Shown: positions 1-47,682 of the stretch, piece by piece
Layout: every line of letters begins with the position of its first letter
How positions within the stretch are numbered: the stretch's first letter is position 1
DNA from: Verrucomicrobiota bacterium
GTDB taxonomy: Bacteria; Verrucomicrobiota; Verrucomicrobiia; Chthoniobacterales; UBA6821
Direction: 5' to 3'
Assembly: GCA_037127835.1 (NCBI GenBank)
Contig: JBAXXS010000003.1
Coordinates: forward strand, 1 to 47,682
DNA: 47,682 nucleotides
The notes under the pieces: model-generated
Told to the model about the DNA's origin: nothing
The model's input: the letters and a program-made list of their open reading frames with translations, nothing else
Database searches by the model: none
Program-made: the position numbers and the translations under genes

Positions 1-1
1 C

Positions 2-55
2 GCCTTCATCTACCAAGGCCCCGGCTTACTTAGGAATCTAGCTGCCGGCTTTTAA
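2..55 (+). CDS. pyrD: 3' end of a gene cut by the window edge; probably dihydroorotate dehydrogenase (quinone)
   Basis: Frame 2 reads AFIYQGPGLLRNLAAGF-stop, resembling the class 2 PyrD C-terminal motif (Y[TS]xxIYxGP). Only 17 residues are visible. Confidence 0.6.
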   Translation, partial: AFIYQGPGLLRNLAAGF

Positions 56-92
56 CCTTTTGTTTCTGGCAGTCGTCCCCCGCGAGACACCT

Positions 93-127
93 TTTATCTT
101 TTAGCCTTTAGACTTCAGCCTTTAGCC
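93..127. repeat. Degenerate 7-bp tandem repeat
   Basis: tttatct-tttagcc-tttagac-ttcagcc-tttagcc, five units. Confidence 0.8.
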
Positions 128-136
128 TTTCCATCC

Positions 137-1015
137 ATGTCCCACGCACCCGACACCACTCTTCTCCTAGGCCACTCGCCTGATCCCGATGACGCCTTCA
201 TGTTCTACGCCATGGCGGCTGAGAAGATCGACCTGATGGGCTACCGCTTCCAGCATATCCTTCAGGACATCCAGACTTTGAATGAGAGGGCGATGCGCGG
301 TGAGTTGCATCTCTCCGCCGTCTCGATCCACGCGTACGCCCACCTTCTCGACAAGTATGCGCTGCTTCCGTGCGGTGCCAGCATGGGTGACGGCTACGGG
401 CCGATGTTCGTGGCCCTCAAGGGACAAGGGCCTGCCGCCGATGCCTCGCTTGAGGAGAAGAAGGCCTGGCTCCGATCCAAGAAGATCGCCATCCCCGGCC
501 TCATGACCAGCGCTTACCTGAGCGCGCAACTTTTCCTCGGGAAGGAGTTCAATCACACGGTTGTTCCCTTCGACGAGATCTTCGATGCGATCCGCTCGGG
601 CTCGGTGGATGTCGGCCTAATCATCCATGAAGGTCAGCTCACTTATGATAACGAGGGCTTCGAGAAAATCGCCGACATGGGCGAGTGGTTCAAGGCCGAG
701 ACGGGCCTCCCGCTTCCGCTCGGCGGCAATGTCATCCGCAAGGACTTCGATTCCGATCAGCGTCGCGAGCTGAATATTATCATGAAGGAGAGCATCCGCT
801 ACGGCTTGGAGCATCGTCGCGCCGCTGTCGACCACAGCATGGCCCATGCCCGCGGTATGGAAGTGCCCCTCGCCGATGAATTCATCGGGATGTATGTGAA
901 CGACTACACCCTCGACTATGGCGAGAGCGGCCGAGCTGCGATCCGGGAGTTCTTGGGGCGCGCCGCTGACCAAGGTCTGGTACCAAGGCTGGACAAGCTC
1001 GAGTTTGTGAGTTGA
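137..1015 (+). CDS. mqnD: MqnD-family menaquinone biosynthesis protein (1,4-dihydroxy-6-naphthoate synthase, futalosine pathway)
   Basis: N-terminal GHSPDPDDAFMFYA, MGDGYGP, IIHEGQLTY, LPLPLGG and YVNDYTLDYG motifs. Confidence 0.88.
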   Translation: MSHAPDTTLLLGHSPDPDDAFMFYAMAAEKIDLMGYRFQHILQDIQTLNERAMRGELHLSAVSIHAYAHLLDKYALLPCGASMGDGYGPMFVALKGQGPAADASLEEKKAWLRSKKIAIPGLMTSAYLSAQLFLGKEFNHTVVPFDEIFDAIRSGSVDVGLIIHEGQLTYDNEGFEKIADMGEWFKAETGLPLPLGGNVIRKDFDSDQRRELNIIMKESIRYGLEHRRAAVDHSMAHARGMEVPLADEFIGMYVNDYTLDYGESGRAAIREFLGRAADQGLVPRLDKLEFVS

Positions 1016-1066
1016 GCGTTTTTTATTATTGCCATAAGGCTCTCACTCTGAAATCTTCCACCCCCC

Positions 1067-1282
1067 ATGCCAAAAGCAATCGCACGTAGCAAAACCAAGA
1101 AGTCCGTGGCCAAGCGGTTTAAGATCACCGCCACGGGCAAGGTCGTTCGTTCGAAGGCTGGTCGGCGCCACTTGCTCGAGTGCAAAAGCTCCAAGAGCAA
1201 GCGGAAGCTTGGCAAACAGGTAGTCGTTGAAGACTGCGATGTGAGCCGGGTGAAGCTGAATCTGCCTTTCGGTCTGCGATAA
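1067..1282 (+). CDS. rpmI: 50S ribosomal protein L35
   Basis: KTKKSVAKRFKITATGK...HLL...KSSKSKRKL; lies upstream of rplT. Confidence 0.97.
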   Translation: MPKAIARSKTKKSVAKRFKITATGKVVRSKAGRRHLLECKSSKSKRKLGKQVVVEDCDVSRVKLNLPFGLR

Positions 1283-1296
1283 AAGGTTAAAAAATA

Positions 1297-1406
1297 CGAT
1301 CCGAGGATCTGGCCGGAAGATTTCCGGCCTTCCCGGGCGGGTGAGATCCCGGATCGAACAACAAAAACAGCCAGCCCGACGAGGTCCACCGTGTCACAGC
1401 GGTGGA
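1297..1406 (+). ncRNA. Structured intergenic RNA between rpmI and rplT (candidate cis-regulatory element)
   Basis: cgatccg-a-ggatct (1297-1310) pairs with agatcc-cggatcg (1344-1356) and encloses the hairpin ggccggaa/ttccggcc. A second hairpin tccaccg/cggtgga (1385-1406) lies just before the rplT ATG. Confidence 0.5.
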
Positions 1407-1414
1407 AATAAGAG

Positions 1415-1810
1415 ATGCCAAGAGCCACCAATTCACCCGCCAGTCGCGCACGTCGCAAGCGGGTTATCGTAGAAGCCAGCGGATACCGCGGCCGCCGTTC
1501 CAAACTTTACCGCTATGCGAAGGATGCACGGATGAAGGCCAAGTATTGGGCCTACCGTGATCGCAAAACACGCAAGCGCAACGTCCGTTCCCTCTGGATC
1601 GTCCGTCTGAATGCAGCCGTCCGCGCTCAGGGACTGAGCTACAACCGCTTCATCGAGGGCCTGAAGGCCGCCAACATCCTGCTCGATCGCAAAGTCCTCT
1701 CGGACATCGCGATCACGGATGAGGGTTCCTTCACCCAGATCGTCGCCAAGGCCAAGGCAGCCCTCGAGGCAAAGCCAAAAGTCAAAGCGCCGCAGGCTGT
1801 CGCAGCCTAA
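1415..1810 (+). CDS. rplT: 50S ribosomal protein L20
   Basis: MPRATN...GYRGRRSKLYR...YRDRKTRKRNVRSLWIVRLNAA...LDRKVLSDIA. Confidence 0.98.
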   Translation: MPRATNSPASRARRKRVIVEASGYRGRRSKLYRYAKDARMKAKYWAYRDRKTRKRNVRSLWIVRLNAAVRAQGLSYNRFIEGLKAANILLDRKVLSDIAITDEGSFTQIVAKAKAALEAKPKVKAPQAVAA

Positions 1811-1834
1811 GGGCGGTCACCGGGATTTCCCTAA

Positions 1835-2869
1835 GTGGAGACCCAGACACCAGCGCTTAGCAGCCAAATCGACCAGCTTCGCATCGAGGCGCTCTCCGCT
1901 ATTGCGGAGGCGTCCGATGCCATAGCTCTTAAGGAAGCGCGCGTCCGCTACCTCGGTAAGACCGGATCGGTCTCCCTGCTGAGCGAGGGGATGCGCACCC
2001 TCTCCAAGGAAGAGCGCCCTATCATGGGTAAGCTCCTGAATGACTTGCGTGCCGCTGTCACGGCCTCGCTTGATGAGAAGGAATCGGCTCTCACTGCCCA
2101 GGCGGACGCCGCCGCTCTCTCGGCAATCGATACCTCTCTTCCCGGCACGGGGCCAGAGGCCGGATCACTCCACCCGCTCACACTGCTGGTCGACCAGGCC
2201 GTGCAGATCTTTCGCGGGCTAGGATTTGCCATTGCCGATGGTCCTGACATGGAGACCGAGTGGCACTGCTTCGACGCGCTGAACACCCCCGCCGACCATC
2301 CGGCCCGGAACGAGCAGGATACCTTCTATCTCCCCGATGGACGTTTGCTTCGCACGCATACGTCGTCCATTCAAATCCGCACGATGGTGGCGAACCCGCC
2401 CCCGATCCGTATCATCGCACCAGGTGCCGCCTACCGCCGCGACGAAGTCGATGCCACCCATCTCGCTCAGTTCACCCAGATGGAGGGACTCTATGTCGCT
2501 CCGGGTGTGAGTCTGGCCGATCTCAAGGGAACGATCGAATTCTTCTTCCGCGAGCTTTTCGGCGCCGGCACAGAGATTCGTTTTCGCCCTCATTTCTTCC
2601 CCTTCACCGAGCCGAGCTACGAGATCGATCTCCGTACCGAGGCCCTAGGCGGGAAGTGGATGGAACTCGCCGGCTGCGGTATGGTCGACCCTGCCGTCTT
2701 CGAGGAAGTAAACAAAAAGCGCGGCGACAATGCCTATGATCCCGAGAAGGTGAGCGGCTTTGCCTTCGGCTTTGGTCTCGACCGCCTCGCTATGAATCTC
2801 ACGGGTGTTTCCGACATCCGGATGCTGACCGAGAACGACCTGCGCTTCCTTTCCCGATTCACAGCCTAA
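1835..2869 (+). CDS. pheS: Phenylalanine--tRNA ligase alpha subunit
   Basis: HPARNEQDTFY, LLRTHTS, FRPHFFPFTEPS, GCGMVDP, GFAFGFGLDRL; GTG start. Confidence 0.98.
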   Translation: METQTPALSSQIDQLRIEALSAIAEASDAIALKEARVRYLGKTGSVSLLSEGMRTLSKEERPIMGKLLNDLRAAVTASLDEKESALTAQADAAALSAIDTSLPGTGPEAGSLHPLTLLVDQAVQIFRGLGFAIADGPDMETEWHCFDALNTPADHPARNEQDTFYLPDGRLLRTHTSSIQIRTMVANPPPIRIIAPGAAYRRDEVDATHLAQFTQMEGLYVAPGVSLADLKGTIEFFFRELFGAGTEIRFRPHFFPFTEPSYEIDLRTEALGGKWMELAGCGMVDPAVFEEVNKKRGDNAYDPEKVSGFAFGFGLDRLAMNLTGVSDIRMLTENDLRFLSRFTA

Positions 2870-2882
2870 TTTCACAGCCTAA
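2858..2882. repeat. 12-bp direct duplication across the pheS stop codon
   Basis: ttcacagcctaa-t-ttcacagcctaa. Confidence 0.8.
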
Positions 2883-2888
2883 ACGCCT

Positions 2889-5294
2889 ATGAAGATCTCC
2901 CTTTCCTGGCTACGGGACTATCTCCGCACCGACAAACCGGTTGCCGAGATCGCTCGTATTCTGACCGACGCGGGCCTCGAGGTCGGCGCGATCGAGTCGA
3001 CCGGCGTCGCCATTCCGAAAGTGGTTGCCGCCCAGATCCTCGAGTCAATCCAGCACCCGAATGCCGACCGACTCAGTGTCTGCAAGGTTGATGATGGCAG
3101 CGGCATGCCTCGCCAGATTGTCTGCGGAGCCAAGAATTACAAGGTCGGTGACAAGGTGCCGCTCGCACAACCAGGCGCCGTGATGCCCGGTGATTTCAAG
3201 ATCAAGGTGGGCAAGCTCCGCGGCGTCGAGAGCGAGGGGATGATGTGCAGCTCGAAGGAACTCGGCCTCGGCGAAGGAGCTGATGGATTATTGATTCTGC
3301 CTTCGGAGACCTCAATCGGAACGCCCCTAAGCGAACTTTTCCCAGCCGAGGAAGTCTTCGAGATCGAGATCACGCCGAACCGTCCCGACTGGCTCGGTCA
3401 TCTCGGAGTGGCTCGCGAAGCAGCCGCCTTCGACTGTGGTGAGCTGATTGCTAAGGAGCCGGATCTTCCCGAAACGAAGCAAGATGCTTTGGTTGCCGCG
3501 ATTGCAACCCCCGGGGCCGCATCCTTCTACAGCATCCGCCGCATCGACGGGGTGAAGGTTGGGCCTAGCCCCAAGTGGCTCCGCAAGCGTCTGGAGTCCG
3601 TCGGCCTCCGCTCCATTAACAACATCGTGGACATCACGAATTTCGTGATGTTCGAGACGGCTCAGCCTCTGCACGCCTTTGATGCCGGTAAAATCGAGGG
3701 GGCTCTGATCGTCCGCTTTGCGAACGAGGGGGAAGCCTTCGTAGCACTAGATGGAAAGGAACATAAGCTCTGCCCCAGCGATCTTGTGATCGCCGATGCC
3801 AAAGGACCTCAGGCCATTGCAGGAATAACCGGGGGTGTTGCGAGCGGAGTCTCGGAAGCGACCACATCGATTCTGCTTGAGAGCGCCCTCTTCGAGGCGA
3901 CCGTGATCCGGCGTTCCAGCCGCGCGCTGGGAATCTCGACCGACTCCAGTTACCGCTTCGAGAGGGGAGTCGATGCCCAGAGCGTGCTGACAGCTTCGGC
4001 CCGTGCCGCAGCCCTTATTGTTGAGCTAGCCGGAGGAACTCCCTCTGCCGAGGTTGTTGCTATCGGATCGCTGCCAGCAATGCGCGTGGTGGCCCTGCGC
4101 GGTGATCGTGTTCGCTCACTGCTCGGCGTCGATCTGGATGATTCTGCGATTACTTTACTTCTTGCCAAGCTGGGGCTCAAAAAGATCACCAGTGAAGCTA
4201 CTCTGGGATTTGAGATTCCCTCCTGGCGGAATGATCTGACCCGCGAGGTCGATCTGATCGAGGAGGTCGCTCGCCTCCACGGGATCAACTCCATCACCGC
4301 AAAGTGTGCAGGTATCCCTGCTCACTCGAGCGAGGCCGACAAGGCTTACGATTTTTCCCGTGGTTTGCGTCGCCGTCTCTCTGGCGGAGGATTTCATGAA
4401 GCCCGTAGTGGAACCCTCACTGGTAGCCGCGATCAGGCAGCCTTTGCCACCGGGACCCCCGGCAGATCTGGGGCCGTTGTTTCCGTCCGCAACCCGATGG
4501 GTGAGGAGCACTCGACTCTTAGAGCCAGCTTGATACCGGGACTTCTGGAGGCCGTTTCGCGTAATCTGCGCCATGGAACTGATTTGATACGGCTCTTCGA
4601 GATCGGCAAAGTCTACCAGCAGGAGCAACCCGAGGAGTCGATGCGACTCGGTCTTGTCATGACGGGCCGCACAGCGCCCGAGAATTGGCGTGGTAAGGAG
4701 GAAGGGGAGCGGTCCCTGGATCTCTATGATCTCAAGGGCTTCATACAACTGCTCGGCGCGCGTCTGGAACCAATCACCTTCCGTGCTGCAACCCATGCTT
4801 CTCTACCGCTGGCTCTCGAGCTTTTGATCGCAGGCAAATCAATAGGGATTCTCGGCGTTCTTTCACCATCTGCCACGCGGGAGGTGATGGTCGGTGGGCA
4901 TCAGGGTCAGATCGTTGTGGCTGAGCTCGACCTCAATGCACTGCAGGTAGCCAACGGCATTGGGTTCTCGAAGGACCCGAAGAAGCATGGCTCCCTCCCC
5001 AAGTTCCCGGCGATCCGTCGCGACCTTGCCCTCCTGATGGAGGCGGCCATTCCCTATGCGGCGGTCGAAGAGGCTGTGCTGGGAGCCAAGGAGGAACTTT
5101 TTTCTTCAGTCATCCCCTTTGACGTCTTCAGCGATCCCGAGGGAGTCAAGGTGCCGCTTGGCAAAAAATCTCTGGCGATCGCCTTGACTTTCCTGCATCC
5201 CGAAAGAACCTTGACCACGGAAGAGGTGAACGCGGCGGTCACACGCATCGTCGCCAGGCTTCGGGAAGCGGCGGGAGCCGAGGTCCGAAGCTGA
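2889..5294 (+). CDS. pheT: Phenylalanine--tRNA ligase beta subunit
   Basis: HPNADRLSVC, IVCGAKN, ITPNRPDWL, SYRFERGVD, DLIEEVAR and a C-terminal FDX-ACB domain (FPAIRRDLA). Confidence 0.98.
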   Translation: MKISLSWLRDYLRTDKPVAEIARILTDAGLEVGAIESTGVAIPKVVAAQILESIQHPNADRLSVCKVDDGSGMPRQIVCGAKNYKVGDKVPLAQPGAVMPGDFKIKVGKLRGVESEGMMCSSKELGLGEGADGLLILPSETSIGTPLSELFPAEEVFEIEITPNRPDWLGHLGVAREAAAFDCGELIAKEPDLPETKQDALVAAIATPGAASFYSIRRIDGVKVGPSPKWLRKRLESVGLRSINNIVDITNFVMFETAQPLHAFDAGKIEGALIVRFANEGEAFVALDGKEHKLCPSDLVIADAKGPQAIAGITGGVASGVSEATTSILLESALFEATVIRRSSRALGISTDSSYRFERGVDAQSVLTASARAAALIVELAGGTPSAEVVAIGSLPAMRVVALRGDRVRSLLGVDLDDSAITLLLAKLGLKKITSEATLGFEIPSWRNDLTREVDLIEEVARLHGINSITAKCAGIPAHSSEADKAYDFSRGLRRRLSGGGFHEARSGTLTGSRDQAAFATGTPGRSGAVVSVRNPMGEEHSTLRASLIPGLLEAVSRNLRHGTDLIRLFEIGKVYQQEQPEESMRLGLVMTGRTAPENWRGKEEGERSLDLYDLKGFIQLLGARLEPITFRAATHASLPLALELLIAGKSIGILGVLSPSATREVMVGGHQGQIVVAELDLNALQVANGIGFSKDPKKHGSLPKFPAIRRDLALLMEAAIPYAAVEEAVLGAKEELFSSVIPFDVFSDPEGVKVPLGKKSLAIALTFLHPERTLTTEEVNAAVTRIVARLREAAGAEVRS

Positions 5295-5646
5295 ATCTTC
5301 GAATCATGAAAATGGTAGTCGCTCTCTCCACATTTTGAATTTGCCCTGCGGTGTTCGGGATTCGGTCTGTATGCTCCCGATCCGATGTGATCAAACCGGA
5401 GGCTGACCGGGCGGAACAATGACAGGCCTTCACTGGAGGTCAGCGGTCCGCACGGAGGTCTCCACCCTAACCTATATTGGGAACGGGATCGCGACCTAAC
5501 GGCATCGCGGGGCAATCTTCTATCCTTCAGGCTTCTTGGGGGTGTAAGGCCTGTCTACGATTGGCCTGCTGTTAAACCATCTCCATAAAAATAGCCTTCC
5601 TTTTTTGGTCACATTCGTATTGCGATGTTTATTGCGCTGACCTTAC

Positions 5647-5892
5647 TTGGTGCATCCTCTAGCCATTCACAGGAGCTGCCAGTTACGGACACCCGAGGGC
5701 GGTAAGTTTACCCTCGAGACGACAATACCCAAGGGAACCATCGTGCGGATCGAAATCCCGGGCAACTTTGCCAAGTTAGGAGAGGGAAGCGAATCTAAGG
5801 CTCCAAAAGCGTTGGGGATGCAGGATAAGCGCCCGGTCTTCAAGGTCTTGCCCGGAACTTACAGCTTCACATCCGATTTGCTAAAACTATAA
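5647..5892 (+). pseudogene. C-terminal remnant of an alpha-L-rhamnosidase (GH78-type)
   Basis: EGGKFTLETTIPKGTIVRIEIP...VFKVLPGTYSF resembles the GH78 C-terminal beta domain (FTLxVxIPxNTxAxVxLP...VGSGxYxF). It sits directly upstream of rhaT. The 5306-5646 region has a signal-peptide-like start broken by stops. Confidence 0.6.
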
Positions 5893-5912
5893 TCACCGCA
5901 CCCCCCATCTTC

Positions 5913-7073
5913 ATGAATCCATTCCTCGGCGTCTTCTTCCACTGGCTCGGCGGCTTTGCCTCCGGCAGTTTCTATGTTCCCTACCGATTCGTGAAGAAAT
6001 GGGCCTGGGAGACCGCCTGGATGGTGGGGGGCTTCTTCTCTTGGATCATCATGCCGTCGCTGCTGGCGCTGCTGATGACCCATGATCTCCACGGCGTGAT
6101 CGCGCGCCAGACTGGAAACACGCTCTTGTGGACCTATTTCTTTGGCTGCCTCTGGGGGTTGGGTGGTTTAACCTTCGGCCTCACGATGCGCTATCTTGGA
6201 ATGTCACTCGGCATGGGGGTCGCCCTTGGTTACTGCGCCGCCTTCGGGACGCTCCTTCCCCCGATAGCCAAGCTCTTCATTCCATCCATTCCGTGCGACG
6301 AGACGATCATCCAGATCGCCTCCACCCTGCCTGGCCAGATAACGCTGATCGGCGTGCTTGCCTGTCTCGTCGGCATCGGGCTTGCCGCTTTGGCAGGACT
6401 CAACAAGGAACGGGAGATGGACAAGTCGGCGAAGACGGAAGCCATCAAGGAGTTCAACTTCCCCAAGGGAATGGCCGTCGCCACCTTTTCCGGCGTGATG
6501 AGCGCCTGTTTCGCCTTCGCACTGACCGCCGGCAAGCCGATCGGGGAGGCCTCGCTTCTGGCCGGCACCGACCAGATCTGGACTGGGCTTCCGAAGCTCG
6601 TTGTCGTGCTCCTTGGCGGCTTCACTACGAATTTCCTTTGGTGCGCCTACCTCCACTTCAAGAACGGCACAGCCTATCAGTACCTCAGCGGGACGATCCG
6701 CGAGGAGCATGCCGCTCTCGGCGGTGCTGGCCGTGGTGAACATGGAGCAGCAGCTCCGGTCGCGCCTGCAAACGGTGATCTTAAGGTGCCAATGCTGAGT
6801 AACTATATCTTTTCCGCACTAGCGGGGACCATCTGGTATCTGCAATTTTTCTTCTATACGATGGGGGAGACGCAGATGGGTAAGTTTGGCTTCGCCAGCT
6901 GGACCCTCCACATGGCCAGCATTATCATTTTCAGTACGATGTGGGGCTGGATCTTCCATGAGTGGAAGGGCTCGAGTAAAAAGACCCATGCCCTCATCGC
7001 TTTGGGCATCGCCACGCTGATCCTCTCCACTATCGTCATCGGCATCGGCACCTGGTTAAAAGGACATTCCTGA
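5913..7073 (+). CDS. rhaT: L-rhamnose/proton symporter
   Basis: GSFYVPYRFVKKWAWE, WGLGGLTFGLTMRYLGMSLG, WYLQFFFY, SWTLHMA; multi-pass membrane protein next to rhaA. Confidence 0.95.
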   Translation: MNPFLGVFFHWLGGFASGSFYVPYRFVKKWAWETAWMVGGFFSWIIMPSLLALLMTHDLHGVIARQTGNTLLWTYFFGCLWGLGGLTFGLTMRYLGMSLGMGVALGYCAAFGTLLPPIAKLFIPSIPCDETIIQIASTLPGQITLIGVLACLVGIGLAALAGLNKEREMDKSAKTEAIKEFNFPKGMAVATFSGVMSACFAFALTAGKPIGEASLLAGTDQIWTGLPKLVVVLLGGFTTNFLWCAYLHFKNGTAYQYLSGTIREEHAALGGAGRGEHGAAAPVAPANGDLKVPMLSNYIFSALAGTIWYLQFFFYTMGETQMGKFGFASWTLHMASIIIFSTMWGWIFHEWKGSSKKTHALIALGIATLILSTIVIGIGTWLKGHS

Positions 7074-7114
7074 TACGGAACCGCCAGAATTAGCACAGAA
7101 ACACCCATATTTTC

Positions 7115-8359
7115 ATGAACGCCTATAACCTAGCCAAAGAAACCTACGCCTCCCACGGAGTCGATACCGAGGAGGCGCTGAAGCATCTCGCCGCCACCCC
7201 TATCTCACTCCACTGCTGGCAGGGGGATGATGTGGGGGGATTTGAAAGCGCCGGTGCCGACCTGGCCGGAAGCGGTCTAGCCGCGACGGGAAATTATCCC
7301 GGCAAGGCCCGTACTCCGGAGGAACTTCGCCGTGATCTGGAGAAGGCGCTTTCGCTGATCCCCGGAAAGCACCGGCTCAATCTCCATGCCTGTTACGCCG
7401 AACTCGGTGGCAAGAAGAAGGAACGATGCGACTACGGCATCGGAGAGTTCCAGGGCTGGATCGACTGGGCGAAGTCCTGTGGGCTCGGCATGGATTTCAA
7501 CCCCAGCTTTTTCGCTCATCCGAAGGCCGCATCCGGCTTCACCCTCTCCAGCCCTGACAAGGGCATCCGCGATTACTGGGTCGAGCATGGCAAGGCCTGC
7601 CGCCGGATTGGCGCTGAGATCGGTCGCCAACTCGGATCAATCTGTGTCACCAATGTCTGGATTCCCGACGGTTCCAAGGATCTTCCAGTCGACCGCAAGG
7701 GACCCCGCCTCCGCCTGGAGGCCGCGCTCGATGAACTCTTCTCCGAGACAATCGATCCGAAGCAGAATCTCGATGCCGTGGAGTGCAAACTCTTTGGTAT
7801 TGGCAGCGAGAGTTATGTTGTCGGTTCCCATGAGTTCTACATGGGCTATGCCGTAAAGAACCAAAAGCTCCTCTGCCTCGATGCCGGCCACTTCCACCCA
7901 ACGGAGCAACTGGCCGACAAGATATCTTCAGTTCTCCAGTTTGTCCCCGAACTTCTACTCCATGTGAGTCGTGGTGTCCGATGGGACAGTGACCATGTCG
8001 TCCTTCTTGACGATCCGACGATCGCCATCATGGAGGAGTTGGTGCGCGGTGATTTCCTCAGTCGAACGCATATTGGCCTCGATTTCTTCGATGCCTCGAT
8101 CAACCGTATCGCCGCTTGGGTGATAGGCACCCGCAGCGCCCAGAAGGCACTCTTGCTAGCCCTGCTTCAACCTCTTGAAAAGCTCCGGGCCGCCGAGGAC
8201 TCCGGCGCTCTCTGGGAGCGACTTGCGCTCATGGAGGAATCGAAGACGCTGCCGACAGGGGCCGTCTGGGAAGAATTCTGCCTCAGGAACAACGTCCCCG
8301 TCGACTGGATGACCGAGGTCCGTTCCTACGAGAAAAGCGAACTCTCAAAGAGAGGCTGA
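7115..8359 (+). CDS. rhaA: L-rhamnose isomerase
   Basis: [78 protein letters not shown]. Confidence 0.98.
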
Positions 8360-8375
8360 CGATTTTTTATACGAG

Positions 8376-8397
8376 ACCCCGTAGCTTGAAGCGGGGT
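8376..8397. terminator. Hairpin after rhaA, possible terminator
   Basis: accccg...cggggt stem, but no strong 3' U-tract. Confidence 0.3.
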
Positions 8398-8459
8398 TCT
8401 ATAATTCATCGGTTCCTAAGCATTGATTTTCCTGTCCGCTCGGGCGAGGGTTAGAGTTC

Positions 8460-9941
8460 ATGTTTTTAGGAGCCCTTAAAGTCATCGGTATTATTCTCGA
8501 GGTGGTGATGCTCTTCAACCTGCTCATTGTCGTGCATGAGTTGGGCCATTTTTTCGCCGCCAAGTGGTGTGGTCTGAAGGTGGAGAAGTTTGCGATCTGG
8601 TTCGGCAAGGCGCTCTGGTCGAAGACGATCAACGGCGTGGAATACCGACTCGGTAGCATTCCTGCAGGCGGATTCGTTGCCATTCCCCAACTCGCCCCCA
8701 TGGAGGCCTTGGAAGGTGAAACCAATGAGAAGGAAGAGGCGCTGCCTCCGGCCCGCCCTCTCGACAAGATCATCGTCGCTCTTGCCGGTCCCGCCGCCAG
8801 CCTCGGGCTGGCTTTTCTGATTGCCTGCGTGGTCTGGTATGTAGGGCGTCCTGTCAGCGAGGCCGAGACGACCAACGTCATTGGTTATGTTCTTGAGGGA
8901 GGACCCGCTGCCAAGGCCGGACTCAAGCCGGGAGACAAGATTCTGGCCGTTAACGGACACCCGGTTACTCGGATCAATGGTATGGGCCGGATGAGCGACA
9001 GCGTTGCCTGGAATCTGGCCATCAGCTCCGCTCCCGTGGTGCCCATCCGTTTCGAACGCGCCGGCAAGCAATCGGCGGTCGAGGTGGAGCCTTTTGTCGA
9101 GCCGAGTAAGGGCTGGGGGCGCAAGAACCTCCGCCAGATTCAGATCATTCCGGCCATGACTCCGCTCATCGCGCGCGTCGTTGCTAACAGCCCAGCCGAG
9201 GAGGCAGGACTTCGTGCCGGAGATCTCGTGATTGCGGCAAATGGGCAAAAACTCTACAGCGGTCAGACTCTTGCAGAGGTTCTGAGCGCTACCAAGGGCG
9301 CCCCGGTGACTCTGACAATCCGCCGGGGTAATGCAGATTTTCCAGTCTCGATAATCCCGCGCATCCCGGTGGGTGAAAAGCAGGTCCGCCTCGGTATCCA
9401 ATGGGACCAGCGTGGGCTTGTCAGACTGGTCCATCCGGATCCCTTCACGCAGATCAAGTCGAGCCTGCTAACCATGTGGGAGACCATCTCGGCCGTCACG
9501 GCCCGCCATTCCGAAATAGGCGTCCAACAACTCAGTGGGCCCGTCGGGATCATGAGGATCTACTACCTTCTCTTCCAGAGCCCGATGGGATGGCAGCTGG
9601 CCCTCTGGTTTAGTGTCGTTCTGAACGTCAACCTGGCTGTGATGAATATGCTCCCGCTACCTGTCCTCGATGGAGGGCATATCCTGCTGGCCTTCATCGA
9701 ATGGATCTGCGGTCATCCGATCCACCAGAAAACGCTGGAGATTGTCCAGACCACCTTCGCCATGCTGCTGATCGGGACCATGATCTATATCTCCTTTTAC
9801 GATGTCAGTGATTTGGTGACGGGACACAAATCTGCAGCGGCAGCTACGGGTGATAAGACAGCGGAGACCATGACCTTCTCACCAAAATCTCCTGCTGTTA
9901 ATGTTGTGGCCCCCTCGCCAGCTTCCTCCGTCAAGCCATGA
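8460..9941 (+). CDS. rseP: RIP metalloprotease RseP (M50 family, two PDZ domains)
   Basis: HELGH zinc motif, AGP motif, two GL[KR]xGDx[IV] PDZ segments, NMLPLPVLDGGH. Confidence 0.95.
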   Translation: MFLGALKVIGIILEVVMLFNLLIVVHELGHFFAAKWCGLKVEKFAIWFGKALWSKTINGVEYRLGSIPAGGFVAIPQLAPMEALEGETNEKEEALPPARPLDKIIVALAGPAASLGLAFLIACVVWYVGRPVSEAETTNVIGYVLEGGPAAKAGLKPGDKILAVNGHPVTRINGMGRMSDSVAWNLAISSAPVVPIRFERAGKQSAVEVEPFVEPSKGWGRKNLRQIQIIPAMTPLIARVVANSPAEEAGLRAGDLVIAANGQKLYSGQTLAEVLSATKGAPVTLTIRRGNADFPVSIIPRIPVGEKQVRLGIQWDQRGLVRLVHPDPFTQIKSSLLTMWETISAVTARHSEIGVQQLSGPVGIMRIYYLLFQSPMGWQLALWFSVVLNVNLAVMNMLPLPVLDGGHILLAFIEWICGHPIHQKTLEIVQTTFAMLLIGTMIYISFYDVSDLVTGHKSAAAATGDKTAETMTFSPKSPAVNVVAPSPASSVKP

Positions 9942-11743
9942 ACAGCGCGGGTGATGCCGCCGCCAAAACGGTAGGACTACTCTGCTACGCGGCCGATCTT
10001 TTCTCCTACGCACGACGTCCCAGTCGTGAAGTGATCATCGGAGGCTTGGGCTTTGGGGGTGCCAACCCGATACGGATCCAGTCGATGATCACCAGCGACA
10101 CGATGAACACGGAGGCCTGTGTCCGGGAAACGCTGCGACTGGTCGAGGTGGGCTGTGAAATGGTTCGCATCACGGCACCGACCGTGAAGGATGCCGCCAA
10201 TCTAAAGAACATCCGGGCCGAACTGAATGCGCGTGGTTGCACTATTCCCGTTGTGGCAGACATCCATTTCAAACCGGAAGCGGCGATGGAGGCTGCTCTT
10301 TGGGTGGAGAAGGTCCGGATTAATCCCGGGAACTTCGCCGACTCGAAGAAATTCAACGTGCGGGATTACACGGATCAGGAATATGCCGCAGAACTGGAGC
10401 GCATCCGCGAGCGCTTCACGCCGCTTGTCATTCTCTGCAAGGAGCGTGGGGTAGCCCTGAGGATCGGAACCAACCATGGCTCGCTTAGCGACCGGATCAT
10501 GAATCGCTTCGGCGATTCCCCGCTAGGCATGGTGGAGAGTGCCCTAGAGTTTGCACGGATCGCACGGGACCTAGATTTTCATCAGATGATCTTCTCAATG
10601 AAGGCCTCTAATCCGAAAGTCATGATCGCCGCCTACCGTCTGCTTGTGGCCAGACTGAATGCGGAGGGACCGGACTGGAACTATCCCATCCATCTCGGTG
10701 TGACCGAGGCGGGTGATGGTGAGGATGGGCGTATCAAGAGCGCCATCGGCATCGGATCGCTTCTCTCGGACGGGATCGGCGATACCATCCGCGTCTCGCT
10801 GACAGAGGATAGCGAGTATGAAATCCCTGTGGCGCGTGCCTTGGTGGCTCCGTTTGAATCACGAACTGCAGCCGTCTCCCCGGTTTCCGGAATCAAGGCG
10901 AACTGGCCGCTATTCGACTACCAAAGACGCTCTTCCGAACGGATTGTCCTGGAGGGCATCACTCGGCCGATCGCTCTAGGAGGAACGGAAACGGTCGCCG
11001 TTACTGTCCCGCGTCGTGTCGATGAGGGCGTTGCCCACAAGCGTGATGCTCTCGGCGACTACAAGCCGGAACTGATCCTTGAAGACTTGTTACTAGTGGA
11101 AGTGGACCCCCTCTCTCTGGAAGAGATCGCCGCAGTGAATGCTGTTTCGGTGCCACGCCTTATCACGGTGCGCGATGGTGTTGCGCTGGATCCTATCGTT
11201 GCTTTCCGACTGCTTGCTGCACAGATCGATGCCAGACATCCCATTCTGCTGAAAGATATATTCACTCCTACTTCAGGTGGTGAATTTATTGATCATCTTC
11301 TCACTTCAGCAACCGTTCTGGGATCACTGCTTTGCGACGGGATCGGCGATGCCATTCTGCTGCGTACCGAGGATGCTCCGGGGCAATCGCTTCGACTCGC
11401 CTACAACATACTCCAGGCTGCCGGCGTCCGTATTTTCAAGACCGATTATGTTGCCTGCCCCTCCTGTGGCAGAACCCTGTTCAATCTTCAGGAGACCACG
11501 GCACGTATCAAGGCCTCGACCTCTCATCTCAAGGGTGTTCGAATCGCGGTCATGGGCTGCATTGTCAACGGCCCAGGAGAGATGGCAGACGCCGATTTCG
11601 GCTATGTCGGCGGAGCTCCCGGCAAGGTGAACCTCTATGTCGGCAAGCAAGCCGTGAAGTTCAACATTCCCGAATTAGAAGCTGTCGATCGCCTGGTGGA
11701 TTTGATTAAAGAGCACAACAAGTGGGTTGAGAAACCAGCTTAG
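9938..11743 (+). CDS. ispG: (E)-4-hydroxy-3-methylbut-2-enyl-diphosphate synthase, long form with insertion domain
   Basis: PVVADIHF, VRINPGN, RIGTNHGSLS, HLGVTEAG, GIGDTIRVSLT, CPSCGR, MGCIVNGPGE; ATGA overlap with rseP. Confidence 0.97.
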   Translation: MNSAGDAAAKTVGLLCYAADLFSYARRPSREVIIGGLGFGGANPIRIQSMITSDTMNTEACVRETLRLVEVGCEMVRITAPTVKDAANLKNIRAELNARGCTIPVVADIHFKPEAAMEAALWVEKVRINPGNFADSKKFNVRDYTDQEYAAELERIRERFTPLVILCKERGVALRIGTNHGSLSDRIMNRFGDSPLGMVESALEFARIARDLDFHQMIFSMKASNPKVMIAAYRLLVARLNAEGPDWNYPIHLGVTEAGDGEDGRIKSAIGIGSLLSDGIGDTIRVSLTEDSEYEIPVARALVAPFESRTAAVSPVSGIKANWPLFDYQRRSSERIVLEGITRPIALGGTETVAVTVPRRVDEGVAHKRDALGDYKPELILEDLLLVEVDPLSLEEIAAVNAVSVPRLITVRDGVALDPIVAFRLLAAQIDARHPILLKDIFTPTSGGEFIDHLLTSATVLGSLLCDGIGDAILLRTEDAPGQSLRLAYNILQAAGVRIFKTDYVACPSCGRTLFNLQETTARIKASTSHLKGVRIAVMGCIVNGPGEMADADFGYVGGAPGKVNLYVGKQAVKFNIPELEAVDRLVDLIKEHNKWVEKPA

Positions 11744-11754
11744 GCTCTCTTTCT

Positions 11755-12312
11755 CTAGCGAGAGGCCGGTGGCAGGGGACAAATGCCTCCGGCGGGGAAG
11801 ACCGGTTCAGGTGGCGGGGTGCGGAACCAGGATTTGATCTCGTTCATCATGCGCCTAATATGTCGGTAGGAACGGACGCAGACCATCTTGCGGTAGCTCT
11901 TCCAAGGATTCCCCCAGTGAAGGATCTCAATCGTGACGCGGCGGACCCCCCAGGCACGCATTTCCCTTTTTGTGGGCTTATACAGATCGATGGTATTCAC
12001 ACCCGAGAGGGCGAAGCCGTAGTCATCGACTTCATAAAGCTCACCCGTGGCCCTGATCCGGAAGATCGTGCCGCAGGGCCAGCGTGCCCAGTCTGCCGCC
12101 GCGCTATTCACAATGCCGCGACGCAGCGTCGTGCCGATCGCTGTTTTGTCTCCGTAACGGATATGGTCACTCTCGCTCTGGGTGTAAGCGGTGGTACGAA
12201 CTTTCTGAACGGCGGCACGCCGTAGCGGCGGTTCGTAGCGCGGAAGAGGATGAAGACAGCCGCCCAGAATGAGTGGGAGAAGCAGGAAGAGAAATAAGCA
12301 CAGACGCTTCAT
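11755..12312 (-). CDS. 3D (Asp-Asp-Asp) domain lipoprotein, probable cell-wall enzyme
   Basis: Lipobox-like LILGGC; TTAY, TAIGT, AAADW, VDDYG and IDLY...WG match the 3D/MltA-like domain pattern. Confidence 0.8.
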   Translation of the reverse strand: MKRLCLFLFLLLPLILGGCLHPLPRYEPPLRRAAVQKVRTTAYTQSESDHIRYGDKTAIGTTLRRGIVNSAAADWARWPCGTIFRIRATGELYEVDDYGFALSGVNTIDLYKPTKREMRAWGVRRVTIEILHWGNPWKSYRKMVCVRSYRHIRRMMNEIKSWFRTPPPEPVFPAGGICPLPPASR

Positions 12313-12349
12313 GAGAATGTTTCTTCGCAGAATGGAGATAAGGAATCCA

Positions 12350-12435
12350 ATGATTAATCAGGAACTCCTTAAATCAGGAAAATGAAATTAACTCACTGCA
12401 GGAAAATCTCCCGCAGAGGCGCAGAGGCGCGGAGA
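12350..12435. repeat. Intergenic repeat cluster: a 31-bp unit shared with 47381-47411 plus a cgcagagg tandem
   Basis: atgattaatcaggaactccttaaatcaggaa versus atgattaatctggaactcaggaactcaggaa (26/31 identical by eye); cgcagagg-cgcagagg-cgcggaga at 12412-12435. Confidence 0.7.
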
Positions 12436-12513
12436 AAAAATCGCCGACCCATGTTCCGAAATTGCCACACGGATTGGCTAGGCAGAATGGGTGGGCTTCT
12501 CTAGAAATTCTCC

Positions 12514-13914
12514 ATGCTCAATCCGATCGACTTGAAAGCAAATAAGAAGGCCTTCGAGATCAACATGTCCAAGACGATCTATGGCACCTTCGCCGAGATC
12601 GGGGCAGGCCAGGAAGTTGCCCGGCGTTTCTTCCATGTCGGCGGTGCCGCTGGGACTGTCGCCAAAACGATCTCTGCCTATGACATGACCTTCTCGGATG
12701 CGATCTACGGGAAGAGCACGCGTTTCGTCAGTCGTCAGCGCTTGGGTGAGATGCTGGACCATGAGTACGATCTGCTGATCGAGCGTCTGGACGAGAAGGT
12801 CGGAGCGGAGCGCACCTTCTTTGCCTTTGCCGATACCGTAGCGGCAAGGTCCTACAAGACGCTGAATGAATCGCACGGCTGGATGGGAATCCGCTTCCAG
12901 GGCCATCCCCGCACTCAGCCCAATGAAATCATCATGCATGTCCGTATGCTGGATCCTCATAACCTCGAGCAGCAGGAGGCACTGGGTATTGTCGGTCTGA
13001 ACCTGATCTACGGGGCATTTTTCCTTCGCAAGGATCTGAAAAAATTCATCGCTTCACTCCTGGATGATCTCGAGTCAACGCGTATCGAGATCGACATGAT
13101 CCGCTTCTCGGGACCTGATTTCGCGATGGTTGACAACCGGATCATGTGTCTGGAACTGGTCACTCAGGGCCTTGCCCAGGCCGTGCTTTTCCGTCCCGAT
13201 GGCGAAGTGGTGCAGGCGGCGGATGCCTTTTATCACAAGCCCCTCATCATCGAGCGGGGCAGTTTCCGCCCGGTCACCAATGTCGCTTACGACATGCTCG
13301 AGTGCGGGCACTCGATGTTCCTGATGGAGGAGGAACTGAACGGCGAGAAGCCCGAAATCATCCTGGAAATTACGATGAGGAATCTGATGAGCGGCGGGGA
13401 ACTCGACCTGCAGGATTTCCTGGACCGCGTCGACATGCTCGGCGCTCTGGGGCAGACGGTGCTCATTTCCAATTACGGCGAGTTCTACCGTCTGATTCAG
13501 TATTTGCGACGCTACACTGACCGTGCGATAGGGATGCCGCTAGGCATTCCGAGTCTCCACGAGATCTTCGACGAGAAATACTACACCAATCTGGACGGAG
13601 GCATTCTCGAGGGTCTTGGGCGGCTCTTCAAGAAGGGGGTGCGTCTCTATGTCTATCCCACCAAGGATGAGAAGGGGCACATCATCGAAGCCGCCTCCTA
13701 CAAGGTCGATCCGAGCCTCCGGGCGTTGTATTCCTACCTGATTGAGAATCGCTTCATCGTTCCGATGGCCGGCTGCAAGCTCGATTATCTGGGCATCGAC
13801 TCAGCCCAGGCCCTGAAAAAGCTTCAAGAGGGCGATCCTTGCTGGGAGCAGATGGTTCCTCCCAAGGTGGCCGAGATCATCAAGAGCCGTAAGTTCTTTG
13901 GTTGGAAGGGGTGA
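12514..13914 (+). CDS. Conserved cytoplasmic protein with a degenerate nucleotidyltransferase-like (NadD/NMNAT-like) C-terminal half
   Basis: Conserved-looking YGTFAEIGAGQEVAR...SAYDMTFSDAIYG; RGSFRPVT resembles GSFxPxHxGH without the histidines; ends WEQMVPPKVAEIIK like NadD/CoaD tails. No signal peptide. Confidence 0.6.
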   Translation: MLNPIDLKANKKAFEINMSKTIYGTFAEIGAGQEVARRFFHVGGAAGTVAKTISAYDMTFSDAIYGKSTRFVSRQRLGEMLDHEYDLLIERLDEKVGAERTFFAFADTVAARSYKTLNESHGWMGIRFQGHPRTQPNEIIMHVRMLDPHNLEQQEALGIVGLNLIYGAFFLRKDLKKFIASLLDDLESTRIEIDMIRFSGPDFAMVDNRIMCLELVTQGLAQAVLFRPDGEVVQAADAFYHKPLIIERGSFRPVTNVAYDMLECGHSMFLMEEELNGEKPEIILEITMRNLMSGGELDLQDFLDRVDMLGALGQTVLISNYGEFYRLIQYLRRYTDRAIGMPLGIPSLHEIFDEKYYTNLDGGILEGLGRLFKKGVRLYVYPTKDEKGHIIEAASYKVDPSLRALYSYLIENRFIVPMAGCKLDYLGIDSAQALKKLQEGDPCWEQMVPPKVAEIIKSRKFFGWKG

Positions 13915-14047
13915 TTTGGGGAAGGGTGGAAGCGTGAAGCAGTCTCCCCGAGAGAAAAAGGCGAAGATACACCTCCGCTCCTTTAGTTCTTAACCTTTCA
14001 ACGGTTCAACCCTATCACCCTCGGCCTTCTCTCCGATCCCCTATTAC

Positions 14048-14821
14048 CTACCTCACAATGCCGCGTTCGCTTGCCGCGATGAATTCTGCAAGAAGGGTGA
14101 CAAGCGCCGAGGAAGCGAACTGAGACCTGAGCGCTTCCAGTCCCTGACTGGTATTGAGATTGCTCCGGAAGATCACCTTGTAGGCCTCGCGTAGCTCGCG
14201 GATCTCCTCTTGGTTGAACCCACGGCGTTCAAGGCCCACATGGTTCACCCCGCGGATCTCGGCCGGATTCCCGTCGGCGATCAAGAAGGGAGGGAGATCC
14301 TGCACGATCTTGGTGCAGCCTCCCACGATGGCATGGGCGCCGATGCGGCAGAACTGATGGACGCCGCTGAGTCCGCCGATCACCGCATGATCCCCGACAA
14401 CAACATGGCCGGCCAGGGTGCCGTTATTGGAAAAGACGACATCATCCCCGACCACGCAGTCGTGGGCGATGTGAGAGTATGCCAGGAAGTTGCCGCGGCT
14501 GCCGATGCGCGTGACGCCGTCCGGTGCGGTGGCCCGGTGAACCGTCGTGAATTCGCGGAAGCAGTTATCGTCACCGATCTCGAGGTAGGTCGGCTCACGC
14601 GCGTATTTGAGATCCTGACTGCGATGGCCGATGCAGGAGTAGGGGTAGAATCTGTTGCCGTTGCCGACTGTCGTGGGACCGTCGATGGTGACATGGGCCT
14701 TCAACTCGCATTGTTCACCGATGACAACGCCGGCACCGATGATGCAGTAGGGACCAACGGTGCTTGATTGACCGATTTTGGCCGTCGTATCGATAATGGC
14801 TGTGGGATGAATGCGTGCCAC
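14048..14821 (-). CDS. lpxA: Acyl-ACP--UDP-N-acetylglucosamine O-acyltransferase
   Basis: IHPTAII, hexapeptide repeats, QDLKY, HIAHDC, VHQFCRIG. Confidence 0.97.
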   Translation of the reverse strand: MARIHPTAIIDTTAKIGQSSTVGPYCIIGAGVVIGEQCELKAHVTIDGPTTVGNGNRFYPYSCIGHRSQDLKYAREPTYLEIGDDNCFREFTTVHRATAPDGVTRIGSRGNFLAYSHIAHDCVVGDDVVFSNNGTLAGHVVVGDHAVIGGLSGVHQFCRIGAHAIVGGCTKIVQDLPPFLIADGNPAEIRGVNHVGLERRGFNQEEIRELREAYKVIFRSNLNTSQGLEALRSQFASSALVTLLAEFIAASERGIVR

Positions 14822-14830
14822 GGCTGACTT

Positions 14831-16135
14831 CTATTTATTGATGATGCCGAAGAGGAGAACGCCTTCGCTCACCACATCCCCGTTCACGACGCACTTGCAG
14901 GAGGCTTTGCCCAGATTCTTTCGCGCCTTGAGCATCTCGACATGGATGAAGAGTGTGTCACCGGGGAAAACGGGCTTACGGAACTTCACCTCGTCGGCAC
15001 TCATGAAGTAACCGATCTTTCCGGTATTCTCGCTCTTGCGCATCATGACGATGGATGCGACTTGGGCCATGGCCTCGAGCTGAAGGACTCCCGGCATCAC
15101 GGGGTGGCCCGGGAAATGACCCTGGAAGAAGGGCTCGTTGATCGAGACACACTTGACGCCAACGGCCTTGGTCTCACCGTCGAATTCCACCACGCGGTCC
15201 ACCATCAGGAAGGGATAGCGGTGGGGTAGGACACGCATCACCTCGTTGATATCCATCACCGGTGCCGACGAGGTCACCGGTGTGGGAGCCATGGCCAGAA
15301 GGTCGCTGTGGCGCTTGGCGATGGCGCGCGCAAGTTCCGTATTGGGCCCATGGCCGGGACGGACGGCAACGACATGACCTCTCAGGGGACGTCCTGCAAG
15401 AGCCAGATCGCCGATGATATCGAGGATCTTATGCCGGACGAACTCATCCTGAAACCGAAGCGGTTCTTTGCTGAGAACGGATTCGCCACGGATCACGAGG
15501 GCATTCTCCAGACTGCCACCCTTGATAAGGCCCTTTTCCATCAGATCCTTCACATCTTCATAATGAACGAAAGTGCGCGCAGGGGCGATCTCCCGGGCAT
15601 AGACCTCCGGGGTGATCTCCAGGGAGAGGTACTGGGTGAAGCGTCCGTCGTGATTGGCCTGGGTGCAGGAAATCTTGAATCCCGTATGAGGGAAGACCGA
15701 CATGATGGAGCCGCCGCTAGTCTCAAGGTGAATCGGTTGGCCCAGCTCGAAAGGCGCGCGGACAGCCTCTTGGTCGATGATGCCGGCTTCCTGAATCAGT
15801 GTGACATAGGGGGCGGCGCTGCCATCGCCTATCGGAGGCTCATTCGCATCCATCTCAATAAGGGCATTATCGACACCGAGCCCTGCCAGGGCCGAGAGGA
15901 CATGCTCGACGGTCTGGATCTTGGCATTCCCCTGTACGAGAGTGGTGGACCGCTCGACGGTCTTCACATGCTCGACCAGGGCATCCACGATCGGCTCATC
16001 AGGAAGATCCGTCCGGCGGAATTTATAACCATGGCCGACTGGAGCGGAATGGATGGTGAGAGTGACATTGCCTCCGTTGTGGAGGGCGGCGCCGCTGAGG
16101 CTGGCAGACTTCGCAAGAGTGCGCTGGAGTTCCAT
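14831..16135 (-). CDS. lpxC-fabZ: Bifunctional LpxC deacetylase / FabZ dehydratase fusion
   Basis: LpxC motifs TVEHVLSAL and HKILDIIGDL, followed by FabZ motifs LPHRYPFLMVD and FFQGHFPGHPVMPGVLQLEAMAQ. Start moved to MELQRTL (16135). Confidence 0.96.
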   Translation of the reverse strand: MELQRTLAKSASLSGAALHNGGNVTLTIHSAPVGHGYKFRRTDLPDEPIVDALVEHVKTVERSTTLVQGNAKIQTVEHVLSALAGLGVDNALIEMDANEPPIGDGSAAPYVTLIQEAGIIDQEAVRAPFELGQPIHLETSGGSIMSVFPHTGFKISCTQANHDGRFTQYLSLEITPEVYAREIAPARTFVHYEDVKDLMEKGLIKGGSLENALVIRGESVLSKEPLRFQDEFVRHKILDIIGDLALAGRPLRGHVVAVRPGHGPNTELARAIAKRHSDLLAMAPTPVTSSAPVMDINEVMRVLPHRYPFLMVDRVVEFDGETKAVGVKCVSINEPFFQGHFPGHPVMPGVLQLEAMAQVASIVMMRKSENTGKIGYFMSADEVKFRKPVFPGDTLFIHVEMLKARKNLGKASCKCVVNGDVVSEGVLLFGIINK

Positions 16136-16184
16136 GGAAAATCTTCTGTATCTTAAGGTGTTAGGAGGATGATGAAGAGACGAA

Positions 16185-16853
16185 TCAGGTGGCATCCGGA
16201 GTGATGCGTCCATCCTTCATCCTGATACGCCGGTCGGCCAGGGCCGCTACCGAATCGCTGTGGGTTACCATAATGACTGTGGTGGTTCGGCGGGAAGCAA
16301 TCTTTGCAATCACATCGAGGACTTGGGAAGCGTTTTCACTGTCCAGATTCCCCGTCGGTTCATCCGCCAGAAGCAGGGAGGGACCATGGACCAGTCCCCT
16401 GGCAATGGCTGCACGCTGCATCTCGCCTCCGCTGAGCTGGTGGGGGAAGTGCATCGAGCGCTGAGTCATCCCTACCTGATCGAGCATGGCCAGGGCGGCC
16501 TGCCTGACTCCCGAGGAGGGATCGCCCCGGAGCAAGAGGGGCAGCTCGACATTCTCCACAACGGTCATGGAGGGGAGAAGGTTGAAGAACTGGAAGACGA
16601 TCCCCAGCTTTAGCCTCCTGTACTGGGTCAGGGTTTGGTCATTCGCATGCTCCAGGTGGATCCCATCCACGATGACCTCGCCCGAGGTGGGGTGGTCAAG
16701 ACCTCCCAGCAGGTTCAGCAACGTGCTTTTGCCAGAACCGCTTGCCCCGGTGATGGCGAGGAATTCACCGCGCCCGATATCCAGAGAAACCGAGTCGAGT
16801 GCAGTGACTGGAGGTGTGCCGTAGGAGCGGGAGGCTTTGACGAGTTGGATCAT
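16185..16853 (-). CDS. ABC transporter ATP-binding protein (LolD/MacB-like), no adjacent permease
   Basis: Walker A GASGSGKST, LSGGEMQR, LLLADEPTGNLD, VTH. Start moved to MIQLVK (16853). Confidence 0.9.
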   Translation of the reverse strand: MIQLVKASRSYGTPPVTALDSVSLDIGRGEFLAITGASGSGKSTLLNLLGGLDHPTSGEVIVDGIHLEHANDQTLTQYRRLKLGIVFQFFNLLPSMTVVENVELPLLLRGDPSSGVRQAALAMLDQVGMTQRSMHFPHQLSGGEMQRAAIARGLVHGPSLLLADEPTGNLDSENASQVLDVIAKIASRRTTTVIMVTHSDSVAALADRRIRMKDGRITPDAT

Positions 16854-16878
16854 GTTGTTCACAAATGAACGACCAACC

Positions 16879-17655
16879 ATGTCCGAGCAAGCTTCTATAC
16901 CGGCCTCCATGTCCGGCGCTTTCCGAATTCTTGGGGAAACCCCCGATCTGCTGGCCGTGGAGAAGCCCCCTTTCCTGCTCATCCATCCCAGCAAGCCGGG
17001 CGATCCGGTGACGCTCTGGGACCGGCTCAAAGAGCTTCTTGCTTACGAGATCGCCGGAGGAGGTCAGGTCTCCCTGATCAACCGGCTCGACCGTGAGACC
17101 AGCGGCATCGTGCTCGTGGCCAAGAACGCCGCGGCCGCCCGCGTCTGCAGCATGACGATGGCGCGGGGAGAGGTGAAGAAGGAGTACCTGGCCATCGTCA
17201 TGGGATGGCCCGAGATCGATCAATGGGAGATTCGGGAGCCTATCCTCAGGCTGGGCGAAGTTCAGGATGCCCGGATCTGGCTTAAGCGCGGTGTGCACCC
17301 AGGGGGGGCGCCTTCGCATACGGCCTTTCGGGTTCTGAAAAAAATGACGCATCCCGAACGCGGCCCCATCGCCCTTATCCATTGCATTCCTTTTACCGGC
17401 AAGACACATCAGATCCGGATCCATCTGGCCCACTCGGGATATCCCGTGGTGGGCGACAAGATCTACGGGCCTTCCGAGGAATGTTATTTGAAGTTCATCG
17501 AGACCGGCTGGACTGCGGAACTGGCAGCTCAGCTCTGGCTACCACGCCACGCGCTGCACTCCTGCTTACTGGAGATCGATTATCTGGGGCAGAGCCATAA
17601 CTGGATATCACCCCTTGCTGAGGATCTGGCGCAGTGGTTGCAGGCATGTGGTTGA
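16879..17655 (+). CDS. RluA-family pseudouridine synthase
   Basis: VEKP, NRLDRETSG (catalytic Asp), TGKTHQIRIHL, PVVGDKIYG, LH. Start is 16879 or 16909. Confidence 0.93.
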   Translation: MSEQASIPASMSGAFRILGETPDLLAVEKPPFLLIHPSKPGDPVTLWDRLKELLAYEIAGGGQVSLINRLDRETSGIVLVAKNAAAARVCSMTMARGEVKKEYLAIVMGWPEIDQWEIREPILRLGEVQDARIWLKRGVHPGGAPSHTAFRVLKKMTHPERGPIALIHCIPFTGKTHQIRIHLAHSGYPVVGDKIYGPSEECYLKFIETGWTAELAAQLWLPRHALHSCLLEIDYLGQSHNWISPLAEDLAQWLQACG

Positions 17656-17717
17656 AGACCACCGTCAAATGCACGTTTGACCGCCCCTCTCTGATAAACT
17701 CTAATGTCATCTCCTCC

Positions 17718-18902
17718 ATGACGCTCCCTCGTTTTTCCATCTTCCGTTGGCTGCCTTGGATACTGTTGCTGTTCGGGATCGGCACTTTCCTGAAGTGGCA
17801 AAGCGCAGCTCCGCCCGTGAACTACATCACCGGCACAATTGTACGGGGCACCCTTGAGGACGCTGTTTCTGCAACGGGAACCCTTCAAGCCAAGGAATAT
17901 GTCGATATCGGCGCTCAGGTCTCGGGAATCCTTCAGAAAATCCATATCCAGATCGGCCAGACTGTGAAGAAGGGGGATCTGCTTGCCGAGATCGATCCTA
18001 CCCTGTTTCAGGCCCAGGTCGTTCAGGGTGAAGCGACTCTCGACAACTTGGACGCCCAGATGGATGCCGCCAAGGCGACGCTAACATTGGCCGAGCAGCG
18101 ACTCACCAGGAACAAAAACCTGCTTAAGAGCGATGCAGTCAGTCAGGACGAGCTGAACTCTTCGCAGGCAGACTACTCACGCGCCCAGGCTGAAATCGAA
18201 GCCCTGAGTGCCCAGATCGACAAGGCCAAGGGTAGTCTCGATGCCACGAAGGCCCAACTTGATCACACCAAGATTTACGCGCCGATCGACGGAAGCGTGA
18301 CCCAGATCCAGGCTCGAGAAGGCCAGACACTTAATGCCAGCCAAACGGCACCGATTCTCTTCCGGTTGGCTAACCTCGATACGATGAGAGTTCAGGCCCA
18401 AGTTTCAGAGGCTGATATCGAGCGGATCCACACCGGGATGCCCGTCTATTTCACAACGCTCGGCGATCCCGACACCCATCATGACAGTACGGTGGGGGTT
18501 ATCACTTCCTCCTCGCTCAACACCACTCCCCCGGTCTTTTACAACACGATTTTCGACGTTCCCAATGACAAGCATACCCTTCTGCCCGACATGACGGCCC
18601 AGGTCTACTTCCCCCTGGTCTCCAGGACCAATGCCCTGATCATGCCGCTTGCGGCTCTTGATTATGCGAAGCATCAATTGCCGCTTTCGGAGCAGCACTC
18701 GTCGTCCAAAGGAAAAAAAGCCAAGCAGACAAAGATATTTTTCCTTGGCGACAACGACAAAGCGGAAGTGGTCGAGGTCACGCTCGGGATCCGTAACCGG
18801 GTTTCTGCGGAAGTCATCTCGGGTCTCTCAGAGGGGGACGAGGTGATCACCGGACCGATGGATCTGGGGCCGCAGTCACGGCCCAGGGTGATGATCCACT
18901 GA
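17718..18902 (+). CDS. macA: MacA-like periplasmic adaptor (membrane fusion protein)
   Basis: N-terminal TM segment, VDIGAQVSG, GQTVKKGDLLAEID, coiled coil, IYAPIDG, VSEADI. Start moved to MTLPRF. Confidence 0.9.
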   Translation: MTLPRFSIFRWLPWILLLFGIGTFLKWQSAAPPVNYITGTIVRGTLEDAVSATGTLQAKEYVDIGAQVSGILQKIHIQIGQTVKKGDLLAEIDPTLFQAQVVQGEATLDNLDAQMDAAKATLTLAEQRLTRNKNLLKSDAVSQDELNSSQADYSRAQAEIEALSAQIDKAKGSLDATKAQLDHTKIYAPIDGSVTQIQAREGQTLNASQTAPILFRLANLDTMRVQAQVSEADIERIHTGMPVYFTTLGDPDTHHDSTVGVITSSSLNTTPPVFYNTIFDVPNDKHTLLPDMTAQVYFPLVSRTNALIMPLAALDYAKHQLPLSEQHSSSKGKKAKQTKIFFLGDNDKAEVVEVTLGIRNRVSAEVISGLSEGDEVITGPMDLGPQSRPRVMIH

Positions 18903-18934
18903 GCTTCCCCCCGTCGTCTTCCAACGCCTGCTTA

Positions 18935-20941
18935 GTGCGTTCCTATAGCCTGCCCGTGAATTCCTCCTCCGATCATAAGCCTCCCGCCATCCTGATGGAG
19001 GGAATCACCAAGTGCTATCCCGTCGGGGACACCGAGATCGCGGTGCTGCACGGGGTGTCGCTCCGGATTGAGGTGGGTGAATTCGTGGCGATCATCGGCC
19101 CCTCGGGTTCGGGCAAGACCACGCTCATGAACATTCTGGGACTGATGGACTCTCCTACCTCGGGACGGTTTGAGCTTAACGGACGGGATGTCTCCCGGCT
19201 TAAACCGGATGAACGCGCCGAGGCGAGGGGACGACTCTTCGGGTTCATTTTTCAGCGTTACAATCTGCTCACCACCCAGACGGCGGTCGAGAATGTGGAG
19301 CTTCCCGGTTCCTACATCGGCATGCCCGCTGCCAAACGACGCGAACGCGCCCTCATGCTGCTGGGGGAGCTTGGCCTCGGTCATCGCGTGCAGAATCGCC
19401 CGACCCAGCTATCGGGAGGAGAGCAGCAGCGGGTAGCGGTCTCCCGCGCCCTGATGAACGGGGGCAGCATTATCTTGGCCGACGAGCCGACCGGGGCCTT
19501 GGATACCGCCCGTGGCCGCGAACTGATACTAAAAATCCACGACCTGCATCGTGCCGGTCACACTGTCATCCTGATCACCCATGACCCTAGCATCGCCGCA
19601 GAGGCCCCCAGGGTGATCAGGATCGTGGACGGAAATATCCTATCGGATGAGAAGTCCGACAAGGAGCAGGTCGGTCCTGTCTTGGAAGGATCGCAAATTA
19701 CTATTCCAGCATTTCCCGTTTTGCCCGTTCCTGTAAAACGGCGTCGGCTGATCCTGCTTGCAGACCTGATGGAGGCTGTACGGATGGCCTCCCGTGCCCT
19801 CAGGAATAATCTCTTCAGGACTTTTCTCACCATGCTGGGCGTCATCATCGGCGTGGCCTCCGTTGTTACGATGCTTTCCATCGGCGAGGGATCCCAACAG
19901 AGCATGATGAAGTCGATGGGGCGTATGGGAACGAACATGCTAATGATTCAACCTGGCTCCAAGACCGTGCTCCAGGGCGGGGCCCTCACTCTCCAGGATG
20001 TCGAGGCCATTAGGAATCTCAGCCATATTCTACAGATCGTCCCGAGCGTCACGTCCAGCCAGATCCTGCGCTACCGCGGCAAGACTTACTCCTGCGGCGT
20101 CGGCGCCGTCACCCCCAACTACCCGGAGGCCGAGAACCGCTTGATTGTGATGGGAACCTTTTTCAACCAGCAGGATGAGGAACGGCGAGCCCCCGTCGTC
20201 GTCCTGGGCATGAAACCGTATCTCGAGCTTTTCGGCGCTGGTGTCGATCCGATCGGGAAGTATGTGCTGCTCAACAACGCCCCCTTCATGGTAGTCGGCG
20301 TGGTGACCGTCCGCGGAGGAAGCGGCGACGGCCGCGATCGCGAGGATGACAACGCCTTCATCCCCCTCAACACTGGCGAGGCTCGCCTCTTCCGTAGCCA
20401 GAATCTCTCTCAGATAAGAGTGCAGGTTGACGAATACAAGTATGTTGATTCCGTTCAAGACGAGATCAGGAGTCGGCTCAATAGGCTACGACAGCAAGAG
20501 GATTTCCGCATCTTCAACCAGGCCGCCATGATCGAGGCGACCAAGCATGCCCAAGATACATTCCGATTCCTGCTTGGTGCCGTGGCTTCAGTCTCCCTCG
20601 TGGTGGGAGGCATCGGTGTCATGAACATCATGCTGGTCAACGTGGTCGAGCGGACACGCGAGATTGGGGTCCGGATGGCCTGTGGTGCGCGGAGCAGAGA
20701 CATCCAGTTCCAGTTCCTGACCGAGGCCATCCTTGTCTGTCTGCTGGGAGGGTTGCTTGGGGTGGCCCTGGGGGCTATTCTATCATGCATTATCGTTGTC
20801 GGTGACACAAAGCCCGTACTCACCTTGGGACCTATCCTACTCTCCTTCGCAGCCGCTTTTATCACGGGAGTCCTCTTCGGCTTCCTTCCGGCCCGCAAGG
20901 CCTCCAGACTTGATCCCGTCGTCGCTCTCAGCTCCGAATAG
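18935..20941 (+). CDS. macB: MacB-like ABC exporter (ATPase plus FtsX-type permease)
   Basis: GPSGSGKTT, LSGGEQQR, ADEPTGALD; LTMLGVIIGV; GGIGVMNIMLVNVVERTREIGVR; PARKASRLDPV. Confidence 0.94.
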   Translation: MRSYSLPVNSSSDHKPPAILMEGITKCYPVGDTEIAVLHGVSLRIEVGEFVAIIGPSGSGKTTLMNILGLMDSPTSGRFELNGRDVSRLKPDERAEARGRLFGFIFQRYNLLTTQTAVENVELPGSYIGMPAAKRRERALMLLGELGLGHRVQNRPTQLSGGEQQRVAVSRALMNGGSIILADEPTGALDTARGRELILKIHDLHRAGHTVILITHDPSIAAEAPRVIRIVDGNILSDEKSDKEQVGPVLEGSQITIPAFPVLPVPVKRRRLILLADLMEAVRMASRALRNNLFRTFLTMLGVIIGVASVVTMLSIGEGSQQSMMKSMGRMGTNMLMIQPGSKTVLQGGALTLQDVEAIRNLSHILQIVPSVTSSQILRYRGKTYSCGVGAVTPNYPEAENRLIVMGTFFNQQDEERRAPVVVLGMKPYLELFGAGVDPIGKYVLLNNAPFMVVGVVTVRGGSGDGRDREDDNAFIPLNTGEARLFRSQNLSQIRVQVDEYKYVDSVQDEIRSRLNRLRQQEDFRIFNQAAMIEATKHAQDTFRFLLGAVASVSLVVGGIGVMNIMLVNVVERTREIGVRMACGARSRDIQFQFLTEAILVCLLGGLLGVALGAILSCIIVVGDTKPVLTLGPILLSFAAAFITGVLFGFLPARKASRLDPVVALSSE

Positions 20942-20948
20942 TCGTCCC

Positions 20949-22415
20949 ATGGACCGCTCAATGACCAGACACATCTCGTTGACGGCACTGATGCTTGCCT
21001 TCGCCATACCAAGTTGCTCCACGCCCCGCAAGAAGGAGCCGTCATCACCCGTTGCTGTTCCGCAGGAATGGAAGGCCACGGGCCTGAAATCCTCGCTCGC
21101 TCCTTCCGGATGGCTCTCCACCTTCCACGACCCGATGCTCGATTCCGTGGTGAGGAGCGTCCTCGCCGATAACTACGACCTGAAGGCTGCGGCAGGCCGT
21201 CTTCAGGCTGCCGTCGCGAATTCCCGCGTGGCGTCCGCGGACCTCTATCCCCAGGTGGGGGTGAGGGCGGGCACGTCTGTCAATGACACCCCCCTCTACA
21301 GCGCGCGGTCGGTGAACTATCAGACCGACCCGGGCAACTGGAACTACACCCTCAACCTTGCCCTCAGCTGGGAACTGGATGTCTGGGGTCGCCTCAGGTC
21401 CCTTTCCAAAGCCGCCAAGGCAGCTGCAGCCTCCGCGACATTCACCTACGAGGGAGCCCGGCTCTCGCTTGCCGGGCAGGCGGCCAAGGGGTGGTTCGCC
21501 GTGATCGAGAGTCGCGAGCAGGTTCGTATCGCCGAGGAGACGTTGGCCAGTCTCCGCAAAACGCGGGATCTGGCCAAGGCACGTTATGACAACGGCGCGG
21601 TTTCCTCGTTTGACGTCCACCTCAGCAGTTCGGACGAGATCACCGCTGAGGCGAATCTTGTCCAGCGACAGCAGAACTACGCCGATGCCAAGCGCTCCCT
21701 CGAGACGCTGCTCGGCCGTTATCCCTCCGACGAGCTGGAGAACCGGCGCGCCTCCTTCCCACGCCTCATTCCGGAGGTTCCAGCCGGTTTGCCCTCGGAA
21801 TTGCTCCTGCGCCGTCCCGACCTGCGCGCGGCCGACTGGAATCTCTTCGCTTCGGAAAATCGCCTCTTCTCCGCCAAGACGGAAAGGCTTCCCAGGCTGG
21901 CCCTCACCTCCACGGCGGGGACGCCTTCGGTCCTGCTTCAGGATATCACCAGCGACAAAAGCTTCCTCTACACGGTGGCGGCCAACCTCACTGCTCCTAT
22001 TCTCGACGGGGGCAGGATTTCCGGGAACGTGAAGCTCACCAAAGCGCAGCGCGACACCGCAGCGGCCGCCTACGCCCAGCAGGTACTCACAGCATTCCGG
22101 GAGGTCGAGAACACGCTTTCCAACGAAGCCACGCTTGTCTCCCGCGAACAACTTCAGGAGAGGGCGCTCGGGGAACTGCGCGAAGCCTACCGTATCGCCA
22201 CCATCCGATACAAATCCGGCCAGATCGACATCGTCTCGCTCCTGCAAGCCCAGCGAAGCATGCTGGCCGCTGAGAGCGTCCTGATGAACACGCGTCTCCT
22301 CAGGCTTAATAACCGCATCGACCTCTTCCTCGCTCTCGGGGAAAGCGTAGGCCCCGTCTCTTCGGCATCTCGGTTCCGCGATGCTTCTCTCGCTCTACTT
22401 TTGAAGGGCGCCTGA
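20949..22415 (+). CDS. TolC/NodT-family outer membrane efflux lipoprotein
   Basis: Lipobox-like FAIPSC, SWELDVWGRL, PSELLLRRPDLRAA, AFREVEN, LFLALG. Start is 20949 or 20961. Confidence 0.92.
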   Translation: MDRSMTRHISLTALMLAFAIPSCSTPRKKEPSSPVAVPQEWKATGLKSSLAPSGWLSTFHDPMLDSVVRSVLADNYDLKAAAGRLQAAVANSRVASADLYPQVGVRAGTSVNDTPLYSARSVNYQTDPGNWNYTLNLALSWELDVWGRLRSLSKAAKAAAASATFTYEGARLSLAGQAAKGWFAVIESREQVRIAEETLASLRKTRDLAKARYDNGAVSSFDVHLSSSDEITAEANLVQRQQNYADAKRSLETLLGRYPSDELENRRASFPRLIPEVPAGLPSELLLRRPDLRAADWNLFASENRLFSAKTERLPRLALTSTAGTPSVLLQDITSDKSFLYTVAANLTAPILDGGRISGNVKLTKAQRDTAAAAYAQQVLTAFREVENTLSNEATLVSREQLQERALGELREAYRIATIRYKSGQIDIVSLLQAQRSMLAAESVLMNTRLLRLNNRIDLFLALGESVGPVSSASRFRDASLALLLKGA

Positions 22416-22425
22416 CCGGGAGCAA

Positions 22426-22977
22426 TCAGAACGGCATCTCGAGCGGGTCACGGTTGGCCAACTCCCAGGCCAAGAGATTCCTTTTGCGATCCAGTCCCCA
22501 GCGGTAGCCCGTGAGTTTTCCTTTGGAAACGACCCGGTGGCATGGAATGAGAACGGAAATCTCATTGGCCCCGACAGCTCGTCCTACGGCGCGCGCAGCA
22601 GTTGGTCGCCCAATTCCCTTGGCCACGTCACCATAGGTGACAATGGTTCCTTTTGGGATGCCGCGCAGGTATTCCCAGACTGCGAGTTGGAACGGCGTTC
22701 CCATCGCCATGAGCAGCATGGATTCCGGATTCTCGAAAAGAATGGGGATCATGGCATCGGCTTCTGGGGTTTGACGGAGAGCGAAACCTGGCCACTTCGT
22801 TTGAAGTAAAGAAGCTCCTGCATCTTTGTTCGCCGCAAAATAGAGGGCCAGCAAATGCTGATCAGCAATCAGAATCGCGCAACCTCCGAAGGGTGTTTCA
22901 GCAAATCCGAAGACTAAATCGCCGGTCTCCTTTAGTGTCCTGACTCTGGCGTCATGAGGAGAGAGCCAGAGATCCAC
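22426..22977 (-). CDS. ogt: Methylated-DNA--protein-cysteine methyltransferase
   Basis: GTPFQLAVW, IPKG..VTYGDVA, AARAVG, active-site PCHRVV, GYRWG. Confidence 0.95.
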   Translation of the reverse strand: MDLWLSPHDARVRTLKETGDLVFGFAETPFGGCAILIADQHLLALYFAANKDAGASLLQTKWPGFALRQTPEADAMIPILFENPESMLLMAMGTPFQLAVWEYLRGIPKGTIVTYGDVAKGIGRPTAARAVGRAVGANEISVLIPCHRVVSKGKLTGYRWGLDRKRNLLAWELANRDPLEMPF

Positions 22978-22996
22978 GGCACTTCAGGATTATATT

Positions 22997-23611
22997 CTAG
23001 GGATGGGCAGGTGTCTTGGCTGACAAATGATCCAATCTTAACAATACTTCGTTCCGCCTCATGAAGCCGGGTGTCCACGGCGGATTGTAGTAGGCATAGA
23101 TCGGCGATCCTGTGGCCGGGAGGTTCTTGGCTACGGCCCAGGCCAGGAGTTTCTTCGAGGCCGCCTCGCTTGGTTCGGGCTTGCTGGGGCCCGAGAAACA
23201 GTAGACGGCGTAGCGAGCAGGCGGCTTTGTGCTGATCATCACGTCAGGGTTGGACGGCATCGGCACTCCTTGTTGAGCGACATTCTTCGGCACGATAAAG
23301 CTCATAACTCCCGACTCAGTTCCCGTCATCAGGACAGGGGTGGTCATGGAGATCTTCTGGGAGCGCTCGTTGCGTCCGGAGATAAATCGGAAGAGCCTCA
23401 TAAAGGATCCGTCCTCGCCGCGCTTCTGCATCGGAGTGGAGACTAAAGTGAGTTCGGGATAATCCCGGATCTCGAAGGAGCCCTCTTTCTCCACGACCTT
23501 GTAGTCGGGAGATTCATACTTCGACTTCCCACATCCGGCAAATAGGGAGGAGAGCATGGCAATCATCATAAGAAGCCATTTCGTGGAAGATGAGGAGAAA
23601 GCAGTCTTCAT
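22997..23611 (-). CDS. SOUL heme-binding family lipoprotein
   Basis: Lipobox LFAGC; YESPDYKV, FEIRDYP, FMRLFRFISG, ISMTTPV, YNPPWTP..RRNEV. Confidence 0.88.
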   Translation of the reverse strand: MKTAFSSSSTKWLLMMIAMLSSLFAGCGKSKYESPDYKVVEKEGSFEIRDYPELTLVSTPMQKRGEDGSFMRLFRFISGRNERSQKISMTTPVLMTGTESGVMSFIVPKNVAQQGVPMPSNPDVMISTKPPARYAVYCFSGPSKPEPSEAASKKLLAWAVAKNLPATGSPIYAYYNPPWTPGFMRRNEVLLRLDHLSAKTPAHP

Positions 23612-23667
23612 AAAATCACTTCAAGCCAAGACGTGAATCCAGTCAAAGGCTAAACTGGAATGCCGCT

Positions 23668-23690
23668 AGTACTTAGTACTGAGTACTAAG
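23668..23690. repeat. Palindromic 7-bp tandem repeat downstream of tRNA-Arg
   Basis: agtactt-agtactg-agtacta; cttagtact-g-agtactaag is a perfect 9-bp inverted repeat. Confidence 0.75.
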
Positions 23691-23734
23691 AGGGCCATGC
23701 CGAAGCGGCCTGCAACTTAACAGTAAAAAGAGAG

Positions 23735-23808
23735 TGCAGCCATGAGGAGTCGAACCTCAAACCTTCTGATCCGTAGTCAGATGCTCTATCCAATTGAGCT
23801 ATGGCTGC
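23735..23808 (-). tRNA. tRNA-Arg (anticodon ACG); CCA not encoded
   Basis: Reverse complement GCAGCCATAGCTCAATTGGATAGAGCATCTGACTACGGATCAGAAGGTTTGAGGTTCGACTCCTCATGGCTGCA folds into a cloverleaf with anticodon loop CTACGGA and T-loop TTCGACT. Confidence 0.97.
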
Positions 23809-23871
23809 GTTAGGGGGAGAAACCATAAGCAGTGAACGACTCATGGGTCAACGCATTTACTGAAACTTCTC

Positions 23872-23900
23872 TTGACGATACGAGTCTTAAGATTGATGAT
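23872..23900 (+). promoter_or_regulatory. Candidate sigma70 promoter for the SAM riboswitch leader
   Basis: TTGACG-N17-GATGAT ends about 9 nt before riboswitch P1. Confidence 0.45.
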
Positions 23901-23909
23901 AACAACTCA

Positions 23910-24024
23910 ATCTTATCAAGAGTGACTGAGGGACTGGCCCGCTGATGTCACGGCAACCGCTGCGGAATTTTTCGTAGGCCCAGGTGCCAAATCCAGCTCC
24001 GAGCAATCGGGGAAAAGATGAGAT
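23910..24024 (+). ncRNA. SAM-I (S-box) riboswitch
   Basis: P1 atcttatc/gatgagat; hallmark segments CTTATCAAGAG, GAGGGACTGGCCC, GGCAACC, GGTGCCAAATCC, GAAAAGATGAG. Confidence 0.95.
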
Positions 24025-24107
24025 ACTTGGCAGAGCCGATGATCCACAGGGATTGAGGCACCAGGTCTCCTCGGCACTCTTGATTGGAAAACAACCGACC
24101 AAGACCT

Positions 24108-25364
24108 ATGTCCAAGAAACCCTTTTTCAGTAATCTGAAATGCCGTGAATGCGGCCGTCTCTACGAGAAAGAGGCGATCCATATCTGTGAATTCGACTTT
24201 GGCCCGCTGGAGGCCGCCTATGACTACGAGGCGATCCGCGCAGTGCTGACCCGGGAACTCATCGAGTCTCGCCCTCAGACGATGTGGCGCTATCGGGAGC
24301 TGCTTCCGATCGATGGCGAGCCGACCGTTGGCACCCAGGTGGGCTTTACCCCGCTCGTGAAGGCCGACCGTCTGGCCAAAGCTCTCGGCATTCGCGAAAT
24401 CTGGATCAAGAACGACTCCGTCAATTACCCGACTCTTTCCTTCAAGGATCGCGTGGTCTCCGTGGCACTCAGCCGTGCCCGCGAGCTCGGATTCGAGGTG
24501 GTCGCCTGCGCCTCCACGGGCAATCTGGCTAACTCGGTCGCTGCCAACGCTGCCAATGCCGGACTCAAGAGCTATGTGTTGATCCCCTCGAATCTCGAAC
24601 AGGGTAAGGTACTCGGTTCGCTAGTCTATGGAACCAACGTCATCGCGATCAAAGGCCCCTATGACCAGGTGAACCGCCTCTGCTCCGAGATCGCTGGCAA
24701 GTACGGGTGGGGTTTCGTGAACGTGAACCTCCGCCCTTACTACGCGGAGGGGTCCAAGACCATGGGCTTCGAGATCGCCGAGCAGCTTGGCTGGAAGCTT
24801 CCCCGCCACACGGTGGTCTGCATGGCCTCCGGATCGCTGCTCACTAAGATCCACAAGGCCTACAAGGAGTTTATCGATCTCGACATCGTCCCGAAGAGCG
24901 ATTTCACCATCCACGGGGCGCAGGCCTCCGGATGCTCCCCGATCAGCACCGCCTTCAAGGCCGGCTCGGAGATGGTGAAGCCCGTTCAGAATCCCGACAC
25001 GATCGCCAAGTCCCTCGCGATTGGAACGCCGGCCGACGGCTACTACGCGATCCGCAGCATGCGGGAGACAGGTGGAAGCTGTGAGGATTGCACCGATGAA
25101 GAGATCGTCGAGGGGATTAAGCTCCTGGCCGAGACCACCGGCATCTTTGCCGAGACGGCCGGCGGCGTCACTGTCGCCTGCGCCAGGAAACTCATCGAGT
25201 CCGGCAAAATCCCCAGGGATGAGAGCGCTGTCCTCTGCATCACCGGCCACGGCCTCAAGACCCAGGAAGCCATCGTCGGTAAGGTCGGAGAGCCTCGCGT
25301 CATCGGGGCCAGCCTGCGAGAGTTCGAAGCCCTGGTCGCCGACGAAGTCGCGGCAAAAAGCTAA
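24108..25364 (+). CDS. Threonine-synthase-like PLP enzyme (second ThrC paralogue; probable sulfur amino acid synthase)
   Basis: N-terminal CRECG zinc-ribbon-like motif, PTLSFKDR (PLP lysine), CASTGN, EGSKTMGFE, ITGHGLKT. Downstream of a SAM-I riboswitch, upstream of a sulfur carrier. Start moved to MSKKPF. Confidence 0.9.
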   Translation: MSKKPFFSNLKCRECGRLYEKEAIHICEFDFGPLEAAYDYEAIRAVLTRELIESRPQTMWRYRELLPIDGEPTVGTQVGFTPLVKADRLAKALGIREIWIKNDSVNYPTLSFKDRVVSVALSRARELGFEVVACASTGNLANSVAANAANAGLKSYVLIPSNLEQGKVLGSLVYGTNVIAIKGPYDQVNRLCSEIAGKYGWGFVNVNLRPYYAEGSKTMGFEIAEQLGWKLPRHTVVCMASGSLLTKIHKAYKEFIDLDIVPKSDFTIHGAQASGCSPISTAFKAGSEMVKPVQNPDTIAKSLAIGTPADGYYAIRSMRETGGSCEDCTDEEIVEGIKLLAETTGIFAETAGGVTVACARKLIESGKIPRDESAVLCITGHGLKTQEAIVGKVGEPRVIGASLREFEALVADEVAAKS

Positions 25365-25370
25365 CCTTCA

Positions 25371-25412
25371 TTACCCATTACCTATCACCCAAACCCTATT
25401 ACCTAATTCCCA
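25371..25412. repeat. Degenerate 7-bp tandem repeat
   Basis: ttaccca-ttaccta-tcaccca-aacccta-ttaccta-attccca, running into the ATG of the sulfur carrier gene. Confidence 0.8.
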
Positions 25413-25684
25413 TGCCCATCGTCCGAATCCCCACCCCACTCCGCAAGCTGACCAATAATCTTGAGGAGGTCACGGTCTCCGGTGCTACGCTCGCCGTCGT
25501 TCTGGACGAACTCAATGCCGCCTATCCCGGTCTGAGCGAGCGCATCGTTGATGAAAACGGCATTATCCGCCGTTTCGTTAATATCTTTGTGAACGACGAG
25601 GATGTCCGCTTCCTTCAGGAAAAAGAGACCCCGATCCAAGAAGCCGATATCGTCTCTATTGTTCCAGCTATCGCTGGAGGCTAG
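25412..25684 (+). CDS. MoaD/ThiS/CysO-family ubiquitin-like sulfur carrier
   Basis: 90 aa; VRIPTPLR, RRFVNIFVNDEDVRFL, and a C-terminal PAIAGG di-glycine end. Confidence 0.95.
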   Translation: MPIVRIPTPLRKLTNNLEEVTVSGATLAVVLDELNAAYPGLSERIVDENGIIRRFVNIFVNDEDVRFLQEKETPIQEADIVSIVPAIAGG

Positions 25685-25747
25685 TCCGATAGTCCCCTGC
25701 TGATAGTCCTCTTGCCTTCGCGACTCTAACCTCCGATCTTTTCTATT

Positions 25748-25990
25748 ATGGAAACGACCCGCCTCTGGCTTATGTATCCGGCTAAGCTCATCACACGCCC
25801 GCTTGTCTACGAACTGGGACACAAATTCTCCGTCACGACGAATGTCCGCCAGGCAAGCGTTACCAACGAGATCGGCCTTGTCTGTCTCGAGCTCATCGGC
25901 GAGCGCGGCGAGATCAAGCGTTCTATCGCATGGCTCGAGGAGCTTGGAGTGAAGGTCGAACCGGTCGAGATCAACACGATCGAGGGTTGA
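25748..25990 (+). CDS. Stand-alone NIL-domain protein (ACT-like)
   Basis: 80 aa; LMYPAKLITRPLVYEL...VTTNVRQASV...GLVCLEL.G....I..LEELGVKVE fits the NIL domain pattern found at the MetN C-terminus. Confidence 0.85.
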   Translation: METTRLWLMYPAKLITRPLVYELGHKFSVTTNVRQASVTNEIGLVCLELIGERGEIKRSIAWLEELGVKVEPVEINTIEG

Positions 25991-26017
25991 TGAGTTCGCT
26001 CTTGATACCATCTGATC

Positions 26018-26470
26018 ATGAAAATTTCTCTCGGTAGCGATCACGCAGGATTTGAATACAAGCAGGCCTTGGCCGAGATGCTTCGTATGCAGGGGCATGA
26101 TGTCATCGATTGCGGCACCCACTCCGCCGACTCCACCGACTACCCCCTCTGGTGCATTCCCGCAGCTGAGAAAGTGGCTAGCGGTGAAGCCGAGAAGGGC
26201 ATCGTCGTCGGCGGATCCGGCAATGGCGAGGCTATCGCGGCCAACAAGGTGAAGGGGATCCGTTGTGCCATCGCCTGGAGCGATGAGACCGCCAAGCTGG
26301 CCAGCCAGCACAACAATGCTAATGTCCTCTCGATCGGCGAGCGCATGGTCTCGCTCGAGACCGCTAAGCGCCTGGTCGATCTCTGGCTCTCCACCCCCTT
26401 CGAGGGTGGGCGCCATCTCAAGCGTATTGAAGAACTAGCACTCTACGAGTCGGGTAAACCGATGCAGTAG
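26018..26470 (+). CDS. rpiB: Ribose-5-phosphate isomerase B
   Basis: GSDHAG, DYP, GGSGNGEAIAANKVKGIR, HNNANVL, FEGGRH. Confidence 0.95.
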   Translation: MKISLGSDHAGFEYKQALAEMLRMQGHDVIDCGTHSADSTDYPLWCIPAAEKVASGEAEKGIVVGGSGNGEAIAANKVKGIRCAIAWSDETAKLASQHNNANVLSIGERMVSLETAKRLVDLWLSTPFEGGRHLKRIEELALYESGKPMQ

Positions 26471-26545
26471 ATGAAGGAAAGTTTCGTGCAGCCGTAACGG
26501 ATGCGCGAGAGTCGGGTCCTTGTTCTAAACTGCTTCGGCCTGTGG

Positions 26546-27769
26546 CTATGAAATAGAAACGATCAATGCAGTTGTATTGTCTTTTCCGGAAGACTCTATG
26601 GCTTCAGCTACGAGATGCTCTGCGGGAGTTCGGTTCTTTGGACATTCTTTCAAACCCTCTGCGATTCGTTGATCCGAGAGTCCGTCGGTCACCCCGTCCG
26701 AGCAGATCAGAAAGCGGTCGCCCGGACGGCAGGCGATCTCGCCGATCTGCGGGTTCACGAATTGATTGCCAGCCCCAAGCGCCTTTTGCAGGCGGTTCTT
26801 TGCCGGGTGCATCCGCGCCTCCAGTTCACTGATCTGTCCGGTGCGCTTTAGCCATCCGACATGAGTGTCGTCGTTGGTAAGTTGGAGGATTTTGCCATCC
26901 TTGGGCATGTAATAGATGCGGGTGTCACCAATATGGGCGAAGTGCATCGTGTCGCCGGAAAACCAGCAGAGGCTGAGGGTGGCTCCCATGCCGCAACACT
27001 CCTCATAGCTGTCGCCCAGATATTGAAGGGCCTTGTTAATTTCCGAGAATAGCGCTTCGAAGGCTCCTTCATAGCCGATCGGCTTGCCGCTGGCTCGTTG
27101 CCGGATCAGCGGGGGGAGCATGCGGGTGATTTTATCAACAACGATCCGGCTGGCGAATTCACCCGCATTCGCGCCACCCATTCCATCGCTGACGGCAAAC
27201 AGCAGATCGTCCTCTGCATGGGATGCAGCGCCGACCTTTCCCAGATGACGCACCTCCGCCGCATCGATCGCCAGTCCGAGAAAAGCATCCTCGTTATTGG
27301 ACCTTATGCGTCCGCTGTGGGAGTACCCTGACCATGTGAGAGAAAGCTTTTGGGATGGTGGCACCTCCATTGGCGTCGAGATCGAAACGCCGTCCTTTTT
27401 CAGGATTGTCGCAAATTCAAAATCGATCAGGCAGAAGCGCCCGTCCTGCTGGCGATAGGTGACGTTGCGGAGGTCGGCATCGTCGTGTCGGACGCCGTAG
27501 CGTTCGAGTTCCGCGAAGAGTTCCTTGCAACGCTTCGGGTCAAGCTGGTCGACGCGTGAACCGCAGTTCGTCGTGACAAGAAGGAGTTTCTCCGGTTCCG
27601 CCGAGATCACCCGGGGGACAAAATCGCATCCGGCTTTTTCAAGATACCGCAGGACTCGGACTTCGTTGGTGAAGCGTTCCTTGGCCTTCGGTCCATGGAA
27701 CGCCTTGCGCACGCTCCCATCGAAGCAGACCTGGACGGTGGCGCGCTGGGTGTCCTTGACTGTGAGCAT
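26546..27769 (-). CDS. Fusion of a minimal protein-kinase-like domain and a PP2C/PPM Ser/Thr phosphatase
   Basis: N-terminal ~125 aa: VRK, ERFTNE, HDDADLRN (HxDxxxxN), LIDFE. C-terminal: RSNNEDAF, VSDGMGG, HIGDTR, CSDGVTD, GKDNTT. Confidence 0.85.
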   Translation of the reverse strand: MLTVKDTQRATVQVCFDGSVRKAFHGPKAKERFTNEVRVLRYLEKAGCDFVPRVISAEPEKLLLVTTNCGSRVDQLDPKRCKELFAELERYGVRHDDADLRNVTYRQQDGRFCLIDFEFATILKKDGVSISTPMEVPPSQKLSLTWSGYSHSGRIRSNNEDAFLGLAIDAAEVRHLGKVGAASHAEDDLLFAVSDGMGGANAGEFASRIVVDKITRMLPPLIRQRASGKPIGYEGAFEALFSEINKALQYLGDSYEECCGMGATLSLCWFSGDTMHFAHIGDTRIYYMPKDGKILQLTNDDTHVGWLKRTGQISELEARMHPAKNRLQKALGAGNQFVNPQIGEIACRPGDRFLICSDGVTDGLSDQRIAEGLKECPKNRTPAEHLVAEAIESSGKDNTTALIVSIS

Positions 27770-27777
27770 GATTAAAA

Positions 27778-27910
27778 AGACTGAAGGTGTTTAGGCCGAA
27801 GACTATTAGGTCAGAGGTCCGGCATACGATGGAAGAGTCAATTTAAAGAGACAGGGGTACCATTTCTTTGTCTTTGCCTAACAGCCTACAGCCTAAACCG
27901 CTAACAGCCT
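27778..27910. repeat. Imperfect inverted-repeat element built from 7-8 bp units
   Basis: Left arm agactgaaggtgtttaggccgaagactattagg; right arm cctaacagcctacagcctaaaccgctaacagcct. An 18-bp core recurs at 32438-32455 on the opposite strand. Confidence 0.7.
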
Positions 27911-27940
27911 CGAAATCTCCGTGCGGAGATTTTATCATTT

Positions 27941-27956
27941 TGGCATTGAAGTTGCT
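27941..27956 (+). promoter_or_regulatory. Sigma54 (-24/-12) promoter upstream of glnII
   Basis: TGGCAT-TGAAG-TTGCT matches TGGCAC-N5-TTGCW with correct spacing, about 120 bp upstream of glutamine synthetase. Confidence 0.85.
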
Positions 27957-28074
27957 TGATCCTATTGTGCTCGATCTTAATGTTGGGACATTACCTTTCG
28001 ACGGTCGTCCGAAACGCGGAAGGTGATCAAAAAAAGACACAGGACATAGGACACACCACAACCACCCCAATCCC

Positions 28075-29097
28075 ATGGCGAAGTACAAACTCGAATATAT
28101 CTGGCTCGACGGTTACGAACCCGTCGCTAACCTCCGCAGCAAGACTGCCATCAAAGAGTTCACCAAGGCCCCCCTTCTGAAGGATCTCCCAATGTGGGGT
28201 TTCGACGGCAGCTCAACCCGTCAGGCCGAAGGAAAGAGCTCTGATTGCCTTCTTAAGCCAGTTGCCAGCTACCCCGATCCAACACGCGAGAACGGCTATC
28301 TCGTCATGTGTGAGGTCCTGCTTCCCAACGGCAAGCCGCATCCTTCCAACTCCCGTGCCACCATCCATGACGATCCCGACACCTGGTTCGGTTTCGAGCA
28401 GGAGTACTTCCTCTGGAAAGACGGTGCGCCTCTCGGTTTCCCCAAGGGCGGATTCCCGGCCGAAGGCCAGGGCAAGTTCTATTGCGGCGTCGGTTTCTCC
28501 AACGTCGGTGACATCGCCCGCGAGATCGTCGAGGAACACCTCGAAATCTGCCTCGAGATGGGCATCAACCACGAGGGTATCAATGCCGAAGTGGCCAAGG
28601 GCCAGTGGGAATTCCAGATCTTCGGTAAGGGCTCCAAGAAGGCCGCCGACGAAATCTGGCTGGCCCGCTATGTGCTCCAGCGCGTGTGCGAGAAGTACGG
28701 CGTCGATGTCGAATACCACTGCAAGCCGCTCGGCAAGGATGTCGACTGGAACGGTTCCGGCATGCACTGCAACTTCTCCACCAAGTTCATGCGTGAGAAG
28801 GGTGGTAAGAAGTACTTCGAGAAGCTCATGGCGGCCTTCGACAAGTACAAGGACGAGCACATCGCCGTCTACGGACCCGATAACCACTTCCGCCTGACCG
28901 GCCTCCATGAGACCCAGTCGATCGACAAGTTCAGCCACGGCATTGCCGACCGCGGAGCCTCGATCCGTGTTCCTCACAGTTTCGTGAACAACGATTACAA
29001 GGGATATCTCGAGGATCGGCGTCCGAACTCTCAGGGCGACCCGTACAAGATCTCCAGCCGCGTTCTTCAAACAATCAAGACGGTTCCGCTCAAGTAA
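28075..29097 (+). CDS. glnII: Glutamine synthetase type II
   Basis: 340 aa; LEYIWLDG, WGFDGSST, GFEQEY, GINAEVAKGQWEFQ, DWNGSGMHCNFS, RLTGLHET, RGASIRVP, GYLEDRRP. Confidence 0.96.
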   Translation: MAKYKLEYIWLDGYEPVANLRSKTAIKEFTKAPLLKDLPMWGFDGSSTRQAEGKSSDCLLKPVASYPDPTRENGYLVMCEVLLPNGKPHPSNSRATIHDDPDTWFGFEQEYFLWKDGAPLGFPKGGFPAEGQGKFYCGVGFSNVGDIAREIVEEHLEICLEMGINHEGINAEVAKGQWEFQIFGKGSKKAADEIWLARYVLQRVCEKYGVDVEYHCKPLGKDVDWNGSGMHCNFSTKFMREKGGKKYFEKLMAAFDKYKDEHIAVYGPDNHFRLTGLHETQSIDKFSHGIADRGASIRVPHSFVNNDYKGYLEDRRPNSQGDPYKISSRVLQTIKTVPLK

Positions 29098-29120
29098 TAG
29101 CGACGGTCAGCATCATTCAG

Positions 29121-29158
29121 AAAACCGCCATTCCGAAAGGGGTGGCGGTTTTTCTTTT
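29121..29158 (+). terminator. Rho-independent terminator after glnII
   Basis: aaaaccgccattcc-gaaa-ggggtggcggtttt followed by tctttt. Confidence 0.9.
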
Positions 29159-29167
29159 CCGTCGCGA

Positions 29168-29257
29168 TGGGAGATCGGTAATCGGTGATGGGATCTGGGG
29201 TTACAAAAATCTGCATGTCTCTTCCCGAGACCCGATAGCCTATTCCCCATTCCCCAC
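29168..29257. repeat. Inverted pair of 7-bp tandem arrays
   Basis: tgggaga-tcggtaa-tcggtga-tgggatc ... tcccgag-acccgat-agcctat-tccccat-tccccac. Confidence 0.7.
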
Positions 29258-29314
29258 TTTACCCCTTGCCTCTTTGGCAAGGACGGGTAAAGTGACCAAC
29301 CGCGTATCAAAAAT

Positions 29315-29380
29315 TTGCCGTCGGTCCTTGGGTGATCAGCACTTGCTGGTCATCAACACGCGCCAAGGGAAACCCGGCAA
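29315..29380 (+). ncRNA. Long structured 5' leader of rpoA-rplQ (candidate regulatory RNA)
   Basis: Nested pairings ttgccg/cggcaa, ggt/acc, ccttgg/ccaagg, gtgatcagc/gctggtcat; preceded by a possible TTGCCT-N16-TAAAGT promoter (29266-29293). Confidence 0.5.
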
Positions 29381-29398
29381 CGAGAACAACAAGACATT

Positions 29399-30406
29399 AT
29401 GCCTATCCGCCTCGGTCGCTTCGAAATGCCGAAGACCCTCGTCAAGAACGAGAAAACCGCTACAGAAACCTACGCGCAGTTCGTTGCCGAGCCCTTTGAG
29501 GCTGGCTACGGCCACACGATCGGCAATTCACTTCGCCGCACACTTCTTTCATCCCTTGAGGGAGCAGCCATCACCTCGGTCAAGATCGAGGGGGCTCCCC
29601 ATGAATTCACCGCCATCCCCGGAGTCGTCGAGGATGTGGTCGAAATCATCCTTAACCTGAAGAAGGTTAAGTTCAAAGCCCACGACCACGAGGTCCGCAA
29701 CCTGATCCTCTCGGTCAACAAGGCCGGTGTCGTCACTGCCGGTGACATCCAGTCGACCGCCCAGTGCGAGGTTCTCAATCCCGATCAGCACATCTGCACT
29801 CTCGACAAGAAAATGAAGTTCGAGGCCGAGTTCGAGGTCAAGGTCGGTCGCGGCTTCGCCACCGGCGACGAGAACAAGGCCGTTGACAAGCCGATCGGCG
29901 TCATCGCCATCGACTCCATCTTCTCGCCCGTCACCAAGGTCAAGTACGCCGTCGAGCAGACCCGTGTCGGGCAGCGCACCGATTACGACAAGCTCATCCT
30001 CGACATCTGGACCGATGGACGACTCACTCCGGACGAAGCCCTGCTTCAGTCTGCGGCGATCCTCCGTCATCACCTTGATGTTTTCGTCAACTTCGACGAC
30101 GCGCAGGTCGAGTTCGACGAGACCCCGGTCGAGGTCAGTCAGGAGAACAACCGCCTCAAGAAACTGCTCGCCATGAGCGTGAACGAGATCGAACTCTCCG
30201 TCCGCGCCGCGAACTGCCTCAACAATGCGAACATCACTTCCGTCGGACAGCTCGCTCTCAAGAGCGAGGCCGAGATGCTCAAGTACCGCAACTTCGGCAA
30301 GAAGTCGCTGAACGAGATCAAGGACAAGCTTGTCCAGCTCGGTCTGGGCCTTGGCATGAAGTTCGAGCCCGGCCTTGTCGACAATCTGGCACCCGTTGCC
30401 GAATAA
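29399..30406 (+). CDS. rpoA: DNA-directed RNA polymerase subunit alpha
   Basis: EPFEAGYGHTIGNSLRR, GVVEDV, IDSIFSPV, RVGQRTDYDKL, ELSVRAANCL, NFGKKSLNEI. Confidence 0.99.
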   Translation: MPIRLGRFEMPKTLVKNEKTATETYAQFVAEPFEAGYGHTIGNSLRRTLLSSLEGAAITSVKIEGAPHEFTAIPGVVEDVVEIILNLKKVKFKAHDHEVRNLILSVNKAGVVTAGDIQSTAQCEVLNPDQHICTLDKKMKFEAEFEVKVGRGFATGDENKAVDKPIGVIAIDSIFSPVTKVKYAVEQTRVGQRTDYDKLILDIWTDGRLTPDEALLQSAAILRHHLDVFVNFDDAQVEFDETPVEVSQENNRLKKLLAMSVNEIELSVRAANCLNNANITSVGQLALKSEAEMLKYRNFGKKSLNEIKDKLVQLGLGLGMKFEPGLVDNLAPVAE

Positions 30407-30431
30407 AAAACCTTAGAAGGACTCTAACGCC

Positions 30432-30950
30432 ATGCGTCACCGGAAAAAAACCGTCAAACTCGGCCGTAGCCAGGCACACCGTGATTCGCTTCTCGCGAAC
30501 CAGGTCTGTAGCCTGATTGAGCACCGCCGCATCAAAACTACCCTGGCCAAAGCCAAGGCCACCAAGCCTCTGGCCGAGCGTATGCTCACCTTGGGTAAGA
30601 AAGGAGATCTCCATGCACGCCGCGTCGCGATCTCCTACCTCAAGCACAAGGACATCGTGAAGAAGCTCTTCACCGAGATCGCTCCGGCAGCCGCCGACCG
30701 TAAGGGAGGCTACACCCGCATTGTGAAGCTCGGAGCGCGTCAGAGTGACAGCGCGCCGATGGCCTACCTCGAGTGGGTTGATTACGCAATCGAAATTAAG
30801 AAAGACGAGGTTGTTGCCGAAGCAGCTGAAAAGCCCGCCAAGAAGGCCAAGGTTGAGAAGGCCCCTAAAGCCCCTAAGGCAGAGAAAGCCGAAGGCGAAG
30901 CTGCTAAAAAGAAGGCCGCTCCGAAGAAAGATAAGAAGAGCGAAGAATAA
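30432..30950 (+). CDS. rplQ: 50S ribosomal protein L17 with a Lys/Ala/Glu-rich tail
   Basis: MRHRK..KLGR...HR, IKTTLAKAK, RKGGYTRIVKLG.R..D.APMA. Confidence 0.98.
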   Translation: MRHRKKTVKLGRSQAHRDSLLANQVCSLIEHRRIKTTLAKAKATKPLAERMLTLGKKGDLHARRVAISYLKHKDIVKKLFTEIAPAAADRKGGYTRIVKLGARQSDSAPMAYLEWVDYAIEIKKDEVVAEAAEKPAKKAKVEKAPKAPKAEKAEGEAAKKKAAPKKDKKSEE

Positions 30951-30973
30951 AACTCCTCTTCAATCAATCAATG

Positions 30974-31007
30974 AAAAGCCCCGGAGTAATCCGGGGCTTT
31001 TTCTTTT
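30974..31007 (+). terminator. Rho-independent terminator after rplQ (possibly bidirectional)
   Basis: aaaagccccgga-gtaa-tccggggctttt followed by tctttt. Confidence 0.92.
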
Positions 31008-31200
31008 GTGGGGATCAAGCGCTGATCGGTTGGATCGGTTTAAAATGAGTCATTGCCACAAGATGCACAGAATGCACAGGGTTTTTAATTGCTCTTAAGC
31101 GGTGCACGTAAGACTTACAAGAGGGTCATCCGTACATTTCCCTTTTGTGTTTTTATTTGCCTACATCTTTTCTTAAGACGCTTTAGCCCGTCACGCCTAT

Positions 31201-32427
31201 CTATGCCGCGTCTAATCCGAAGGCCGTGTGGGCTAGCTTGGCTGCCTCGGCTATTTTTTCTTCATCGAGAATGACCGCAATCTTGATCTCCGAGGTGGAG
31301 ATCATCTGGATGTTGATGCCACCCTTGGCGAGGGCTTCGAAGAGCTTGGCCGCAACGCCCGAATGGGTGCGCATTCCGATACCGACGACGCTGAGCTTGG
31401 CGATGCCATCCTGCTTGCTGACTTTGCCGGCTCCGATCTCTGCGGCGACGCGGTCGACGAGATCACCGATCTTCTCGAGTTCGTCGCGGTTCATCGTGAA
31501 GGAAATATCGGTCGAACCCGCAGCAGAGACATTCTGGACGATGACGTCGATCATGACATGGGCATCAGCTAGCGCGGTGAAGAGCCTGGCTGCGCATCCC
31601 GGCTTATCGGGGACTTGGGTGACAGTGACCTTGGCCTGATTACGCTCGACGCTGACGCCGCGCACGACGACCTGTTCCATTCCTTCGGATTCTTCTTTCA
31701 CGGTTGTTCCTGGTTTGTTGTTGAAGCTGCTGCGGACCTCAAAGGTCACGCCGAATTTCTTAGCGAATTCCACCGAGCGCGACTGCATGACCTTGGAGCC
31801 GCTGCTCGCCATCTCGAGCATCTCGTCATAGGAGATGGCTTCGATCTTTTGGGCTGTCGGGACGATGCGGGGATCACAGGTGTAGACGCCGTCCACATCG
31901 GTGAAGATCTGGCAGGCATCAGCCTCCACAGCGGAGGCAAGCGCTATAGCAGTGAGGTCGGAGCCGCCGCGGCCGAGCGTGGTGATGGCCCCTTCGCTGG
32001 TCTCTCCCTGGAATCCAGCCACGATCACAATCGCCCCCTCATCCAGGTGCTTCTTGATCTGGTCCGGGGTGACATTACTGATCTTGGCCTTGGTATGGAC
32101 GCCGTTGGTGACGATGCCGGCCTGGGCGCCTGTGAGAGAGACAGCCTTACCTCCCAAACTCTGGATCGCCATGGCGGTAAGAGCCATCGTGGTCTGCTCA
32201 CCCGTGGAGAGTAGAACATCCATTTCGCGCTCAGTTGGCTTGGAGGGATTGGAGGAGACTTCTTTGGCCAGCTTGATCAGGGAATCGGTGACCCCCGACA
32301 TCGCGGAAACAACAGCGACGACGGAATTCCCCTCGCGCTGGGTTTCCAGCAGTCGACGGGCGACATTCATGATGCGCTCGGGATTACCGACCGAAGTGCC
32401 GCCGTATTTCTGGACGATGAGGGGCAT
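31201..32427 (-). CDS. lysC: Aspartate kinase
   Basis: VQKYGGTSVG, VVSAM, TTLGRGGSD, TDVDGVYTCDPR, two C-terminal ACT domains, STSEIKI. Confidence 0.97.
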   Translation of the reverse strand: MPLIVQKYGGTSVGNPERIMNVARRLLETQREGNSVVAVVSAMSGVTDSLIKLAKEVSSNPSKPTEREMDVLLSTGEQTTMALTAMAIQSLGGKAVSLTGAQAGIVTNGVHTKAKISNVTPDQIKKHLDEGAIVIVAGFQGETSEGAITTLGRGGSDLTAIALASAVEADACQIFTDVDGVYTCDPRIVPTAQKIEAISYDEMLEMASSGSKVMQSRSVEFAKKFGVTFEVRSSFNNKPGTTVKEESEGMEQVVVRGVSVERNQAKVTVTQVPDKPGCAARLFTALADAHVMIDVIVQNVSAAGSTDISFTMNRDELEKIGDLVDRVAAEIGAGKVSKQDGIAKLSVVGIGMRTHSGVAAKLFEALAKGGINIQMISTSEIKIAVILDEEKIAEAAKLAHTAFGLDAA

Positions 32428-32434
32428 GAGGAAG

Positions 32435-32520
32435 AGACTGTTAGCGGTTTAGGCTTTTAGGTTGTTGGGTCTGAGACTGCATCTGAATTCGGATGCCGAT
32501 AGTCCAATAGCCCAAAAGTC
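32435..32520. repeat. Intergenic repeat related to the 27778-27910 element
   Basis: ctgttagcggtttaggct (32438-32455) is the exact reverse complement of agcctaaaccgctaacag (27890-27907). A weaker opposite arm gatagtccaatagcccaaaagtc lies near 32499-32520. Confidence 0.7.
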
Positions 32521-32536
32521 CGGGTGGTCTGCATGA

Positions 32537-33655
32537 TCAGTTGTCTAGCTTGGCCAGGGCCTCACGGACGGCTGATGCTGTGGCCTCGGTCTCGATTGGT
32601 GCGGTAACAGCATGCTTCGCCGTATCAGGATCCTTAAGCCCGTGACCTGTGACCGTGAGTACCACCTTGGCTCCGGGCTGGATCTGGCGGAATGGGCAGC
32701 ATTCGCACTGGGTGGTCTTTCCGCTGCGGTTGAAGCATTTGAAAAGCGCGGCCACGGGTGCGGCGCTGGCTGGCTCAACAAAAATTCCTTCGTTGGAGGC
32801 GAGCCACTTCTGGGCGGCCAGGATCTCGGAGTCCTCGACGATCTCAAAACAACCACCCGATTCGGAGACGGCATTGATGGCCCCATCCCAACTGGCCGGA
32901 CGTCCGATCCGAATGGCCGTGGCTACCGTCTCCGGATTATCCATCGGAGCGCCGTGATAGAGCGGTGAAGCACCGGCCGCCTGAACGCCGAGCATCCTTG
33001 GAAGCTTGTGGCTACGGCCTAGATCCTTGAACTCTTTGTATCCCTTCCAGTAGGCGGTGATGTTGCCGGCATTCCCGACAGGCAGGATGTGGATGTCGGG
33101 TGCGTTGCCTAGCTCCTCGATGATCTCGAAGGCGGCGGTCTTCTGGCCCTCGATCCGGTAAGGGTTGATCGAATTGACGATGGCGAAGTCGCCCGTCTCA
33201 CCCAGTTCGCGCACGAGACGCAGGGCGTCGTCAAAGTTGCCACGGATAGCAACGACGGTTGCACCGTAGATATAGGCCTGGACCATCTTGCCTCCCGCGA
33301 TGCGACCGGCTGGAAGCAATACGGCACACTTCATCCCGGCGCGCGCCGCATAGGCGGCCGCGGCGGCGGAGGTATTCCCGGTGGAGGCACAGAGGACGGT
33401 GTGGGCTCCCTCCTCGGCGGCCTTGGAGATGGCCATGGTCATACCTCGGTCCTTGAAGGAGCCTGTCGGATTCAGCCCCTCGTACTTGACATAGACCTCA
33501 CCGCCGGTGATCTCACTCAGCTTGGGCGAATGAATCAGGGGCGTGGAACCCTCGCCCAGAGAGATGACGGGCGTGGCATCGCTGACTGACAGGAACTCGC
33601 GGTAGCGCTCGATCACGCCGCAATCATTGAAGGTCTTGTTCATCGGGACGGGCAT
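32537..33655 (-). CDS. thrC: Threonine synthase (canonical copy)
   Basis: [57 protein letters not shown]; located between hom and lysC. Confidence 0.96.
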
Positions 33656-33662
33656 CAGGAAA

Positions 33663-34955
33663 TCAAGAAAAAGTCTCCACGTTGAAGAGTACAGGCTCTC
33701 CCTTCACGCAGCCGAGGGTGGTGATCTTCGCAAGGGCGGCGCACATGGCTCCATAGGCGGCCTCGTGGATCATCAGCACGAGAGGAGTCTCAACCCCGGC
33801 AATCAACTCAGGCTGGACAACCGAAGAGATGCCGATGCCTGCCTCACCGAGGACCCCGGCGATAAGAGCCAAGACACCCGGTTTGTCATCCACCGAGAGG
33901 CGCAGGTAGTAGGAGCCGACGATCTCGGGTGACGATCGGCTGCTTCCATAGAGCGCATGGGGAGCGAATCCGAAAGTGCCTCTGGGAGCATCGAGCACAT
34001 GGGCCGCCTCCACGAGATCGCCGATCACCGAGGTGGATGTCGGGCCGCGTCCCGCACCGCGTCCGTAGAACAGACTGTCGCCGACGAGATCGCCGCGGAC
34101 GGCAACGGCATTGAAGACCCCGTTCACCGAGGCAAGGACATTCCCGAGAGGAATGAGCGTTGGGGCCACGCCGACCTCGACTTTGCCTTGATTCTCACGA
34201 ATCGAGCCGAGCAGCTTGATGCAGTATCCTAGGCTCTTGGCGAAATGAATGTCTGCCGCGCTCACGCGGTCTATCCCCTCGACGCGGATCGTGGCGGGAT
34301 CGACCCAGAATCCGTAGGCGAGGGCGGCCAGGATGATTGCTTTGTGTCCGGCATCCCATCCGTTGATATCGAGCGTGGGGTCGGCCTCCGCATAGCCCAG
34401 CTTTACCGCCTCAGCAAGGGCCTCGGGGTAGTCGAGCCCGGCCTCCTGCATGCGGGTCAGGATATAGTTGCTCGTGCCGTTGAGGATGCCGTGAACTGAC
34501 TCGATGCGGTTGCCGACGAAGGCATCGCGGAGCGACTGGATGATCGGAATGCCACCGGCCACCGCCGCCTCGAAGAAAACGGGGATCTTGCACTCGCTAG
34601 CCAGGGCAAAAATCTCAGCTCCGCGCTCTGCCAGAAGGGCCTTGTTGCCTGTGACGACGATGCGTCCCGAGCGGATCGCCGCCATCGTCAGGTCGAAGGC
34701 CTCCGTCGTCCCTCCGATCAGTTCGACGATGATCTTGATTTCAGGATCCTCCAGCAGGTCCTGCCACCGGCTGTAGAAGAGCGAAGCTGGTGCCGAGACA
34801 TCGCGCTGTTTCTGCAGATCGCGCACGACGATCCGACGCACGTCAAATGCGTACCCGGAACGCTCCGTGATCAGTTCACGGTGGTGTTCCAGATTCTCAT
34901 AGACCCCGGCACCCACGGTGCCGAAGCCGGCCAATCCGATGCCGATCGTCTTCAT
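33663..34955 (-). CDS. hom: Homoserine dehydrogenase with C-terminal ACT domain
   Basis: [57 protein letters not shown]. Confidence 0.97.
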
Positions 34956-35031
34956 AAATCAGCCTTCGATCTTCTCTGTTGGACCAGCCCAGGTAAAGCC
35001 GCCTTTTTTTAAAAGAGCTCTCATCCGCGAA

Positions 35032-35916
35032 TCACGGCCTTCTAACCTCAGTAGGGGTTGACAGGAGATTTTTTAATAAATCCTTTTCCCTCTGTCTGGC
35101 TACCCCCTCTTTGTGTTCACTCAATTGTTTTCTCATCCACAGGGTCAAATAAACCGAGATACCCCACCCCATTAAAGCCAAGCCAATCACTCGTGCCGCC
35201 CCCATCCAGAAAATAAATGAATGAGCAGTCCCTGCCAACTCAGACCTGTACAACTTCTGAACATCAGTGGGCGTGAGAGCTTTATCATAGAAAGCCAAGT
35301 CATTTACCCTTCCCAATTCAGCTTCTAGGACAGCATGTTGAGAGCTGCCGAAGACCATTGAGGTGGGATTGCCTGGTTCGAAAGTCAGCGGAGTCTGCAT
35401 GGATCCGGAAGCCAATGGTTTACCATCAAGGTAAACCACCATCTTCCCTTTGGTATCGATCGTGCCAATCAGATGAAACCATGAGCGAACCGGCAACTCC
35501 GCCAGAGTAACCGCCTTGAACCACTCCATGCCATTTCCCGCCAAAAGCGCAACTCGCTCCTGATGGGCAGGGGCGTGCATGGGTTCAAGTGCTAGAATGA
35601 CACCCTTCATCCACCCATCGTTGATAATAAAGAAGCTATTGTCCGCCGACTGTCTCCATACCCAAACGGAGATCGTGATTTCTTTGGACGAGGTGAAAAT
35701 AACTGGAAAAATGGCTTTGGAGTGAGCACTGAAGCTGAGAGCGCCTTCTTGGTGTGAGCTTCTGTCCATGGCATGGGATGTCACCTGAAGGGATCCATCC
35801 ATCCCGTGGCCGGATGAGTCCAAGGCATTCCCATCCAAGCCATAGCGGGCTAATGGGGACGCTGTAAGAAGGCCGGAGAAAAGGAGGGCTAGGCAACCTA
35901 GACTAATTTTTATCAT
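35032..35916 (-). CDS. Exported LamG/concanavalin-like domain protein with a C-terminal membrane anchor
   Basis: Signal peptide; YGLDGNALDSSGHG, ITISVWV, WFHLIGT, VYLDG, NDLAFYDKALTPTDVQKLY; hydrophobic helix near the C-terminus. Confidence 0.8.
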   Translation of the reverse strand: MIKISLGCLALLFSGLLTASPLARYGLDGNALDSSGHGMDGSLQVTSHAMDRSSHQEGALSFSAHSKAIFPVIFTSSKEITISVWVWRQSADNSFFIINDGWMKGVILALEPMHAPAHQERVALLAGNGMEWFKAVTLAELPVRSWFHLIGTIDTKGKMVVYLDGKPLASGSMQTPLTFEPGNPTSMVFGSSQHAVLEAELGRVNDLAFYDKALTPTDVQKLYRSELAGTAHSFIFWMGAARVIGLALMGWGISVYLTLWMRKQLSEHKEGVARQREKDLLKNLLSTPTEVRRP

Positions 35917-35981
35917 AGAAGTCTGTTCCGGAAAAACCTGATCACTTCAGATAAAGAATGTCCGAAAATCAATCGCCTCAT

Positions 35982-36008
35982 TGTGACAATTGCGTCAAAA
36001 ATGTCACA
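35982..36008. promoter_or_regulatory. Inverted repeat in a divergent promoter region (candidate operator)
   Basis: tgtgaca-N13-tgtcaca in an AT-rich gap between divergent genes. Confidence 0.4.
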
Positions 36009-36065
36009 TGTGCAGGGCTTTTCCTGCTTGCGCGGCCTTGAGGACCGTTGGAAGGTAATGTCACG

Positions 36066-36761
36066 ATGATCTTGTCGAGGAGAGCCGGTATCATTTGGTT
36101 AGGTTCAGCGATTGTATTGCTGGCCCTCCTGATGCCGTTGGCTCTGAAGGCTCAGAATACGGCACCTCCGACACAGGCGGTTCCAGCCGCTCCAGCTGTC
36201 CCTAGCGCACTTCCTGCCGCTCCTGCAGCGGCTGGGTTGCCTGCACAACCTGCTCCTGTGGTACCCACTACCGGCACCATGCCTCCTCAGCCCGCTCAGC
36301 CTTCTCCGGCAATGCCTGCTGCGGTACCAGCCCCTGCTGCTCCCACTGCCGGAGCCATGCCTACAGGAGCCATGCAGACGCAGAACTACCTGGCTGCCGC
36401 ACAGATGATTGCAGCAATGCAACATCTCCATGAGCATGGCCAACTCACGAGTAACAAGGCTCTAGCGGCCTCGCTTCGCAAAGTTATTACCGATAATAGC
36501 ATCCAGCATCCGCTAGCCGCCCCCATGGGATCAAAGGTTGTCGCGGTTCACAAGCATCCTGGGGATTATGTCCGCAGAGGGGAAAAAATCGTCACTCTGC
36601 TTGTCGATGGGAAAACTGTCCCGATCCTGGCTAAGCAGGATGGAGTGATGCAGGCGATCAATGTCAGCAAGGGAGGCGTGCTGGGCAACTCCCTGCCCAC
36701 CGCGTCAATCGACGACCTGAACGATGGCGGCCTGCTGATCGTTTCCCTCATCAATTTCTAA
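36066..36761 (+). CDS. Exported protein with a Pro/Ala-rich linker and a C-terminal biotinyl/lipoyl-like domain
   Basis: Signal peptide ending ALKA-Q; Pro/Ala-rich segment; LAAPMGSKVVAV...PGDYVRRGEKIVTL...ILAKQDGVMQAINVSKG fits the biotinyl/lipoyl fold. Confidence 0.7.
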   Translation: MILSRRAGIIWLGSAIVLLALLMPLALKAQNTAPPTQAVPAAPAVPSALPAAPAAAGLPAQPAPVVPTTGTMPPQPAQPSPAMPAAVPAPAAPTAGAMPTGAMQTQNYLAAAQMIAAMQHLHEHGQLTSNKALAASLRKVITDNSIQHPLAAPMGSKVVAVHKHPGDYVRRGEKIVTLLVDGKTVPILAKQDGVMQAINVSKGGVLGNSLPTASIDDLNDGGLLIVSLINF

Positions 36762-36778
36762 CCAAAGGACCCAGAGCA

Positions 36779-37921
36779 ATGAACCTTCTTACACGCTCCT
36801 TGGGAACCTTGGTGATGGCCTCCGTGATGGTGACGGCTTTGCTCGCCCAAGATGGCGGTGGCCTCGGGTCGGTCTCCTCCTGTCCCTCCGCTCCGATCAT
36901 CGCAGCAGCAGCAGCTTCCTATGCCCTCTCGGAGGAGGGGGGGCTTACTGGTGCACAAGCATCAAAAGTCATCCAGAATATTGTCCAGCAATCCTCGGCA
37001 TCCGCCCCCTACGCTGCTCCCCAGATCGTCTCTCAGGTGATGGCCGGAATCTCTCAAGCGGCAAAGGATGCCGCAAGTCAGGGGTTGGCACTGCCTAACT
37101 CTACTACTCCAGCCCAGTTGGCCTCTTTACCCGCCGCCTTGGCGGTGACGTCGACGGCTAGTTACCAGTCCACGGTCTCAGCTGTCGCTTTAGGCGCCAT
37201 TGAGGGTCTAGGTCCCGCTGCTGCTAAGTATCCTGATCTTTTAGCACAGGTGATTAGCGCTATTACGACCTCGGTGGTGCGAGATGCTGCTGTCCAAGCG
37301 GCAGCAACGGCTATCAGCAAGCAAAATGGAACTCTGGACACCAGCAAGTCGCTACCGATGGATACGGTAGAGAATGCCGTCTCGATTACCAAGACTCTCA
37401 TGTCCTCTCTTCTGGACGCCTGTGCGGCTGCAGGGGTTGCTCCGGAGGTGATTACACAAGCTGTGGCCATAGCGCAGAAGGATTGTGCCGCAGAGGCCCA
37501 GAACATCGCTACTGTTCTGGCCAACGATCCCACCATCCAGGCTGCCTCCCAGACACCGGCCCAACAGGATGCAACTGCTGCCGCAGGTCAAGGGGCAGGG
37601 CAGGTCGCTGGACAAGTGGCAGGACAGGTCGCCGGACAAGTTGCGGGGCAGGTGGCTTCTCAAGTTGCCATGCAGGTGGCGCAGCAAGTTGCCCAACAGG
37701 TTGCTGTTGCCGTGGCGGCTCAGGTGGAGCGGGCAGCGACTTCTGCCCAAAGCGCCCAACCGACTCAACCCGCGCCGAGCCAATCTACGACGACAACGGG
37801 GAATTCTACGGGAAACAACAGCCCTGCTTTCGCCAACCCTCCCCCAGCGCCGACCCCGACCCCTTTGCCGGAACCACCGATCCTTCCTCCTGCACCCGCC
37901 TCTTCGGGCGGTTTCAAATAG
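36779..37921 (+). CDS. Secreted Ala/Gln-rich hypothetical protein with (QVAx)n repeats and a Pro-rich tail
   Basis: Signal peptide ending ALLA-Q; Ala-rich helical body; GQVAGQVAGQVAGQVAGQVASQVAMQVAQQVAQQVA; tail PPPAPTPTPLPEPP. Confidence 0.75.
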   Translation: MNLLTRSLGTLVMASVMVTALLAQDGGGLGSVSSCPSAPIIAAAAASYALSEEGGLTGAQASKVIQNIVQQSSASAPYAAPQIVSQVMAGISQAAKDAASQGLALPNSTTPAQLASLPAALAVTSTASYQSTVSAVALGAIEGLGPAAAKYPDLLAQVISAITTSVVRDAAVQAAATAISKQNGTLDTSKSLPMDTVENAVSITKTLMSSLLDACAAAGVAPEVITQAVAIAQKDCAAEAQNIATVLANDPTIQAASQTPAQQDATAAAGQGAGQVAGQVAGQVAGQVAGQVASQVAMQVAQQVAQQVAVAVAAQVERAATSAQSAQPTQPAPSQSTTTTGNSTGNNSPAFANPPPAPTPTPLPEPPILPPAPASSGGFK

Positions 37922-38060
37922 AACTGGAACTGATTTCATATTTCCTCGGGGGGTGCTCATGTTGGGTGCTTCTCCTATACTCATGGGGATACCTCATGAT
38001 ACTGTATAAAGATGCTCTTTTTCAGATCGGAAGCCGCAAACGGCGATCTCCAGCCATTGA

Positions 38061-41000
38061 TTGAAGGTGCCTCCTGATCAGGAACAGAGTGTTTTTGCCG
38101 ATCCTAAGGGGATAAGGCGTCGGGTACTTCAGCTCACGGCTTTTGTGGGTGGGCTCTTCCTCATCGGTGCCACCAGCTATTTCATCTGGGGCCTGTTGAT
38201 CGGGCCTCAGCTGCAGCTTCCCGCAGTGGTGAGGGAGTTCCACGCGCGGTTCAAAGCACTTCCTCCCGCCAAAATCCCTCTTCGCGGTGCCAAGGATGAC
38301 TGGAGGCGCATCCAGCTTGGACAGAAAGATCGCGGCCAATCGGCCTTGCCTAGCGTTCCCAAGAATACAGGCATCGTGCTCGGCTATGTCTCACCCTGGG
38401 ATCCAGCCTCACTTCTTTCCCTGGAGCGTCATGCCGACCAGATGACCCATGTGGCGGCCGATTGGTTCGCGCTCACCGGTGTGGAAGGAACGCTCAAGGA
38501 GGATGCAAGCGACAAGGCGCGGCTTCTCTGCGTGCGGAAGGGCCTCGGATTCCTGCCGATTCTCCGTAACCTGGATGGGGATGCATGGCAACCCGAGGCG
38601 GTGGAGGAACTGGCCCACCAGCCTGAGGCCGAGCGTGGCGCCTTCCTTGAGCGGCTTGTGAACCGTCTGCCGCCGGGCGCCACTGGACTGATTCTGGAAC
38701 TCAGCCAGCTCGATCCAACTTACAAGGATGAGTATTCACGACTGATCAAGGAAATGGCCGACCAGCTTCACGCTGCGGGGAAGGAGCTCTGGTTTGCTGC
38801 TCCCACGGGAGCTGACTTTGATGCCTTTGATCTGAATGCCATTGCCGATTCCGTCGACAGATTGGTAGCCGCGCTCTACGACGAGAACTCGGAACCCGAC
38901 GACCCGGGCCCACTTGCCAGCAGCGATTGGTTCCAAGGCTGGCTGAAAACGATGATGGTCTATGGCGAACCTTCCCAATGGGTGATCGGTCTTGGCACCT
39001 ATGCCAACGACTGGAGGAAGGATAACCATACTGTCGAGCAGGTTGGCTTCACCGATGCCATGGCTCGGGCCTCGCTGGCGGGGATCGATCCAGTGAAGGG
39101 AGTGGATTGCGAGGAAGATTCGCCGGATTTCAACTATCTCTCTGGCCCTGATCAGAATGAGGAGCACGAGCTCTGGTTCCTCGATGCGGTCACACTCTTC
39201 AATCAGCGCCGCCTGATTGCTCCGTTCCACCCCGGCGGCATCGGTCTGTACCGGCTCGGGCAAGAAGATCCCGCGGTCTGGGATGCCCTGAGAATGAATC
39301 CTGAGAAGCCGCCTGATCTCCAGTCCCTGGCCAAGCTCTCCCAGCTCAATCTCGATGAGTTCATCGCCTCCAGCGGCAACGGAGACTTTATCTCTGTCGG
39401 CGGCGAGGCCCATGTGGGAGACCGACATCTGGAGATCCACTCCGACGGAGAAGTGGTGGAGCAGTACAGTAAGCTGCCTATGCCCGAGAGTATCACGCGT
39501 CAGGGTGATCCGGGGCTGCACAAAGTGGCGCTGACCTTCGACGACGGTCCTGACCCGAAATGGACTCCCAAAATCCTGGAGATTCTGAAGGAGAAGAAAG
39601 CCCCCGCCTCGTTCTTTGTCCTCGGAACGCAGGCCCAGCATTATCCTGATCTGCTGGAGCAGATTGTGCGTGACGGACATGAGGTCGGCAACCACACCTA
39701 TACCCATCAGAATATCGCCGAGGAGAGCGACGAGCAGATCGAGCTGGAGCTCAACGCCACGACCCGTCTGATCGAGGCGGTAACGGGCCGTTCCACGGCA
39801 TACTTTCGCCCGCCCTTTGGCATTGACGGAACCCCCAGCCAGCCCGGTGAGGTCCGGTCTCTGAGGGTGGTCCGGGATCTCGGGTATCTAACTGTTGCCG
39901 AATCCATCGATCCCGATGACTGGGAGAGGCCGGGTGCTCAGGCCATCTTCGACAGGGTCAAGAATCAGCGGGCCACGGGATCGGTGATCCTGATGCATGA
40001 CGGCGGGGGCGATCGCTCCCAGACCGTGGAGGCTCTTCCAGAGATCATCGACTGGCTCCGAAGCCGCGGCGACGTGATCGTGCCGCTCGGTGATATTATC
40101 AACCTTCCTCGCGATACCGTCATGCCTCCGCTACGCGAGGAGAACCAGCCACTCTCAGCCCGTTATGTCTATGGGGCCTTCTCGGTCATGCGTTTTCTCG
40201 AGAATGCCGCCTGGACCCTCCTTGTCATCGTCACACTGCTCGCGCTGCTCCGTGTTTTCTTCTACTGCCTCTGTGCCCGCCGTCAACGCCAGCGGGAGCA
40301 ATTCAGCGAGAGATTGCATCCGCAGCCCCCGCCGGCTTCCTATCCGCCGGTCAGCGTCCTCCTGGCGGCCTACAACGAGGAACGGGTGATCGCCTCTACC
40401 ATCCGGCATCTGCTGGATTCCGATTACCCCGCGCCGATCGAGATCATCGTTGTGGATGATGGGTCGAAGGATCGCACGGCGGAAGTGGTGGGAGCGATCG
40501 CGGCGACTGAGCCGCGCGTCCGCTTAATAAGCCAGCAGAACGGGGGCAAAGCCTCGGCTCTCGATCATGCCCTGGGCCTCGCGAGTCATGAGACTATCGT
40601 CATGATCGATGCGGACACCATGGTCGCCCCTGACGGTATCCGCCAGCTGGTGACCTGTCTCTCCGATCCGCAAGTGGGCGGGGTGTCCGGCTACATCCGT
40701 GTCGGCAATACAAAGCACTGGTTGGGTAGTTTTCAGGATCTGGAGTATACGGCCGCCTTCGAGATCGACCGCCGTGCACAAGATTTCCTCGGCTGCATCA
40801 CGGTGGCGCCGGGAGCACTCAGCGCCTTCCGCCGCAAGGCGCTGCTGGAAGCGGGACCCATCACCAACGAGACGCTGGCCGAGGACACAGACCTCACCCT
40901 TCAGCTCCATCGTCTAGGATGGAAGGTTGTTTTTGCCTCGAAGGCTTTTGCCGATACAGAGGCACCCGAGAGCGTCAAGGCCCTCGTTTCACAGCGCTTC

Positions 41001-41483
41001 CGCTGGGCCTTCGGAACGCTTCAGTGCCTCTGGAAGCACGGCGACTTGACCTTCAATCCAAGCTCCGGCTGGCTTGGTTGGTTTGCCCTTCCCTCGGTTT
41101 GGGTCTTTCAAATGGGTGTGGTGGCGCTGACTCCTGTGCTGGATCTGATCGTGCTCTGGTCACTCTGGCTTGGCCGGGGCGTTGCGATCTGGCCCTATTT
41201 TATCGCCTCGCTACTCCTGGATGTCCTCCTTGCCGTCATAGCGCTCTCGATGGCTGGACGGCCACTGCGGATAGCATGGCGGAGCGCCCCGATGAGGCTT
41301 CTTTACAGACCCCTGCTCGGCTATGTCGTCTGGAAATGCATTCTTAAGGCTCTCGGCGGAAGCTGGGTGCGCTGGTCTAAGCTCGACCGCACGGCCGCTG
41401 CAATCCTTCAGAAGGAACAACGGACTCCAATATCTCCCGGTGCCTCCGCCAAGACCGACCAGCACCTTTCACCCGACGCATGA
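38061..41483 (+). CDS. Three-domain polysaccharide synthase: GH18-like domain, CE4 polysaccharide deacetylase, GT2 (PgaC/IcaA-like)
   Basis: GH18-like barrel (ALYDE, GIGLYRLGQED); CE4 motifs LTFDDGP, GNHTYTH, FRPPF, ILMHDGGG; GT2 motifs AYNEE, VDDGSKD, IDADT, LAEDTD, QRFRW; C-terminal TM helices. Confidence 0.92.
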   Translation: MKVPPDQEQSVFADPKGIRRRVLQLTAFVGGLFLIGATSYFIWGLLIGPQLQLPAVVREFHARFKALPPAKIPLRGAKDDWRRIQLGQKDRGQSALPSVPKNTGIVLGYVSPWDPASLLSLERHADQMTHVAADWFALTGVEGTLKEDASDKARLLCVRKGLGFLPILRNLDGDAWQPEAVEELAHQPEAERGAFLERLVNRLPPGATGLILELSQLDPTYKDEYSRLIKEMADQLHAAGKELWFAAPTGADFDAFDLNAIADSVDRLVAALYDENSEPDDPGPLASSDWFQGWLKTMMVYGEPSQWVIGLGTYANDWRKDNHTVEQVGFTDAMARASLAGIDPVKGVDCEEDSPDFNYLSGPDQNEEHELWFLDAVTLFNQRRLIAPFHPGGIGLYRLGQEDPAVWDALRMNPEKPPDLQSLAKLSQLNLDEFIASSGNGDFISVGGEAHVGDRHLEIHSDGEVVEQYSKLPMPESITRQGDPGLHKVALTFDDGPDPKWTPKILEILKEKKAPASFFVLGTQAQHYPDLLEQIVRDGHEVGNHTYTHQNIAEESDEQIELELNATTRLIEAVTGRSTAYFRPPFGIDGTPSQPGEVRSLRVVRDLGYLTVAESIDPDDWERPGAQAIFDRVKNQRATGSVILMHDGGGDRSQTVEALPEIIDWLRSRGDVIVPLGDIINLPRDTVMPPLREENQPLSARYVYGAFSVMRFLENAAWTLLVIVTLLALLRVFFYCLCARRQRQREQFSERLHPQPPPASYPPVSVLLAAYNEERVIASTIRHLLDSDYPAPIEIIVVDDGSKDRTAEVVGAIAATEPRVRLISQQNGGKASALDHALGLASHETIVMIDADTMVAPDGIRQLVTCLSDPQVGGVSGYIRVGNTKHWLGSFQDLEYTAAFEIDRRAQDFLGCITVAPGALSAFRRKALLEAGPITNETLAEDTDLTLQLHRLGWKVVFASKAFADTEAPESVKALVSQRFRWAFGTLQCLWKHGDLTFNPSSGWLGWFALPSVWVFQMGVVALTPVLDLIVLWSLWLGRGVAIWPYFIASLLLDVLLAVIALSMAGRPLRIAWRSAPMRLLYRPLLGYVVWKCILKALGGSWVRWSKLDRTAAAILQKEQRTPISPGASAKTDQHLSPDA

Positions 41484-42676
41484 AGTATAGCTCCATCAAC
41501 ATCCCTCTTTCCGTGTTACTGCTAGGCGCGGCTACATCGGTCCTGAGCGCCGCCCCACCGTACCAGCAACTTCAGATTCCCGAGAAGGGTGCCTACACGG
41601 GTGCCTACTGCGATTTCAGCGACGGGGAGGATCAAGTCACCTACGAGGCCCTTGAAAACTTCCAACAACTCACAGGCAAACCGATGGCACTTGTAGCCCT
41701 TGGTTCCTTCTGGGGAAGGGGAGCTTTTCCAACCGAGCAGGTGCAGCGTGTCCGCTCCTACGGGGCTGTGCCGCTTCTATTCTGGTCTCCTTGGGATGCT
41801 CCCTATGATGAGAAACGAGGGCCCGATAAATTCGCCCTTACCGAGATTATTGCCGGGAAATGGGATGCCTACATCGACCGATGGGCAGACGAGGCGGCCA
41901 AAGTTCCATGCCAGTTCTTTGTCTCCTTTGCCTGCGAAATGAACGGCACTTGGTTTCCCTGGTCGGGATGGTTTTATGGCAAGGGCCCCCGTGATCCGGT
42001 CAAGCCGAAGAATCCCGAAAACACAACTCCCTCAAGCGCCTTGGCCAAGCTTACTGGTGCGGATGACGACTCCGTGAACAGTTGGTTCGGCAAGGGAGAT
42101 ATCAAGAACCCCTCCACCTGGGAAGGACCGGAGACCTTCAAGAAAGCATGGAGGCATGTCGTCGATCGCGTGCGTTCCCGCGGTGCGACCAACATCCTCT
42201 GGGTCTTTCAGCCCAACAACTACTCCGACCCTCCCGGTTACATGTCATGGAACCAACCGGCGGCTTACTATCCCGGGGCGAAGTATGTCGACTGGCTCGG
42301 ACTCAGCGTCTACGGCAAGCAGACCAACAGTCAGGAGGATGACAAATGGAGCGGCTTTACCAGCCTGCTCGAGTGGCCCTATGCCGAGATGTGCGCCCTC
42401 GATCCCGACAAGCCGATCATGATGGCGGAGTGGGGTGTCGCGGAATCCCATCTGCCCAATGAGGAGAAGGGCGCCTGGATAGCGGAAGCCTTCCGCGAGA
42501 TGGGAAACGCCGCCAAATATCCGAGGCTCAAAGCTGCGATCTTCTGGCATGAGCGCTGGCAGAACGATGACGGCTCTTACAGCAATCTGCGGGTGAATTC
42601 CTCCCGCGCCTCCCTGAAGGCTTACCGCGACAACGTAGCCAATCCCTTCTGGATCGGTCGGCCAGTTTGGAAATAA
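41480..42676 (+). CDS. Secreted GH26-family glycoside hydrolase
   Basis: Signal peptide; EMNGTWFPW (acid/base), YYPGAKYVDWLGLSVY, KPIMMAEWG (nucleophile); ATGA overlap with the synthase. Confidence 0.85.
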   Translation: MKYSSINIPLSVLLLGAATSVLSAAPPYQQLQIPEKGAYTGAYCDFSDGEDQVTYEALENFQQLTGKPMALVALGSFWGRGAFPTEQVQRVRSYGAVPLLFWSPWDAPYDEKRGPDKFALTEIIAGKWDAYIDRWADEAAKVPCQFFVSFACEMNGTWFPWSGWFYGKGPRDPVKPKNPENTTPSSALAKLTGADDDSVNSWFGKGDIKNPSTWEGPETFKKAWRHVVDRVRSRGATNILWVFQPNNYSDPPGYMSWNQPAAYYPGAKYVDWLGLSVYGKQTNSQEDDKWSGFTSLLEWPYAEMCALDPDKPIMMAEWGVAESHLPNEEKGAWIAEAFREMGNAAKYPRLKAAIFWHERWQNDDGSYSNLRVNSSRASLKAYRDNVANPFWIGRPVWK

Positions 42677-42704
42677 AAGTGAGGCGTGACCGCGCGCACG
42701 GGTT

Positions 42705-42733
42705 TTGACCCCAGAGGATTCTCGCGTTAGTAT
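42705..42733 (+). promoter_or_regulatory. Sigma70-type promoter positioned for a leaderless hisD mRNA
   Basis: TTGACC-N17-TAGTAT-N6-ATG. Confidence 0.6.
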
Positions 42734-42739
42734 CACGGG

Positions 42740-44026
42740 ATGCGCTTGATTTCCTACAAAGACCGCGGCTTTGACCGATCCCTGGCAGAATTGAACCGCC
42801 AGGCCGAACCGCGTGCCGAGGTGCGCGAGACAGTCGCGGAAATCATTACCGATATTCGGAAGAAGGGTGATGCGGCCCTTCTCGCTTACACGCTGAAATT
42901 CGGCGGACCAAAAATCACCGCCTCCAAGATCCAAGTCACTCCAGAGGAGATCAAAAAAGCGCGGGCTTCTTTGACTCCCGGGGTCAAAAAAGCGTTGGCC
43001 GCATCGATCACGAATGTCACCGCCTTTGCCAAGAAAAGCCTCCGCAAGAACTGGTCGATGAAGAACGCGCAGGGGGCGCTTGTGGGGGAACGCTTCGATC
43101 CGCTTCCCCGGGTGGGACTTTACATTCCCGGGGGTACGGCCGCGCTTGTCTCGAGCGCGATCATGACGTGTGGCTTCGCTAAAGCGGCCGGTGTTCCTGA
43201 AATCGTGGCAGTGACACCCGCTGCGGCCGATGGAACAGTCGCTCCCGCCCTACTGGCCGCGCTTGATCTCTGCGGTGCTACGGAAATCTACCGCGTGGGT
43301 GGAGCCCAGGCGATCGCAGCACTGGCCTACGGAACAAAAATAATCTGCCCCGTCACCAAGATTTTCGGACCGGGAAATGCATATGTCGTGGAGGCGAAGC
43401 GTCAGGTTTTCGGACGTGTCGGCATCGACCTGCTCCCGGGACCTAGCGAGGTCCTTGTGATTGCTGACGCTAAGGCTAATCCTGCCTGGGTGGCCGCCGA
43501 TCTGCTGGCCCAATCGGAGCATGGTGCCGGAAGTGTGGTCGTGCTGCTGAGTGATTCCACGAAGCTCATCTCCTCTGTGCAAAAGGAGATCACGAGCCAG
43601 TCCCGGCTCTCCAGTCGTCCCGAACATCTTGCCAAGGCCATGGCCAATGCCGTGCTTGTCCATGTTCGTGACCTGAGTCAGGCGGTGGAGATAGCCAACG
43701 GATTCTCCGCGGAGCATGTCTCCTTGGCTGTCCGTAAGCCGGAGTTGCTGGCAACCAAACTGAATTCGGCCGGGGGCATCTTCCTGGGCGACATCTCCCC
43801 TGTTGCTGCCGGGGACTTCCTGGCCGGACCAAGTCACGAACTGCCCACGGGGGGTGCCGGGAAGGCCTTTGCCGGACTCACAGCGGAGCAGTTCCAGCGC
43901 CGGACCAGCATCGTCCGATACGATGCTTCGTCACTCAAAAAGTCCCTTCCGATCATCGAGACCTTTTGCGAAATCGAAGGGCTCGATGCCCATGGGCGTT
44001 CGGTCAGCCTTCGGCTAGGAAAATAG
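42740..44026 (+). CDS. hisD: Histidinol dehydrogenase
   Basis: VGLYIPGG, GGAQAIAALAYGT, IFGPGNAYV, GPSEV, DLLAQSEH, GDFLAGPSHELPT, EGLDAH. Confidence 0.97.
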   Translation: MRLISYKDRGFDRSLAELNRQAEPRAEVRETVAEIITDIRKKGDAALLAYTLKFGGPKITASKIQVTPEEIKKARASLTPGVKKALAASITNVTAFAKKSLRKNWSMKNAQGALVGERFDPLPRVGLYIPGGTAALVSSAIMTCGFAKAAGVPEIVAVTPAAADGTVAPALLAALDLCGATEIYRVGGAQAIAALAYGTKIICPVTKIFGPGNAYVVEAKRQVFGRVGIDLLPGPSEVLVIADAKANPAWVAADLLAQSEHGAGSVVVLLSDSTKLISSVQKEITSQSRLSSRPEHLAKAMANAVLVHVRDLSQAVEIANGFSAEHVSLAVRKPELLATKLNSAGGIFLGDISPVAAGDFLAGPSHELPTGGAGKAFAGLTAEQFQRRTSIVRYDASSLKKSLPIIETFCEIEGLDAHGRSVSLRLGK

Positions 44027-44030
44027 AATA

Positions 44031-44130
44031 AAGGCTGAAAACTTACGAATCTAAGGCTTCTCATCTGATTAAGTCTGTAATTCTCGGGCTCAGATCTAAC
44101 AGTCCAATAGCCTACGGCTTAAACCCCTAC
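44031..44130. repeat. Degenerate member of the intergenic ctaacag/tagcct repeat family
   Basis: aaggctgaaaacttacgaatctaaggct ... ctaacagtccaatagcctacggcttaaacccctac. Confidence 0.5.
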
Positions 44131-44132
44131 TT

Positions 44133-44993
44133 ATGATCTGGAGATTCCGCGGGCGTGAGATGGATCTCTCCTTACGGGGCGAGGTCATGGGGATTGTCAA
44201 CGTAACACCAGATTCCTTCTCTGATGGTGGCGTATTCCTGGATCCGCAGGCAGCTTGTGAACATGGGCTGAAGCTTCTCGAGGAGGGAGCTTTACTGCTT
44301 GATGTCGGTGGCGAATCGACCCGCCCTGGAGCACTTCCTGTCTCCGCGGAGGAGGAACTGCGGCGTGTCTTGCCTGTGATCAAGGCGTTGAGAGCGCGGA
44401 CCGATGCCCCCATCTCGATCGATACTTCCAAGGCCGCTGTCGCCAAGGCCTGTCTTGGCGAAGGGGTGGACATCATCAACGATGTAACAGCCTTGTCAGG
44501 TGATTCCGGGATGGGAAAGATAGTTGCTGAGGCCCGTGCCGGACTGGTCCTTATGCACATGCAGGGATCTCCTCAAACCATGCAAGCCGATCCCTCCTAT
44601 CCGCAGGATGATGTGGTGACCGAGGTGGCAAAATATCTTTCAGGGCGCCGTCAAGCGGCCCTAGGCTGTGGCGTGGATTCCGCCGCTATCATTCTCGATC
44701 CCGGCCTTGGTTTCGGAAAAACCGTGGCGCACAACCTGGCGTTAATCCGTGGTATTCCCCGGTTGATCGAAAGCGGCTCCCCGATTCTGCTTGGACATTC
44801 CAGAAAGTCGTTTCTTGGAAAAGCGCTGGGAGTCGAGGGTGATAGTTTCCCAAAGAAGGAGACGCGTCTTGCGGCGGGGCTGACTTTGACGGCATTGGCG
44901 CGTTCACTTGGTGCGCGCCTCTTCCGAGTGCATGAAGTCGGACCTCACCTTGAGGCTCTCCGCATGGCCGAGGCTCTGGCAGGGAACCGCTGA
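44133..44993 (+). CDS. folP: Dihydropteroate synthase
   Basis: MGIVNVTPDSFSDGG, DVGGESTRPG, SIDTSK, IINDV, LDPGLGFGK, SRKSF, RVHEV. Confidence 0.97.
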   Translation: MIWRFRGREMDLSLRGEVMGIVNVTPDSFSDGGVFLDPQAACEHGLKLLEEGALLLDVGGESTRPGALPVSAEEELRRVLPVIKALRARTDAPISIDTSKAAVAKACLGEGVDIINDVTALSGDSGMGKIVAEARAGLVLMHMQGSPQTMQADPSYPQDDVVTEVAKYLSGRRQAALGCGVDSAAIILDPGLGFGKTVAHNLALIRGIPRLIESGSPILLGHSRKSFLGKALGVEGDSFPKKETRLAAGLTLTALARSLGARLFRVHEVGPHLEALRMAEALAGNR

Positions 44994-44997
44994 TGTC

Positions 44998-45915
44998 ATG
45001 ACTGATTTCATTCACAGGACTCTTTCGCTGATTGCGGCGTATTGGACCTCCGGACTCGAGATCCTGATCCTCTCGACGATCCTCTATTATATTTATCTCT
45101 ATCTGCGCGGCACGCACGGGGCGCGAATCCTGATCGGCCTTGCGCTGGTCTTCCTAACGCTCACCTTCATCTCCCAAATGTTAGATCTGGCCGTGCTCGG
45201 ATGGCTGCTCCGAAGCTTCTCAGTCTTCATGGCGATCGCTCTGGTGGTGCTCTTCCAGCCCGAACTTCGCCGTGCGCTGAACGAGTTGGGCAGCCACCGC
45301 TTTTTTACCACGGCTCTTCAGCGGCGGGAGGCCATTGAGGAGATCACGGATATGGTCTTCGATCTCTCAAGCAAGGGATTCGGTGCCCTGATCGCTCTCG
45401 AGCGCGACCTAAGCCTGAAGTCTGTTGCCGAGAGCGGAGTCGAGATCGATGCCGAATTCTCCAAGGAACTGCTGCTCACGATTTTTCATCCCAAGACGGT
45501 CCTCCATGACGGCGGGGTGATCCTGAGCGGTGACCGGATCGTGGCAGCGGGTTGCATTTTTCCCCTGACCCAGCGTGATGATCTCGACCGAACGATCGGG
45601 TTGCGGCATCGTGCGGCACTTGGGCTTTCTGAAGAGAGTGACACCATCGTCCTGGTGGTTTCCGAAGAGAGCGGACAAGTTTCGATTTGTCACTCGGGTG
45701 CCATCGAGCGCAACCTCAATGTCGAGCGGTTCAGAAAGCGCCTGTCACAGCTTCTGCTCCGTGAAGAAAATCATGCGAAAGATCCTGCTTCACAACTGGA
45801 AAGAGAAACTGGTCTGCCTGCTCTTGGGGGGGGCGCTCTGGTATCTCATTCATCAAAACCTCGGCCCTCTCCCGCAACACAAGACGCGCAACGCGGAGAA
45901 CTCTCAGAACTCTGA
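44998..45915 (+). CDS. cdaA: Membrane-bound diadenylate cyclase CdaA/DacA
   Basis: Three N-terminal TM helices, LFQPELRRAL, GALIALER, LHDGGV (DGA-like), GLRHRAALGLSE, VVSEESG. Start moved to MTDFIH. Confidence 0.95.
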   Translation: MTDFIHRTLSLIAAYWTSGLEILILSTILYYIYLYLRGTHGARILIGLALVFLTLTFISQMLDLAVLGWLLRSFSVFMAIALVVLFQPELRRALNELGSHRFFTTALQRREAIEEITDMVFDLSSKGFGALIALERDLSLKSVAESGVEIDAEFSKELLLTIFHPKTVLHDGGVILSGDRIVAAGCIFPLTQRDDLDRTIGLRHRAALGLSEESDTIVLVVSEESGQVSICHSGAIERNLNVERFRKRLSQLLLREENHAKDPASQLERETGLPALGGGALVSHSSKPRPSPATQDAQRGELSEL

Positions 45916-45970
45916 GGAGAAGGCCGGCATGTCTCACGTGGAGCACAAGAGCCACAGCTCGAAAAAATAA
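45773..45970 (+). CDS. Small membrane protein resembling only the N-terminal anchor of CdaR/YbbR, overlapping the cdaA 3' end
   Basis: MRKILLHNWKEKLVCLLLGGALWYLI matches the CdaR-type NWxxKxxxLLxAxxLW TM start. It occupies the cdaR position between cdaA and glmM and stops 12 nt before glmM. Confidence 0.7.
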   Translation: MRKILLHNWKEKLVCLLLGGALWYLIHQNLGPLPQHKTRNAENSQNSEEKAGMSHVEHKSHSSKK

Positions 45971-45982
45971 CGCTTCTTTCTT

Positions 45983-47341
45983 ATGGCAGTCAGAAAGCTT
46001 TTTGGAACGGATGGAATCCGCGGAACCGCGAACCGCTATCCCATCACCCCCGAGATTGCGCTGAGATTGGGTCGAGCCGCCGGCTACCTGATGAAGGGAA
46101 AAGGTGAGGGGCGTTGCCGTTTCGTGATCGGACGCGATACCCGGCGCTCCGGCGGGATGCTCGAGTCAGCTCTTATCGCAGGTCTCAACTCAGTCGGTGC
46201 CGATATCCTGCTTACAGGAGTGATCCCGACTCCTGCCGTCGCTTGTTTGGTCACGGAGTTCTCTGCCGCCGGAGGGATTGTCATCTCCGCCTCCCATAAT
46301 CCTGCGGGGGACAATGGGATCAAACTTTTCGGAGCTAACGGCTATAAGCTGGATGACTCTTTGGAAGAACGCTTGGAGGCTCTTATTCTGACCGATGAGA
46401 TTGATCACGAGCGCTCGCTAGGTGTGGCGCTCGGGATCACATCGAATATTTATGATGCCGCGGTGCGTTACGGGGCGATGGCCAAGGCGAGCGTCCCCGG
46501 AATGTCCCTTCATGGCCTGAAGATCGCAATTGATTGTGCCAATGGAGCCTCGTTTCAGACGACCCCCCAGGTGCTGAAGGATCTCGGGGCAACTCTCTCA
46601 GTTTTCCATGCGAAGCCCGACGGCATGAATATCAATGACCGATGCGGAAGCACTCATGCAGATGAGATCAGTCGGTTGGTAAAAGAGACAGGCGCTCAAA
46701 TCGGCATCTCGCACGATGGGGATGCCGACCGGCTTGTTCTGTGTGACGAAAAGGGGGAGATCGTCGACGGAGATGAGATTCTGGCCATGACGGCGCTGGA
46801 TACCCTCCGTCGCGGAACGCTTGCCGGGAAAACGCTGGTCGCCACGGTGATGAGCAATTTTGGACTCGATGAATCGATCGCTGAGGCTGGCGGCACTGTG
46901 ATCAGAACGGCCGTTGGTGACCGCTATGTGGTCGAAGCGATGCGTGCGGGGAATTTCTCGATCGGCGGTGAGCAGAGCGGCCACTTGATCTTCCGCGATC
47001 ACGGCACAACAGGAGATGGTCTTATTGCTGCTCTGCAGGTGCTGCGAATCATGACCGAAAGTGGAAAGCCGCTGAGTGAACTGCGTCGTTGTCTCAAGAA
47101 ATACCCACAGGCTCAGCGTAACCTTCGTGTGAAGGAGAAGCCGCCGCTCGATTCATTGACGGCTGTAGCTGCACTTGTTTCAGAGACGGAAAGAACGCTC
47201 GCAGGAAAAGGCCGCGTCCTTTTGCGCTACTCCGGCACCGAGCCGAAAGTCCGCCTGCTGATCGAAGGGCGCGACGAGGTGATGATCAATACGGCTGCAG
47301 ATCGGATCGCCACTGCCCTGACCGCTGCCATCGGGGCCTAG
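45983..47341 (+). CDS. glmM: Phosphoglucosamine mutase
   Basis: LFGTDGIRG, GRDTRRSG, ISASHNP (phosphoserine), HDGDADR, TVMSN, GGEQSGH, RYSGTEP. Confidence 0.97.
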   Translation: MAVRKLFGTDGIRGTANRYPITPEIALRLGRAAGYLMKGKGEGRCRFVIGRDTRRSGGMLESALIAGLNSVGADILLTGVIPTPAVACLVTEFSAAGGIVISASHNPAGDNGIKLFGANGYKLDDSLEERLEALILTDEIDHERSLGVALGITSNIYDAAVRYGAMAKASVPGMSLHGLKIAIDCANGASFQTTPQVLKDLGATLSVFHAKPDGMNINDRCGSTHADEISRLVKETGAQIGISHDGDADRLVLCDEKGEIVDGDEILAMTALDTLRRGTLAGKTLVATVMSNFGLDESIAEAGGTVIRTAVGDRYVVEAMRAGNFSIGGEQSGHLIFRDHGTTGDGLIAALQVLRIMTESGKPLSELRRCLKKYPQAQRNLRVKEKPPLDSLTAVAALVSETERTLAGKGRVLLRYSGTEPKVRLLIEGRDEVMINTAADRIATALTAAIGA

Positions 47342-47380
47342 AGCAGCTTCTAGTCAATCTGTCGATTGAGGGGAGACTGC

Positions 47381-47646
47381 ATGATTAATCTGGAACTCAG
47401 GAACTCAGGAAGGGAAATGCAGAACGAAAGGGACTGCAGAATGGAAAGTAAGCCAAGGAGAGTGGCGATCTCTTTTAGGAGAGAAATCCACACATGACCC
47501 TGGGGCACAGAGGAAAGAACGCAATATCCATGGAGTCCTCGGCTCGTTCATCGCCGGCACGACACTTCTCCAGTCTCATTCATTTCCTGAGTTGGCTAGC
47601 CCGGCCGTTGCTTCGCAGCCGTTACGGCTGAGTTCCATATTCATTC
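47381..47646. repeat. Inverted-repeat element with a small palindrome nested in its right arm
   Basis: Left arm atgattaatctggaactcaggaactcaggaa; right arm ttcctgagtt-[insert]-ctgagttccatattcatt. The insert contains cagccgttacggctg, which is related to 26489-26505. Confidence 0.65.
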
Positions 47647-47682
47647 CCTCATCGCATTCATTTTCAGAGCGTCAGAATAAAT

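What the first reader, a model, noticed from the sequence alone, without database searches (positions are those of the whole stretch)
23910..25990. SAM-riboswitch operon: ThrC paralogue, ubiquitin-like sulfur carrier and stand-alone NIL protein, a probable carrier-dependent homocysteine/methionine route with its own feedback subunit
Seen: a clear SAM-I riboswitch directly precedes a ThrC-like PLP enzyme, a MoaD/CysO-like protein ending in Gly-Gly, and an 80-aa NIL protein. A separate canonical thrC sits in the hom-thrC-lysC operon about 7 kb away. Established: SAM-I switches control methionine/sulfur genes, not threonine genes; thiocarboxylated carriers donate sulfur to PLP enzymes (Mycobacterium CysM/CysO, Wolinella HcyS); the NIL domain is the methionine-sensing domain of MetN. 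Inference: the paralogue transfers sulfur from the carrier onto O-phosphohomoserine to make homocysteine, bypassing MetA/MetX, and the NIL protein may be an amino-acid-sensing regulatory partner. I recall a ThrC-like enzyme plus carrier route reported in Streptomyces but cannot verify it here, so the NIL component and this lineage are the likelier novelty. The carrier-activating MoeB/MoeZ-type enzyme and any JAB peptidase are not in the window.
Basis: partly seen in the sequence, partly recalled or inferred. Interest (0 to 1): 0.82.

Follow-up and report, generated by a model that had tools for sequence, protein, structure and literature searches.

The report
Riboswitch-controlled homocysteine operon with NIL partner
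A SAM-sensing RNA switch controls three genes that most likely make the methionine precursor homocysteine by a recently described sulfur-carrier route, and the third gene, a tiny NIL protein, is a conserved but undescribed companion of that route.

Summary
A SAM-I riboswitch (Rfam 79.3 bits) precedes a ThrC paralogue, a ThiS/MoaD carrier ending in Gly-Gly and an 80-aa NIL protein. A canonical hom-thrC-lysC operon lies 7 kb away.

The core matches the MetM/MetO O-phosphohomoserine route to homocysteine (Hasebe 2024, Streptomyces), so it is already known. In this 93.6%-complete freshwater Verrucomicrobiota genome it is the only recognisable homocysteine route. MetA, MetX, MetB/MetY-type enzymes and DUF39 were not found. 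ThrB, a MoeZ-like activator and MetH are present.

The new part is the NIL protein.
- It follows metM-metO in 9 of 12 Verrucomicrobiota genomes that carry metM.
- It directly follows a MetM-like gene in 72 of 80 mostly Chloroflexota loci, in a different gene order.
- It occurs fused behind the carrier's Gly-Gly in 24 protein clusters.
- Its best-conserved residues align with the methionine-binding Asn295 region of the MetN C2 domain.

It is not obligatory, and NIL paralogues occur in unrelated contexts. I read it as a ligand-sensing accessory subunit; that is inference. No JAB hydrolase was found in 10 of the 11 related genomes, nor in the window's own genome. I found no paper describing NIL with MetM.

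The parts
23910..24024 (+). SAM-I riboswitch aptamer
   Evidence: Rfam RF00162, 79.3 bits (gathering 44.4), model 1-108. The same family lies upstream of metM in 8 of 11 related Verrucomicrobiota loci. It is the only match in the genome to an nhmmer profile built from these 9 aptamers.
24066..24087 (+). Leader segment complementary to the 5' strand of aptamer helix P1; a candidate switching element of the expression platform (inferred)
   Evidence: The minimum-free-energy fold of 23905-24125 pairs this segment with the 5' part of the aptamer. A similarly placed segment complementary to P1 is visible in the leaders of relatives (alignment A6). No intrinsic terminator was found. The mechanism was not tested.
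24108..25364 (+). metM-like gene: ThrC-fold PLP enzyme, predicted O-phosphohomoserine- and carrier-thiocarboxylate-dependent homocysteine synthase (418 aa from the ATG; the longest ORF starts at TTG 24084)
   Evidence: PALP and TIGR00260 matches. It falls in a clade with 100/99 support together with 39 MetM-like proteins, apart from the canonical ThrC clade. The PLP lysine motif SFKDR and three N-terminal Cys are invariant in 70 homologues.
25412..25684 (+). metO-like gene: ThiS/MoaD-fold sulfur carrier, 90 aa, with C-terminal Gly-Gly directly before the stop codon
   Evidence: Pfam ThiS 59.8 bits. G89 and G90 are invariant in 32 homologues.
25748..25990 (+). Stand-alone NIL protein, 80 aa, conserved accessory of the metM locus
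   Evidence: Pfam NIL. AlphaFold2 model with pLDDT 93; best Foldseek match is the MetN C2 domain, TM 0.84. Context is conserved. It is the only NIL match in the genome.
31201..34955 (-). Context only: hom, canonical thrC and aspartate kinase operon, which supplies homoserine and makes threonine
   Evidence: NCBIfam: aspartate kinase 566.7 bits, thrC 331.2 bits, homoserine dehydrogenase 471.5 bits.

Best explanation
This is a SAM-repressed metM-metO-NIL operon.

Proposed pathway:
1. Homoserine, made by hom in the window, is phosphorylated by ThrB (encoded elsewhere in the genome).
2. The carrier MetO is adenylated and thiocarboxylated at its C-terminal Gly-Gly by the ThiF+rhodanese MoeZ-like enzyme (encoded elsewhere).
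3. The ThrC paralogue MetM uses PLP to replace the phosphate of O-phosphohomoserine with the carrier's sulfur, giving homocysteine.
4. MetH methylates homocysteine to methionine.

When SAM is plentiful, the riboswitch shuts the operon off. Because there is no terminator, this most likely happens at translation initiation or through Rho.

The 80-aa NIL protein is a real, conserved accessory of this route. I propose that it forms a dimer like the MetN C2 domain, binds methionine or a close relative, and tunes MetM or carrier use at the protein level.

What is shown:
- the elements themselves
- the gene content of the genome
- the conserved linkage and the fusions
- the homology to the MetN C2 domain

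What is inferred:
- the enzyme chemistry (by analogy with Streptomyces MetM/MetO)
- the mode of riboswitch action
- ligand binding by NIL
- the target of NIL

My odds: core pathway about 0.85; NIL functionally tied to the pathway about 0.75; NIL as a ligand-sensing regulator about 0.45.
For: CORE PATHWAY
- Riboswitch plus MetM-like enzyme plus a carrier ending in Gly-Gly.
- The S. albulus metM also has an upstream SAM riboswitch (passages of PMC12172450).
- GapMind 2026 lists MetO, MoeZ, MetM and Mec as a route with experimental evidence (Table 2 of PMC13759103).
- Not found in the own genome (93.6% complete): MetX, MetA/HTS, any real Cys_Met_Meta_PP enzyme (best 28.5 bits over 119 of 381 model positions), DUF39/HcyBio, MetE.
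- Found in the own genome: ThrB 203.8 bits; a 396-aa ThiF+rhodanese protein, 528 bits on the MoeZ model; MetH and a homocysteine methyltransferase/MTHFR protein; a separate canonical ThrC.
- Tree of 54 rows: 40 of 40 MetM-like rows form one clade (100/99). The window ThrC groups with 6 canonical Chloroflexota ThrCs (100/100).
- The cysteate synthase model scores 69.8 bits against a cut-off of 324.9.

NIL LINKAGE
- Verrucomicrobiota sample of 301 genomes: MetM-like (66-100% identity) in 12, NIL in 9. All 9 NIL genomes are among the 12, and NIL was found in none of the 289 genomes without a MetM-like gene.
- The order metM-metO-NIL is seen in the window and in 8 of 11 relatives.
- In 80 loci found through a NIL profile (nearly all Chloroflexota, one Nitrospirota), a MetM-like ORF (43-60% identical) ends within 300 nt of NIL on the same strand in 72. 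Here the order is metM-NIL, followed by metO in 20.
- Fusions: 19 of 35 longer relatives have the ThiS+NIL architecture. 24 of 25 ThiS+NIL proteins inspected keep Gly-Gly at the junction. Two Prok-JAB+NIL fusions exist.
- The protein is under constraint: 71-72% identity to orthologues whose synonymous sites are saturated.

NIL AS A SENSOR
- A profile of 22 NIL proteins matches the MetN C2 domain at E 8e-11. Family positions P18, F27, N32 and A36 align to MetN P281, F290, N295 and A299.
- N295A reduces L-methionine binding to undetectable levels, and A299 lies on the dimer-interface strand (passages of PMC6233128).
- The model superposes on the C2 domain at 1.0 A rmsd.
- NIL domains also occur fused to unrelated enzymes, as expected of a regulatory module.
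- The two 0.9-Mb genomes that keep metM-metO have lost both the riboswitch and NIL.
Against: - No biochemical data exist for this locus.
- I could not read the primary MetM/MetO paper, nor obtain the S. albulus sequences. Identity to the characterised enzyme is therefore untested.
- NCBIfam's threonine synthase model still scores the enzyme above its cut-off.
- GapMind lists a JAB hydrolase (Mec) as a step. None was found in this genome, nor over the cut-off in 10 of 11 related metM genomes.
- NIL is dispensable. It is absent from 3 of 12 Verrucomicrobiota metM-metO loci.
- In a Chloroflexota sample of 251 genomes, NIL lies within 3 kb of the MetM-like gene in only 34 of 93 genomes that have one.
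- In 25 further Chloroflexota genomes, NIL proteins 44-57% identical to the query sit in unrelated contexts: oxidoreductase fusions, sulfatase, methylmalonyl-CoA mutase. Presence and absence counts therefore mix paralogues.
- Nothing shows that NIL binds methionine, or which protein it touches.
- The AlphaFold2 model of a natural MetO-NIL fusion gives no confident domain packing (pTM 0.52).
- Related genomes are not independent samples: the 9 NIL genomes fall in only 6 genera.
Confidence: 0.6

Rival explanations
1. NIL is not a sensor but a stoichiometric helper of the sulfur relay. It could be an adaptor or chaperone that presents MetO or its thiocarboxylate to MetM or MoeZ, or that holds the amino-acid substrate or product. 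This would be comparable to the unexplained NIL domain of the NIL/ferredoxin protein needed in the DUF39 homocysteine route.
For: - MetO-NIL fusions would give a 1:1 ratio: 19 of 35 longer relatives have this architecture, and 24 of 25 inspected keep Gly-Gly at the junction.
- JAB-NIL fusions exist.
- NIL also follows CysM-like PALP enzymes next to ThiF in loci L043 and L065.
- A NIL/ferredoxin protein is genetically required for homocysteine synthesis in Desulfovibrio, with its function unknown (section 8 of PMC5764234).
Against: - The conserved residues are those of the methionine-binding, dimer-forming face of MetN C2.
- The route evidently runs without NIL in 3 of 12 Verrucomicrobiota genomes, including two genome-reduced ones.
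- NIL has no Cys conserved at 90% or more that could carry sulfur.
- NIL domains occur on enzymes unrelated to sulfur.
Confidence: 0.22
2. NIL is a general small ligand-binding protein that merely sits beside metM and has no role in the route.
For: - NIL paralogues lie in many other contexts.
- NIL is missing from many metM loci.
- rpiB, an unrelated gene, follows NIL only 27 nt downstream in the window.
Against: - Linkage persists across two phyla despite a changed gene order: 72 of 80 loci, and 9 of 9 NIL-positive Verrucomicrobiota genomes.
- In-frame fusions with the carrier and with JAB exist.
- The other neighbours of the triad (rpiB, SOUL, PP2C) are not conserved in the 11 relatives' loci.
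Confidence: 0.08
3. The ThrC paralogue is an ordinary or specialised threonine or cysteate synthase, and the carrier serves molybdopterin or thiamine synthesis. Homocysteine would then come from genes in the unassembled 6% of the genome.
For: - TIGR00260 thrC scores 278 bits, above its cut-off.
- The carrier also resembles MoaD/SAMP1 models, though below their cut-offs.
- The genome is incomplete (93.63%).
Against: - A SAM riboswitch upstream indicates methionine-related control, by general knowledge of SAM-I regulons.
- A better-scoring canonical thrC is present.
- The enzyme's clade is separate from canonical ThrC, and 6 of 6 Chloroflexota genomes carry both kinds.
- The cysteate synthase model is far below its cut-off.
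- Several independent homocysteine routes would all have to fall in the missing 6%.
- Closed relatives' genomes carry the same metM-metO arrangement.
Confidence: 0.05

Closest known systems
MetM/MetO homocysteine route of Streptomyces albulus (Hasebe et al. 2024, Appl Environ Microbiol 90:e0124724). Seen only through citing papers PMC13759103, PMC12172450 and bioRxiv 10.64898/2026.09.15.751699.
   Same: - ThrC-like enzyme next to a small sulfur carrier.
- SAM riboswitch upstream.
- O-phosphohomoserine as the implied substrate.
- A MoeZ-type activator encoded elsewhere.
   Different: - Different phylum (Verrucomicrobiota).
- A third conserved gene (NIL) that the citing papers do not list.
- No JAB/Mec hydrolase found.
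- Sequence identity to the Streptomyces proteins could not be measured here.
CysM/CysO/MoeZ/Mec cysteine route of Mycobacterium tuberculosis (recalled, not looked up)
   Same: A PLP enzyme of the PALP fold takes sulfur from a ThiS-like protein thiocarboxylate onto an O-phospho amino acid.
   Different: - It makes cysteine from O-phosphoserine.
- It needs the JAB hydrolase Mec.
- No NIL is known there. In two Chloroflexota loci (L043, L065), however, NIL follows a CysM-like enzyme.
HcyS/HcyF/HcyD with MetY in Wolinella succinogenes (recalled, not looked up)
   Same: - Homocysteine sulfur comes from a protein thiocarboxylate.
- The carrier tail is removed by a JAB-type peptidase. This is a model for the MetO forms with tails and for the MetO-NIL fusions.
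   Different: - It uses an O-acetylhomoserine sulfhydrylase of another fold.
- It has no ThrC-like enzyme and no NIL.
C2 (NIL) domain of the MetN ATPase of the E. coli MetNI methionine importer (PDB 3DHW, 3TUI, 3TUZ, 6CVL; PMC6233128)
   Same: - Same fold (TM 0.84).
- Same family (E 8e-11).
- The Asn that contacts bound L-methionine and the interface Ala are conserved.
   Different: - Here it is a free 80-aa protein with no ABC ATPase.
- No MetN is present in the genome.
- A family-specific, nearly invariant Arg (R34) replaces MetN I297.
NIL/ferredoxin protein of the DUF39 homocysteine route (Methanosarcina MA1822, Desulfovibrio DvMF_0262; PMC5764234)
   Same: A NIL domain tied to homocysteine synthesis, with unknown molecular role.
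   Different: - No ferredoxin domain here.
- No DUF39 in the genome.
- Homoserine is not an intermediate in that route.
Stand-alone ACT-type regulatory subunits such as IlvH or GlyXS (analogy only; GlyXS is mentioned in PMC13759103)
   Same: A small ferredoxin-like ligand-binding protein encoded beside the enzyme it would regulate.
   Different: A different family. Regulation by NIL is not shown.

Membership tests
SAM-I riboswitch (Rfam RF00162) | Covariance-model score above the curated gathering score over the full aptamer | tested here: met
   79.3 bits against 44.4, model positions 1-108.
SAM-I riboswitch (Rfam RF00162) | An expression platform that switches gene expression on SAM binding | tested here: inconclusive
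   No terminator-like site was found. A segment complementary to P1 lies upstream of the start codon. No experiment was done.
MetM (carrier-thiocarboxylate-dependent homocysteine synthase) | ThrC-fold PLP enzyme with the Schiff-base lysine | tested here: met
   PALP 232.8 bits. K113 in the SFKDR motif is invariant in 70 homologues.
MetM | Paralogue distinct from the organism's threonine synthase | tested here: met
   37% identity to the window ThrC. The two fall in separate clades with 100/99 and 100/100 support.
MetM | Encoded beside a MetO-type carrier | tested here: met
   47 nt apart in the window. MetO follows MetM in 11 of 11 related Verrucomicrobiota loci.
MetM | Close sequence relationship to the characterised S. 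albulus enzyme (UniProt A0A059WBP2) | not testable with these tools
   The sequence could not be fetched and the paper is not held. Citing papers give 51.6% identity for a cyanobacterial homologue and 33% for B. subtilis ThrC.
MetM | Forms homocysteine from O-phosphohomoserine and MetO thiocarboxylate | not testable with these tools
   This needs an enzyme assay.
MetO / ThiS-MoaD sulfur carriers | Beta-grasp ThiS-family fold with a free C-terminal Gly-Gly | tested here: met
   Pfam ThiS 59.8 bits. The protein ends in GG before the stop codon. GG is invariant in 32 homologues.
MetO / ThiS-MoaD sulfur carriers | A cognate E1-like adenylyltransferase with a rhodanese domain (MoeZ) in the genome | tested here: met
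   One ThiF-family gene, 396 aa. NF005902 (MoeZ) scores 528.4 bits, below its cut-off of 647. NF006444 (MoeB) scores 469.8 bits, above its cut-off of 449.
MetM/MetO pathway as listed in GapMind 2026 | A JAB-type hydrolase (Mec) | tested here: not met
   No PF14464 match in the genome. No tblastn match below E 0.02 with the JAB parts of two JAB-NIL fusions. Only 1 of 11 related metM genomes has a match over the cut-off. The genome is 93.6% complete.
NIL domain (Pfam PF09383) | Profile match above the cut-off, and the ferredoxin-like fold of MetN C2 | tested here: met
   39.6 bits against 24. Model pLDDT 93.1 with beta-alpha-beta-beta-alpha-beta order. Foldseek match to 3tui_D: TM 0.84, rmsd 1.0 A.
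NIL domain as methionine sensor (MetN C2) | Conserved Asn equivalent to MetN N295 and interface Ala equivalent to A299 | tested here: met
   N32 and A36 are conserved at 90% or more in 89 sequences. They align to N295 and A299. The N295A structure 6CVL shows Ala in that column, and the residue's role is taken from PMC6233128.
NIL domain as methionine sensor (MetN C2) | Binds L-methionine | not testable with these tools
   This needs ITC or thermal shift measurements.
MetN ABC ATPase | ABC ATPase domain N-terminal to NIL | tested here: not met
   The protein is 80 aa of NIL only. TIGR02314 scores 17.1 bits against a cut-off of 499.7.
NIL/ferredoxin of the DUF39 route | 4Fe-4S ferredoxin domain and a DUF39 partner | tested here: not met
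   No ferredoxin domain. No PF01837 match in the genome.
Cysteate synthase | Score above the curated cut-off of TIGR03844 | tested here: not met
   69.8 bits against 324.9.

The most novel reading that the evidence does not exclude
The free NIL protein is a methionine- or homocysteine-sensing allosteric subunit for PALP-fold sulfhydrylases that take sulfur from protein thiocarboxylates (MetM, and CysM-like enzymes in some lineages). This would add protein-level feedback to the riboswitch.

In the widespread MetO-NIL fusions it would also act as a removable C-terminal cap on the carrier's Gly-Gly. It would be released by a JAB peptidase, as ubiquitin is released from its fusion precursors, so that carrier maturation and regulator supply are coupled.

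The same ligand-binding role would then explain the unexplained NIL domain of the DUF39 homocysteine route. NIL would be the common sensor module of three methionine systems: uptake, the DUF39 route and the MetM route.
Probability: 0.3. Interest if true: 0.7.

Novelty: new variant of a known kind. Interest (0 to 1): 0.55.

Why it matters
- **Pathway prediction.** The MetM/MetO route was described only in 2024, in Streptomyces. Here it appears as the apparently sole homocysteine route of a freshwater Verrucomicrobiota genome, and MetM-like genes are common in Chloroflexota (93 of 251 genomes sampled). Tools that score these organisms as methionine auxotrophs would be wrong.
- **An uncharacterised family.** The NIL companion is large: 2988 clusters at 90% identity were found among 2992 candidates, and 530 clusters at 50% identity. 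Public annotations call it 'hypothetical', 'methionine transport ATPase subunit' or 'aspartate semialdehyde sulfurtransferase ferredoxin', and none of these fits an 80-aa NIL-only protein. A defined role would correct these names and might explain the NIL domain of the DUF39 route.
- **An open mechanistic question.** No JAB hydrolase was found in 10 of the 11 related Verrucomicrobiota metM genomes, nor in the window's own genome. This raises the question of how, or whether, a carrier-homocysteine adduct is resolved in these organisms.

Tried and rejected
**Complex prediction, MetM (alignment A3) with NIL (alignment A4).** It was finally run. Verdict: no answer, score 0.16 against a mark of 0.32. 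I do not count this either way.

**AlphaFold2 model of a natural MetO-NIL fusion** (P0324, alignment A7).
- Both domains are confident.
- The junction residues 89-94 have pLDDT under 50.
- pTM is 0.52, so no fixed domain packing can be read from it.

**RNA evidence.** No RNA holder was listed for the locus.

**PALP-NIL 'fusions'** (P0258, P0333, P0343). P0333 matches MetM up to residue 366 and then runs into Arg-rich sequence before the NIL domain. P0258 has a similar Arg/Gly-rich linker. I take them as probable frameshifts between adjacent genes, not real fusions. P0144 looks chimeric.

**'NIL replaces the JAB hydrolase'.** Rejected, because the two 0.9-Mb genomes have neither.

**Other attempts**
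- SAM riboswitch in Chloroflexota loci: none in 12 of the 80 loci scanned.
- dN/dS for NIL: synonymous sites are saturated and no ratio could be computed for 3 of 4 pairs.
- First NIL alignment (A1): too divergent for the search for related loci. I replaced it with the narrower A2, which biased the 80 loci towards Chloroflexota.
- Cluster names gave almost no taxonomy.
- One literature search was wasted because 'ThiS' matched the word 'this'.
- The primary Hasebe paper is not held.
- The GapMind supplementary spreadsheets and archives hold no MetM, MetO, NIL or Mec term. Its S1 text is a PDF that cannot be read here and may discuss the route.
- I could not reach any Streptomyces or cyanobacterial genome, so whether the characterised system has a NIL gene nearby is open.


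Full report
**1. What is there**

On the + strand the window carries the following elements.
- A full-length SAM-I aptamer at 23910-24024 (RF00162, 79.3 bits against a gathering score of 44.4).
- A ThrC-family PLP enzyme at 24108-25364. The longest ORF starts at TTG 24084, but homologues align from the ATG.
- A 90-aa ThiS/MoaD-fold protein at 25412-25684 that ends in Gly-Gly directly before the stop codon.
- An 80-aa protein at 25748-25990 that is nothing but a NIL domain.

The gaps between the genes are 47 and 63 nt. No terminator-like site lies on this strand between 23600 and 26700. A tRNA gene on the opposite strand (23735-23808) bounds the unit upstream. The canonical threonine synthase lies 7 kb away, between homoserine dehydrogenase and aspartate kinase, and is 37% identical to the paralogue.

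**2. The core is a known route**

Hasebe et al. (2024) described MetM, a ThrC-like homocysteine synthase, and MetO, its sulfur carrier, in Streptomyces albulus. I could not read that paper. What I know of it comes from three citing papers.
- GapMind 2026 (Table 2 of PMC13759103) lists MetO, the MetO-sulfur ligase MoeZ, the hydrolase Mec and MetM as steps with experimental evidence.
- PMC12172450 (passages) states that metM of S. albulus has an upstream SAM riboswitch, and that a cyanobacterial homologue is 51.6% identical to MetM.
- A 2026 preprint (passage) gives 33% identity for B. subtilis ThrC.

The window's enzyme fits this picture. In a tree of 54 rows, all 40 MetM-like proteins form one clade (100/99). 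These were 10 from Verrucomicrobiota and 30 from Chloroflexota, every second one of the 60 in alignment A3. The window's canonical ThrC groups with six canonical Chloroflexota ThrCs (100/100). Six of six Chloroflexota genomes tested carry both kinds. The cysteate synthase model scores far below its cut-off.

**3. Genome context**

The assembly has 1.95 Mb in 150 contigs and is 93.63% complete. Names attached to close NIL homologues place it in Verrucomicrobiota. The locus is held mostly by lake and freshwater metagenomes.

| Not found | Found |
|---|---|
| MetX | Homoserine kinase |
| MetA | One ThiF+rhodanese enzyme of MoeZ/MoeB type |
| A true Cys/Met-PLP enzyme (best 28.5 bits, partial) | MetH and a homocysteine methyltransferase/MTHFR fusion |
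| DUF39 | |
| MetE | |
| A JAB hydrolase | |

The MetM/MetO pair is therefore the only recognisable way to homocysteine, with the usual caveat for an incomplete genome. The metM aptamer is the only match in the genome to a profile of nine related aptamers.

**4. The NIL protein is a conserved companion**

*Verrucomicrobiota.* In an even sample of 301 genomes, a MetM-like gene (66-100% identity; all other hits are 33-37%) occurs in 12, and the NIL protein in 9. All 9 are among the 12. In the 11 relatives' loci, MetO follows MetM in 11 and NIL follows MetO in 8. A SAM-I riboswitch precedes metM in 8 of the 11. The flanking genes of the window (rpiB, SOUL, PP2C) are not found in those loci.

*Chloroflexota.* Searching public genomes with a narrower NIL profile gave at least 599 matches. 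The best 80 loci are nearly all Chloroflexota, with one Nitrospirota.
- In 72 of the 80, a MetM-like ORF ends within 300 nt upstream of NIL on the same strand.
- One locus has the MetM-like ORF 3.4 kb away.
- Seven have none, and in two of these NIL sits within 200 nt of the end of the contig.
- The order there is metM-NIL, followed by metO in 20 loci. Linkage has therefore survived a rearrangement.
- Neighbours include CysK-like enzymes, serine acetyltransferase-like proteins, a Cys/Met-PLP enzyme, ThiF, cysteine desulfurase and NifU.
- No SAM riboswitch was found in the 12 loci scanned.

*Fusions.* Among 35 longer relatives found with the NIL profile, 19 combine ThiS and NIL. Of the 25 ThiS+NIL proteins I inspected, 24 keep Gly-Gly at the junction, followed by a 5-25 residue linker. 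One has the order NIL-ThiS. Two of these fusions are 70-73% identical to the window's NIL. Two proteins fuse a prokaryotic JAB domain to NIL.

**5. Limits of the linkage**

NIL is not obligatory. Three Verrucomicrobiota genomes have metM-metO without it.
- Two are 0.9-Mb genomes, which also lack the riboswitch.
- The third has a carrier with a 7-residue tail after Gly-Gly.

In a sample of 251 Chloroflexota genomes the counts are as follows.

| Category | All 251 genomes | Without the 3 unpublished genomes (248) |
|---|---|---|
| MetM-like gene | 93 | 90 |
| Strong NIL match | 65 | 64 |
| Both | 59 | 58 |
| NIL only | 6 | 6 |
| MetM only | 34 | 32 |
| Neither | 152 | 152 |
| NIL within 3 kb of metM | 34 | 33 |

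The three genomes flagged as unpublished are G344, G533 and G479.

The non-adjacent NILs are paralogues in other settings:
- fused to GFO/IDH/MocA oxidoreductases;
- beside sulfatases;
- after a serine acetyltransferase-like gene;
- near methylmalonyl-CoA mutase.

Related genomes are not independent, so I make no statistical claim.

**6. What NIL may do**

A profile of 22 diverse stand-alone NILs matches the C2 domain of the E. coli methionine importer ATPase MetN at E 8e-11. The family's best-conserved positions (P18, F27, N32, A36) fall on MetN P281, F290, N295 and A299. The column assignment is confirmed by the N295A structure 6CVL, which shows Ala in that column. According to PMC6233128 (passages):
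- L-methionine binds across the C2 dimer interface and hydrogen-bonds N295;
- N295A reduces binding to undetectable levels;
- A299 lies on the strand whose register shifts on binding.

The AlphaFold2 model (pLDDT 93.1) has the beta-alpha-beta-beta-alpha-beta order and superposes on C2 with TM 0.84 and 1.0 A rmsd.

The following observations fit a small ligand-sensing module, analogous to free ACT subunits, better than a catalytic part:
- NIL occurs on unrelated enzymes.
- Tandem NIL-NIL proteins exist.
- The genome-reduced lineage lost NIL together with the riboswitch.

This remains inference. The rival reading, that NIL is a stoichiometric helper of the sulfur relay, draws on the 1:1 fusions and on the still unexplained NIL/ferredoxin protein required in the DUF39 route (PMC5764234, section 8).

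**7. The JAB question**

Of the 11 related Verrucomicrobiota genomes with metM, only one has a Prok-JAB match over the cut-off. That genome is the one whose carrier has a tail. In Chloroflexota, 16 of 22 carriers in alignment A5 have 1-6 extra residues after Gly-Gly, and 5 of 6 genomes tested have a JAB over the cut-off. This suggests that JAB is needed mainly to expose Gly-Gly, and that the Verrucomicrobiota route runs without the Mec step. That conclusion is inference. The MetO-NIL fusions would then need such a peptidase.

**8. Riboswitch action**

No intrinsic terminator follows the aptamer. A segment at 24066-24087 is complementary to the 5' strand of P1 and pairs with it in the minimum-energy fold. 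Relatives carry a similarly placed complementary segment just upstream of a purine-rich stretch and the start codon. I favour translational or Rho-dependent control, but did not test it.

**9. Novelty**

The route is already known, and the lineage is a new host. The NIL companion, the MetO-NIL fusions and the apparent lack of JAB are not in any paper I could search.
- 'NIL domain' occurs in 6 held papers (3 works), none about MetM.
- No held paper combines 'NIL domain' with 'sulfur carrier'.
- GapMind's route lists no NIL.

The primary paper and the GapMind S1 text were not readable, so a mention there cannot be excluded.

**10. Verdict**

This is a new variant of a known kind, with interest 0.55.

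Noticed in passing
window 26018-26470 (+): An rpiB-type ribose-5-phosphate isomerase gene starts 27 nt after NIL on the same strand, with no terminator-like site between them. It may be read through from the SAM-controlled operon. It is not next to the triad in the 11 relatives' loci.
   Followed up: partly
window 23735-23808 (-): A tRNA gene lies about 100 nt upstream of the riboswitch on the opposite strand (Rfam tRNA, 69.4 bits).
   Followed up: no
window 26546-27769 (-): A 407-aa protein with a C-terminal PP2C phosphatase domain and weak kinase-like (APH/Kdo) matches at the N-terminus.
   Followed up: no
L017 1429-2451 and 2355-3923 (G000 contig C36): MetH is read as two overlapping ORFs that cover model positions 7-336 and 337-827. 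This could be a frameshift, an assembly error or a real split.
   Followed up: no
L107, L108 (genomes G114, G090, 0.9 Mb each): Two strongly reduced Verrucomicrobiota genomes keep metM-metO but lack NIL, the SAM riboswitch and any JAB match.
   Followed up: partly
L109 2185-2481 (genome G290): This MetO has a 7-residue tail after Gly-Gly. G290 is the only one of the 11 relatives with a clear Prok-JAB gene (85.9 bits), and it lacks NIL.
   Followed up: partly
L110 2462-3733, L114 2931-4184, L115 529-3282: In Chloroflexota, NIL domains are fused to the C-terminus of GFO/IDH/MocA-type oxidoreductases next to glycosyltransferases. Open frames of 421-451 aa around the NIL match recur in about a dozen genomes.
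   Followed up: partly
L043 2105-7402; L065 1421-7481: Here NIL follows a CysK/CysM-like PALP enzyme rather than MetM. In L043 that enzyme is fused to TusA and sits beside Rrf2, ThiF, a sulfite-reductase-like protein and Thi4. This hints that NIL may accompany carrier-dependent cysteine synthases too.
   Followed up: partly
P0202, P0224: Two proteins have a prokaryotic JAB domain followed by a NIL domain (237 and 249 aa).
   Followed up: no
tree: Verrucomicrobiota MetM proteins form one clade (100/100) nested among Chloroflexota MetMs. The join has weak support (91/57). Gene transfer between the phyla is possible but was not tested.
   Followed up: no
G149, G101, G185 (L128-L130): A further clade of about 420-aa ThrC-like proteins in other Verrucomicrobiota. 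They are 33-37% identical to MetM over the full length, including the N-terminal Cys-rich part, and are separate from both MetM and canonical ThrC.
   Followed up: no
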